Source: Octopus vulgaris
Lineage: Eukaryota
DNA: 64,000 bases
Direction: 5' to 3'
Assembly: GCA_951406725.2 (NCBI GenBank)
Contig: OX597839.1
Span: 37,634,001 to 37,698,000 of the forward strand
Shown here: piece by piece, positions 1 through 64,000 of the stretch
How the letters are laid out: each line of letters starts with the position of its first letter
How positions within the stretch are numbered: position 1 is the stretch's first letter
Made by a program: the position numbers and the translations under genes
The notes under the pieces: model-generated
Seen by the model: only the letters and a program-made list of their open reading frames with translations
Told to the model about the DNA's origin: nothing
The model's database searches: none

Positions 1-269
1 TTAGTGTTCAGATTATTCAATCAAACATAATGCTTATTGATTCCCATTGATTTGAATTAATCATGCATTATCTCATATCTTCAAGATCTTAATGATGTAA
101 TTACTTAATGTAGAATAACATTGTAGGGTAGGTGTGAGGGCCTGGATCTGGTCAGTTTGAACATAAAACAGATTAACTATTTTGGCCGGATATGGCCGGT
201 TTAAATACTAAAGGGTTAAGGGGAGGAGGTATGATGTTATCGTCTTTGCTTTCTCTCTTTTTATATGTA

Positions 270-596
270 TCATCATCATCATCATCATCGTTTGATGTCT
301 GCTTTCCATGCTAGCATGGGTTGGACGATTTTGACTGAGGGCTGGCGAACCAGATGGCTGCACCAGGCCCCAATCTTGATCTGGCAGAGCTTCTACAGCT
401 GGATGCCCTTCCAACCACTTCAAGAGTGTAGTGGGTGCTTTTTACCTGCCACCGGCACGGGGCCAGTCAGGTGGTACTGGCAACGACCTCGCTCAATTCT
501 TTTTACACATGCCACTGACACAGGTGCCAGTAAGGTGACGCTGGTAACGATCACACTCGAATGGTGCCTTTTACGTGCCACTGGCACAGAAGCTGG
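270..596 (-). mobile_element. (GAT)n-tailed SINE-like retroelement, family D
   Basis: (CAT)n followed by cgtttgatgtctgctttccatgctagcatgggttggacg...ctacagctggatgccctt; recurs at about 8327, 14570, 24378, 44720 and 45345. Confidence 0.7.
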
Positions 597-1060
597 TATA
601 TATGTATATGTCGTATGTCTGGCTCAAACAGTTTCATTTGTATCATTATCTCCACATCTTCTCACTTGGATTCCCCTTACAGTGATTCTTTACCCCATAG
701 ACTTAGTTCCCACTGCAGATTTTGGATTGTAAGTTCAAATCATTTCAGCGCTATTAAGTGTTTTCTATATCGAGCATCTCTGGATTTCATCTGTTGACTC
801 TGTATGTGTGTATGTATGTATGTGTGTATATATATATAAATATATATAAATAGATGAGTGTATTTTTCCCTTGTTAACAATTAACATGGAAAAAATAGAT
901 AAATAGTTACCAGGGTAGCAAAAAATCACACAAGTAAAGAGGTTGTAGCTCCTTGTTTTTAAAGGTAGAAACTTTGGGTTTACGTGGAATAATGTCAGTG
1001 AAATCTTCAAAACATGTGTCGTAAGTAAAAGTATTTGAATTATACCTGCGTTAAACTCCA

Positions 1061-1107
<47 letters not shown>

Positions 1108-1260
1108 AGAGAGAGAAAGGTTATGAGAGGTAATGGTGTGAATAAGACTCAAAGTTGTCAGGTAATGCTGAGTAAGTGCTATGGACAGACCATAGTTAAG
1201 CTCCAGGTTCGGTGATTATGTGAATAAGAAGTCCAACATAGGTCATATATCAGCATGTGT

Positions 1261-1410
1261 ATATATATAAAAAAAATTTTTTTCAGAATGAGCTAAAAAA
1301 CCAAGGCTGTGAAGATTTTAGAACATTTATAAATATTTATAAATGTTCTAAAATCTTCACAGCCCTGGTTTTTTTTTTTATCTCATTCTGAAAAAAAATT
1401 TTCATATATA
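1261..1410. repeat. Near-perfect palindrome (foldback) in a (TA)n context
   Basis: GGCTGTGAAGATTTTAGAACATTTATAAAT is followed directly by its exact reverse complement, centred at 1334/1335; the outer arms are imperfect. Confidence 0.9.
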
Positions 1411-1412
1411 TA

Positions 1413-2067
1413 CTAGCATTATGACCCGTCTTTGCCGGGTCATAGTGCTAGTGCATGTATATATGTGTATATATATATATGTGTACATATTACATGTACA
1501 TCTATATATATACATCTACACATAAAATACAAAATACAAAGTTATATCTTCATATCGCTAGTGATAATAATACTGAAAATATATAACAGACTGGAATTGT
1601 AGGACTATTCCATTTCTGCATGCTAATTTTATTTTTAATTTATTCCCATTCATGTAAAACCACTTATTCAAGTTCAAATCCTTGATGCAATTTTATACCA
1701 ATTGCTATTTTTACTTTTGTTATATTACGATTATATTATACTTTAGTTTGATTTTAATTATTACTTACAACATATAATTCAATTGTTATTATTATTATTA
1801 TTATTGTTAAAGTGAAAGTATCTGACATAAAATAGAGAAATGTTTTTGTTTCACTTTTAACACGTAATACTGAAATAGTGGAGAAGATATGATATTGCTA
1901 TGGGCTCGCCCTAGGCAAGAAGTTGAACATTTTTTTTTTGCCGATGATATTCCCCAGACCCTAAGTAAGGCATGTGTAAATTTTGAATGAAATTGGTTGT
2001 GTAGTTCTCAAGTTTTAGGGAAACACAGACAGACAGATACACATTCTCAGTTTTATATATATAAAGA
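1413..2067 (-). mobile_element. Non-autonomous Helitron
   Basis: On the minus strand it starts A|TCTTTATATATATAAAACTGAG and ends with a hairpin (gacccg...cgggtc) plus CTAG|T; no TSD. Confidence 0.7.
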
Positions 2068-2492
2068 TAAAGATGAACAATATGAGAGACCACTAGGTGG
2101 ACCCCTTGTATGCTAAAAATAGATGTCAAACTGTCATACCACTTAATCTGTGTTCTCAGCTTAGTAAGACACTAGATGTTTATGAGCTAGACAAATGAAA
2201 AGAAATAAACACAGCACTTAATTCCATCCCTAAAGGTTTCGACAGGAATGATTCTGTAATTGTCTGTGTCTCCTCTGTGAAATCAGTGCCGACACAACAA
2301 TGGAACTGGACACCACCCGTCTCCGTGAAAGGATACGATTGTATAGAGTTAGCATAGAAGGGATTCATATAGTGCTCTCTCATATTGTCTATGTTTAAAC
2401 AGAATTCATGGTCCTCAGACGTTTTTAAGTATGCTGACCACTAGTTGAAATTGATATTATTTAATGATATTAATTTCTACTCTTCTCTCTCC

Positions 2493-2576
<84 letters not shown>

Positions 2577-2647
2577 ATAAGAAAATGGAGGAGAGCAATA
2601 GTGGTTCATCAACTTTTAGACATTATTTTATGTTAACTTATTTGTTT

Positions 2648-2796
2648 ATAATAATGATAATAATAATAGTAATAATAATAATAATAATAATAGCAATAAT
2701 AATAATAATAATAATAGCAATAATAATAATAATAGCAATAATAATAATAATAGCAATAATAATAATAATAATAGTCGCAATAATAATAATAGTAGC

Positions 2797-2833
<37 letters not shown>

Positions 2834-2852
2834 GTAGCAATAATAATAATAA
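2648..2852. repeat. (TAA)n/(TAG/CAA) trinucleotide microsatellite
   Basis: Seen directly in sequence. Confidence 0.95.
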
Positions 2853-3911
2853 TTTCTGTTATTGTCAATATGTGTGTCAATAATAATAATAAGAACAATA
2901 ATGATTGTTGTTGTTGTAATAGTTATGATTTTGAATTAAGTGGTCCCTATTTTAATGACAGTAAGGAGTTTGTTATGGGGATATTTAATTGTCATATTAA
3001 GGTCAAGTGGCTGTGGTGAAACTTCCTTATTACCTCTGCCACTTATAGTAACCCTAAAGCAGTACCAGGCAGTGGTTCTCATGGCTTCTGATCTTAACTG
3101 ACTGGAAGTGTTATCATGTAACATTGTTTTGTCTTGGTATTAAAAGATGGGCTACAGCAAATATTCTGCTCAATACCACAGATTTGCTTGTCAGTTGTTT
3201 GGCCGTAACCAGTTGAGCATGTCCCTTAGTGGCTGATGATATGTGCATCTCTGACCACGAGCAGAAGTAGTGAGGGAGCATCATAGCCATGTGAGGAGAG
3301 GAATTCTTTGGGGTGTGGATAATTCACCTTTGGAAACATGGGTGTTTCGTTCAACATCCTTAAACAACCCTTATTCAGGGACCTTTTGAGTAGGATGGAT
3401 TACTCAACCAGAAGAAAATTCTAACTGGGCCTTCACCTGTTTATCTTGATATGGGATCACCATGTCGCGCACATATGGTTGTGATGCATATGTCTGGTGT
3501 GCCCTTGTCAGACGGGTAGTCATGATGGGTATACTGAGTTTCTTATATTTTACCCCAGTGTCACTTTGCTGGCATGCACTGCTCTCTCATTCAAATATAA
3601 TAATAATAATCCTTTCTTTATTGGCCACAAGGGCCAAAATTTGTGGGGAGGAGACTAGTCGATTAGATCGACCCCAGTGTGTCACTGATGCTTCATTTAT
3701 CAACCCTGAAAGGATGAAAGGCAAAATTGACCTTGGTGGAAAATACCACTAAGCATTCCGTCCAGCATGCTAATGATTCTGCCAGCTTGCCACCTTAATA
3801 ATAATAATAATAATAATAATAATATTTTACCCCAGTGTCACTTTGATGGCATGCACTGTTCTCTCACTTAATAATAATAATAATAATAGTTGTTGTTGTT
3901 GTTGTAATAGT

Positions 3912-4297
3912 GTGGAGGCGCAATGGCCCAGTGGTTAGGGCAGCGGACTCGCGGTCATAGGATCGCAGTTTCGATTCCCAGACCGGGTGTTGTGAGTGTT
4001 TATTGAGCGAAAACACCCAAAGCTCCACGAGGCTCCGGCAGGGGATGTTGGTGATCCCTGCTGTACTCTTTCACCACAACTTTCTCTCACTCTTACTTCC
4101 TGTTTCTGTTGTACCTGTATTTCAAAGGGCCGGCCTTGTCACTCTCTGTGTCACGCTGAATATCCCCGAGAACTACATTAAGGGTACACGTGTCTGTGGA
4201 GTATTCAGCCCACTTGCACATTAATTTCACGAGCAGGCTGTTCCGTTGATTCGGATCAACCGGAACCCTCGTCGTCGTAACCGATGGAGTGCTTCCA
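3912..4297 (+). mobile_element. tRNA-derived SINE, family C, full length with TSD
   Basis: tRNA-like head (tggcccagtggttagg...gtttcgattcc); 12-bp TSD tgttgtaatagt at 3900-3911 and 4298-4309; second copy at 39768. Confidence 0.85.
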
Positions 4298-5152
4298 TGT
4301 TGTAATAGTTATGATTTTGGTAAGTGAGCTGCTTCAGACACTGATAGAGATATCAATGTGTTTTCAAACTTTGCTTCCATTGACTGTTTGAATGTAGTAC
4401 ATAAATAATTACCCCATGTATAATGAGTTAATTATCTCCACATGATACGTCCATTAGTCACCTCACTTATAAAGAGTAAATTATCTCCATGTTATTTTAA
4501 ATTATATCCATTAACCACCCTCCATGTAATACATCTACTAGGGTACAATTAATTACCTTCACACAACAGATCCATTTGTATATGACTAATTACCCTCCAT
4601 GTGATAATTAATATATGGCTATATTAATATATATAGTTCATTGCTTTTATGTAAATATGTCAATTAGTGGAGGACGTGAAAGATATTTGAGGCTGTATTT
4701 GGGAATTTAGTTCTTAAGTATTCAAATTATTCTCTGTCAAGTGCTTTGCTTATTTATTTATATTGTTTTGAATTAATCATGATTTCAATGATGTGATTGT
4801 GGGACGCCAGATCTGGCTGGTCTGAACATAGGATGGGTAAAATGTTTGGGCTGAATAGGGCCAGGTTAACTCTTTAGCATTCAGATTACTCTGTCAAATC
4901 CCATCTTTATTTATTTACGTTGTTTTGAATTAATCAAGGATTATCTCATAGTTTCGAGATTTCAATGATGTGACAGTTTATTTTTAGAGTGACAGTGTTG
5001 GGTAGGTGTGAAAGGCTGGATCTGACTTGTTTGAATGTGAAAACAAGTAAAGCATTTGGGCCTGATATAACCAGTTTAATTGCTTAAGTGGTGATAAAAC
5101 AACTCTAATCGCATAAAAAACAAATGTATTTTAATAAAAAATTGTGCATAAA

Positions 5153-5309
5153 AGTGGCTGTGTGGTAAGTAGCTTGCTTACGAACTACATAGTTCCGGGT
5201 TCAGTCCCACTGCGTAGCACCTTGGGCAAATGTCTTCTGCTATTGCCTCGGGCCAACCAAAGCCTTGTGAGTGGATTTGGTAGACGGAAACTGAAAGAAG
5301 CCCGTCGTA

Positions 5310-5361
<52 letters not shown>

Positions 5362-5580
5362 TGTGTGTCTGTGTTTGTCCCCCCAACATCGCTTGACAAT
5401 CGATGCTGGTGTGTTTATGTCCCCATAACTTAATGGTTCAGCAAAAGAGACCGATAGAATAAGTACTAGGCTTACAAAGAATAAGCCCTGGGGTTGATTT
5501 GCTCGACTAAAGGCGGTGCTCCAGCATGGCCACAGTCAAATGACTGAAACGAGTAAAGGAGTAAAAAGGAGAAAGAGTAA
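5153..5580 (+). mobile_element. tRNA-derived SINE, family A
   Basis: gtggctgtgtggtaag...gggttcagtccc head, internal (TA)n, (gtaaaaga)n tail; more than 12 copies in the window. Confidence 0.85.
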
Positions 5581-6254
5581 TTCAATAAGCTTTCTTATAT
5601 AACTATTCTATGAATCCACCTTTGGCTTTCATAACTTCTTCAATGCAACACTGGAATCTTTGACATACCTGCACTAAATAGTCCCCCATTCATTTTCACC
5701 TGGATATTGACAGGCTTCAGTGAAGCTATGGCATTGTGAGGCTGTTGATTTGTCTCCCTTTCATGAATGCTCCAGACATAGTTGTCATCAGATCCAACCA
5801 TTTAGCATTTAAACTGGCCATACCCAACCCAAATATTCTACCTGTTTTATGTTCAAAATGGCCAAGTCCAGCCTCTCACACCTAGCCTACAATGTCTTTC
5901 TGAAAACAAACAATTGCATCATCATGATTAATTCAAAACAATACAACCACACAAGCATCATATTTGACAGAGTAATCTAAATGGTGTTAAAGGTTTAAAT
6001 TTGCTAAGAAGGCACAGATGTGATGTTATATTGTTGTAAAGATTGTCTGACATCTATTCTTGGGTTATGTTGGCCCTGTGAGAAAGGTTCATGCCCTTCC
6101 ATTGTGTACTTCACCCCTCTGGGATTTAAGAACTCTCTCCAGCACTTCAGTGGGTCCAGCAGCATTTATTTCTTAAGATCCTGTGGAAAGACATGAGAAA
6201 ATCTGGGAGCATCAGGAAGATCTTCACATAACCCTCTATCATTTCTCTTGTTTG

Positions 6255-6430
6255 TCAGGAAGCCATCTACTCACAATACCAGAGGGCGCACACTCTCCTA
6301 CCCTGATGTAATCTCCAGGGATACCGGCATCCAGCTACAGGACCTCCGTAATGCTATGATGGACAGTGAAGTCTGGCGTAGCATGGTAAATTCCATTGTC
6401 TCGACCACGGTTGAACAATGATGATGATGA
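6255..6430 (+). mobile_element. RTE-type LINE 3' end fragment
   Basis: TRGRTLSYPDVISRDTGIQLQDLRNAMMDSEVWRSMV, then a (GAT)n tail. Confidence 0.6.
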
Positions 6431-6818
6431 CGAAGGGTTTTTAACCTTTTTAAGTGACTGCTTAACATAGATCCAACAGTTTTCCTGCATCTTTCCAGAC
6501 ATGGCCTCCTCTCAGAACATACTTGTGCTCCACAGTTCTGATGGTCCACTCAGACACCTTAAGTTCTGAGTTCAAATTCCGCCGAGGTCGACTTTGCCTT
6601 TCATCCTTTCGGAGGATCGATAAATCAAGTACCTGGGGGTCGATGTAATCGACTTAATCCCTTTGTCTGTCCTTGTTTGTCCCCTTCTATGTTTAGCCCC
6701 TTGTGGGCAATAAAGAAATAAGGACGGATTATTATTCATGTAATGATTCTCCCTAGACACAACAAAATGTGTGTGTGCGCACGTGTGTGTGTGTGTGCGC
6801 GCGTGCATGTATGTGTGT

Positions 6819-6854
<36 letters not shown>

Positions 6855-7204
6855 ATAGAGTATTCTGCAGCCATAACATACAAGAATATATTTTTACACT
6901 TGTATCATTGTGAGAGGAAGCTTAAACAGAAGAGTTGAATGTTAAATCAACAGCGGGACGGAGAGAGAGAGAGAGAGAGAGAGAGGTACAGAGATAACAT
7001 CTATCTGCCTGTCTCTCCCTGTTTCTGTCTCCCAGCCCATCCCTCCCCCCCTCTTGGCTGCTATATCTATCATACAGGCCCCCTTATTTACACACATAAC
7101 ATGTTAATCTGTGTCAGTCAGGAAATACACATTATTAAAACATAATGATAATGAAGCACTAACGAGGCCTGGTTTGTGCGGTGGCGAGCATATGTCAATA
7201 CATA

Positions 7205-7785
7205 TGTACATGTGTGTGTGTGTACGTGTGTGTACATACAAGTGTGTGTGTGTACATGTGTGTGTGTGTGTACATGTGTGTGTACATGTGTGTGTGTACA
7301 TGTATGTGTGTGTGTGTACAAGTGTGTGCGTACATGTGTGTGTGCATGTGTATGTGTGTGTGTATACATGTATGTGTGTGCGTGTGTACATGTGTGTGTG
7401 TACGTGTGTGTGTGTGTACATGTGTGTGTGTGTACATGTGTATGTGTGTGTGTGTACATGTATGTGTGTGTGTGTGTACATGTGTGTGTGGGTACATGTG
7501 TGTGTGTGTACATGTATGTGTGTGTGTGTACATGTATGTGTGTGTGTGTACAAGTGTGTGCGTACATGTGTGTGTACATGTATGTGTGTGTGTATACATG
7601 TATGTGTGTGCGTGTGTACATGTGTGTGTGTACGTGTGTGTGTGTACATGTGTGTGTGTGTACATGTGTATGTGTGTGTGTGTACATGTATGTGTGTGTG
7701 TGTGTGTACATGTGTGTGTGGGTACATGTGTGTGTGTGTACATGTATGTGTGTGTGTACATGTGTGTGTGTGTACATGTGTGTGT
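7205..7785. repeat. Complex (TG)n/TACATG microsatellite-minisatellite
   Basis: Seen directly; source of the spurious VC/HT ORFs. Confidence 0.95.
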
Positions 7786-8326
7786 TGTAATTTGTGAGTG
7801 TGCATTGCATCTGTTTGTCTTGTGTGGTAACTACAGTGTTTGTGTGTGTGTGTGTTTTCCTGTGTAGTGCTTACAAGGGAGGAAGTGTCTGTGAGTTTCT
7901 GTGGTGGGGTTTGTGTGTGTGTATATGTAATTATTTGTATGTTCGTATGTATGTATGCATATATGTACATGTATGGTGTATGTGTGTGTGTGGGTAAATA
8001 TTACCCTCTGCAGCCTCATTAAAACTCAAGTAGTCGAGTACATTTTAATGAAAGACTCCTACTGACCAACATAACATAATACACTGGCCACAAGTGTTGG
8101 TCACACTAAATATACACTTACGCACACACATATATGTAAGTATATACACACACACACACACACTCTACACATTCATTGACTCATATACACACATCACATA
8201 ATTTACACATTGCGTTATACACACACATCTAATATAACATATACAGGTCATACTTTATATACTCATAACATTCCATATAGCAGAATGTGCGTATGTGTGT
8301 GTGTGTATGTATATATATATATATGT

Positions 8327-8577
8327 ATCATCATCATCATCATCGTCGTTTAATGTCCGTTTTCCATGCTGGCATGGGTCGAATGGTTCGACTGGGGTCT
8401 GGGAAGCCAGGAGGCTGGACCAGGCTCCAGTCTGATCTGGTAGTGTTTCTACAGGTGGATGCTCTTCTTAATGCCAACCACTCCGAGAGTGTAGTGGGTG
8501 CCTTTTTATGTGCCTCTGGCACAGGGGCCGGACGGAGCTGGCATCAACCATGATCAGATGGTGCTTTTTACGTGCCA

Positions 8578-8622
<45 letters not shown>

Positions 8623-8987
8623 TATATACACATTCCAACACCGCCTCGACTGGCTTCCGTTTTGGTGGCACGTAAAAAGCACCATCCGAATCGTGGCCGA
8701 AGCCAGTGCCGCCTCGACTGGCTTCCGTACTGGTGGCACGTAAAATGCACCAATCCGACCGTGGCCGATGCCAGCCTCGCCTGGCACCAGTGCAGGTGGC
8801 ACGTAAAAAGCACCCACTACACTCACGGAGTGGTTGGCGTTAGGAAGGGCATCCAGCTGTAGAAACATTGCCAGATAAGACCGGAGCCTGGTGCAGCCTT
8901 CTGGCTTCCCAGACCCCAATCGAACCGTCCAACCCATGCTAGCATGGAGAACGGACGTTAAACGATGATGATGATGATGATGATGAC
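8327..8987. mobile_element. Two family-D elements in opposite orientation around a (TA)n spacer
   Basis: Left copy starts with (CAT)n; right copy ends with (GAT)n; about 200 bp of mutual reverse complementarity. Confidence 0.8.
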
Positions 8988-9366
8988 ATATAAAATTAAG
9001 AGGAATGACCACTAAAGTGGACACCTAATATGCTAAACATAGATGTCAAATCGCCATTACCATGAAGAGTGTGTTCTCAAGAAAAACATGTATGTTTAGA
9101 ATATTAGGTGTCCACTTTAGTGGCCATTCCTCTTAATTTTGTATGTAACACAATTTTTAATCTTCAGATTTTTAAATATGCTAACCCACTGGTTTTAATT
9201 GATTATTTAATTTATATATATATATATAATTCCACACTGCTTGAAACCCTGGAATTCCCTAACCAGGGCCTCACTACCTGATGCAGTTTAAAGTTATGCC
9301 CAGGACATTACACTCTACTATAGGTGAAACCATGCTACACAACACACTACAGCACATATAGTACCT

Positions 9367-9814
9367 ATTTCTTTACTACCCACAAGGGGCTAAACACAGA
9401 GAGGACAAACAAGGACAGACAAACGGATTAAGTCGATTACATCGACCCCACTGCGTAACTGGTACTTATTTAATCGACCCCGAAAGGATGAAAGGCAAAG
9501 TCGACCTCGGCGGAATTTGAACTTAGAACGTAGCAGCAGACAAAATACCGCTAAGTATTTTGCTTGGTGTGCTAACGTTTCTTATTTCTTTATTGCCCAC
9601 AAGGGGCTAAACATAGAAGGGACAATCAAGGACAGACAAAGGGGTTAAGTCGATTAGATCGACCCCAGTGCGTAACTGGTACTTAATTTATCGACCCCGA
9701 AAGGATGAAAGGCAAAGTCGACCTCGTCGGAATTTGAACTCACAACGTAACGTCAGACGAAATGCCGCTAAGCATTTCGCCCGGCGCGCTAACGTGTCTG
9801 CCAGCTCGCCGCGC
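9367..9814 (-). mobile_element. Two family-B SINEs (nested or tandem) sharing one TSD
   Basis: Family B is ggcgagctggcaga...gagttcaaattccgccgaggtcgactttgcctttcatcctttcggggtcg... (core resembles Nin-domain SINEs, from memory). TSD catatagtacct at 9355-9366 and 9815-9826. Confidence 0.8.
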
Positions 9815-9867
9815 CATATAGTACCTCACTGCAAGTACCCTAACAAACTTTCACTTTCTATTTCCAG

Positions 9868-9935
9868 GGACCATCCTTCGTGGTAAATCTTTCTATGCTA
9901 TCGAGACCAAACCTTATTGTGAATCTTGTTATGTT
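9868..9935 (+). CDS. LPP: LPP/zyxin-family LIM protein, internal exon (second half of LIM1)
   Basis: tttccag|...|gtgagt; (G)TILRGKSFYAIETKPYCESCYV. Upstream exons not found in the window. Confidence 0.88.
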
Positions 9936-10193
9936 GTGAGTACCACTTATTCCTCTACTGCTGTGTTTCACCTTCACCATTTTTTTCACTGCTCTTTTTC
10001 TGCTGTTGCTCTACCGCTTCTCCTGTTGGTGCTTTCAAGACACAACACATGCTGAGGTACATATATGTGTTGATGGTCACCAGTTTTCATCATTGCTATG
10101 ATATTGGTCTTTAGTCATTTGGACTGTACCCAGACATGGTACCAATCAACTGTCCACGTAACTAAATATGTACCATGTTTACAGTTACAATCT

Positions 10194-10239
<46 letters not shown>

Positions 10240-10837
10240 TTATTTATATTATATATACAGCAGTTCAGCGAGAAAAGACCAATAGCCTTAAGTTAAGCTT
10301 ACACATGAAACTCTCATATTTTGAGTCACTCTGTTGCTTCTGCTAATATTAATACTACACACACACATATATATATATATATTTGTTCTTCCCTCTCAGA
10401 ACCTTACAGTAGTCTGGAACAACTGAATCTTAGTCAGCCAGTTGATGGGTTCCACTACCTCAAATGTTCTTAAAATTTAAATCCACATCTTTGTCTATGT
10501 ATCATGAAAATTTTTGTGTTAATGGAAAACCTCTATAATTGGCTGATGAGTGCTCAGCATTTTAAAACTGTTGTAATACTTACAACATTTAATAAAATGA
10601 TGTAGTAAAAAACGATCGTACCAAATTACCGGAGTCATTCTTGTTACTTATTTTGATTATATATTTATATATATATATGATGAGATGCAGCGCCTATTAG
10701 ACTGCAGATAGGTACCACAATGAGGTATATTCTACTTTGCTGTATATAAATATCACATAGAAGTACAGTCAACCTACCTGTAAAAAGGTACCATGTGATT
10801 GCACAGTATACATAGTTTGCGTGTGTGTGTGTGTGTA

Positions 10838-11050
10838 TCAGGTCTGATCAATAAGTATCTGGACTGTTGCCATAGTAAGGAAGCTAAAGCACACAGAGTG
10901 AAGCCCCTTGGCACAGATTGACCTTGAACTCTTCTGTGCATGCACACAAAGTTTTAACGTTCCAAATCACTTCCGCAGTTTACAGCAGTGCTTGGAAGGA
11001 AGGTGTGTAGCATGTGATCGTCACATTGACCATGACAAAGTTGTCATGGC
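10838..11050 (+). mobile_element. Tc1/mariner-like 5' end fragment
   Basis: Same sequence as the reverse copy at 41845-42632, which leads into a mariner-like N-terminus (EQRICIKF). Confidence 0.55.
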
Positions 11051-11284
11051 GATACCTTCTCAGGGGCCTGTACTAAGTTGCAGAAAGTGTATTCTGTAAT
11101 ATGGCAAAGTGTGATCTTGAGAGGAGATTTGGCTACTATTTTCAGCAGGTTGTATGACCATTTAGAAGTCTTCTTATTGATTTAAGTTCCCAGTAATTAT
11201 TATTGTTGTTGTTGTTGCTACTTCTGGTTTACCTCTCAGTAATAATGTCCTTTATCTGTTCTCTCTCTCTTTCTCTCTCTACAG

Positions 11285-11332
11285 AACACCCTTGAAAAAT
11301 GTTCAGTTTGTTCGAAACCTGTTATTGATCGG
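11285..11332 (+). CDS. LPP: LPP/zyxin-family LIM protein exon (start of LIM2)
   Basis: Polypyrimidine tract, acag|, NTLEKCSVCSKPVIDR, |gtaagt; phase 0/0. Confidence 0.92.
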
Positions 11333-11644
11333 GTAAGTAGAATTATTAGTCTTATTGTTGTTGCTGATATTGTGATGTAGAGACAAGTCAGGCAGGTTGT
11401 CTCCGCATATCTTGCGGGTGCCCCTGATATACAAAGTTCCTAGTCTTATTGTGAAAGGCATGAAACTAGGTATAAGTATTTTTCAGTTGATAACTGATGA
11501 AGTATTAGGGTTCTAGTGTCTGTCTTACATGTACATTTTATAGTATATATATATATATGTATAATATTAGGGAGTATAACTCCAAACTTACAGGGAAAAA
11601 TTCAATTTAGTGTTAAATAAAATTTAACAATATAAATATATAAT

Positions 11645-11850
11645 ATTTATAAATTAGAGAAAAACCACTATTATGTAATTCAAACAATGATAGACATAAA
11701 CCAAATCATATAGAAAAAATAAAATATATGATAAAATATATACCTAGATCACAATGTTTTATAATATTTTATTTTTCTATATGATTTGGTTTATTCTATC
11801 ATTATTTGAATTACATAATAGTGGTTTTCTCTAATTTATAAATATATATA
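11645..11850. repeat. AT-rich foldback element with about 85-bp inverted arms
   Basis: ataaattagagaaaaaccactattatgtaattcaaa...tttgaattacataatagtggttttctctaatttat; related pieces at about 59355-59530 and 62640-62725. Confidence 0.75.
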
Positions 11851-11977
11851 TATAGTCAATAATAAAAGGGTAAAATTAATTAATTATTAATTAATAATTT
11901 TTGTTTCAGTATGTAAAAAGACCATTTATGGTATATACGTTATATAATTAGGGTTCAGTAAATTATTTTACTGAACC

Positions 11978-12033
<56 letters not shown>

Positions 12034-13733
12034 ACTCTCTCATCGTTAGAAAACATATGAGGGTTCGACAATTTCTTATTGAGCAACTACACAGATGATT
12101 TGTTTACAGTGATCAAATATTTGTGTACACAGAAGCTTACTCCTTCCATCAAATCGACATTACCTGTACAGGTTGCAAAGGGGTGCCACATGTCAGATGA
12201 CGAAATGATCGCAGACCAATGTGAAGCGAAGTGCTTTGCTCAAGGACACAACACAACGCCTGGTCTGGGAATTGAACCCACGATCTTGCAATCATGAGTG
12301 CAACACCTTAACCAGTGAACAGGTCGTGGTTTTAAAGCGATGAAAATATTTTGACACAAATTAGATTTAAATGTTGAAGTGAATCTAACGGTTTTTGTGT
12401 GTTTTTAATTGGCTTATAAACACCTTCTACACTGCAATTATTTTTGCTTCAGCACCCGATCTCAGATCAAGTCACTGTAAAATATATATATATATATATA
12501 TATATCCTTTAAGTTTGTTTACAAGAAGGTCCTATATAATAAAGGTCCTATATAATAATGCTGGCTACAGCCTGATAATGGTATCAACAGTCAGTAGCAG
12601 CTTTTAAGGTTGCACCAAGCTGTGCTGATAATATAGGATAAAATATAATAATAATAATAATAGTCCATGTATTATTTGTATAGATATTTCTATGCATTGC
12701 TACGCACATTTCCACAAATTACATGTTTCTTATGATCATAGTCCGTATTCCCTGTACAGTCCTTAGTATCCATGGACATCAGGCGGATCATGGTTCATTG
12801 TGTACATTTCTTCAGGCGATATGGCATTAACGTTAGAAGCAGTGGATGTATAACAGGGGGTTGTTTATTGATTTTGACCAAGGGAAAGGTGGATTGGGGT
12901 ATCTGGGTAGTTCTGTGTGTATTTGGTGGGAAGGAGTAGAAGGTGATGGAAAAAGACGAGATAAAGGAGAGGGAGGTATTTGTGGTGATGTTAGACTTGT
13001 TAGACATGCTCAAAAGCATGCAGGTGGCAGGGTGGGGAGTTTAGTTCAATCCTGGATTAAGTTTTTCATTGAAAAAAAATTTTTTTTTTATTTAACTTTG
13101 TTGTATTTTTAATTAATTTTTCTTTTTCTTCTTCTCTTTCCTCCTCCTCCTCCCAAACACACTTTCACTCCGACCTTTCCTCCCTCTGCCTCTCTTTTCC
13201 CTCTGATTCTTTTCCTCCGTTCTCCTCTCCCCTCTCTCTCTCTTTCTCCTTTAACTCCTCTTCCATCTCCTCTCTCCAACTCTTTCTCCATCTCCTCTCT
13301 CATTTAACTCTTCTCCACCCTCTCTCTTTTACTATTCCTCCTCTACATTTCTCTCTCTCTCTAACTCTTCCTCCTCCACCCCTCTCTTTTAAACTCTTCC
13401 TCCACCCATTTCTCTGCCTCTTTCTCTTTAACTCTTCTCCACCCTCTCTCTTTACTATTCCTCCTCTCCTTTTCTCTCTCTCTAACTCTTCCTCCTCCAC
13501 CCCTCTCTTTTAAACTCTTCCTCCACCCATTTCTCCGCCTCTTTCTCTTTAACTCTTCCCCCCTCCCCTCTCTTGCTTTCACTTTCCACTTTTTTCTCTA
13601 CAATCCTTTTCCTCTCTCCTGCCACCACTCTCCCTCCCTCCCTCCGCCAATTACTTCCCTCCTTCCTTCATTCCTCTCCATCTCCCACCACCACTCCACC
13701 CACCAATACCATCACTACGATCACTGTTTCCAG

Positions 13734-13864
13734 TTGTTGAGAGCCACGGGCAAGCCCTACCATCCTTCCTGTTTCACCTGTGTGGTCTGTGGTAAAAGTC
13801 TTGATGGTGTGCCTTTCACAGTCGATGCTACCAACCAAATTCATTGTATTGATGACTTCCATAA
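13734..13864 (+). CDS. LPP: LPP/zyxin-family LIM protein exon (LIM2)
   Basis: tttccag| [44 protein letters not shown] |gtaagt. Confidence 0.95.
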
Positions 13865-13959
13865 GTAAGTCACAGCTTTATCTTTTACTCTTCCTCTCTC
13901 TCTCTCTTTCTCTCTCACACACACTCATACACACACTCACACACACATACACACTCACA

Positions 13960-13998
<39 letters not shown>

Positions 13999-14003
13999 AC
14001 ACT

Positions 14004-14034
<31 letters not shown>

Positions 14035-14097
14035 ACACACTCTCACACTCACACACTCACTCACACTCACACACTCACACACACACACACACACTCA

Positions 14098-14166
<69 letters not shown>

Positions 14167-14240
14167 ACACACTCATACACACTCACACACACACACACAT
14201 TCATCTCCTAATATAATTATTGTCGTTATATTTTCAACAG

Positions 14241-14361
14241 AAAATTTGCCCCTCGCTGTTGTGTGTGTCAACTGCCGATTATGCCCGACCCTGGCAAGGA
14301 GGAGACAGTGCGTGTGGTAGCTATGGACAGAAGCTTCCATGTGCACTGCTACTGCTGTGAG
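14241..14361 (+). CDS. LPP: LPP/zyxin-family LIM protein exon (LIM3)
   Basis: caacag| [40 protein letters not shown] |gtaagt; phase matches the previous exon. Confidence 0.95.
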
Positions 14362-14569
14362 GTAAGTTTCCCATAACGTTTCATTCTCATCTTTGTGACC
14401 TCTTGCCAAAATACTGAAGTCCAACCAAATTATTATTTTGTCCTGGCTATGATTTTAAACTGCATCTGGTAGCAGGACCCTAGTTGGGCAATCCCAGGGT
14501 ATGTGTGAAATCGGAATCGAAACTGAACCAATCCTATGACTGGCACCCGGCAGATGCCAGGACCCCTGG

Positions 14570-14958
14570 ACTGGAGATACGTAAAAAGCACTATCCAAAT
14601 CGTGGCCGATGCCAGCGCCGCCTCGACTGGCTTCCGTGTCGGTGGCACGTCAAAAGCACCATCCGAATCGTGGCCGAAGCCAGTGCCGCCTCGACTGGCT
14701 TCCGTGCAGGTGGCACGTAAAATGCACCAATCCAACCGTGGCCGATGCCAGCCTCGCCTGGCACCAGTGCAGGTGGCACGTAAAAAGCACCCACTACACT
14801 CACGGAGTGGTTGGTGTTAGGAAGGGCATCCAGCTGTAGAAACATTGCCAGATAAGACTGGAGCCTGGTGCAGCCTTCTGGCTTCCCAGATCCCCGGTCG
14901 AACTGTCCAACCCATGCTAGCATGGAGAATGGACGTTAAACGATGATGATGATGATGA
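14570..14958 (+). mobile_element. Family-D element
   Basis: Internal subrepeats of about 55 bp (ggtggcacgtaaaaagcacc) and a (GAT)n tail. Confidence 0.75.
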
Positions 14959-15144
14959 TCTCTTAACCTTTGTTGTTTCCTGGTCTACTCTAACGCAGAG
15001 TAGTAAGTATCACCTGTTATGGCAGCTGTGTTTTAATTAGCATGTCATGTAATTGCTTCTGAAAGAAGGTCACTTAGACACACTTATTGGGCCCAGGGCA
15101 GATGATACTCTTCAGCTCTTTAGCTGCTCATTTAAGGGAAGGTT

Positions 15145-15482
15145 GAAACCCCCTACGGTCATGACTGACCGTGGGATTGCACCTAGAAAGTTACCTTCCC
15201 AGGCACAAGTCCGGGCAAGGTTGTTTATGGAAGACCAGCAGTCACCCATGCATACTGGCCTCCCGTCTCCACGCCACCAGTGTTATCCAAGGGAAAGGCA
15301 AAGGGGCCGATACAGCTTGGCATCTGTGATGTTGCAACTCATTTCTACAGCTGAGTGAAGTGGAGCAGTGTGAAATAAAGTGTCTTGCTCAAGAACACAA
15401 CACGCAGCCCAGTCCGGGATTCGAACTCACAACCTCGCGATTGTAAGCTCGACGCTCTAACCACTGAGCCATGCGCCTTCAC
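15145..15482 (-). mobile_element. tRNA-derived SINE, family E
   Basis: Minus-strand head gtgaaggcgcatggctcagtggttagagcg...gagttcgaatccc; second copy at 58565-58918. Confidence 0.8.
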
Positions 15483-16594
15483 TTAGAGAAGGTAACTCCA
15501 TACAAAGCCTACATTTTGATAACTACTGGGATCATGGCACTTGATGCACCAGACCAACACAGTTTTGAAGGCCAAGGGAGTGAGACTAACTCTGCACAAA
15601 TGATACCCTCAGAAGCAATATTCATTGAACAGGTTGTTCAGAAAAGCAAGATACCAGCACCAAGACATCATTGCACTTCAAAAATCTAGTGGTAATACAG
15701 AAAAAGATGATGGGGTCAGGTAGTGAACCTGCATGTAGGTGACTGCAGGGTGATGGTCGTTTTTCTGTGTCCCCTTCCGAACTCACATTCATTGAAGCGA
15801 TAAGAAAGTCTGTTATTATTTATAATTATTTTTCCCACCTCTTATGTTGGGTGGTGGGTGTTAAGCATGGAGATGTGGCCAACAAGTTTACCTTACAACC
15901 TCAAGGTTCTGAGTTTGATCTGCCCCACACAGAATCTAGGGCGAGTGTTTTCTACCATAGGGGTTGGCCAGTGCCTTTGTCAGTGACATTAAGGGGACCA
16001 AATCTGCAAGGAAAGCCATTCAGAAAGTATGGTTACCTATTCTTGTGCCATTTGGTTTAACATTGAGTGATAGAGATTCGTAATGGAGCCCCTACAAAAG
16101 GTTTTAGGTCACCTTAATGTTGAGGAGTCACAGCTCAAGGATAAAAGTCAGTGACCATGATCTGTATTATATAAGAGTATGAGGGTATTATAGCTACTAC
16201 CAGTATTACATAAGGGTATTACAACCACAGCCTGTATTACATAAAGGAATAAATGTATTACATAAGGGGATTTCAGCCACTACCTGTATATGATAAGGGT
16301 ATTGCTGTCACAACCTGTATTACATAAGCGTATAAATGTACTACAGTCTCTACCTGTATTACATAAGAGTATTTCAGCCACTACCTGTATATGATAAGGG
16401 TAAAAGAGTTGATGGGGACCTAGAAAATATTTAAGTGTTTTGGGTGTATGACAATAATAAAATGCAGTGATTTAAAGAAACTAATCAGCAAGTCTTTAAT
16501 TAAAATTGAAATAAATTAAAAATATTTAAACCTAATTAAAAATATTAATCTATTTTTTGTCTCTTTTTTTTTTTTTTTCCTTCATCGTTTCAAG

Positions 16595-16726
16595 GATTGT
16601 GGTATGCTGTTATCATCAGAAGCTGAAGGACGAGGATGCTACCCTCTCGATGACCACATACTCTGTAAAATCTGCAATGCGAAGCGTATTCAGGCACTCA
16701 CCACCAAAATGACTACAGAACTGTAA
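16595..16726 (+). CDS. LPP: LPP/zyxin-family LIM protein, last coding exon
   Basis: Poly-T tract, caag| DCGMLLSSEAEGRGCYPLDDHILCKICNAKRIQALTTKMTTEL*. The C-terminus resembles LPP/TRIP6 (class I PDZ-binding end). Exact orthology among LPP/TRIP6/ZYX cannot be resolved here. Confidence 0.93.
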   Translation, partial: DCGMLLSSEAEGRGCYPLDDHILCKICNAKRIQALTTKMTTEL

Positions 16727-16870
16727 ACGTCAGCAGGGGGAATATTATGACATGCTCTTGGGTCAGAGACCCTGGCTTTTCTCTCTCTTGACAGAGCTAC
16801 ATGTTCCTGTTCTCACAGATTCATATAATACTCCTGTCTCACACAGCTACACATATATATGTGTGTGTGA

Positions 16871-16903
<33 letters not shown>

Positions 16904-17212
16904 CACACATACACATTCTCCTATTTGACAGATTCATTCATATACTCCAATCTAATATATATATATTTATTATTTATTATACTTATACAAGAAGACGGAT
17001 GGCTGACTTCAAAGTTTTTGACCTGCAACGCTACATTTGACTTTGAAATTTCAGTCTACTAGCCTTTGGCTGCCAGACCAAAACTTCAAGGTCACTGTCA
17101 CTTCTCTTGTGAAAGGATAATAAATATGTACTCTTCCAAAAAGTATTGAGTAATTCTTCAGTATGATGTCTAATTGTTTTTATTATAACTCAATATAAAA
17201 ACAAACCTTAAT

Positions 17213-17245
<33 letters not shown>

Positions 17246-17297
17246 TACACACTCCTGTTTGTCAGATTCATATACTCCTGTCTGATATATATATATA

Positions 17298-17702
17298 ATC
17301 AAAATAAGCAACAAGGATATCCAGAGGTAATGCAGTACGATCGTTTCATGCGACTCCATTTAATTGAACAATGCAATCATTACATAAATTTAAAATGTAG
17401 AGCAATCTTCAGCTGCACAAAAAACATAGAATTTAATTAAATTAGAACAGATGGACACATTAGTATAATTTTACCTAAAATCTTCAAGAGGATAAGGAGA
17501 CTATGATGTTGTTGGTAAAAGATGTTCTTTGTCTATCTCCTTAACTTCTTGGAGATTTTAGGTAAAATTATACTAATGTGTCCATCTGTTCTAATTTAAT
17601 TAAATTATATGTCTATGTGCAGCTGAAGATTGCTCTACATTTTAAATTTATGTAATGAAATGATTGCATGAAACGATCTGGATATCTTTGTTGCTTATTT
17701 TG
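17298..17702. repeat. Long inverted repeat (foldback) downstream of the LPP stop
   Basis: Arms of about 170-200 bp, e.g. tacataaatttaaaatgtagagcaatcttcagctgcac / gtgcagctgaagattgctctacattttaaatttatgta; loop about 35 nt. Confidence 0.88.
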
Positions 17703-17766
17703 AAATTGTATGGATAATACCGTACTAAATTCTGGTGCCTCCACTTAGGTACCATACTCATCTGAA

Positions 17767-17822
<56 letters not shown>

Positions 17823-18503
17823 TATATATTTACTGCTATACAGATTGTTCATCTCTATTATGCACACAGTTCATACTTCCCTCTGACGATCCAACCCTGC
17901 CCACTCCACACATACATTGAAACATTTTTTTTGTCTTGTTTTTCTAGATTTTTTTTATTTTTTGTTACCCAAATACCAAACCTGCTGATGCCCATCAAAT
18001 ATCTGTGTATGTGTGTGTTTATCTATTTTTCCTTCTACATACCATCAAGGCAGTGCTCCAGCATGGCTGTAGTCAAATGACTGAAACAAGTAAAAGTTAA
18101 AAGATACTTCTAACGATTAAGTATCCATCTCTGTGAATATCTACATCTTTGTCTACCAGCCTCTCTATCTATTAATCTCTCTTCCCAGTTATCTGCCTGT
18201 TTGTTTCTATCTCTCTGACTATTTATTAAGTCTATCTCTCTGTCTATTTGTCTGTGTAGCTATCTGTCTATCTCTATATCTGTTCTGTATATCTATCTAT
18301 TTGTCTATCTGTCTATCTATCTACCTATCTCTCTGTCTACCTGTCTGTCGGTCTATCTATGTCTATCTATCTATCTGTCTATTTATCTGTCTTTTTCTAT
18401 TTATCTGTCTGCCTGTCTATCTATCTATGTCTGTCTGTCTATCTATGTCTGTCTATTTATCTGTCTATCTGTCAGTCTTTATCTATCTGTCAGTCTTTAT
18501 CTA

Positions 18504-18552
<49 letters not shown>

Positions 18553-20919
18553 TTATCTATCTATATATCTGTCTGTCTGTCAGTCAGTCAGTCAGTCAGT
18601 CTATCTCTCTGTCTGTCTGTGTGTCCACCTATTGATCTGCTGGTCTGTCTGTCCATCTATCTTTCTCTCTGTTTGTTAATCATTCTGTGTGTCTGTTTGT
18701 TTGTCTCAACACTTTCTGGCAAATTCTTGGAACCAAGTCAAAGAATCTCTCTAGTTTAATGCATACACACAGACACACATTTCCTTTATGTGTTCCAGAT
18801 GAAAGGCTGCGACCAAACTGGAGCACACATAAATTATTGTCGTATATTTTCCATAATTTCTGTAATGTCTGTTGGTTCTTGTCAATCACCCAGAATTTGT
18901 TTAGAGACATCGACAGAGACAGAAGTGTTTTGGCATTATATAAAACTGTGGTAATTAATTAGATAATCTGACAAAATTCCTTGCAGTATTTCATTGTATC
19001 CTTTTACATTCTGAGTTCAAACCCCACCAAAGTCAACCTTGCCTTTCATCATTCTGGTGGGAGCAGTTGATTGATAATAGTTGACATTACCCTTCTCCCC
19101 AACCCCCAAATTTGTGATCTGGTGCCTCTTTTAGTCATAATGTTTAACTGATCCTTGTTTTAGTATAGTAGTGTTTATCTAAAACATTAACTACAATAAC
19201 CACTATTGAAACAGGTGTAGAGAAGCTTTTGACATCGTTATGAAGGCAGTGAGCTGGAAGAATTTTTAGAGCATTGAAAAAACAGAAAAGCAAAAAAAAA
19301 AAATGCCTTGTGGTATTCTGGCTCATTTTTACATTCTGAGGTTGAGAAAAAATAATGTACCAATCAATAAATGTGATCAATAGTGTTGATTACTCCCTCC
19401 CGTCAAAATTGCTGCCCTTTTATTTAAATTCGAAATCATTATTATTTTGGCAGCAAGTTGGAAGAACTGACACAGCATTGGAAAAAAATGACTTTTGGTA
19501 TTTCTCTTGGTTCTTTATGCTCTGAGTTCAAATTCCACTCAAGTCAACTTGACCTTTTAACCTCTTATGGTTGATATAAAAAAAAAGGACCAGTCAAGTA
19601 CTGGAGTTGATTGTATTAACTTATTCCCCAACCTCCCTTAAAATTGCTGGCCTTGTGCCTAAATTAGATGTTGTTGTTGTTGGGGGGCAGTCCCTGTGGT
19701 GTGGAGGTGGTGAGTGCTTGGCAAATCTGAATTTTGAGATTTGGGTTCAATTCTTAATTGGAACCGCTTCACTTCCATCTGACATCTGTAATGTTCTTTG
19801 TTTTTTGAAAGAAAAAAAAAGAAAAAGAAAAAGCATGAATCTTAATTTACAACATCCTATGAATCTCTCTCACACACATATTGACAATAACAGAAATTAT
19901 TATTATTATTATTATTATTTCTATAATTATCATATATTAATATAATAAACCATATTATTAATTATACATTGTTTGCTGTTATCATTTGGGAAATGCATGA
20001 ATATCACACAATCTTGTTTCTTTTCTCCATATGTGTCCCTGTGTATATGTGAGCGTACGTATATGTGTAATTGTATGCAATATATATAATGCCCCCTCTA
20101 ACCTAGCAATTGTCTTTGATCTGTAACTACTGGGTCACAACTGAGTTGGGTGGGGTTAAACAATATACATACACACAGACAGACATACATTCACTCACCC
20201 ACTCATAAACACAAACAAACACACACAAGATAATACAAGAAATCAATTTGAACAACTTTGCTTTATTTCTTGTTGAACATCCTGAAGAGAATAACTCCTG
20301 AGTAGGAGGAGAAAGAGGAAGAAACAGATGGTGGTGGGAGTAAAATGACCAACCTTGTTTTAATTTCAGAGTTAGAAGATATTGCAATTCTAGATATGCT
20401 ATATTATGTGTCCTTCCTGTTTATAGATGGTCAGGTGTAATTTGAAGAAGGTTTGGTAGCTATTTCTAGCAGTTACAGCAAACTTATAGTTGAGAAGCTT
20501 CCTTGGTGATGATCATGATGAGGATGGTGGTGGTGGGGAGAGAGATCATGCCACTGAGAAATCAAGCATGTATGTATGTATGTATGTATGTATGTATGTG
20601 TGTATTCTTTGTTGGTTTACAATGCTACCAATGGTTTCATGCGGAAGAATTCTGCAATTATCAATTGTTTCATGTAAGAATGAAACTGTTGATAGCATTG
20701 TTAATGAAGAATATTTTTAGCCACCTAACGTGGTTTTGAGCACTCAGTCTCACTGTTTGTTACTATTGTTGTTGTTGGTGTTGTATGTGTGTGTGTGTGT
20801 GTGTGCATACTTCTTATAAAAGGGAAGGTGTTGTTTAGGCACTTGTAGTTGCTGTAAAGTAGTCTTCCTCGAACTAAAGATGTGTAGAGTGTAAAAGGTA
20901 GGAGATGATCGTTGGAGGG

Positions 20920-22285
20920 GAGGAAGAGGTGATGGAAGGGAGAGAGAAGTCATTCTTAGAATAGAAGAGAGGGGGAGGAAGAGGTGATGATAGTGAGAGA
21001 GAAGTTATCCTTAGAATAGAGTAGGGGGGAAGGAAGAGGTGATAGTAGTGACAGAAGTCATCCTTAGAATAGAAGAGAGGGGGAGGAAGAGGTGATGATA
21101 GTGAGAGAGAAGTTATCCTTAGAATAGAGGAGAGGGGAAGGAAGAGGTGATAGTAGTGAGAGAGAAGTCATCCTTAGAATAGAAGAGAGGGGGAGGAAGA
21201 GGTGATGATAGTGAGAGAGAAGTCATCCTTAGAATAGAAGAGAAGGGGGGGAAGAGGTGATAGTAGTGAGAGAAGTCATCCTTAGAATAGAAGAGAGGGG
21301 GAGGAAGAGGTGATGATAGTGAGAGAGAAGTTATCCTTAGAATAGAGGAGAGGGGAAGGAAGAGGTGATAGTGAGAGAGAAGTTATCCTTAAAATAGAGT
21401 AGAGGGGAAGGAAGAGGTGATAGTAGTGAGAGAGAAGTCATTCTTAGAATAGAAGAGAGGGGGAGGAAGAGGTGATGATAGTGAGAGAGAAGTTATCCTT
21501 AGAATAGAGGAGAGGGGAAGGAAGAGGTGATAGTAGTGAGAGAGAAGTCATCCTTAGAATAGAAGAGAGGGGGAGGAAGAGGTGATGATAGTGAGAGAGA
21601 AGTTATCCTTAAAATAGAGGAGAGGGGAAGGAAGAGGTGATAGTAGTGAGAGAGAAGTCATCCTTAGAATAGAAGAGAGGGGGAGGAAGAGGTGATGATA
21701 GTGAGAGAGAAGTTATCCTTAGAATAGAGGAGAGGGGAAGGAAGAGGTGATAGTAGTGAGAGAGAAGTCATCCTTAGAATAGAAGAGAGGGGGAGGAAGA
21801 GGTGATGATAGTGAGAGAGAAGTTATCCTTAAAATAGAGGAGAGGGGAAGGAAGAGGTGATAGTAGTGAGAGAGAAGTCATCCTTATAATAGAAGAGAGG
21901 GGGAGGAAGAGGTGATGATAGTGAGAGAGAAGTCATTCTTAGAATAGAAGAGAGGGGAGGAAGAGGTGATGATAGTGAGAGAGAAGTTATCCTTAAAATA
22001 GAGGAGAGGGGAAGGAAGAGGTGATAGTAGTGAGAGAGAAGTCATCCTTAGAATAGAAGAGAGGGGGGAGGAAGAGGTGATGATAGTAAGAGAGAAGTTA
22101 TCCTTAAAATAGAGGAGAGGGGAAGGAAGAGGTGATAGTAGTGAGAGGGAAGTCATCCTTAGAAAAGAAGAGAGGGGGAGGAAGAGGTGATGATAGTGAG
22201 AGAGAAGTTATCCTTAAAATAGAGGAGAGGGGAAGGAAGAGGTGATAGTAGTGAGAGAGAAGTCATCCTTATAATAGAAGAGAGG
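20920..22285. repeat. Purine-rich minisatellite, 55-bp monomer with 110-bp dimer period
   Basis: agagaagtcat(c/t)ctta recurs at 21431, 21541, 21651, 21761 and 21871; two monomer types alternate. Confidence 0.95.
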
Positions 22286-22380
22286 CAGAGGTATGGTGGC
22301 AGGAGTGAGGGTAGGAGTCATATTTAACTAAATAGTTTGTAAAATGGAGGGGCAGTGTAGGAGGCGGTGGTGGTGAGAGG

Positions 22381-22611
22381 TCACGCAACAGTGAGGTCAT
22401 CATTGAAATACAGGTGTATAGTCTGCAGGTACGTATTATCGTCCATCCTCAGTTGGTAGAATTCCTCGTCAAAGTCTTTGATGCCGTTCTCTTCCAGGGT
22501 TTTCACCATATCCAAGTTTTTGCCCTGGTACTTCCACGTGTAACTGGCAGCATGGGCATTGTAGGGCAAGTAGCGCTCGAGTATGTCTTGAATCTGTTCC
22601 TCGGAGCAAAC
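22381..22611 (-). CDS. CYB5D1: Cytochrome b5 domain-containing protein 1, exon 4 (last)
   Basis: ttccgtag| [76 protein letters not shown]. Contains the CYB5D1 motifs [16 protein letters not shown] and LYFNDDLT. Confidence 0.95.
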
Positions 22612-22706
22612 CTACGGAAAAAAAAAAAACACAATCCCCATACAGGTATCACAAAAATAAATTTTCTTAATTGATTAATAAAAAAAAAAAAAAAAATCAA
22701 TGGTGC

Positions 22707-23930
22707 AGGAGTGGTTGTGTGGTAAGTAGCTTGTTTACCAACCACATGGTTCCGGGTTCAGTCCCACTGTGTGGCACCTTGGGCAAGTGTCTTCTACTAT
22801 AGCCTCGGGCCGACCAAAGCCTTGTGAGTGGATTTGGTAGACGGAAACTGAAAGAAGCCCTTTATATATATGTAAGAGTGGCTGTGTGGTAAGTAGCTTG
22901 TTTACCAACCACATGGTTCCGGGTTCAGTCCCACTGTGTGGCACCTTGGGCAAGTGTCTTCTACTATAGCCTCGGGCCGACCAAAGCCTTGTGAGTGGAT
23001 TTGGTAGACGGAAACTGAAAGAAGCCCTTTATATATATGTAAGAGTGGCTGTGTGGTAAGTAGCTTGTTTACCAACCACATGGTTCCGGGTTCAGTCCCA
23101 CTGTGTGGCACCTTGGGCAAGTGTCTTCTACTATAGCCTCGGGCCGACCAAAGCCTTGTGAGTGGATTTGGTAGACGGAAACTGAAAGAAGCCCTTTATA
23201 TATATGTAGGAGTGGCTGTGTGGTAAGTAGCTTGTTTACCAACCACATGGTTCCGGGTTCAGTCCCACTGTGTGGCACCTTGGGCAAGTGTCTTCTACTA
23301 TAGCCTCGGGCCGACCAAAGCCTTGTGAGTGGATTTGGTAGACGGAAACTGAAAGAAGCCCTTTATAAATATGTAGGAGTGGCTGTGTGGTAAGTAGCTT
23401 GTTTACCAACCACATGGTTCCGGGTTCAGTCCCACTGCGTGGCACCTTGGGCAAGTATCTTCTACTATAGCCTCGGGCTGACCAAAGCCTTGTGAGTGGA
23501 TTTGGTAGACGGAAACTGAAAGAAGCCCTTTATAAATATGTAGGAGTGGCTGTGTGGTAAGTAGCTTGTTTACCAACCACATGGTTCCGGGTTCAGTCCC
23601 ACTGCATGGCACCTTGGGCAAGTGTCTTCTGCTATAGCCTCGGGCCGACCAAAGCCTTGTGAGTGGATTTGGTAGACAGAAACTGAAAGAATCCCGTCGT
23701 ATATATGTATATATATATATATATGCATTTATGTGTCTGTGTTTGTCCCCCTAGCATTGCTTGACAACCGATGCTGGTGTGTTTATGTCCCCGTTACTTA
23801 GCGGTTCGGCAAAAGAGACCGATAGAATAAGTACTGGGCTTACAAAAGAATAAGTCCCAGGGTCGAGTTGCTCGATTAAAGGCAGTGCTCCAGCATGGCT
23901 GCAGTCAAATGACTGAAACAAGTAAAAGAG
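22707..23930 (+). mobile_element. Tandem array of family-A SINE 5' halves (167-bp period) ending in one complete SINE
   Basis: Near-identical ORF-track entries spaced 167 bp apart (22735, 22902, 23069, 23236, 23403); six heads in total. Confidence 0.92.
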
Positions 23931-24116
23931 TGAGAGGGCTGTGCGATTAGAAAGCTTGCCTTGCAACTACATGGTTTCAGGTTCAATCCCAACGCACAGC
24001 ACAGCACTTTGAGCAAGTGCCTTCTATTATAAAACCTGAGCCAACCAATTCCTTGTGATTGAATTTGGCTGGCAGAAACTGTGTGGAAGCCCACTGTGCA
24101 CACACACACACACACG

Positions 24117-24158
<42 letters not shown>

Positions 24159-24688
24159 GCATCCAGTCCACTCTGAAGAGCGGTTGGTGTTAGGAAGGAC
24201 ATCTAGCCGTAAAAACCCTGCCAAAAACAGACACAGTAGCCTGGGGTGGCCTTCTACCTGGCTGGCTCCTGTCAACCATCCTGCCCATGCATGCATGCAA
24301 GATGGTCGTTTGATGATGATGATGATGTCGATATATATGCAAGGTGGACCAAAAAGTCATGCACCAAAGCATTTAACATCATCATCATCATCGTTTAACG
24401 TCCGTTCTCCATGCTAGCATGGGTTGGACGGTTCGACCGGGGATCTGGGAAGCCAGAAGGCTGCACCAGGCTCCGGTCTTATCTGGCAATGTTTCTACAG
24501 CTGGATGCCCTTCCTAACGCCAACCACTCCGTGAGTGTAGTGGCTGGCATCGGCCACGGTCGGATTGGTGCATTTTACGTGCCACCGTCACGGAAGCCAG
24601 TCGAGGCGGCACTGGCTTCGGCCACGATTCGGATGGTGCTTTTTACATGCCACCGACATGGAAGCCATTTTTTAGAATTCATACTATG

Positions 24689-24722
<34 letters not shown>

Positions 24723-24727
24723 GGAAA

Positions 24728-25340
24728 GGCGGCGAGCTGGCAGAAACGTTAGCACGCTGGGCGAAATGCTTTGCGGTATTTCGTCTGCGTTACGTTGTGA
24801 GTTCAAATTCCACCGAGGTCAACTTTGCCTTTCATCCTTTCTGGGTCGATAAATTAAGTACCAGTTACGCACTGGGGTCGATGTAATCGACTTAATACCT
24901 ATGTCTGTCCTTGTTTGTCCCCTCTGTGTTTAGCCCCTTGTGGGTAATAAAGAAATAGGTATTTCTTGTCTTTATGTTCTGAGTTCAAATTCCGCCGAGG
25001 TCAAATTTGCCTTTCATCCTTTCGGGGGTCGATAAACTAAGTACCAGTTGCATACTGGGGATCGATCTAATCGACTGGCCCCATCCCCCCAAATTTTGGG
25101 CCTTGTGCCTAGAGTAGAAAAGAACCGTTAGCACGCTGGGTGAAATGCTTAGTAGCCTTTTAGCCATCTTTACATTCTGAGTTCAAATTCTGCTGAGGTC
25201 AACTTTGCCTTTCATCCATTTGGGGTCGATTAAATAAGTACCAGTTACGCACTGGGGTCGATGTAATCGATTTAATCCCTTTGTCTGTCCTTGTTTGTTC
25301 CCTCTATGTTCAGCCCCTTGTGGGCAATAAAGAAATAATA
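24728..25340 (+). mobile_element. Cluster of family-B SINE copies
   Basis: Three successive gagttcaaatt...actttgcctttcatcc cores. Confidence 0.8.
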
Positions 25341-25597
25341 ATTATTATTATTATGGTGGTGAGCTGGCAGAATCAGTAGCAAGCTGGGTGGTATGCTCCG
25401 TGGCATTTCGTCTGTCTCTACGTTCTGAGTTCAAACCTCACTGGGTTCCACTTTGCCTTTTATCCTTTTGGGTATCAATAAAATAAGTACCAGTTGAACA
25501 CTGGGATCGATTTAATTGACTTAGCCCCCTTACCCCTCCCCCCCAAAAGGTCCTGACCTCGTGTCAAAATTTGAAATCGTTATCATGTATGACTTAC

Positions 25598-25816
25598 CTC
25601 AATTATTTGTTCCTGTGATGTTAACGAGTTTACAATGTTGATACGGCAAGTCTTTTGGGAGAGGAAGCCAACCTGGAAATTCTCATTCTTCCACCAGGGG
25701 CAACCAAAGTCATTTGCCCAGCTGGAGTCTGGGTAAGGTGGCGGGATGTGAAGAAAGCGACCGTTTGGACAATAAGGAATGAGGCAGTGAGTTTCAGGAT
25801 CAACGTATCTGCGGAC
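25598..25816 (-). CDS. CYB5D1: CYB5D1 exon 3
   Basis: ctttcag| VRRYVDPETHCLIPYCPNGRFLHIPPPYPDSSWANDFGCPWWKNENFQVGFLSQKTCRINIVNSLTSQEQIIE |gtaagt; 219 nt. Confidence 0.95.
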
Positions 25817-26423
25817 CTGAAAGGGTTATTAAAAAAAGTTTCATTTGTCTATACATGCATATGTATGTATGTGTAATACAGTTCTGTATTTAAGAGATGA
25901 GGAATTATGTACATTATTTACATTATTTACATTTGATGTCTATTTGTCCTCATCTTGTTTGTTGTTAACACAACGTTTCGGCTGATATACCGTCCAGCCT
26001 TCATCAGGAGTCTTGGGGAAATTTCGAACCTGGGATACAAGTGCGATAAGGTGTTTAAAAATACAGAAAATTCGGGGGATATATGAAAAATAAAATACTA
26101 AATACGACATTTAGAAAATACAGTGATATGAATTGAAATAAAAAGGTACAACATTGATTTCTTAGACACTTTTGGTCTGGGACCACTTCCAAATTTAACC
26201 CTTTAGCATTTAAACCGGCCATATCCGGCCAAAAGTATTCTGCCTGTTTTATGTTCAAACTGGCTAGATCTGGTCTCTCACACCAACCCCACAATATCAT
26301 TTTAAAAATTAACAGCTACCTCATTAAAATCTCATAGCTACAAGATAATGCATGATTAGTTCAAAACAATGTGGATAAAAAATGATTAATTTTGGCAGAA
26401 TAATGCGAACACTAAAGGGTTAA

Positions 26424-26785
26424 AATAATATAATAATAATGAAATTATTGTATACAGTGCTCAGGTGCACCACAACTTGTCAGAATATATGCAGTAATGT
26501 ACAAATGTATGGAAAGCAAACAATGCATGAGTCAGATACATGCTTGTGTGTGTATGGAGGGGAAGAGAAAATCAGGTGTAGTGTTGGCGAATCTCAGGAA
26601 GCATGGAAGTTTTGAAGGATGCAGTGCTCCAACAACTAACAACTGATGCCGGCAGTTTGTTCCATGCTTCAGCAACTCTCAGCGTGAAAAAAATGTTTCC
26701 TGAAGTCATGGGAGCTGTGCTGTTTTCTGACTTTGTAAATATGTCCACGGGTGTTAGACGGGTGGAGTTTGAAAAGGTGCACTGG
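26424..26785 (-). mobile_element. CR1-like LINE 3' end
   Basis: Minus strand: FKLHPSNTRGHIYKVRKQHSSHDFRKHFF, then (frameshift) LRVAEAWNKLPASVVSC; (ATT)n tail. Confidence 0.7.
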
Positions 26786-26789
26786 TTTA

Positions 26790-27130
26790 CAATAATGTGC
26801 AGGTACCGGTATTCGGTATTTCCTAGCTATCGCCTGAATTGGCAGGGACAGGTCCTCCGTTTCCAACTAGATCATCCTACCAAGGCTTTACTGCCATTTG
26901 GTACAGCAGCCGTGGCCAGGAAAAGTCCTTGGTCCCACACAAGATGGCTGGATGTGATTAAAGAAGATCTCCAGAGGCTGTATGTCATCTTGGCGGATGC
27001 AGAGAGGCTGGCACAGGACTGTCAGTGATGTAGGGCAGCGGTGGGACTTGGTTGGCTCTATGCATGGTGATGTCTCTGGGACCACTAAACTGGGATGACC
27101 CCCGGCCCCATCAAAGCAAGGGCATTGAAG
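26790..27130 (+). mobile_element. RTE-type LINE 3' fragment
   Basis: HPTKALL...TRWLDVIKEDLQRLYVILADAERLAQD resembles the RTE ORF C-terminus. Confidence 0.6.
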
Positions 27131-27240
27131 TAAGCAGTGTTTGTTTAATTTAGAATATGTTAGTCAAGGTTTGGAAAAAAAAGTAATTATCTAGAAATGC
27201 TTTGGAACCAAAGATTCTGGACTAGCAATGTTATATCTAT

Positions 27241-28170
27241 CTCTTTTACTCTTTCACTTGTTTCAGTCCTTTGACTGCGGCCATGCTGGAGCAACGGCCT
27301 TTAGTTGAGCAAATCGACCCCGGGACTTATTCTTTGTAAGCTCAGTACTTATTCTATCGGCCTCTTTCTGCCGAACCGCTAAGTTACGGGGACGTAAACA
27401 CACCAGCATTGGTTGTCAAGCAATGCTAGGGGGACAAACACAGACACACAAGCACACACATGCATATATATATATATACATATATATGACAGGCTTCTTT
27501 CTGTTTCCGTCTACCAAATCCACTCACAAGGCATTGGTCGGCCCGGGGCTATAGCAGAAGACACTTGCCCAAGATGCCACGCAGTGGGACTGAACCCGGA
27601 ACCATGTGGTTGTTTAGCAAGCTACTTACCACACAGCCACTCCTGCGCCTATATCTATCTCTTTTACGCTTTTACTTGTTTCAGGCCTTTGACTGCGGCC
27701 ATGCTGGAGCAACGGCCTTTAGTTGAGCAAATCGACCCCGGGACTTATTCTTTGTAAGCCCAGTACTTATTTTATCGGTCTCTTTTTGCCGAACCGCTAA
27801 GTGACGGGGGACATAAACACACCAGCATCAGTTGTCAAGCGATGTTGGGGGGACAAACACAGACACACAAACACACACACGCACTTGTTTTATTTATATT
27901 CCTGAGCGCCATACTAATACAATTGTTTGTTTGTACTCCACCTGCCTTTGTCTTTTGTTTATTTTCATAAAGTTTCCTGTTATATATATATATATATATA
28001 TATACATATATATGACGGGCTTCTTTCAGTTTCCGTCTACCAAATCCACTCACAAGGCTTTGGACGGCCCGAGGCTATAGTAGAAGACACTTGCCCAAGA
28101 TGCCACGCAGTGGGACTGAACCCGGAACCATGTGGTTGGTAAGCAAGCTACTTACCACACAGCCACTCCT
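27241..28170 (-). mobile_element. Two tandem family-A SINEs
   Basis: Two full reverse copies (27241-27648 and 27655-28170) share the variant gagcaacggcctttagttgag, which suggests local duplication. Confidence 0.8.
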
Positions 28171-28409
28171 GCACCTACATATACATATTAATTATATATT
28201 TATATAAATATATTACATATGCATTACACACGCACACACACTAGTTGAATGTTTATATAAATATGCAAATACAATGCTAACTATCCAGACACTGATGGCC
28301 CCCAAACCCCTTATAATCCACACTAACTAATTAACAATAGTATACAGGCAAGGGCCAAGGAAGAGGGGGTGCACAGACTTGTGTCTGTGTGTGTGTGTGT
28401 ATGTATATA

Positions 28410-29025
28410 TATTTCTTTACTGCCCAGAAGGGGCTAAACATAGAGGGGACAAACAAGGACAGACAAAGGGATTGAGTCGATTATATTGTCCCCAATAGTT
28501 CGATAAATAAAGTACCAGTTTCGCACTGGGGGTCGATGTAATCGACTTAATCCCTTTGTCTGTCCTTGTTTGTCCCCTCTATGTTTAGCTCCTTGTGGGT
28601 AGTAAAGAAATATATATCGACCCCAGTGCGAAACTGGTACTTTATTTATCGACCCCGAAAGGACGAAAGGCAAAGTTGACCTCGGCGGAATTTGAACTCA
28701 GAACGTAACGACAGACGAAATGCCGCTAAGCATTTCACGCGGCGCGCTAACGTGTCTGCCAGCTTGCCACCTTGTGCGTGTGTATGTGTATATATATATA
28801 TATATATATGCCTTTCATCCTTTCGGGGTCGATAAATAAAGTACCAGTTTTGCACTGGGGTCGATATATATTTCTTTGCTACCCACAAGGGGCTAAACAT
28901 AGAGGGGACAAACAAGGACAGACAAAGGGTTTAAGTCGATTACATCGACCCCATCGACTCAATCCCTTTGTCTGTCCTTGTTTGTCCCCTCTATGTTTAG
29001 CCCCTTCTGGGCAGTAAAGAAATAT
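28410..29025. mobile_element. Mosaic of family-B SINE fragments in alternating orientation
   Basis: The terminal modules of about 70 bp at 28411 and 28953-29022 are exact reverse complements. Confidence 0.75.
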
Positions 29026-29033
29026 ATATACAT

Positions 29034-29093
<60 letters not shown>

Positions 29094-29279
29094 ACAGCTG
29101 CAACAACCATGGCCACTCCTCAATGCTAGCACGATTCGTGAACTATTTCACTCCACAATCAACAGCCCTTCACAATTCAGCTGTCTACTTCCTTCTTTTC
29201 TCTGAATACCACAAGTCACGCATTATCATCACGTTCTGTTGCAACCACAACTGCACGACAACAACAACAAAGTCAGCAC

Positions 29280-29565
29280 TGGAAGTCACTCTTCAATACT
29301 AGAACAATTGATGACCTATTAAGCAGCACAATCACGAGCCGTCCTCATGCTGGAAGCCTGTCTCTGTTTGCACCAAGCGAAAGTATGTTCAGCACGCTTT
29401 GCTCTTTGAAGACCTGATTCCGTACCACAATGACACGACACCGTCTGATGCACTGTACTGCAATGCATGTACACAAAATCTTGTGCAATGGAAATGCTTT
29501 GGACATCATCTTGGAAAGCTTCAGCACCAAAATGAGCAAGTATAGAAAAATTTTGGAAAAGATTT
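29280..29565 (+). mobile_element. hAT transposase C-terminal dimerisation-domain remnant
   Basis: From 29376: SESMFSTLCSLKT*FRTTMTRHRLMHCTAMHVHKI, similar to SERxFSxLxxLKTxLRxTMxxxRLxxLxxxxxH; in-frame stop. Confidence 0.7.
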
Positions 29566-29570
29566 GAAGC

Positions 29571-29960
29571 AGGAGTGGCTGTGTGGTAAGTAGCTTGCTA
29601 ACCAACCAAATGGTTCCGGGTTCAATCCCACTGCGTGGCATCTTGGGCAAGTGTCTTCTGCTATAGCCCCCAGGCCGACCAATGCCTTTGTGAGTGGATT
29701 TGGTAGACGGAAACTGAAAGAAGCCTGTCGTATATATGTATATATATGTATGTGTGTGTGTGTTTGTGTGTCCCCCTAGCATTGCTTGACAACCGATGCT
29801 GGTGTGTTTACGTCCCCGTCACTTAGCGGTTCGGCAAGAGACCGATAGAATAAGTACTGGGCTTACAAAGAATAAGTCCCGGGGTCGATTTGCTCGACTA
29901 AAGGCGGTGCTCCAGCATGGCCGCAGTCAAATGACTGAAACAAGTAAAAGAGTAAAGAGT
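29571..29960 (+). mobile_element. Family-A SINE
   Basis: Full-length copy. Confidence 0.85.
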
Positions 29961-30173
29961 ATTATGTTTCCATAATAATAATAATTATAAAAGCTCCACG
30001 AAGCTCCAGCAGGGGGTGGTGATCCCTGCTGTACTCTTTCACCACTCTTTCTCCCACTCTTTCTTCTGTTGGCCTACTCGCTTAGCCAACGGGGTGGCGT
30101 CATTCGAAGGCTAAAACAATGCGAAGCGCATTGTGATCAGCGATGTGTAACAACATCTGATGGTCTGGTCAGT

Positions 30174-30213
<40 letters not shown>

Positions 30214-30422
30214 AGAATTCACAAAAATAACAAAAGAGGAAGACAGGTGGTGTAGACAACAAACAGATGTATTAGTATAACGCTCAGGAATTGAAAAAGT
30301 CTTTAACGTTTCGAGCCTACGCTCTTCCACAGAAAGGAACACAGAAAGAGACAAGGAGAGAAAATAAAGAATGTGTAGTGGCTAGCGATCTATCATGGCG
30401 AAAAGCAATATATATATATATA

Positions 30423-30773
30423 CTAGCAGTATCGCCCTGCGTTGCTCGGGTTTGTAAGGGAAATAACTATATAAGCATTTTTAGAGAGTTATAGCCAAAA
30501 AATAGCAAAAAAATGCATTAAAAATGGAAAAAAAATGATGGTAAATTTTTTTTTAAATTGTTGACTCATCGTAGACATTTTTAGAGAGTTACTTCCCTTA
30601 TATGATAGCGAAAAAAACGCATTAAAATGGAAAAAAATGATGGTATGAATAGTCGATATGAATCACGACTATGAGATACCCGGTTTTGGTTAAACTGCAC
30701 CGCAAAATGTGGGAGTAGTTAGGAATCTAAATCGTAGGAGACAGACACACAACTTCACTTTTATATATAAAGA
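30423..30773 (-). mobile_element. Non-autonomous Helitron
   Basis: Minus strand: A|TCTTTATATATAAAAGTGAAG ... CCCGAGCAACGCAGGG-cgatactg-CTAG|T; AT insertion site, no TSD. Confidence 0.8.
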
Positions 30774-31415
30774 TATATGTTAGTTGTATATTCAAATAAA
30801 TATATTATATATACACATTACCTAAACACACACACTAGTTCTGTATTTACATAAATACAAGTACAATTACGCTTGACTTTCAGGACATCAATGGTCTGGA
30901 ACCTTTTATAATCTGCATTAATACTCAAGTAAAAACTTAGAATTTCCATGACTATCCAGACTAGTTTACTGGTACCATGAACAGACTACCACCTTGCATG
31001 TACAGTATAGTAAATACCCAATGCACAGCAACCTGTATTTCATTTAATTATTTAAGTAAATCTAATATTTGTTTAATTTTCACCAACAACGACCACTCCA
31101 GTGGTTCAGAAAAATATATTTCTTTATTGCCCACAAGGGGCTAAACATAGAGGGGACAAACATGGACAGACAAGGGATTAAGTCGATTATATCGACCGCA
31201 GTGGGAAGCTGGTACTTTATTTATCAACCCCAAAAGGATGAAAGGCAAAGTCGACCTCGGCAGAATTTGAACTCAGAACGTAACGACAGACGAAATACGG
31301 CTACGCATTTCACCCGGGAATGGTTCTGGAACCAAAGACTCTGGAAAATCGATGTTGTACCTGTGGTGATATGTAAAATGTAAGAGTGTCAAAGATGGTT
31401 AAAGACTGAACTCAC

Positions 31416-31492
31416 GTCACGATTAACCTTGTCGAACCAATGGGAGATATCCGTACCACCGACATCAAGGATTGGCTTCAGAAGTACGTTTC
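31416..31492 (-). CDS. CYB5D1: CYB5D1 exon 2
   Basis: ctctttag| (G)[25 protein letters not shown] |gtgagt; cytochrome b5-like GxDISHWF motif. Confidence 0.93.
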
Positions 31493-31658
31493 CTAAAGAG
31501 AGACAAACACAGAAGGAAGCATCAAGTCCACGTTTGAATAAGGATTTCTTTTTGGTTAACACTGTTCTATTCAGTTTTTATCTTTTATCTTCACCTTGCT
31601 TTGTTCATAGGATTGTGGCCATGCTGGAGCACCACCTTGAAGGTTTTTAGCCAAACAG

Positions 31659-31807
31659 ACTGACCCCAAGAGTAAAGATTATTTGCCAACGTAACATGGC
31701 AGTCCTGGTTTAGGACGAATGTTGCTGTAATTTAGCCCTAGCAACATTTGTTCTAAACCAGGACTGTTATGTTATGTTGGCAAATAATCTTAACTCCAGG
31801 GGTCAGT
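31659..31807. repeat. Hairpin MITE-like element
   Basis: aagattatttgccaac...cagtcctggtttag...aatgttgct / agcaacatt...ctaaaccaggactg...gttggcaaataatctt. Confidence 0.75.
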
Positions 31808-32078
31808 TTCTGAATATCTCTTGTTGTGAGATTTACAAATAGTAATTTTCTAAAGTGACCCCTGTTCTTAGATTTTGTTAAGTCCGGTACTTAGTCTAGC
31901 AGTTTCCTTTTTGCTGAACTACTAAATCATGGGGACGTAAACAAACCAACACATGCTAATTGGCGGCTGGGGGACAAACACAAATACTTATGTGTATATA
32001 TATGACAGTTTCCACCTACCAAATTCACTAATTAAAAGGTGTCTTTGCAATCAGCATAAAGCTAATGATAGGGACATA

Positions 32079-32145
<67 letters not shown>

Positions 32146-32401
32146 CTGTCTGATGGCCCATGGAAGACAAGAACTTTAGCGAGGCACTTATTTGGTACTG
32201 CATGCTTTGAGAATTTTGTAAGAGCAACGATGCAACACATGCAATGGGAAACATATGTACAAGATATCTTGATGGTGTGAGTATTTGGAAAGACCAAAAG
32301 TGGTTTGAGATTTCTGATATTCAAAGCAGGCAAGCTGGCAGAAACATTAGCATGCCGGGCGAAATGCTGCTCAGTATTTCGTCCGGTGAAGGGTCTTTGC
32401 C

Positions 32402-32443
<42 letters not shown>

Positions 32444-32834
32444 CACACACACACACACATATACTATTATAGTATGTCGGTAGGATTACAATGTAAATCT
32501 GCTATTATTTGATTCTCTGTGTTTTTTGTGGTGCTTGGGAGCGGCAAAAGGAAAGGCCGCTCTGGATGGCACTCACTTTAGCTACGTTAGTATCTCTCTC
32601 TCTCTCTCTAACTTTCTACCAACCTACCTACCTACCTACCTACCTGTCTGTCTGTCTGTACATGTGTATGTATATATATGGAATTAAGTGCTATATTTAT
32701 TTCTTTTCATTTGTCTAGTTCGTAAACATCTAGCATCTTGCTAATTTGAGAACACAAATTTCGTGGTAAGACAGTTTGACGTCTATGTTTAGCATACAAG
32801 GAATCCACATAGTGGTCTCTCCAACTGTTATCTC

Positions 32835-33215
32835 TTTCTCTTTTCTCTTTTACTTGTTTCAGTCATTTGACTGCGGCCATGCTGGAGCACCGCCTTTTTT
32901 TTTAGTCGAGCAAATCGACCCCGGGACTTATTCTTTGTAAGCCCAGTACTTATTCTATCGGTCTCTTTTGCCGAACCGCTAAGTGACGGGGACGTAAACA
33001 CACCAGCATCGGTTGTCAAGCAATGCTAGAGGGACAAACACAGACACACAAACACACACACACATACATATATATATATACATATATACGACAGGCTTCC
33101 TTCAGTTTCGTCTACCAAATCCACTCACAAGGCATTGGTCGGCCAAGGGCTATAGCAGAAGACACTTGCCCAAGATGCCACGCAGTAGGACTGAACCCGG
33201 AACCATGTGGTTGGT
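32835..33215 (-). mobile_element. Family-A SINE in CYB5D1 intron 1
   Basis: Reverse copy, slightly 5'-truncated. Confidence 0.85.
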
Positions 33216-33355
33216 TATATGTACATGTCTGAGTGTGTCTGTATGTGTGGGTATATATGTATGTGTGTTTGTGTGTGTGTGTGTGTGCTCACATAAATAT
33301 ATACAAGTATAATGTACATATATATCCAAATATATTTAATGAAATATCTACGGAC

Positions 33356-33485
33356 CTTTCTCCCTATTACAGAGGTCAGTCAAATCGTAGACTCTTCCCA
33401 TGAACGAGACCCAAAGATCGTCTGGCATATTGTGGTGAGAAATCTCTTTCCGAGTGAAATATCGAATTTTTGGGAGGGATACCAT
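33356..33485 (-). CDS. CYB5D1: CYB5D1 exon 1 (start codon)
   Basis: [43 protein letters not shown](G) |gtccgt. The four exons total 657 nt (218 aa plus stop). Confidence 0.92.
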
Positions 33486-33654
33486 TCTGAGAATCGGGAG
33501 AAAGTGTTAAAAGATTTGCGAAGCAAAATATTCAAGGAACAAAAATTTATCCTGAATTTGGCGAATCGATCTCTCTCTCTCTCCTCTTCTTCCTCTCAAA
33601 AAATTATTCTCAGCAATTCTACATCCAGTTTAAAAAACAAAAACAACCCCACGC

Positions 33655-33671
33655 CGTTGTCATTGACAACG
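33655..33671. promoter_or_regulatory. Palindromic RFX X-box-like element upstream of CYB5D1
   Basis: CGTTGTCA-T-TGACAACG is a perfect palindrome about 170 bp upstream of the CYB5D1 ATG, in a CpG-containing patch. It is near the consensus GTNRCC(N0-3)RGYAAC with one mismatch per half-site. Confidence 0.45.
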
Positions 33672-34144
33672 TTATTGCCGTACAAAGCTAATATAATAAA
33701 CATTATCAACCAACGATGTTTCGTATTTTAAATGCCAGAAATTAATTTTTAATCATTAAAAATGTAATTTTTTTTTATTAATTACAAACTGCGAAAAAAG
33801 AAAAAAAAAAAATGCTGGGAGTAAAATTTCAATGATTTATTTTTTTGAGATCTGTGTAAAAATATAAAATTTCAAATTTTGTGTGGTTGATTTTTACTCC
33901 GTTAACATAGTTTAACCAAAAGTTCGGCTGAGTGGTCAAGTTTCACGTACATTCGTGTTCTTAAGATGATGGTCATCGTCAAGACCAACAGAGAAATCAT
34001 ACAAAAAAAAGGATTTTAAAGAGATTTGACTGCTATTTCTAGCAAGCTAGTGTGCATCTAGAAGCTTCTTCAAAACGAAATGCAGTCAAGGGGAGGTAAT
34101 TTCGCGATTGTGTTGTGCTGGAATGCTTTTTCTTGCCTCTAACT

Positions 34145-34569
34145 CAGGGGTTCCCAACCGGGGTCCGTGTGGACACCAAGGGGTCCACAGAAGCTTTAAG
34201 CGGGGTGGGGTCACGAGTGAAAAATTGTAATTTATGGATCCATATATAAATTTTGTTCACTAGAAAGAGCTACCTGTATTTATTGAAATTTTCAAGATTT
34301 GTATTTGGAATTTATGTTATGAATAAAATAAAATTGTTTCATTGTTTGGTTTTTACTAACCTACAAACATTTTTTATTTCAAAAATTTAGATGTGCATAT
34401 ATATATAGGTGCAGGAGTGGCTGTGTGGTAAGTAGCTTGTTTACCAACCACATGGTTCCGGGTTCAGTCCCACTGCGTGGCACCTTTGGCAAGTGTCTTC
34501 TACTATAGCCCCAGGTCGACCAAAGCCTTGTGAGTGGATTTGGTAGACGGAAACTGAAAGAAGCCCGTC

Positions 34570-34651
<82 letters not shown>

Positions 34652-35172
34652 TGAAATAGAAAGATGAATAATCTTGTTGCAGATTAATCAAAAGTTTAAC
34701 CGATACCTTGGTAGCAAAAATCACAGCAGAAGACAGCACGGTTGGAGGTACAACCATATGGTGTTGCAACCGTGCGTTGGTGCGGATAATTGAATTTTAA
34801 TATTATTTGTGAATTGAAGAAATGGAGTTGAACGAAGATTGAACGGAAATCGTTTTATTGCATTCTACACGTGTTTCGTGTATATGCATATATATGCGTG
34901 TTTGTGTGTCTGTGTTTGTCCCCCTAGCATTGCTTGACAACCGATGCTGGTGTGTTTATGTCCCCGTTACTTAGCGGTTCGGCAAAAGAGACCAATAGAA
35001 TAAGTACTGGGCTTACAAAAGAATAAGTCCCGGGGTCGATTTGCTCGATTAAAGGCGGTGCTCCAGCATGGCCGCAGTCAAATGACTGAAACAAGTAAAA
35101 GAGTATATGGGGTCCATAGCTGATAAGATAGCTCTCAGGGAGTTCACTGCAAAATAAGGTTGGGAACCTCTG
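34145..35172. mobile_element. hAT-like MITE containing a nested family-A SINE (34414-35104)
   Basis: TIRs CAGGGGTTCCCAACC / GGTTGGGAACCTCTG with subterminal GGGGTCC motifs; no clean 8-bp TSD. Confidence 0.6.
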
Positions 35173-35285
35173 CTGAACTGCAGTTTTGTATTCGATGTTT
35201 TCTGGTTTATTAAATAATTTCATTAAAAAAAACAACATATCAGTCTGATAGGCGGGACATCTGTCTGTTTGTCTATCCATCTATC

Positions 35286-35513
35286 TTATTTCTTTATTAC
35301 CCACATGGGGCTAAACACAGAGAGGACAAACAAGGACAGACAAACGGATTAAGTCGATTATATCGACCCCAGTGCGTAACTGGTACTTAAATTATCGACC
35401 CCGAAAGGATGAAAGGCAAAGTCGACCTCGGCGGAATTTGAACTCAGAACGTAACGGCAGACGAAATACCGCTAAGCATTTCGCCCGGCGTGCTAACGTT
35501 TCTGCCAGTTTGC
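35286..35513 (-). mobile_element. Family-B SINE
   Basis: Full reverse copy flanked by ctatccatctatctt on both sides (TSD). Confidence 0.85.
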
Positions 35514-36942
35514 CTATCCATCTATCTTGCCACCCATCTATCTCCGTATCACCCTCTCTCTCTCTCTTTCAATCAATTAGTCAATTAATTAGTCAATCAA
35601 CCCCTCCAGTCAATCTTTTACTTCTAAAAAACCCCGCCATATTTATAAGATTGAGAAATATTCTGACGTTTCTCAAAAAAATATTAATCTCTAAGAAGTG
35701 AACTAGCTTCATCCAAGAATTGAACCTTCATAACATTGTCAATACGAGGGGAGTCTCTACATGGTCGTACAAATTGCTAGAAATAGGAGTCAAACTTTCG
35801 TTACATGACACAACCGTCTTTAAAAAGCAAAAAAGACAGGGTTATATTGAATAATGTAGCTCTACATATAATGACAATGAGATGAATGGAGTGGCCATGG
35901 TTGGAATGTCTTTGATGATAGTTCTGCCAGGGTCGGGGTTGATCTGGGACAGAATAACAGAATCAACGGAAAGATGAAAAACACAGGATTTAGTTACCTA
36001 GCTACACAGTGTTACATAGTTCCGTATCTCAGGTTTTATCAACACTATATAATAAAACCAATTTATAAATATAACTAAAAAATACATATTTATCACAAAT
36101 TTTCTTTAACATAATAAACGTGTTATCTTAATTGATATTTGTTATTTCAACGCTATTTGTTGACATAATTAGTTTCGTATTCACTTGATAAATCCAACAT
36201 GGGAGAAGTCTTGGTAAATATTTCTTGGATTTTACATTATTTCTCTATTTTTCTACCTCTTTGCTATATTATATATATAAACTTCATATATTTGGCGCAG
36301 TCTGTATGTACTTCATACACACACATATATTTCCTCTAATATATTTATATATTTCTGTATGAATGAATTTACGATGGAAAAACGGACGCAAAACTCCAAG
36401 TCTATGATCACCCTGTTGTCTTTGTTTCTTTATAACTTTCCGAGAAATGTATATATTTGCAAATGAAATTGTCCACAGAATTTAGATAGTGTAGATTTGA
36501 GTTATATTGGAACTTGCCGCGAAAATGTTTCCGGATTATCCACACCTGGAATTATTTCCCCATAACTTACTGAAAACTGGATATTTTTAAATAAAATTTC
36601 TTACTAATACATTTCGTATTGTGTAGAATGATATTATGTCGGAAGTTGATGTGGTTAAAAAAAAAAAAATATGGTGGGGTTGGGGATGGCCAGATAGTTA
36701 ACACACTTTGACTGTATTTTCTTCAGACGTTTTGACGAGGTGTGTGAATTATTCTTTTTTTACTCTTGGCACAAGGCACGAAATTTTTGGGGAGGGGGCC
36801 AGTCGATTAAATCGACTGGGGGTCTACATTTAGCATATTGGATGTCCACCTAGTGGTCATCCCATTTATATGTGTGTGTGTATATATATATGTGATGATG
36901 ATACGCTTCGCATTGTTTTAGCCTTCGAATGACGCCACCCTG

Positions 36943-37005
<63 letters not shown>

Positions 37006-37325
37006 TATATATATACACACTAGCACTCTGTCGGAACCAATGAGGATTCCAGTTGATCTCATCAATGGAACAGCCTGCTTGTGAAATTAATGTGCAAGTG
37101 GCTGAGCACTCCATAGATATTTGTACCCTTAATGTTGTTCTCGGGAAGATTCAGCATGACATAGAATGTGACAAGGCTGGCCCTTTGAAATACAGGTACA
37201 ACTCGTTTTTACCCGCTGAGTGGACTGGAGCAATGTGAAATAAAATGCATCATCAGGAATTGAACTTACGACCTTACGATCGTCAGCTGAGCACCTTAAC
37301 CACCAAGCTACATGACACATGTGTT

Positions 37326-37798
37326 GAGTGGCCAAATGAAAGAAAAGGGTTGCTTAACACATTTAGTAAGAGTTGTATTTTTCCATTCAGTAATCTAAAA
37401 CCTGACAGAGACAAGTTTCTGTTAGGGGCCGGCAAAACTTTATTATGAAGAGACATTTTCCCAAATTCCAGATATACCAGGATGTAATTCAAGCCTCTTT
37501 CTTATATAAATACTCATCAAAGTATTTGAACAGTGCAATAATACATTTAAAATGGTCTGCCCAGAACATACAGCAAATATACACAAAAAATATACTTGAA
37601 ATAAGAGGAATACATAAAATGTAACACATACACACACACGTTTATATTATTCAAAACAGTTTGATTCGGCTCCATGCAACTTAAAGTTTTGCAGGCTCCT
37701 AACAGAAATTCGTCTCTTTCAGGTTTTAGATTACTGATTAGAGAAATACAACCCTTACTAAATGTGTCAAGTGCCCTTTTCTTTCATTGGCTCACTCA
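37326..37798. mobile_element. MITE with about 115-bp diverged terminal inverted repeats
   Basis: tcagtaatctaaaacctga...tttctgttagg / cctaacagaaa...tcaggttttagattactga. Confidence 0.7.
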
Positions 37799-38194
37799 CT
37801 CAGGGTCAGTAAGTGCATACAGATGTTGTGTTCTGAACACACTTTTGTATTGAATATGAGCATGGACTCTCTACTACAGAAACTTGAAACCTCCTTGCAC
37901 ATGTGTTGTCTGCACTGGATCTGCAGCAGAAAATGGCAAGATAAGATATCAAGTGTCAAAATCTTAGAAAAACTGTGATATCTCCAGTATCAAAAACATG
38001 CTGCAGATGGGCAGGACATATTTTTCAAATGAAAGATGACCGTATTCCAAAAATTCTTTTGTATGAGCAACAAGTAGTGGAATTTGAACTGGGAATATGA
38101 CGATGGATTAAATGCTGCTAAATGTTTTGCCTGGCATGCTAACAAGTCTGCCAGCTCATTGCCATAATAATAATAATAATAATAATAGTAATAA

Positions 38195-38621
38195 TAAATT
38201 AAGGCCAACAGACCAGATATAGTTGTCAGAGATCATGAAGAAAAAAAATGCTTTCTAATTGATGTATCAATACCGGCAGATGACAACGTGTCTCTAAAAG
38301 AAATGGAGAAACTTTCAAAATACAAAGACCTGGAAATAGTGGTAACCAGAATGTGGAATCTAAAAACAGAAACAATTCGTATCATAGTAGGTGCATTAGG
38401 CATGATAAAAAAATATTCAGACAAATACATAACAAAAACACCAGGACTTACAAACACATACAACATACAGAAAATTGCACTACTAGGCACTGCACACATC
38501 CAACGCAGAACACTTTCCATACAATAACCATCAGAGCATCCCAACAAATCACAGCACATACCCAAGGCACACAGAGCTGCGCTCGGTAGTGAAGTGAAAG
38601 CACGCTATAAAAATAAAACTA

Positions 38622-38625
<4 letters not shown>
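38195..38625 (+). mobile_element. R4/Dong-clade non-LTR retrotransposon 3' end (restriction-like endonuclease)
   Basis: IKANRPDIVVRDHEEKKCFLIDVSIPADDNVSLKEMEKLSKYKDL...IIVGALG carries the RLE motif PD..D..K; (TAA)n on both sides. Confidence 0.85.
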
Positions 38626-38666
<41 letters not shown>

Positions 38667-38667
<1 letters not shown>

Positions 38668-38770
38668 GAAGAAAAGTTGAGAGATATGACAGGTTAGCTT
38701 GGGAAATTAAGCTGTTGTGGTCGATGAAAAAGGTAGCAGTAGTACCAGTAATTGTCGGAGCCCTGGAACC
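38667..38770 (+). mobile_element. Second, divergent R4/Dong-like RLE fragment
   Basis: RKVERYDRLAWEIKLLWSMKKVAVVPVIVGAL immediately after (TAA)n. Confidence 0.6.
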
Positions 38771-38945
38771 TTTCCATAGTCTCTTTTGATGATTGATTTT
38801 TTTTTCTCAAAGTTGACCTCGGCGGGATTTGAACTCAGAACATAAAGATGAATGAAATGCCATTAAGCCCGTTTCCCAGAGTGCTAACGATTTTTATAAC
38901 AGTAATTATAATTATTATTATGATGATGATGTTGATGTTTTTCAG

Positions 38946-39063
38946 GATGGTGAATGTGGAGAATCATGTGACGAATCTTCTGTGATAGATGGACGAAGGA
39001 AGTTACAGAGATGGCTGAATAAAAACATGAAGATTAAAATGAGCGATGGACGAACACTGATAG
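38946..39063 (+). CDS. NAA38: N-alpha-acetyltransferase 38, NatC auxiliary subunit (LSMD1), internal exon
   Basis: tttcag| DGECGESCDESSVIDGRRKLQRWLNKNMKIKMSDGRTLI(G) |gtgaga; Sm-fold motif 1. The exon carrying the start codon was not located. Confidence 0.9.
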
Positions 39064-39199
39064 GTGAGAGACTCTTTTATGGTTGTCACAGCAAGATACT
39101 TTGGTGGTGGTGGCTGAATACTAGTGAGCTGTGGCTATGGTGGTAGTGTTTGTGTGTGTGTGTGGAGGGATAGCATACTGTTGGTGGTAGTGGGAGTAA

Positions 39200-39380
39200 C
39201 GACAGCAGAGCTCTGTCTTCTTTGTTGCCAAACTAAAACTTCTGACTTTGTAAGGTTTACTTTATGACCCCTGGAGGCCAGGCTTTGCTTCCACATCTGG
39301 AATTCCTTCTCTAATTCTTTGACAAATTCATCATCATGTAAATTTTCCTGTAGACGACCAGCTATGAACTCTTCTGTTGT
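39200..39380 (-). mobile_element. Degraded RTE reverse-transcriptase fragment
   Basis: EEFIAG...HDDEFVKELEKEFQMWKQSLASRGHKVNLTKSEVLV resembles the region after YADD in RTE RT. Confidence 0.55.
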
Positions 39381-39767
39381 GGCATGGAAAACTATAAAAA
39401 ACAGGAAGCAGAGTGTGTGTATATGTGTGGTGGGGTACAGGGACTGAGAATTGAGACCACACCACCTCTCCATGATGGATACCTACCTGTGTACTAAATT
39501 CCTAACTGAACTCATTGCTGAGTCGTGTTATCTTGCTAACAGTTTATATTAATGCATCAGAAGCCATTTATCTAAACCCGGTTGCCTTAGCAACTGAGGT
39601 GATGGTTTGCTGATCAGTTTCAACCCAGTTCTTACTTGGTCTCCTCTGCTTTTGAAACACCATCTCAGCTTGGTTCGTTATAGGATATTCAGCTCACATT
39701 TGTAAAGTTGTGAGTTCAACTCCTGGTGGTGCATTGTGTTCTTGAGCAAGACACTTTATATCACATT

Positions 39768-40166
39768 AGTGGAGGCACAATGGCCCAGTGGTTAGGGCAG
39801 CGGACTCGCGGTCATAGGATCGCAGTTTCGATTCCCAGACTGGGCGGTGTGAGTGTTTATTGAGCGAAAACACCTAAAAGCTCCTCGAGGCTCCGGCAGG
39901 GGATGGTGGTGATCCCTGCTGTACTCTTTCGCCCCAACTTTCTCTCACTCTTACTTCCTGTTTCTGTTGTACCTGTATTTCAAAGGGCCGGCCTTGTCAC
40001 TCTCTGTGTCATGCTGAATAATCCCCGAGAACTACGTTAGGGGTACACGTGTCTGTGGAGTGCTCAGACACTTACACGTTAATTTCATGAGCAGGCTGTT
40101 CCGTTGATTCGGATCAACCGGAACCCTCATCGTCGTAACCGACGGAGTGCTTCCCTTCCTCCTTCC
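39768..40166 (+). mobile_element. Family-C SINE nested in an older SINE
   Basis: TSD ttatatcacatt at 39756-39767 and 40167-40178; the host resumes as cttgagcaagacact...gctccagtccattcagctgg. Confidence 0.85.
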
Positions 40167-40376
40167 TTATATCACATTGCTCCAGTCCATTCAGCTGGCC
40201 AAAATGTGTTGTACCTGTATTTCAAAAGGGAACAAAACCTATCGACTATTTGTAAGAAGTGTTCTGAGTATTTCAAAGAATTGATTTCACAGGTAATTTT
40301 ACTTTTCATTACACCTGTACATCTGCTCCTTCTTTGCCAACCTGCTTATGTTGCCGCTCAACCATTTTGATACCAA

Positions 40377-41260
40377 CCTCCATGTACTCCCACATTCAAT
40401 GCTCCCTCTCTCCTGTGTTGCAGGCATCTTCTGTATATACTCTAACCCATGTTCTCATATTCCCCATGCATTCCAGTACTCCATGTTATCCTTTCCTCCA
40501 TGTACTCCCACATTCAATGCTCCCTCTCTCCTGTGTTGCAGGCATCTTCTGTATGTACTCTAACCCATGTTCTCATATTCCCCATGCACTCCAGTACTCC
40601 ATGTTATCCTTTCCTCCATGTACTCCCACATTCAATGCTCCCTCTCTCCTGTGTTGCAGGCATCTTCTGTATATACTCTAACCCATGTTCTCATATTCCC
40701 CATGCATTCCAGTACTCCATGTTATCCTTTCCTCCATGCACTCCCACATTCAATGCTCCCTCTCTCCTGTGTTGCAGGCATCTTCTGTATGTACTCTAAC
40801 CCATGTTCTCATATTCCCCATGCATTCCAGTACTCCATGTTATCCTTTCCTCCATGTACTCCCACATTCAATGCTCTCTCTCTCTCTCCTGTGTTGCAGG
40901 CATCTTCTGTATGTACTCTAACCCATGTTCTCATATTCCCCATGCACTCCAGTACTCCATGTTATCCTTTCCTCCATGTACTCCCACATTCAATGCTCTC
41001 TCTCTCCCGTGTTGCAGGCATCTTCTGTATGTACTCTAACCCATGTTCTCATATTCCCCATGCATTCCAGTACTCCATGTTATCCTTTCCTCCATGTACT
41101 CCCACATTCAATGCTCTCTCTCTCCTGTGTTGCAGGCATCTTCTGTATGTACTCTAACCCATGTTCTCATATTCCCCATGCACTCCAGTACTCCATGTTA
41201 TCCTTTCCTCCATGTACTCCCACATTCAATGCTCTCTCTCTCCTGTGTTGCAGGCATTTT
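40377..41260 (+). repeat. 118-bp tandem array containing the NAA38 splice acceptor
   Basis: gtgttgcaG ends at 40423, 40541, 40659, 40777, 40899, 41017, 41135 and 41253 (the last is the real acceptor). Confidence 0.95.
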
Positions 41261-41325
41261 CCTCTGCACCGACAGAGACCGGAATGTCATTCTTGGCTCC
41301 TGTGAAGAATATCTGAATTCCCCTG
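41254..41325 (+). CDS. NAA38: NAA38 internal exon
   Basis: gttgcag| (G)IFLCTDRDRNVILGSCEEYLNSP |gtgagt; FLCTDRDxNVILG is typical of LSMD1. Confidence 0.93.
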
Positions 41326-41475
41326 GTGAGTTTAAACACTCTGTCCTAACCTAGTCACATGGACACCCAGACATACAGACATACATCACAGTTACATAAT
41401 CATATAACCACATAGACATGTACGCCTATACTCACACACACACACACGCACACGTCTTGTCGCATGCACATATAT

Positions 41476-41703
41476 ATTTCTTTACTACCCACAAGGGGCT
41501 AAACACAGAGGGGACAAACAAGGACAGACAAACGGATTAAGTCGATTACATCGACCCCAGTGCGTAACTGGTACTCAATTTATCGACCCCGAAAGGATGA
41601 AAGGCAAAGTCGACCTCGACGGAATTTGAACTCAGAACGTAACGGCAGACAAAATACGGCTACACATTTCGCCCGGCGTGCTAACGGTTCTGCCAGCTTG
41701 CCG
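41476..41703 (-). mobile_element. Family-B SINE
   Basis: Full reverse copy flanked by cgcatgcacatata repeats (TSD). Confidence 0.85.
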
Positions 41704-41844
41704 CATGCACATATAATCACCTACACAGTCACATACACATCGTTACACAGACCAGTGCTTCTCAAACTATCAGTTGTAGTGTACCAGCAGTTTTTTTTTC
41801 CCACTGTGTCAGGGACCAGTAATATTATTTCTTAGCAATATTAA

Positions 41845-43434
<1,590 letters not shown>

Positions 43435-43480
43435 CGTATGTTTATTTGTTTATTTACTTCTTTTCCTTTTAATTTTCCAG

Positions 43481-43593
43481 ATGCTGAAGAACCAGAAGAG
43501 CCCCGAATTCTTGGCCTTGCTATGGTTCCCGGTCACCATATTGTTAGCTTACATGTTGATGATTGCAAAGCCCTTACCCCTGAAGTCATGTGA
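43481..43593 (+). CDS. NAA38: NAA38 last coding exon
   Basis: ttttccag| (D)AEEPEEPRILGLAMVPGHHIVSLHVDDCKALTPEVM*; Sm motif 2. Confidence 0.95.
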
Positions 43594-43623
43594 TCCCTAC
43601 ACCTTCCAATAATAATATTTATT

Positions 43624-43629
43624 AATAAA
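43624..43629 (+). terminator. Candidate polyadenylation signal for NAA38
   Basis: AATAAA about 30 nt after the stop, followed by T- and GT-rich sequence. Confidence 0.5.
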
Positions 43630-43832
43630 ACACCCTTTTTTTTTTTGCTTTCGTTGTCGTATATTTTATAAACTTGTTGTTTGTTTTTATTTTTATTTAT
43701 TTTCTCCTCTGTTGTTTGATGTTTCTGAGAGAAAGGGGCCATCATCGTCATCGTCACCATCACCATCATCACTATTGTCATTGTTTTCACATCTACTTTT
43801 CCATGCTTGCATGGGTTGGAGGGAATATATTG

Positions 43833-44324
43833 AGGCAGCGAGCTGGCAGAATCGTTAGCACGTCGGACGAAATGCGTAGCCGTATTTCGTCTGCCGTTAC
43901 GTTCTGAGTTCAAATTCCACCGAGGTCGACTTTGCCTTTCATCCTTTCAGGGTCGATAAATTAAGTACCTATTTCTTTATTACCCACAAGGGGCTAAACA
44001 CAGAGGGGACAAACAAGGACATAGGTATTAAGTCGATTACATCGACCCCAGTGCGTAACTGGTACTTAATTTATCGACCCAGAAAGGATGAAAGGCAAAG
44101 TCGACCTCGGCGGAATTTGAACTCACAACGTAACGGCAGACGAAATACTGCTAAGCATTTCGCCCAACGTGCTAACGTTTCTGCCAGCTTGCCGCCTTTT
44201 AATTAAGTAAATTAAGATAAATTAAGTACCAGTTATGCACTGGGGTCGATGTAATCGACTTAATCCATTTGTCTGTCCTTGTTTGTCCCCTCTGTGTTTA
44301 ACCCCTTGTAGGCAGTAAAGAAAT
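43833..44324. mobile_element. Family-B SINE with a second family-B SINE inserted in reverse orientation
   Basis: Outer TSD atatattgaggcag (43825-43838 and 44325-44338); inner TSD gataaattaagtacc (43955-43969 and 44216-44230). Confidence 0.88.
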
Positions 44325-45753
44325 ATATATTGAGGCAGATTTTCTATGGCCGGAAACCCTTTTTATGTCACCCAGCTGACTCCTGTTTCTTCTGAGCAAG
44401 GTAATATTACCCCATGACCAGGTAGGCTTTTGTTGATTTTTGGAAATGAAAGTCGCACTTAGTTACAACCATCACGCAATATCAAGACAAAGTGACACAA
44501 ACAAACAATCACACACCTCTTCTTCATCAGCATCACTTGACATCCATGTTCCATGTTGTCATGGCTTGAACGGTCTGACAGGATTCAATGGGTCTAAGGA
44601 ATGGATCATACTTTGACATGTTTTCTACAGCTGGATGCCCTTCCTAATGCACTGGGTACCTTCTTATTTCGTTACTGCCTATAAGGGGCTACACACAGAC
44701 TGGACAAACAAGGACATTATCATCATCGTTTAACGTCTGCTATCCATGCTAGCATGGGTTGGACGGTTCAACTGGGTTCTGGGAAGCTAGGAGGCTGCAC
44801 TAGGCTCCAGTCTGATCTGGCAGTGTTTCTACAGCTGGATGCCCTTCCTAACGCCAACCACTCCGAGAGTGTAGTGGGTGCTTTTTACGTGCCACCGGTA
44901 CAGGTGCCAGACGAGGCTGGCAAATGGCCATGATCGGATGGTGCTTTTTACATGCCACCGGCACGGGAGCCAGGCGAGGCTGGCAATGGCCACAAATGGA
45001 TGGTGCTTTTTACGTGCCACCGGCATGAGGCCAGTCGGGGCGGTGCTGGGCAGACAAACGGATTTTGAAAACAGGACATTTGTACTCAGAGCCAGAGCCA
45101 GTTTCAGCCGGGTTGGTAACAAAAGGGTTAAACAAGTCACACATTCAAAAAATGCACACATCTGAGTCTGTTGTAAGGTCAACCAACACATTGAAATCTA
45201 ACTCCCTTTTTGAAAAATTCTCCCCTGATGAAATTCACAATTTACCAGTTTCATTATGAAAATTTAAATTAAATTAATTTAATTTAATTTCTGTAATTGA
45301 ACTAACTGGATATGGAAATTGCTGTAGGACAGGAATTTCATTACATCATCATCATCATCATCATCGTTTAACATCCGTTCTCCATGCTAGCATGGGTTGG
45401 ACGGTTCGACCGGGGATCTGGGAAGCCAGAAGGCTGCACCAGGCTCCAGTCTGATTTGGCAGTGTTTCTATGGCTGGATGCCCTTCCTAACGCCAACCAC
45501 TTCGTGAGTGTAGTGGGTGCTTTTTACGTGCCACCGGCCACGATCGGATAGGTACTTTTTACGTGCCACCGGCCACGATCGGATAGGTACTTTTTACGTG
45601 CCCCCGGCACGGAAGCCAGTCAAGGCGGCGCTGGTATCGGCCACGTTCGGATGGTGCTTTGATTCCAATATCTTTGAATAAACTGATGTCTGCTTATCAC
45701 TTTCTCCATTTTCTTCCTTTTCTCTCTCTCTCTCTCTCTCTCACCCCCCCCCA

Positions 45754-45786
<33 letters not shown>

Positions 45787-46063
45787 TTATATATATATGT
45801 ACACATGGCAGGTGTGGATGTGTGGTAAGAAGTGGGCTTTCCAACCACATGGTTCTGGGTTCAGTCCCACAGGGTAATACCTTGGGCAAGTGTCTTCTAC
45901 TATAGCCTCAGGCCAGCCAAAGCCTTGTGAGTGGATCTGGTAGACGGAAACTGAAAAGAAGCCCATCATATGTATGTATATATCTATGTGTGTGTGACTG
46001 TGTGTGTCTTTGTCCCTTTTACTACTGCTTGACAACCAGTGTATACATACACACATACACACA

Positions 46064-46097
<34 letters not shown>

Positions 46098-46108
46098 AAT
46101 ATATATAT

Positions 46109-46221
<113 letters not shown>

Positions 46222-46342
46222 TATATGAATGAAACAGTTCTAGTCCTGTAGAAGCTCCTTCTATATAATAAATTAATTTTACTCTGCTATGTATTGAGTA
46301 CCTTATTTACTGTGGTTAACCCCGAATCAACCCGGGACCTAC

Positions 46343-46441
<99 letters not shown>

Positions 46442-47487
46442 CACACATACACACACATATATGTATATATATACACATGCTCACACACACACATACGTAT
46501 ATGTACAGATCGCAGGCATGACACACATATATGTTATGATGGCATTTTACAGGTAAACTGTACACACAGATAAACTATATACAGAGGTGAACTATTTTAA
46601 ATAATCTCACACAAAGAAGAATATAGAAAATACTGAGAAATTTACAATGAAAGGTGTGTGTGTGTGTATGTATGTATATACATAAATGTATATATGGGGA
46701 GAGAGTGAGAGAGATGGCTATATTAAATATTTATCAATGTGACAAGAGTCCAAATGTTGCATGGTTAAATAAATGATTATGATGATGATGATGCTCATCA
46801 CCACCACCACCACCAACATTATCACCACTGCCACCACCGCCAATACCATCTGACCATCCTTGACTTTATCGTTACTACAATGTCAACATCCCTGCTACCA
46901 CCACCACTGCCACCACCACCACCACCACCACCACCACCATCGTCATTGCAACCATGAGCCACGTGGCTGTTTGATCTGCTGAGTACAGCAGTCGAATCTC
47001 CCTCAAGTCACAAACTACCATCTTAGAAAAACAAAAAAACAAAAAATAAGGAAGGTAAAAAATGACACATTGGTTTCTAGGAAAAAAATATAGGATGGTC
47101 ACGACTGGATTGGCTTTAATCATAAACATATTTGATCAGGCTTGTTGCTATAGTTAAACAACAGCTTTGCCCCCCCCCCCAGTTTCTCCTGTTTAAACTT
47201 TGATACCAATGGACTTGATAAGTCTCTCTGAAGATGTTTATTTTTTCTCTCTCTCAGTGTGTATATGTTCATGTGTAGATTAATGTGTGTGTTTATGCCA
47301 GTATGTGTGTGTGTGTGTGTGTGTGTGTATCTGCGTATATCTGTGTGTATATAGTGTGTTCTTGTATACTGTAGATTATGTGTGTATGACTGTACGTGTG
47401 TGCGTGTGTAAGTATCTACACGTGTGTGTGTTAATGTATATCCATATATGTAGTGTGTGTGTGTGTGTGTTTATGCTAGCCTTTGCG

Positions 47488-47536
<49 letters not shown>

Positions 47537-47537
47537 A

Positions 47538-47598
<61 letters not shown>

Positions 47599-47873
47599 AT
47601 TAATGTCGCCAAGTCAGCTCTCATCAGACATGATGAAAGACATTCCATCAATGACAACCCTGTCTGTTCAAAAATATCTACAAGTACATTGTCTATCATT
47701 GTTGCATATGCTTACCTACCTAGACACACACACACAAATATATATATATATACATACATACATACATACATACATACACATACATACATATATGTAGTAT
47801 AGTATGTGTGTGTGTGTATAGAAACGTACTATATACATGTACATATATAGATATACGTACACACACACACACA

Positions 47874-47920
<47 letters not shown>

Positions 47921-48158
47921 GTATAAATTTATATATACATGCACATATATATATATGTATAAAAAATTATGTATATATATATATACACATATACACACAC
48001 AGATACGTGCATATATAAGACATAAGAGAACGACATTTAAGGAAGATTTGGCTGCTATCTCAGGAAAAGCTAACAACAATGTAGAACACATCTCGTTATC
48101 TTTCACTGTGTGTGCGTGGGTGCGTGCGTGCATGCGTGCGTGTGTGTGTGTGTGTGTG

Positions 48159-48191
<33 letters not shown>

Positions 48192-48222
48192 CAAGGTATA
48201 CATTTACAGTCCAGACATCAAA

Positions 48223-48291
48223 ATGTCTTTCACGAGCCAAGAAAATGAAGAATCGATGGGAATATACGATTACAGTATTAACTGTGACATG
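48223..48291 (+). CDS. CLCN6: Probable first coding exon of CLCN6
   Basis: aaaATG MSFTSQENEESMGIYDYSINCDM |gtgagt. Unique island among microsatellites with a strong donor and phase 0 matching the next exon. The N-terminus is poorly conserved, so this call is tentative. Confidence 0.5.
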
Positions 48292-48900
48292 GTGAGTAGT
48301 TACACACACATATATATATATACATACACACAGCCACATACACATATATATATATATACATACAAACATATATATATATATATACACACGTGTATGTATA
48401 TGTATACACACACAGACTCCTATTTTTATATGAATGTCTGGCATATCCATGTGTCTAAATATGTGTGTATGTGTATATGCGTGTGTCTATGTGTATATAT
48501 ATATATATATATATGCATGTGTGTGTATATATGTATGTGTGTGAGCATACATATATGTATAGATATATATGCGTGTATGTGTGTATATGTATGAGTGTGT
48601 ATGTATGTGTATATGCGTGTGGATATGTGTCTGTGTATATATATATATATGCGTGTGTGTGTGTATATATGTATGTGTGTGAGCATACATATATGTATAG
48701 ATATATATGCGTGTATGTGTGTATATGTATGAGTGTGTATGTATGTGTATATGCGTGTGGATATGTGTCTGTATATATATATATATGCGTGTGTGTGTGT
48801 ATATATGTATGTGTGTGAGCATACATATATGTATAGATATATATGCGTGTATGTGTGTGTATGTATTTATTCTTGTGTTTGTATATATGTGTGTGTATGT

Positions 48901-49325
48901 AGGAGTGGCTGTGTGTTAAGTAGCTTGTTTACCAACCACATGGTTCCGGGTTCAGTCCCACTACGTGGCACCTTGGGCAAGTGTCTTCTACTATAGCCTC
49001 AGGCTGACCAAAGCCTTGTGAGTGGATTTGGTAGACGGAAACTGAAAGAAGCCCGTCGTATATATGTGTACATATATATACATATATATGTGTGTGAGTG
49101 TGTTTATGTTTGTGTGTCTGTATTTGTCCCCACAACATCGCGCAACAACCGATGCTGGTGTGTTTACGTCCCCGTAACTTGGCGGTTTGGCAAAAGAGAC
49201 TGATCGAATAAGTATTAGGCTTACAAGGAATAAGTCCTGGGGTTGATTTGCTCGACTAAAAGGCGGTGCTCCAGCATGGCCACAGTCAAATGACTGAAAC
49301 AAGTAAAAAGAGTAAAAAAGAGAGA
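48901..49325 (+). mobile_element. Family-A SINE
   Basis: Full copy, followed by a reverse copy at 49607-50008 and a forward 3' half to 50150. Confidence 0.85.
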
Positions 49326-51097
49326 GAGTATATGTGTGTGTATCTATGGATACATTTTTTGTATATAAAAATGTGTTTAACATATGTATATATTGAGAAA
49401 CACAGCATTGACAGGACACTCTCTATCCTTATATATATATATATATATGAGCATGGGGAGATATACGCAAACACACTCATCCACACATAGGTGTATATAC
49501 TCACAGGTGTAGAATATATTTATTTCTGATACAAAATATGTTTGACAGATACCTTACTTTCTCAGGTCTCCATCTTTCTCAGATGGTATGTGTGTGTGTG
49601 TATATATTTACTCTTTACTCTTTTACTTGTTTCAGTCATTTGACTGCGGCCATGCTGGAGCACTGCCTTTAATCGAGCAAATCGACCCCGGGACTTATTC
49701 TTTTGTAAGCCCAGTACTTATTCTATCGGTCTCTTTTGCCGAACCGCTAAGTAACGGGGACATAAACACACCAGCATCGGTTGTCAACCAATGCTAGGGG
49801 GACAAACATAGACACACAAACACACACATGCATATATATATAAATATACATATATACGACGGGCTTCTTTTCAGTTTCCGTCTACCAAATCCACTCATAA
49901 GGCTTTGGTCAGCCCGAGGCTATAGTAGAAGACACTTGCCCAAGGTGCCACGCAGTGGGACTGAGCCCGGAACCATGTGGTTAGTAAACAAGCTACTTAC
50001 CACACAGCTTAGCGGTTTGGCATAAGAGACCGATAGAATAAGTACTGGGCTTACAAAGAATAAGTCCCGGGGTCGATTTGCTCGACTAAAGGCAGTGCTC
50101 CAGCATGGCCGCAGTCAAATGACTGAAACAAGTAAAAGAGTAAAGAGAGAGAGAGTGGCCCAGAGTGTAAAAATTTAGTCAATAGACTATATATTATTCA
50201 TATAAATACAGTGTACACTTAAACACATAAGAGGTAGCCATCATACGGCTACCTTCACGCTATAAGGGGAAATAAATATAGCAAGTCCTGATGATTGAAA
50301 CTTTCGAAGAATATAGACATTGCTGAAGTGATGGGTGCCGGCAGATTTGCTTTCTTTACCAAAAGGAAAATATGTTAATAGTCTCAACACTATCCGTTTT
50401 CGGTGGAGGTGTGTAGTTACTTAAATCAATGAGTACCAGTAATTTCATCGGGGCTACTTCATTGATGCTTTTGACGAGTTGAATAAAAGGTGAAGCTGAC
50501 GTTAACGGATGTGAATCAAGAACATTCAGGATCATAATTATATGTTGTAATGTATTTTAGCCAATGTTCAATAAATCTAACGACAAAAAAAGTTTTTCTT
50601 TCAGGGGAGGTAACTCCTCTGAAGATTATGAAGATTTATGGCTCATGGATATTCGCTCGTGCATAGCGACCCTAGTAACCTCATTAGCTAGTCACTCACA
50701 GAGCGTAATGAAAAGAGAACGACGGATTATGTAATGAACTTCATTAGCTTTCAGATGTTTCTGCTACATGATGAAATGCGCTCAAAATTGAGTTTTTGCG
50801 TATCACCTAATAACTTCGTCGGAGCTTAAAAAAAATGAAGTGCAATTGTATTTGGGAAAACATGTGTATGTGTGTATTATACTCTCTCTCTTACTCTTTT
50901 ACTTGTTTCAGTCATTTGACTGCGGCCATGCTGGGGCACCGCCTTTAGTCGAGCAAACCGACCCCAAGACTTATTCTTTGTAAGCCTAGTATTTATTCTA
51001 ACGTTCTCACACACATTCTTCGTGGTAATGGTGATTTGACGTCTATGTTTAGCATATAGGGTGTCCACTTTAGTGGTCATTCCTCTTAATTTTGTAT

Positions 51098-51148
<51 letters not shown>

Positions 51149-51313
51149 GTATATATATATGAATATATATATATATTGTATATATATATATATTCATATA
51201 TATATATATGAATATGAATATATATATATATATGTATATATATTCACACACACATATATATATATATATATATTCACACAAACATCTCTGTTAGTTTATC
51301 TCTCTCCCTCTCT

Positions 51314-51387
<74 letters not shown>

Positions 51388-51531
51388 CTGCATACGTTGG
51401 TTTATGTTGGATGAATGAGAGAGAGGTGCTTAATGCATGTTATGCCTATCCTCACTCTCCCCTCCCCCCACCATGCATACACAAAACACATGGTTGTATA
51501 TTAGTCTCATTCATAATATCTCTTCTTTCAG

Positions 51532-51600
51532 AATGTCCTGTTACGGTTGAGGAAACTCTCCCAGAATGAAGATCCCGCTTTGGCTAACAAGGACTATGAG
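51532..51600 (+). CDS. CLCN6: CLCN6 exon
   Basis: ctttcag| NVLLRLRKLSQNEDPALANKDYE |gtaagt; joins the next exon to give KDYESLDYD. Confidence 0.85.
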
Positions 51601-52540
51601 GTAAGTTTTAGGGGAGCTGTCATTACGGTGTGGCTGCAGTGGTGGTGGCGGAGGCGTTTGTGCTGCTGCTTGTAGTGACGATGATGACAATGGCAACTAT
51701 GATGATGATGATGATGCTAGGGGTGGTGGTGTTGGTACTTGATGATGTTGCTGCTGCTGCTGCTGCTGATGATGATGTTGATGATGATGATGGCAGAATC
51801 GTTAGCAAGCTGGACGAAATGCTTAGCAATATGTTTTCCGGGTTGACAATCTGATTTCAAATCTTGCCGAGGTTGACTTTGCCTTTCATCCTTTCAGGAT
51901 CGATAAACTAAAGTACCAGTCAGATACTGGTGTCAATGCCATCTATTGCCCCTTCCCCTCAATTTTTCAGACCTTGTGCTTATACTAAAAGAAAAAAAAA
52001 AGGGATTGTTATTGTTGTTGCCACTATTGTCCTGGTCATTATTGCTGCCACCGACACCTCCACTGCTGCTGCTACTGTTGTTGTTGCTGATGTTGTTATT
52101 GTTGTCTGGGCTGGATTAAGATGCATAGTAACCCTACACCCATCTATTCGTCCACCCACTTACCCATCCATCAATCCATCTAACCATCTGTCTAACCGTT
52201 CCTCACCATCCATCCATCCACCCATCCATCCGTCCACCCATCCACCCATCCATCCATCCACTCACCCATCCACCCATCCATCCATCCACTCACCCATCCA
52301 CCCATCCATCCATCCACTCACCCATCCATCCATCCACTCACCCATCCATCCATCCATCCATCCATCCATCCATCCATCCATCCATCCACCCATCCATCCG
52401 TCCACTCACCCATCCATCCACCCATCCATCCGTCCATCCATCCATCCATCCATCCATCCATCCATCCATCCATCCATCCACTCATTCAGCCCTCCATCCT
52501 CCAATCCACCCCACTAATTGCTCTCTATTTCCACCCCCAG

Positions 52541-52609
52541 AGTCTCGACTACGATTGGTGTTTCAACAAACCCTACCGAGCCATGTTGCAGGAGAAACAG
52601 AAAAGATTC
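52541..52609 (+). CDS. CLCN6: CLCN6 exon
   Basis: ccccag| [23 protein letters not shown] |gtgagt. Confidence 0.92.
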
Positions 52610-52627
52610 GTGAGTACACCACCTCTT

Positions 52628-52990
<363 letters not shown>

Positions 52991-53205
52991 CCTCCTCCAT
53001 TGTGATTTGAACTGATCCACCACACCTTGTCTTTTGCGGTCGTAACGTTTATCAGGAACGCTGGTTCTGCGAGGTTCCTTTTTGGGTTTGCCACATTCCG
53101 TGCAACGCAACGCAATGCATCGTGCAGCAGAGACCGATGCAAATATGTTGCAGTATGAATATTGTGCAGTTCAGTCTTTCAAATTAGCCTTTATCTCTTT
53201 TGCAG

Positions 53206-53271
53206 CCGGAAGTAAGAATCGAACTCGTGAAATGGGTCGTCACATTTTTCGTTGGTTTTCTGACAGCAATG
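53206..53271 (+). CDS. CLCN6: CLCN6 exon (helix B start)
   Basis: ttttgcag| PEVRIELVKWVVTFFVGFLTAM |gtaagt. Confidence 0.9.
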
Positions 53272-53770
53272 GTAAGTAGGATGGTCGATGGTATGTTTAG
53301 GCTCACTCACCTTCATTTCAAGGTGAGTGAGCCAAAACTTCGAAGTCCCTGTCAACGTTTCCCTTGTAAACAGTAATCCACTAAAATGTTCTGAGTAAAC
53401 CTTCAGTTTGTTGTTAAGTTGTCTCTCTTTACTCTTTTACTTGTTTCAGTCATTTGACTGCAGCCATGCTGGAGCACCGTCTTTAATCGAGCAAATCGAC
53501 CCCAGGACTTATTCGTTGTAAGCCTAGTACTTATTGTATCGGTCTCTTTTGCTGAACCGCTACGTTACGGGGACGTAAACATACCAGCATCGGTTGTCAA
53601 GCGATGTTCTGGTGAAGAGATGTGGTTGTCATTACTGATGCCATCTCAAGCCGGTACAACGTTGTAATTAGAGACAATCTCTGTCAAATAAGCTATTGTT
53701 ATTTTTCAATGTTGCATTGACTATCGATCGCTGTTACTGGTCTTATGTCAAAATTTGAAACTGTATTATT

Positions 53771-53862
<92 letters not shown>

Positions 53863-54208
53863 CATATCATCTTAATTTTGATGGGAGGGTACTTGTTGAT
53901 ACCATTGAAATTCTTACCCCATCCAGTATTTTATTTTATCAACCCCGAAAGGATGAAAGGCCAAGTCAGGCTCAGCAACTTCAGGCTCAGCAACTTCAGG
54001 CTCGGCAACTTTGCCTTTCCTCCTTTCAGAGTGGGGTCGATGTAATGGATTTACCCCCTCCACTGAAATTGCTGGCCTTGTGCCAAAATTGGAAACCGAT
54101 TTTATTGCAGTTATTTAAGACATCATCATTGTTCAAATCTCAGGTAGCTTTTGTTTTTGTGTTTGTTGAATCCGTTTTTGTTGTTATTGTTTTTCTTATT
54201 GCTTCCAG

Positions 54209-54275
54209 GTCGCTCTCTTCATCGACAGCATTGTGAAATTGCTGAATTCCTGGAAGTTCTCGACCATCAACAAAT
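54209..54275 (+). CDS. CLCN6: CLCN6 exon followed by a U12 intron
   Basis: ttccag| VALFIDSIVKLLNSWKFSTINK+t |GTATCCTTT. Confidence 0.9.
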
Positions 54276-55195
54276 GTATCCTTTATTTATCGCCTCAAAC
54301 ATCTGTTTGAACATAAACCAACACAATATGGCCACCCCGAGAGAATGATCTGCAAAGTGCAGAAGAATTTCTACCTACTTCAGAAACAAAAATAATAATA
54401 ATAAAAAAAACAAACAAACCTTACCCTCTAACCAAAACTCAGCATCAACAACCTATAAAACGAAACTAACTTCTGCTGCTTCTTGCGCTATTCGAACTCC
54501 CGTCCCCTTCCTCTGTTTTAACATGGTTAGTTATCGATGGTGGATGTCAGCATGTTTACGTAATTTCCCTCTGGTTGTTCGACCGTTGCTATAAACCCGT
54601 ATCTGCTCCTTTGAAACAGCGCACTGTGTGTACCATACTGCAACCCACTACTACCACTACTATCACTAATAGCACCACCGCCACCACCACCACACCACCA
54701 CAATAACTATTGCAATCGCCACCTCAACCACCGCCACCACCGCCCCTACCACCACCACCACCACCACCACCACCACCACCACCACCACCGCCACCGCCAC
54801 CGCCACCACCTCAACCACTACTACCATCACCACCACCACCACCACCACCACCACCACCTCAACCACTACTACCATCACCATCACCACCACCACCACCACC
54901 ACCACCACCACCTCAACCACTACTACCATCACCATCACCACCACCACCACCACCACCGCCACCGCCGCTACCGGCCTCTAGCATCACCACCACCACCACC
55001 ACCACCACCACACAATAACTATTGCAACCACCACCACCACCACTACCGGCCTCTAGCATCACCACCACCACCACCACCACCACCACAATAACTATTGCAA
55101 CCACCACCACCACCACCACTACCGGCCTCTAGCATCACCACCACCACCACCACCACCACTGCTGCTGTTATAGTCCTTAACCCCGATGTGTCCAG
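54276..55195 (+). other. U12-type (minor spliceosome) GT-AG intron in CLCN6
   Basis: 5' splice site GTATCCTTT at 54276; branch site TCCTTAAC at 55174-55181, about 15 nt before the CAG at 55193-55195; no polypyrimidine tract; reading frame preserved across the intron. Confidence 0.92.
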
Positions 55196-55302
55196 CAATA
55201 GAGGAGTGCAGTATGAAGGGCTGCCTGGCTTTATCCTTGGTCTACCTCTTACTCTTCGATGTGCTCTTCGTATCCTTAGCTTCCTGTCTGACACTCTACG
55301 AG
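55196..55302 (+). CDS. CLCN6: CLCN6 exon
   Basis: (S)IEECSMKGCLALSLVYLLLFDVLFVSLASCLTLYE |gtaagt. EECSxKGCLALSL matches ClC-6 rather than ClC-7. Confidence 0.93.
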
Positions 55303-55924
55303 GTAAGTCCGACCCTTAGAACCCATCAACACGGAATCAGTAATAGCAGTAGTAGCAGTACAGAAGCATGCGGTGTAACAACACGCGCTCTAATGGGTCA
55401 AGGGAAGTAACTCAAAATGGATCAATGGCTTCAGTTGGGATTAAAAAAAAAAAAGAAGTTAGATTATAACGATATTCTTTTCTACTCCAGGTACATGGCA
55501 CGAAATTTTGGGGGAGGGCGGGGCCAGTCGATTAGCATTATAAATAATCGACTTACCCACTACCCCCGAGTTGCCGGCTTCGTGCCAGCATTTGATAATC
55601 TGAAGACCATAAGTACCAGTTGCATACTGGGGTCGATCCAAGCGTTGATCGGAATGAAAAGGGTAAAAGAATAAGTCGCGGGGTCGATCTGTCCGACTAA
55701 AGGTGGTGCTCCAGCCTGGCCGCAGTCCAATGACTGAAGCCAATAAAAAGAATATTTGCTCGAAAAGAAGAAAAAAAGTGAAAATTTAAAAATAGATCTT
55801 CCCACAAGAATATAAAAATCAACCGACCGTAAAATCTAGCAATTTACTTCAATTAACTCAAGTCAGGTAAATATAACAAAATCTAAAAATATTAGTGGAC
55901 TAAATAGCAGACACATAGCAGGTG

Positions 55925-55996
55925 TCCCAAGTGGTCTAGTGGTTAGGATTCCGCGCTCTCACCGCGGCGGCCGGGGTTCGATTCCCCGCTTGGGAA
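55925..55996 (+). tRNA. tRNA-Glu(CTC), intronic in CLCN6
   Basis: 72 nt. Acceptor stem TCCCAAG/CTTGGGA, anticodon stem CCGCG/CGCGG with loop CTCTCAC, T stem CGGGG/CCCCG with GTTCGATT. A and B boxes intact; TTTTTT Pol III terminator at about 56003. Confidence 0.95.
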
Positions 55997-56044
55997 GATC
56001 TATTTTTTAAACTTTCACTTTTTTCTTCTTTACGAGCAAATATT

Positions 56045-56414
56045 CTTTTATTAGTTTCAGTCATTTGACTGCGGCCATGCTGGAGCACCGCCTTTAGACG
56101 AGCAAATCGACCCCACAACTTATTCTTTGTAAGCCTAGTACTTATTCTATCGGTTTCTTTTACCGAATCACTAAATTACGTGGACGTAAACACACCGACA
56201 TCGCTTGTCAAGCGATGGTGGGAGACAAACACAGACACACAAACACACACATATAAAATACAAAAGGCTTCTTTCAGTTTCCATCTACCAAATCCACTCA
56301 CAAGGCTTTGGTCGGCTCGAGGCTATAGTAGAAGACACTTGCCCAAGGTGCCATGCAGTGGGACTGAACCCGGAAGCATATGGTTGGTAAGCAAGCTACT
56401 TACCACACAGCCAC
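56045..56414 (-). mobile_element. Family-A SINE between the tRNA and a CLCN6 exon
   Basis: Reverse copy. Confidence 0.8.
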
Positions 56415-56466
56415 TAATGATGATTTTAAGTATTTTTTAAAATTGTATTTTGACTTTGGGTTTCAG

Positions 56467-56593
56467 CCGGTTGCTAAAGGATCAGGAATACCGGAAATCA
56501 AATGTTATTTGAACGGCGTTCGAATCCCACGAGTTGTACGATTGAGGACTTTGATATCCAAGGCTATTGGAGTGTTGTTTAGTGTGGCTGGAG
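56467..56593 (+). CDS. CLCN6: CLCN6 exon (GSGIP motif)
   Basis: tttcag| [42 protein letters not shown]+g |gtaaaa. Confidence 0.96.
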
Positions 56594-56644
56594 GTAAAAT
56601 ACTGGTATTTTCATCAATTCTGTATGTATGTATGAATATGTGTA

Positions 56645-56680
<36 letters not shown>

Positions 56681-56764
56681 TGTATGTATGTATGTATGTA
56701 TGTATGTATGTATGTATTTATATATGTAAGTATGTATGTATGTGTGTGTGTGTGTATGTATGTA

Positions 56765-56821
<57 letters not shown>

Positions 56822-57224
56822 ATGTATGTATGTATGTGTGTGTGTATGTATGTTTGTGGTGTGTGTGTGTATGTATGTATGTATGTATGTGTGTGTATGT
56901 ATGTTTGTGGTGTGTGTGTATGTATGTATGTATGTATGTATGTATGTATGTATGTATGTTTGTGATGTGTGTGTGTGTGTGTTCTTGTGGATTTTCAACA
57001 CTTCTTTAGGTTTCGTGTGTTATATTATTCAAAATTTTCAAGTGTTCGACTTAAGAATGATGGTAATCTTTCTCATTTTGAATTCGATAGCCAAATCTAG
57101 AATGGAAACCGATTTCCAGAAAACTTGAAAATTGCGAATTTACAGGGCATGAAACCTATGGTAGTATTGAAAGTCGACAAATAAAGAAAGTATTTACCCG
57201 CCAATGTGGCGTTAAGTACTAACA

Positions 57225-57313
<89 letters not shown>

Positions 57314-57427
57314 GTCTGTCTATAGACGTACACAGGCACAAACACACACACATACGCACACATACACGCACACACACGCCCCCCTCCATACGTAGGAACA
57401 TTAAACTCTTTTGTATCTATTTTCTAG

Positions 57428-57495
57428 GTTTGTTTGTCGGCAAAGAAGGGCCAATGATTCACAGTGGGGCCATTATAGGAGCAGGTGTGCCTCAG
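57428..57495 (+). CDS. CLCN6: CLCN6 exon (GKEGP gating glutamate)
   Basis: tttctag| (G)LFVGKEGPMIHSGAIIGAGVPQ |gtaggt. Confidence 0.96.
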
Positions 57496-57578
57496 GTAGG
57501 TTTCTGCTAACCGCTGGTCAGCTCTACATTTAATAGCAATTCTACATTGATGGTCAGCTGTTATTAATATTATTAATA

Positions 57579-57628
<50 letters not shown>

Positions 57629-58034
57629 TCCATGTAGTTCAAAAAAATTTTTTTCTTCACTCATCACTTGTTAACTCTGGTCATAATCAATCCTTAAAGC
57701 TCATCCCTGGACAGTTCCGGTCATTTATAGCATTTTACCGATCGCTCTTGGACAGTGCTGGTCTGGATTGGCTATTCGCGGTCTCCCCTCCTCCCCCCTC
57801 CTCCCCACGACGACGACGACTGCCACGACGACCACGACGACCACGACCACCACGACTACCACCACGACCACGACCACGACCACGACCACCACGACCACGA
57901 CCACGACCACGACCACCACGACCACGACCACCACGACGACCACCACCATCTGCCTGCCTGTCTGTCTATAGGGTTGGCTGCGTAATTAAGATATTCGGTT
58001 TGTGACCACGAAATCTTGGCTTCAATCCCTCTGC

Positions 58035-58290
58035 GGTTTCAGTCACTACTCTTATAGTCACTACCAATACAATTACGCCTGTTACAATAACTCCCATTAC
58101 AGTCGCTCCTGTTACAGTCACTCCCGTTACAGTCACTCCCGTTACAGTCACCTCCGTCGCAGTCGCTCCCGTTACAATCACTCTCGTCACAATCGCTCCT
58201 GTTACAGGCACTCCCGTTACAGTCACTCCCCTTATAGTCACTCCTGTTATGCTGACCAGTGTTATACTCACCCCTTTTATAGTCATTTAC
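58035..58290. repeat. 15-bp minisatellite (gttacagtcactccc)n
   Basis: About 16 diverged units directly upstream of the acceptor at 58323. Confidence 0.85.
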
Positions 58291-58323
58291 TTCACATATT
58301 ACGGTTCCTTCTTTCCTCTCCAG

Positions 58324-58382
58324 TTCCAGAGTATCGCTTACAGAACAATGGATTTACAATATTCATTCTTCCGAACCGACAG
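58324..58382 (+). CDS. CLCN6: CLCN6 exon
   Basis: ctctccag| FQSIAYRTMDLQYSFFRTD(R) |gtcagt. Confidence 0.92.
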
Positions 58383-58564
58383 GTCAGTATAAATTTACTT
58401 ACGGTCTGTCTGTCTGTCTCTCTGTCTGTTTTTCTCTCTCTCTCTCTCACACACGATCAAAACACAAAAATCGAACCTTCTTAAAGTGAGTGAATTTATA
58501 TATAAAGCCTACATGCGTATATGTGTGCGTATATGTATGTATGCAAGTAAAAATTTACGGTAAG

Positions 58565-58918
58565 ATCCGAGGATCCGAGACCCCCTTCGGTCACGACACT
58601 GACCATGGGGTTGCACCTAGAAAGTTACCTTCCTAGTCACAAGTCTGGGCATGGTTGTTTATGGAAGACCAGCAGTCGCCCATGCATACCGGTCTCTCCT
58701 CTCCACGCCACCAGTGTTATCCAAGAGAAAGGCAAAGGGGCCAATACAGCTTGGCACCTGTGACGTCGCAACTCATTTCTACAGCTGAGTGAACTGGAGC
58801 AACGTGAAAATAAAGTGCTTTGCTCAAGAACACAACACGCAGCCCGGTCCGGGATTCGAGTTCACAACCTCACGATCGTAAGCTCGACGCTCTAACCACT
58901 GAGCCAATGCGCCTTCAC
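58565..58918 (-). mobile_element. Family-E SINE
   Basis: Matches 15145-15482. Confidence 0.8.
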
Positions 58919-59522
58919 TGTAAGAAACCTATTAATATTTGATATGAACAATAACAACTGTGACTTACCTCCCTTACATCGTACCCTCTTTGTCAAGGGA
59001 AGCAATTCATACATAACTTAATTTCTCCTGAATTCCCTCCTACACTTTATACATTATGAAAAGCGGTGAACTCTGGTAGAATATTTATTCTGGCGGATAA
59101 AATTCGCGGCCACACTTTTTTTTAAGGCTTTACGTTCTGAGTTCAAATTCCATTGAGGTCGACTTTGCCTTTCATCCTTTCGGCGTTTTGTGTGCTTTAT
59201 AATAGAAAGGGTTATTATTATTAAAATTTTGGAAGGAATCGAAGGATCGACAAAGTGGCCGCTTGAGTCACTAGAAATAACAACCCAATCTTGCTCAAAG
59301 ATCACTCTTATACATCACTCTTATATACATATACATATATATATATATATATATAATATTAGGGAGTATAACTCCAAACTTACAGGGAAAATTCAATTTA
59401 ATATTAAATCAAGTTTCACAATAGAAATATATAAAATATAAATTAGAGATAATTTATTTGTTATTTATATTTTGGTTTATGTCTATCATTGTTTGAACTG
59501 CATAATAGTGGTTTTATCTCTA

Positions 59523-59564
<42 letters not shown>

Positions 59565-59599
59565 GCATATTTATTCGGATTTAATTACAATATATACAC

Positions 59600-59672
<73 letters not shown>

Positions 59673-59728
59673 CAAGCGTGTTTATTCTGGATTTAATTAC
59701 ATAAGAACATGTTTCCTTTCTTCTTCAG

Positions 59729-59775
59729 AGACAAAAGGGATTTTGTATCTGGCGGAGCGGCAGCCGGAGTCGCAG
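59729..59775 (+). CDS. CLCN6: CLCN6 exon
   Basis: ttcttcag| [15 protein letters not shown]+g |gttcgt. Confidence 0.93.
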
Positions 59776-60216
59776 GTTCGTATCATCCACGAGCTGGTTT
59801 CTTTTATCTGTTTGTATGTATGTTTGCATGTATGTATGTCAATAAAGAAAAGGTTTATTGTCTTGAGATAACTGTCAAGCTGACGACGCTTATTAAGGCA
59901 GAAAACTTGTCCACGGCTGTCCTTTGATCCCCTATTATCTCAAGTTCTTTTTCTTAACATCGTATCATCTTTGGGGAAATTCTTGATTCTTGAGGTTTTC
60001 TTCCCTCCTCATACGGAGTTATTCTCAATTACCTTTTAGCACTCACGACAAATGCCGTAAAAGCGGAGATAATTTTATTAAACCATGAGTTTATGTTATA
60101 AGGTGTTTGATATACCTGTATTCATCTATGTTATTCAAATACATGCCACTGGCTGCTCTGGGATATTTCTTATACATACATACATACATACATACATACA
60201 TACATACATACATACA

Positions 60217-60247
<31 letters not shown>

Positions 60248-60339
60248 GTATACATGCATTCCTGTATACATACAGAAGACACACGCATTCATACACACAT
60301 ACACATACATAGATCGATTGACCCGTCCACATATATATT

Positions 60340-60715
60340 CTTTACTCTTTTACTTGTTTCAGTGATTTGACTATGGCCATGCTGGAGCAAATCGACCCCA
60401 GGACTTACTCTTTGTAAACCTAATACTTATGCTATCGGTCTCTTTTACCGAACCGCTAAGTTACGGGGACGTAAACACACCACAATCAGTTGTCAAGCGA
60501 TGTTGGGTGGGGGATAAACACAGACACACAAACATATACACACACATACATATACATACATATATACAACGGGCTTCTTTCAGTTTCCATCTACCAAATT
60601 CACTCACAAGGCCCGAGGCTATAGTAGAAGACACTTGCCCAAAGTGCCACGCAGTGGGATTGAACCCGGAATCATGTGGTTGGTAAGCAAGCTACTTACC
60701 ACACAACCACTCCTA
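60340..60715 (-). mobile_element. Family-A SINE
   Basis: Reverse copy with small deletions. Confidence 0.8.
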
Positions 60716-60889
60716 CGCCTATATATATTTTATATACACTTTTAACTCTTCAACTTGTTTCAGCTTTAAAGCTGCGGTCATGCTGGGGCACCACTGTTAT
60801 TTACAATGTAATTATCCCTCATTCCTCTCTTCAGCTCGATCATTTTCCAACTCTTGAATAAATTGTTGTTTTGCCTATTTATTTTTCAG

Positions 60890-60975
60890 CGGCCTTCGGG
60901 GCCCCAATCGGCGGGGTACTGTTCAGCTTGGAGGAAGGGTCTTCGTTTTGGAACCAAAATCTAACATGGCGGACG
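60890..60975 (+). CDS. CLCN6: CLCN6 exon (proton glutamate region)
   Basis: ttttcag| (A)[28 protein letters not shown] |gtaatt. Confidence 0.96.
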
Positions 60976-61129
60976 GTAATTGAGTTTTGATGGTCTCAAA
61001 TTGTCAGGGTTAAAAGAAGGTGGGATGGTAGTGGTGGTGGGGAAATGTGTAGTTGTGATGTTCATGCCTTTTCACTAGGGAAGTGAATTGCATTTGTGTA
61101 TATTGTTGTAAGTATATGCGTTGACTGCT

Positions 61130-61795
61130 CCATTGCATCATTCTAAACGTGTTTATTGCTCTAACCTAAACACATTCAACTATAACACTGTTGCTCCCCT
61201 AAACACGTCAACTTCTACATGGTCCATCCTAAACACATCATCGTCGCTGACACTATTCCACTCTAAACACATTAACTGCTCCAGAGTGTTTACTTGTGAC
61301 ATTATTTTACCCTAAACACCTCAACTCTGACTCTACTCTAACTAAACACAACAGCTATGATACTGTTCTCCATCTAAACATGTAATCTTAGACACTGTTC
61401 TATGATAAACACATCAAATTCTTCGACCCTATTCTATTCAATATACGTTACGTATTTCATAGTCCTACTCTAAACATGTTTATTGTGGCACCATTTCACC
61501 TATTCAGGTCGATTTCGACCGAAAGGGATGACATATTTTCCATTCAGTCCACAGCTAAACACGTTGGCTATGACAGTGTCATCCCTCTAAACAGGTCAGC
61601 CCCGATACTGTCCAATCCTAAACACATCATTTTCGTTAACACTATTCCATTCTAAACACATTGACGGATCCATTGTTCCTTTCTAAACGTGCTTACTGTT
61701 GATGTTACATTATTGCAGTCTAAACACATCCACCGTCACAAAATTCCTTCCTAAACATGTTTATAATCACAATGTTCCATTTTAAACACATTTAT
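61130..61795. repeat. Highly diverged tandem repeat of about 30 bp with a CTAAACAC core
   Basis: (c)taaaca(c) recurs roughly every 30 bp with ...gacactgtt/attcc... spacers, up to the acceptor at 61806. Confidence 0.65.
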
Positions 61796-61806
61796 CATAT
61801 TTTCAG

Positions 61807-61923
61807 TTCTTCTGTTCCATTGCGGCGACATTCTCTTTGAATTTCTTCCTGTCTGGTCTAGAATCCTCCAGTTCCTGGGGTTATTTCTACCAACCCGGTC
61901 TCATCAACTTTGGTCTGTTCAGA
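61807..61923 (+). CDS. CLCN6: CLCN6 exon
   Basis: tttcag| FFCSIAATFSLNFFLSGLESSSSWGYFYQPGLINFGLFR |gtaggt. Confidence 0.94.
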
Positions 61924-62463
61924 GTAGGTACCCGTATTGATTTTGTCGTCATCGCATTAAACCTGATCGCATTTCGCGCATTTAACGACGCTGTTGTACA
62001 GTGTTACTTCAAAATACTACACACACACACACACACACACTGACGCACTTACATATAGAGTGAAAAATATTTTGTAACCATGTTTACTGTGATACTGTTT
62101 CACCCTAAACATGCATGCATGCATACATACATAATACATACGTACATACATACATATATATACATACATGCATATATACATACATGCATATATGCATACA
62201 TACATATATACATACATATATACATATATATATATACATACATACAGACATACATATGTATATACAAGTTCCTACATATATGTGTATATATGTATATATA
62301 CATACATCAACATACACACACACGTGTATGCATGTAAGTATGTATAACTATACATTTACATATACATACAGAGAGACGCACGCATATAACATGCATATAT
62401 AAGCATATACATGATGTAAACGTATGTATGTGTGTGTGATTACATACATATATACACATACAC

Positions 62464-62496
<33 letters not shown>

Positions 62497-62513
62497 CGTA
62501 CATACATACATAC

Positions 62514-62544
<31 letters not shown>

Positions 62545-62562
62545 CATACATACATACATACA

Positions 62563-62596
<34 letters not shown>

Positions 62597-62785
62597 CATA
62601 CATACATACATACATATATACATAATTTATATATATATATATTATATTTTGTGAAGTTTGATTTAGTTTTTCTAAATTGAATTTTTCCCTGTAAGTTTGG
62701 AATAATATTCCCTTATATTATTATTATACATACACGTATATATATATATATATATTTCGGGTTTCCTTGTATTTTTGTCCTGTAG

Positions 62786-62955
62786 TGTGCCAATAATGCA
62801 GGACCCGACTGTCACCTGTGGAATATTATAGACCTTCTTATATTCATACTGATGGCCATCATTGGAGGTTTTCTCGGGGCGACATTTAATTTCATAAACC
62901 AGCGACTGACAAAATACCGGATGGCTCACCTGAACAAGAAATCAATATACATCAG
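62786..62955 (+). CDS. CLCN6: CLCN6 exon (gene continues beyond the window)
   Basis: cctgtag| CANNAGPDCHLWNIIDLLIFILMAIIGGFLGATFNFINQRLTKYRMAHLNKKSIYI(R) |gtaagc. Confidence 0.94.
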
Positions 62956-63028
62956 GTAAGCTTTAGTTTGATTTCAATGGACCGTAAAGTTACATATATA
63001 CAGCAACAAACACATACACATGTATATG

Positions 63029-63059
<31 letters not shown>

Positions 63060-63471
63060 AGGCTCGCGAATTCTTATAAACACACACACACTCACAGATG
63101 CTCATGTATACATATAAACGCACACACATGCATATACTAGCAAACACTGATATAGAGAATCACATACGCATACACACTCGTACACATAAACACACTAAAG
63201 CACACACTCACTGATGCACATACATACACATACATACATACACACACATACACACACATACACACATACATACATAGATACATACATACACACACATACA
63301 TACACACATACATAAATACATACATACATACATACATACATACATACATACATACATACATACATACATACATACAAAAAGCATGGAAGAGCTACTTCCA
63401 CGATTGCTTCAAAATCTGGAAAAAATCTCAAAACCCTGTGGAAGAATTCAACATTCTCCTGAACAACCTAC

Positions 63472-63537
<66 letters not shown>

Positions 63538-63985
63538 GATACACACAGATAGAGAAATTAAGGCCAACAGACCAGATATAGTTGTCAGAGATCATGAAGA
63601 AAAAAAAATGCTTTCTAATTGATGTATCAATACCGGCAGATGACAACGTGTCTCTAAAAGAAATGGAGAAACTCTCAAAATACAAAGACCTGGAAATAGA
63701 GGTAACCAGAATGTGGAATCTAAAAACAGAAACAATTCCTATCATAGTTAGTGCATTAGGCATGATAAAAAAATATTCAGACAAATACATAACAAAAACA
63801 CCAGGACTTACAAACACATATAACATACAGAAAATTGCACTACTAGGCACTGCACACATCCTACGCAGAACACTTTCCATACAATAACCATCAGAGCATC
63901 AAACAAATCACAGCACATACCCAAGGCACACAGAGCTGCGCTCGGTAGTGAAGTGAAAGCACGCTATAAAAATAAAACTACTGAA
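63538..63985 (+). mobile_element. R4/Dong-clade retrotransposon 3' end, second copy
   Basis: Nearly identical to 38195-38625; one extra A in an A-run shifts the frame; (TAA)n on both sides. Confidence 0.85.
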
Positions 63986-64000
63986 TAATAATAATAATAA

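Follow-up and report, generated by a model that had tools for sequence, protein, structure and literature searches.

The window, by which we mean the whole 64,000-nt stretch of Octopus vulgaris DNA analysed here, carries the gene NAA38, and splicing its exons in silico shows that a tandem array closes intron 2 of this host gene. The features on which the argument turns are the following.

36199..36213, plus strand: candidate NAA38 coding exon 1 (15 nt, MGEVL) with donor TTG/gtaaat, matching the first five residues of proteins P0001 and P0003
38946..39063, plus strand: NAA38 exon 2 (118 nt), ending in phase 1 with donor TAG/gtgaga, placed by in-silico splicing
39750..40260, no strand assigned: high-copy interspersed, SINE-like repeat in intron 2, outside the array, with a summed depth in the millions over 39750-40174 in DNA runs
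40377..41257, plus strand: 118-bp tandem array with the layout A(BA)7, from TRF and unit alignment
40422..41135, plus strand: seven decoy acceptors, their AGs ending at 40423, 40541, 40659, 40777, 40899, 41017 and 41135, with 0-2 mismatches against the real acceptor over 51 nt
40424-40432, 40542-40550, 40660-40668, 40778-40786, 40900-40908, 41018-41026 and 41136-41144, plus strand: seven putative 9-nt microexons, each followed by a GT that is weak by U1 pairing; unsupported as exons
41252..41253, plus strand: authentic acceptor AG of intron 2, the sole acceptor yielding P0003
41254..41325, plus strand: NAA38 exon 3 (72 nt), with four GAA triplets and the strong donor CTG/gtgagt, from in-silico splicing and U1 pairing
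43481..43593, plus strand: last coding exon of NAA38 up to the stop codon, placed by in-silico splicing

Joined in silico, exons 2-4 encode residues 6-105 of P0003, the protein recorded for both Octopus vulgaris and O. sinensis, and candidate exon 1 supplies the first five residues. P0001, from O. bimaculoides, differs from P0003 at one residue, and records named NAA38 match the gene product at 98-99%. The best match in the PDB is human NAA38 (7mx2_C, E 1e-28), ahead of SmB at 8e-14, and an alignment-based structure model has the helix and five strands of the Sm fold; a single-sequence fold gave a pLDDT of 50 and was discarded in favour of that model. The host gene matches NAA38, the Sm-fold auxiliary subunit of NatC, at orthologue level. 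Assembly G000 contains one NAA38-like gene, together with one weak Sm-like match elsewhere.

Intron 2 is 2190 nt long and also holds the interspersed repeat listed above, which we take to be a SINE, a label of our own. Repeats occur in the other introns as well. An 800-bp (CA)n tract (42632-43433) fills the end of intron 3 and stops ~47 nt short of the last-exon acceptor. Around 37060-37200, translated repeat-like sequence of intron 1 resembles, in a by-eye comparison, the extended N-terminus of the 162-aa O. bimaculoides NAA38 model P0004; this long N-terminus is probably a gene-prediction artefact.

TRF describes the array as a 118-bp period in 7.5 copies with 97% matches (score 1657), and such an array lies far beyond chance. 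The seven complete units begin at 40377, 40495, 40613, 40731, 40849, 40971 and 41089, and a partial eighth starts at 41207; the fifth is 122 bp long, with a 4-nt CT expansion. The 51-nt segment A of the layout contains a branch-point-like TTCAA at about -29, a pyrimidine tract, TGCAG and GCAT, and the 67-nt segment B is C/T-rich and non-exonic. Branch point, pyrimidine tract and CAG are present eight times, with acceptor Gs at the seven decoy positions and at 41253. The nearest decoy, at 41135, has 0 mismatches against the real acceptor over the 51 nt.

An earlier note, made from the letters of this DNA, had described the 118-bp unit (one of 122) and seven acceptors ahead of the real one at 41253, and the coordinates are exactly as it gave them. 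It ran the array from 40377 to 41325, of which the start stands and the end does not, as the array stops at 41257-41261. It was also right that every unit holds the pyrimidine tract and CAG; the exon start that it saw copied amounts to four exact bases (7/8 of the first 8) following 47 intron bases through the AG, and the other 67 bases are non-exonic.

The history of the array has left some traces. The pyrimidine-rich CT tract has one form in units 1-4 and another in units 5-8, and a C/T site in segment B reads T,C,T,T,C,T,C across the units, a patterning such as unequal exchange would leave. Within the unit, self-identity reaches 0.43 at a lag of 17 and 0.48 at a lag of 34, with 262 of 5000 shuffles reaching 0.43 at some lag; this 17-bp periodicity may be an older, degenerate repeat, and perhaps a borderline hint to how the duplication began. 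The first 18 nt after a decoy AG (40424-40442) can also be aligned with the exon start (41254-41271) if one extra base is allowed; among the differences, three are C/T changes at the third position of a codon. This stretch may descend from an earlier duplicate of the exon start, or the resemblance may be chance.

We compared the window with contigs from four public runs (X2, X4, X7 and X8) carrying three organism labels, taken from 24 listed runs that are all contigs and of which none is recorded as RNA. Tandem joints, seen either as A-B-A or as repeat branching on the left side of the array, were present in 4/4 runs examined and under all three labels. In X2, the left-flank contig ends at 40406, 30 nt inside unit 1, where we infer a branch in an assembly graph of 31-letter words, a sequence with two left neighbours. 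In X4 (organism B), which differs from the window at 22/843 flank bases, a contig stops at 40404, and contig depth is 99 around 41183 vs 53-57 in the flanks. X7 (organism C) yields a 154-nt contig over 40849-41000 with one other letter and two gap letters, and X8 a contig over 40980-41122; the CT-tract length variants in these two runs are variation in sequence, not in copy number. An estimate of copy number from contig depth was dropped, because copies collapse and alignments at 83% may bring in short CT-rich contigs of other origin.

The listed run contigs are short and none of them crosses the whole array, so that the count of seven is known from assembly G000 alone, and this is what speaks for an assembly artefact, either in the array itself or in its copy number. 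We consider such an artefact most improbable. One of the runs could come from the very sample that was assembled, but this cannot hold for all four; the units bear patterned variants; and comparable long-period arrays occur elsewhere in the same assembly, with 11 in 400 kb sampled. The earlier note had named an assembly artefact as grounds for abandoning its reading, and the joints in the runs speak against it.

How unusual such an array is can be gauged from that survey, which covered forty 10-kb stretches of G000 at positions fixed beforehand (period >=50, copies >=2.5, matches >=90%). The 11 arrays amount to one per 36 kb and 2.3% of bases. As a rough estimate, an array edge <=30 nt after an acceptor would be expected neutrally at about 8 in 10,000 acceptors. 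If this genome has 100,000-200,000 introns, tens to a hundred-odd genes would, again roughly, be expected to have such an array edge. We also looked for a genome-wide mechanism anchored at junctions. Three Pfam searches gave 90 loci, 55 of them with matches <=400 nt, and hence 110 approximate exon edges; arrays were found at 0/110 and a single local copy at 2, and intron control windows gave 22/330. The method recovered 6/7 copies at the NAA38 junction. With 2/110 vs 22/330, in a small sample of approximate edges, no enrichment is seen, and the mechanism was rejected. Given the density in the survey and the result at the 110 edges, the NAA38 array, although uncommon, can be explained with no special mechanism.

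One further locus deserves mention. In a DEAD-box gene, L129 (G000:C6:47281661-47284783), the AG and the first ~30 exon bases have been copied once (~1110-1160 and 1480-1530), and the displaced junction copy lies 372 nt upstream, without a pyrimidine tract.

What the transcripts contain can be approached through X8, one run of unstated tissue that is RNA-like by guess. The 15 contig joints listed for the runs all lie or end in the SINE-like repeat, and array bins without cover were set aside as evidence. Its exon bins have contig depths of 102.6, 40.5 and 66.5, and its intron bins outside the SINE-like repeat 2.6-18.5; contigs lose rare variants and carry one depth figure each, and these values cannot rank parts of the gene. 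The two exon 3 bins fit a single depth of 122.9, from 26 exon bases plus two further letters that also close exon 2. The bin arithmetic then predicts 40.5, as seen, or 37.6 if the piece upstream were the 9-mer, and exon depth plus a thin intron contig could also give the observed value. The sole listed array contig, on which all copies are collapsed, has a depth of 5.58, next to 3.2 and 6.4 for single-copy intron contigs. As a weak hint, the X8 depths favour dominant canonical splicing, and they are silent on rare forms.

Each decoy acceptor is followed by 9 nt and a GT, which reads GTATAT in units 1 and 3 and GTATGT in units 2, 4, 5, 6 and 7, and the next AG lies 109 nt on (113 once). These details of the earlier note (five copies of GTATGT, two of GTATAT, about 109 nt) are verified in the sequence, as is its observation, by in-silico splicing, that a 9-nt insert keeps the frame and translates as G-IFC-IFLCTD. 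It is tempting to see each AG-9 nt-GT as a usable microexon, probably neural and dependent on Srrm2/3/4, so that NAA38 would gain 0-7 Ile-Phe-Cys units. The segments are phase 1 and bounded by AG and GT, the 109-nt gaps suffice as introns, and each acceptor scored has UGC near -24 and -5. Further, small exons are reported to dominate conserved neural splicing in a bilaterian study that includes O. bimaculoides (10.64898/2026.09.05.749416), and P0003 bears the title 'isoform X2' in O. sinensis, which implies that an X1 exists. Neural microexons that depend on SRRM3/4 (eMIC) share several of these features: they are 3-27 nt long, keep the frame and have UGC between branch point and AG (10.1101/2024.09.17.613571).

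The same source describes SRRM3/4 microexons as having stronger 5' sites than usual and some distance between pyrimidine tract and AG. In the NAA38 decoys, by contrast, the donor is weak, the acceptor simply duplicates a constitutive site, and the insert falls in a strand free of indels. We scored donors as duplex energies with the U1 5' end taken from the G000 sequence, a measure of U1 pairing only and not a species-trained model. (U1 snRNA genes in this assembly form a cluster of >20 in ~240 kb at G000:C18:48969167-49206631, with 42 matches genome-wide.) The decoy sites TCT/GTATGT and TCT/GTATAT reach -3.0 and -1.9 kcal/mol, weaker than all three real NAA38 donors at -5.3, -9.5 and -9.2 kcal/mol, and so fall short of the stronger 5' site expected of an SRRM3/4-type microexon. 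Among 4203 plus-strand GT sites in the window, 1728 (41%) are as strong as GTATGT, which itself occurs 145 times, and 2617 as strong as GTATAT, compared with 30-399 for the real donors. At 141 acceptor-like sites outside the array, an in-frame GT follows within 3-27 nt in 60 and an equally strong GT in 28. The AG-9 nt-GT pattern at the array is within chance. In addition, the same UGCs occur at the real acceptor, and the G at +5 varies among the copies, being A in 2/7.

The proteins point the same way. The insert would land in the middle of beta2, as the junction residue Gly45 lies inside strand E42-50, where the alignment-based model has a pLDDT of 96-97. It is absent from P0001, P0003 and P0004 (Octopus) and from P0002 (Argonauta), all of which read IGIFLCTD, and the longer Octopus form, P0004, differs at its N-terminus, not at the insert site. 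Across 122 homologues (the best 120 of 313 matches and two cluster members), we found no insertions after residues 21-66, no gaps at 37-67 and no IFCIF. The O. sinensis isoform X1 was not among three cluster members or two longer candidates. With a weak donor, a pattern at chance level, a position intolerant of indels and an insert absent from the listed proteins, the cassette of 9-nt microexons proposed in the earlier note is not supported, and we regard usable microexons as very unlikely. Just as slim are the chances of the bolder version, a microexon birth by minisatellite expansion in which the duplicated constitutive acceptor happened to fall 9 nt ahead of a GT, octopus neurons would include a variable number of steps of a seven-step, frame-keeping ladder, and the number of repeat copies would tune Ile-Phe-Cys insertions that switch NatC activity. 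If such a 9-nt ladder were true, it would mean that microexons arise from minisatellite turnover.

Eight acceptors in series also recall recursive splicing, with the decoys as ratchet points for stepwise removal of intron 2 that leaves a normal mRNA. Since the final mRNA would be canonical, this is compatible with the protein and depth evidence. However, a ratchet point is described in PMC8605326 as an acceptor and a donor juxtaposed, and the decoys read AG/GCATCT, with no AG/GT. Splicing to a decoy would regenerate TAG/GCATCT, which at -2.9 kcal/mol equals the real junction and is much weaker than the real donor at -9.5. Splicing from the GT at +10 would retain 9 nt and so amount to the microexon case, and the intron is merely 2190 nt long. 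The earlier note's stepwise-splicing cassette founders on the missing AG/GT junction, and we give recursion hardly any credence.

A simpler consequence of the decoys would be leakage. The nearest of them might serve as alternative acceptors above ~5% and lower NAA38 output. With 41135 as acceptor, the mRNA would gain 118 nt and a shifted frame and would likely escape NMD, and the six decoys upstream would give NMD substrates. Near-identity to the real acceptor (0-2 mismatches over 51 nt) makes this worth considering, as does the reported use of proximal pseudo-sites in 6-16 and CBS intron 13 (PMC1557585), and the fate of read-through can be stated for all seven decoys. Counted back from the last junction, the stops fall at 762, 644, 526, 168, 286, 168 and 20 nt, in decoy order. 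Use of 41135 would define a 190-nt exon with its stop at 41305, 20 nt ahead of that junction. Under the 50-nt rule of NMD, the product of this nearest decoy would likely escape. The earlier note had read-through end in a frameshift or a stop at CTCTAA, which is correct for 6/7 decoys and incorrect for 41135, whose stop lies inside exon 3. Its notion of an NMD-coupled dosage control is awkward, because the stop from the most competitive decoy would lie a mere 20 nt ahead of that junction, and the likely escape from NMD at 41135 suits noise better than a dosage circuit.

Against appreciable leakage stands, as a weak hint, the depth of the repeat unit in X8, which at 5.58 vs ~120 for exon 3 is not above the single-copy intron contigs (3.2, 6.4); the read-through protein is also absent among the listed homologues. 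On this analysis some leakage at 41135 is plausible, although use of the nearest decoys above the ~5% level seems unlikely to us, and so does the associated split between a shifted product that escapes NMD and six NMD substrates. If leakage proportional to copy number were true, it would matter, as yeast NatC without Naa38 is reported to retain 6% of its kcat (PMC7608589).

The reading we favour, and think probable, is that the array is a 118-bp minisatellite carrying eight copies of the 3' end of NAA38 intron 2 and that its seven extra acceptors are silent. It likely originated by local tandem duplication at the end of the intron, for which the 17-bp periodicity may have been the seed, followed by unequal exchange. 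Exon 3, flanked by introns of ~2 kb on either side, would be recognised across its length, with U2AF and U2 at the acceptor, U1 at CTG/gtgagt 72 nt further on, and GAA-rich exon sequence helping. A decoy would lose because it can pair only with the weak GT 9 nt away or with the real donor, 190-902 nt off across pyrimidine-rich sequence. The extra acceptors are likely silent because the last one alone precedes a genuine exon whose strong donor lies at normal exon distance. The outcome would be a normal mRNA and a normal 105-aa NatC subunit, with array copy number drifting nearly neutrally. Both the route of duplication and the choice of acceptor by exon definition are likely rather than observed.

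The composition of the flanks is consistent with this account: the 72 nt after the real AG contain four GAA and 43% purines, and those after the two decoys scored contain no GAA and 29% purines. Indeed, decoys skipped by exon definition, one of the options offered in the earlier note, fit all the evidence, from the weak GTs and the strong exon 3 donor to the insert-free proteins, and the phenomenon has been described before. Two other ways of silencing decoys were rejected. Nova-type YCAY clusters number 6 per unit against a shuffle mean of 7.2, with 4505/5000 shuffles reaching 6. RNA structure that would hide the decoys does not stand out from 100 shuffles each, either in a single unit (-12.0 vs -9.9 +/- 2.6 kcal/mol) or in two units plus the exon (-54.0 vs -50.7 +/- 4.0 kcal/mol).

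The closest precedents are the 'mirage' minisatellites of amphioxus. In the globin gene BflGb6, the 3' end of an intron and the start of the exon are repeated in tandem in units of 150-160 bp, with 6 and 3 units in two haplotypes (PMC3087553). Splicing is normal by RT-PCR in amphioxus mirages, although many units carry AG/GT (PMC3087553; PMC3902484), and further mirages in Adh3, troponin C and PGBD5 are cited in PMC3902484. The NAA38 array shares their structural features, since a minisatellite-like unit spans the intron-exon boundary of its host and is locus-specific rather than dispersed, with 8 unit matches in G000, a lower bound, all within the array. As in BflGb6, boundary-spanning units carry AG/GT and the authentic site comes last. 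The unit is 118 bp here and 150-160 there, and there are 7 units here and 3-6 there. The NAA38 units are ~97% alike, in contrast to 81-100% in BflGb6; the host is a mollusc, not a cephalochordate; and the normal splicing seen there by RT-PCR is for NAA38 a likely state, with which protein records and contig depths agree. Intron gain is a published model for mirages (PMC3087553). Intron birth, also raised in the earlier note, would require a copied part of the exon, and the NAA38 array copies only 4-8 exon bases, which also separates it from BflGb6.

Human genes offer related cases. In CBS 844ins68, the last 52 intron and first 16 exon bases are duplicated, and the downstream copy is reported to be strongly favoured (PMC7490669, PMC2630376). 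That allele resembles NAA38 in duplicating an intron/exon junction on the acceptor side, and it yields a normal mRNA. However, it has one extra copy and is a polymorphism, whereas NAA38 has seven, in a tandem structure seen under other organism labels too. Minisatellites at human exon-intron junctions include F7 IVS7 (37 bp), 6-16, CBS intron 13, LMNB2 (100 bp) and PDGF (81 bp), and in two of them, 6-16 and CBS intron 13, splicing uses the authentic site and also the pair of pseudo-sites closest to it (PMC1557585). There too the edge unit of a VNTR spans the splice junction and repeats the site; the pseudo-sites of those arrays are mostly silent, with at most the nearest two used. In contrast to NAA38, where the acceptor is repeated upstream of the exon, those arrays repeat donors downstream of it.

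The NAA38 array is likely a harmless repeat of a type already described as the lancelet 'mirage' and the human junction repeats. No cephalopod case, whether of NAA38 or of octopus junction repeats, appeared in titles and abstract openings, in a literature search thin on subscription papers; PMC10078293, PMC7608589 and 10.64898/2026.09.05.749416 served as background. A silent mirage repeat would add a cephalopod example to a known and little-studied class and would leave the biology of NAA38 unchanged. Eight near-identical acceptors of which one is used would also represent a clean natural test of acceptor choice.

The window contains other long-period arrays, of 55 bp x 25 and 167 bp x 6 by TRF. 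They flank the last exon of a gene with a cytochrome b5 domain (PF00173) that lies on the minus strand at 33485-22384, with exons at ~33485-33354, 31544-31359, 25816-25595 and 22611-22384. Its product is 100% identical to P0123 (218 aa). The 167-bp array (22707-23709) ends ~96 nt ahead of the last-exon acceptor, and the 55-bp array (20917-22285) begins ~100 nt past the stop; neither contains a copy of a splice junction. This gene stands head to head with NAA38, with start codons ~2.7 kb apart; it looks like CYB5D1, which presumably neighbours NAA38 in human too. Lastly, an exon on the plus strand at 13734-13865 shows a LIM-type Cys/His pattern, which we assume to be zyxin/LPP-like, and a degenerate C/T-rich 121-bp array (13269-13652) precedes it and stops ~80 nt short of its acceptor.
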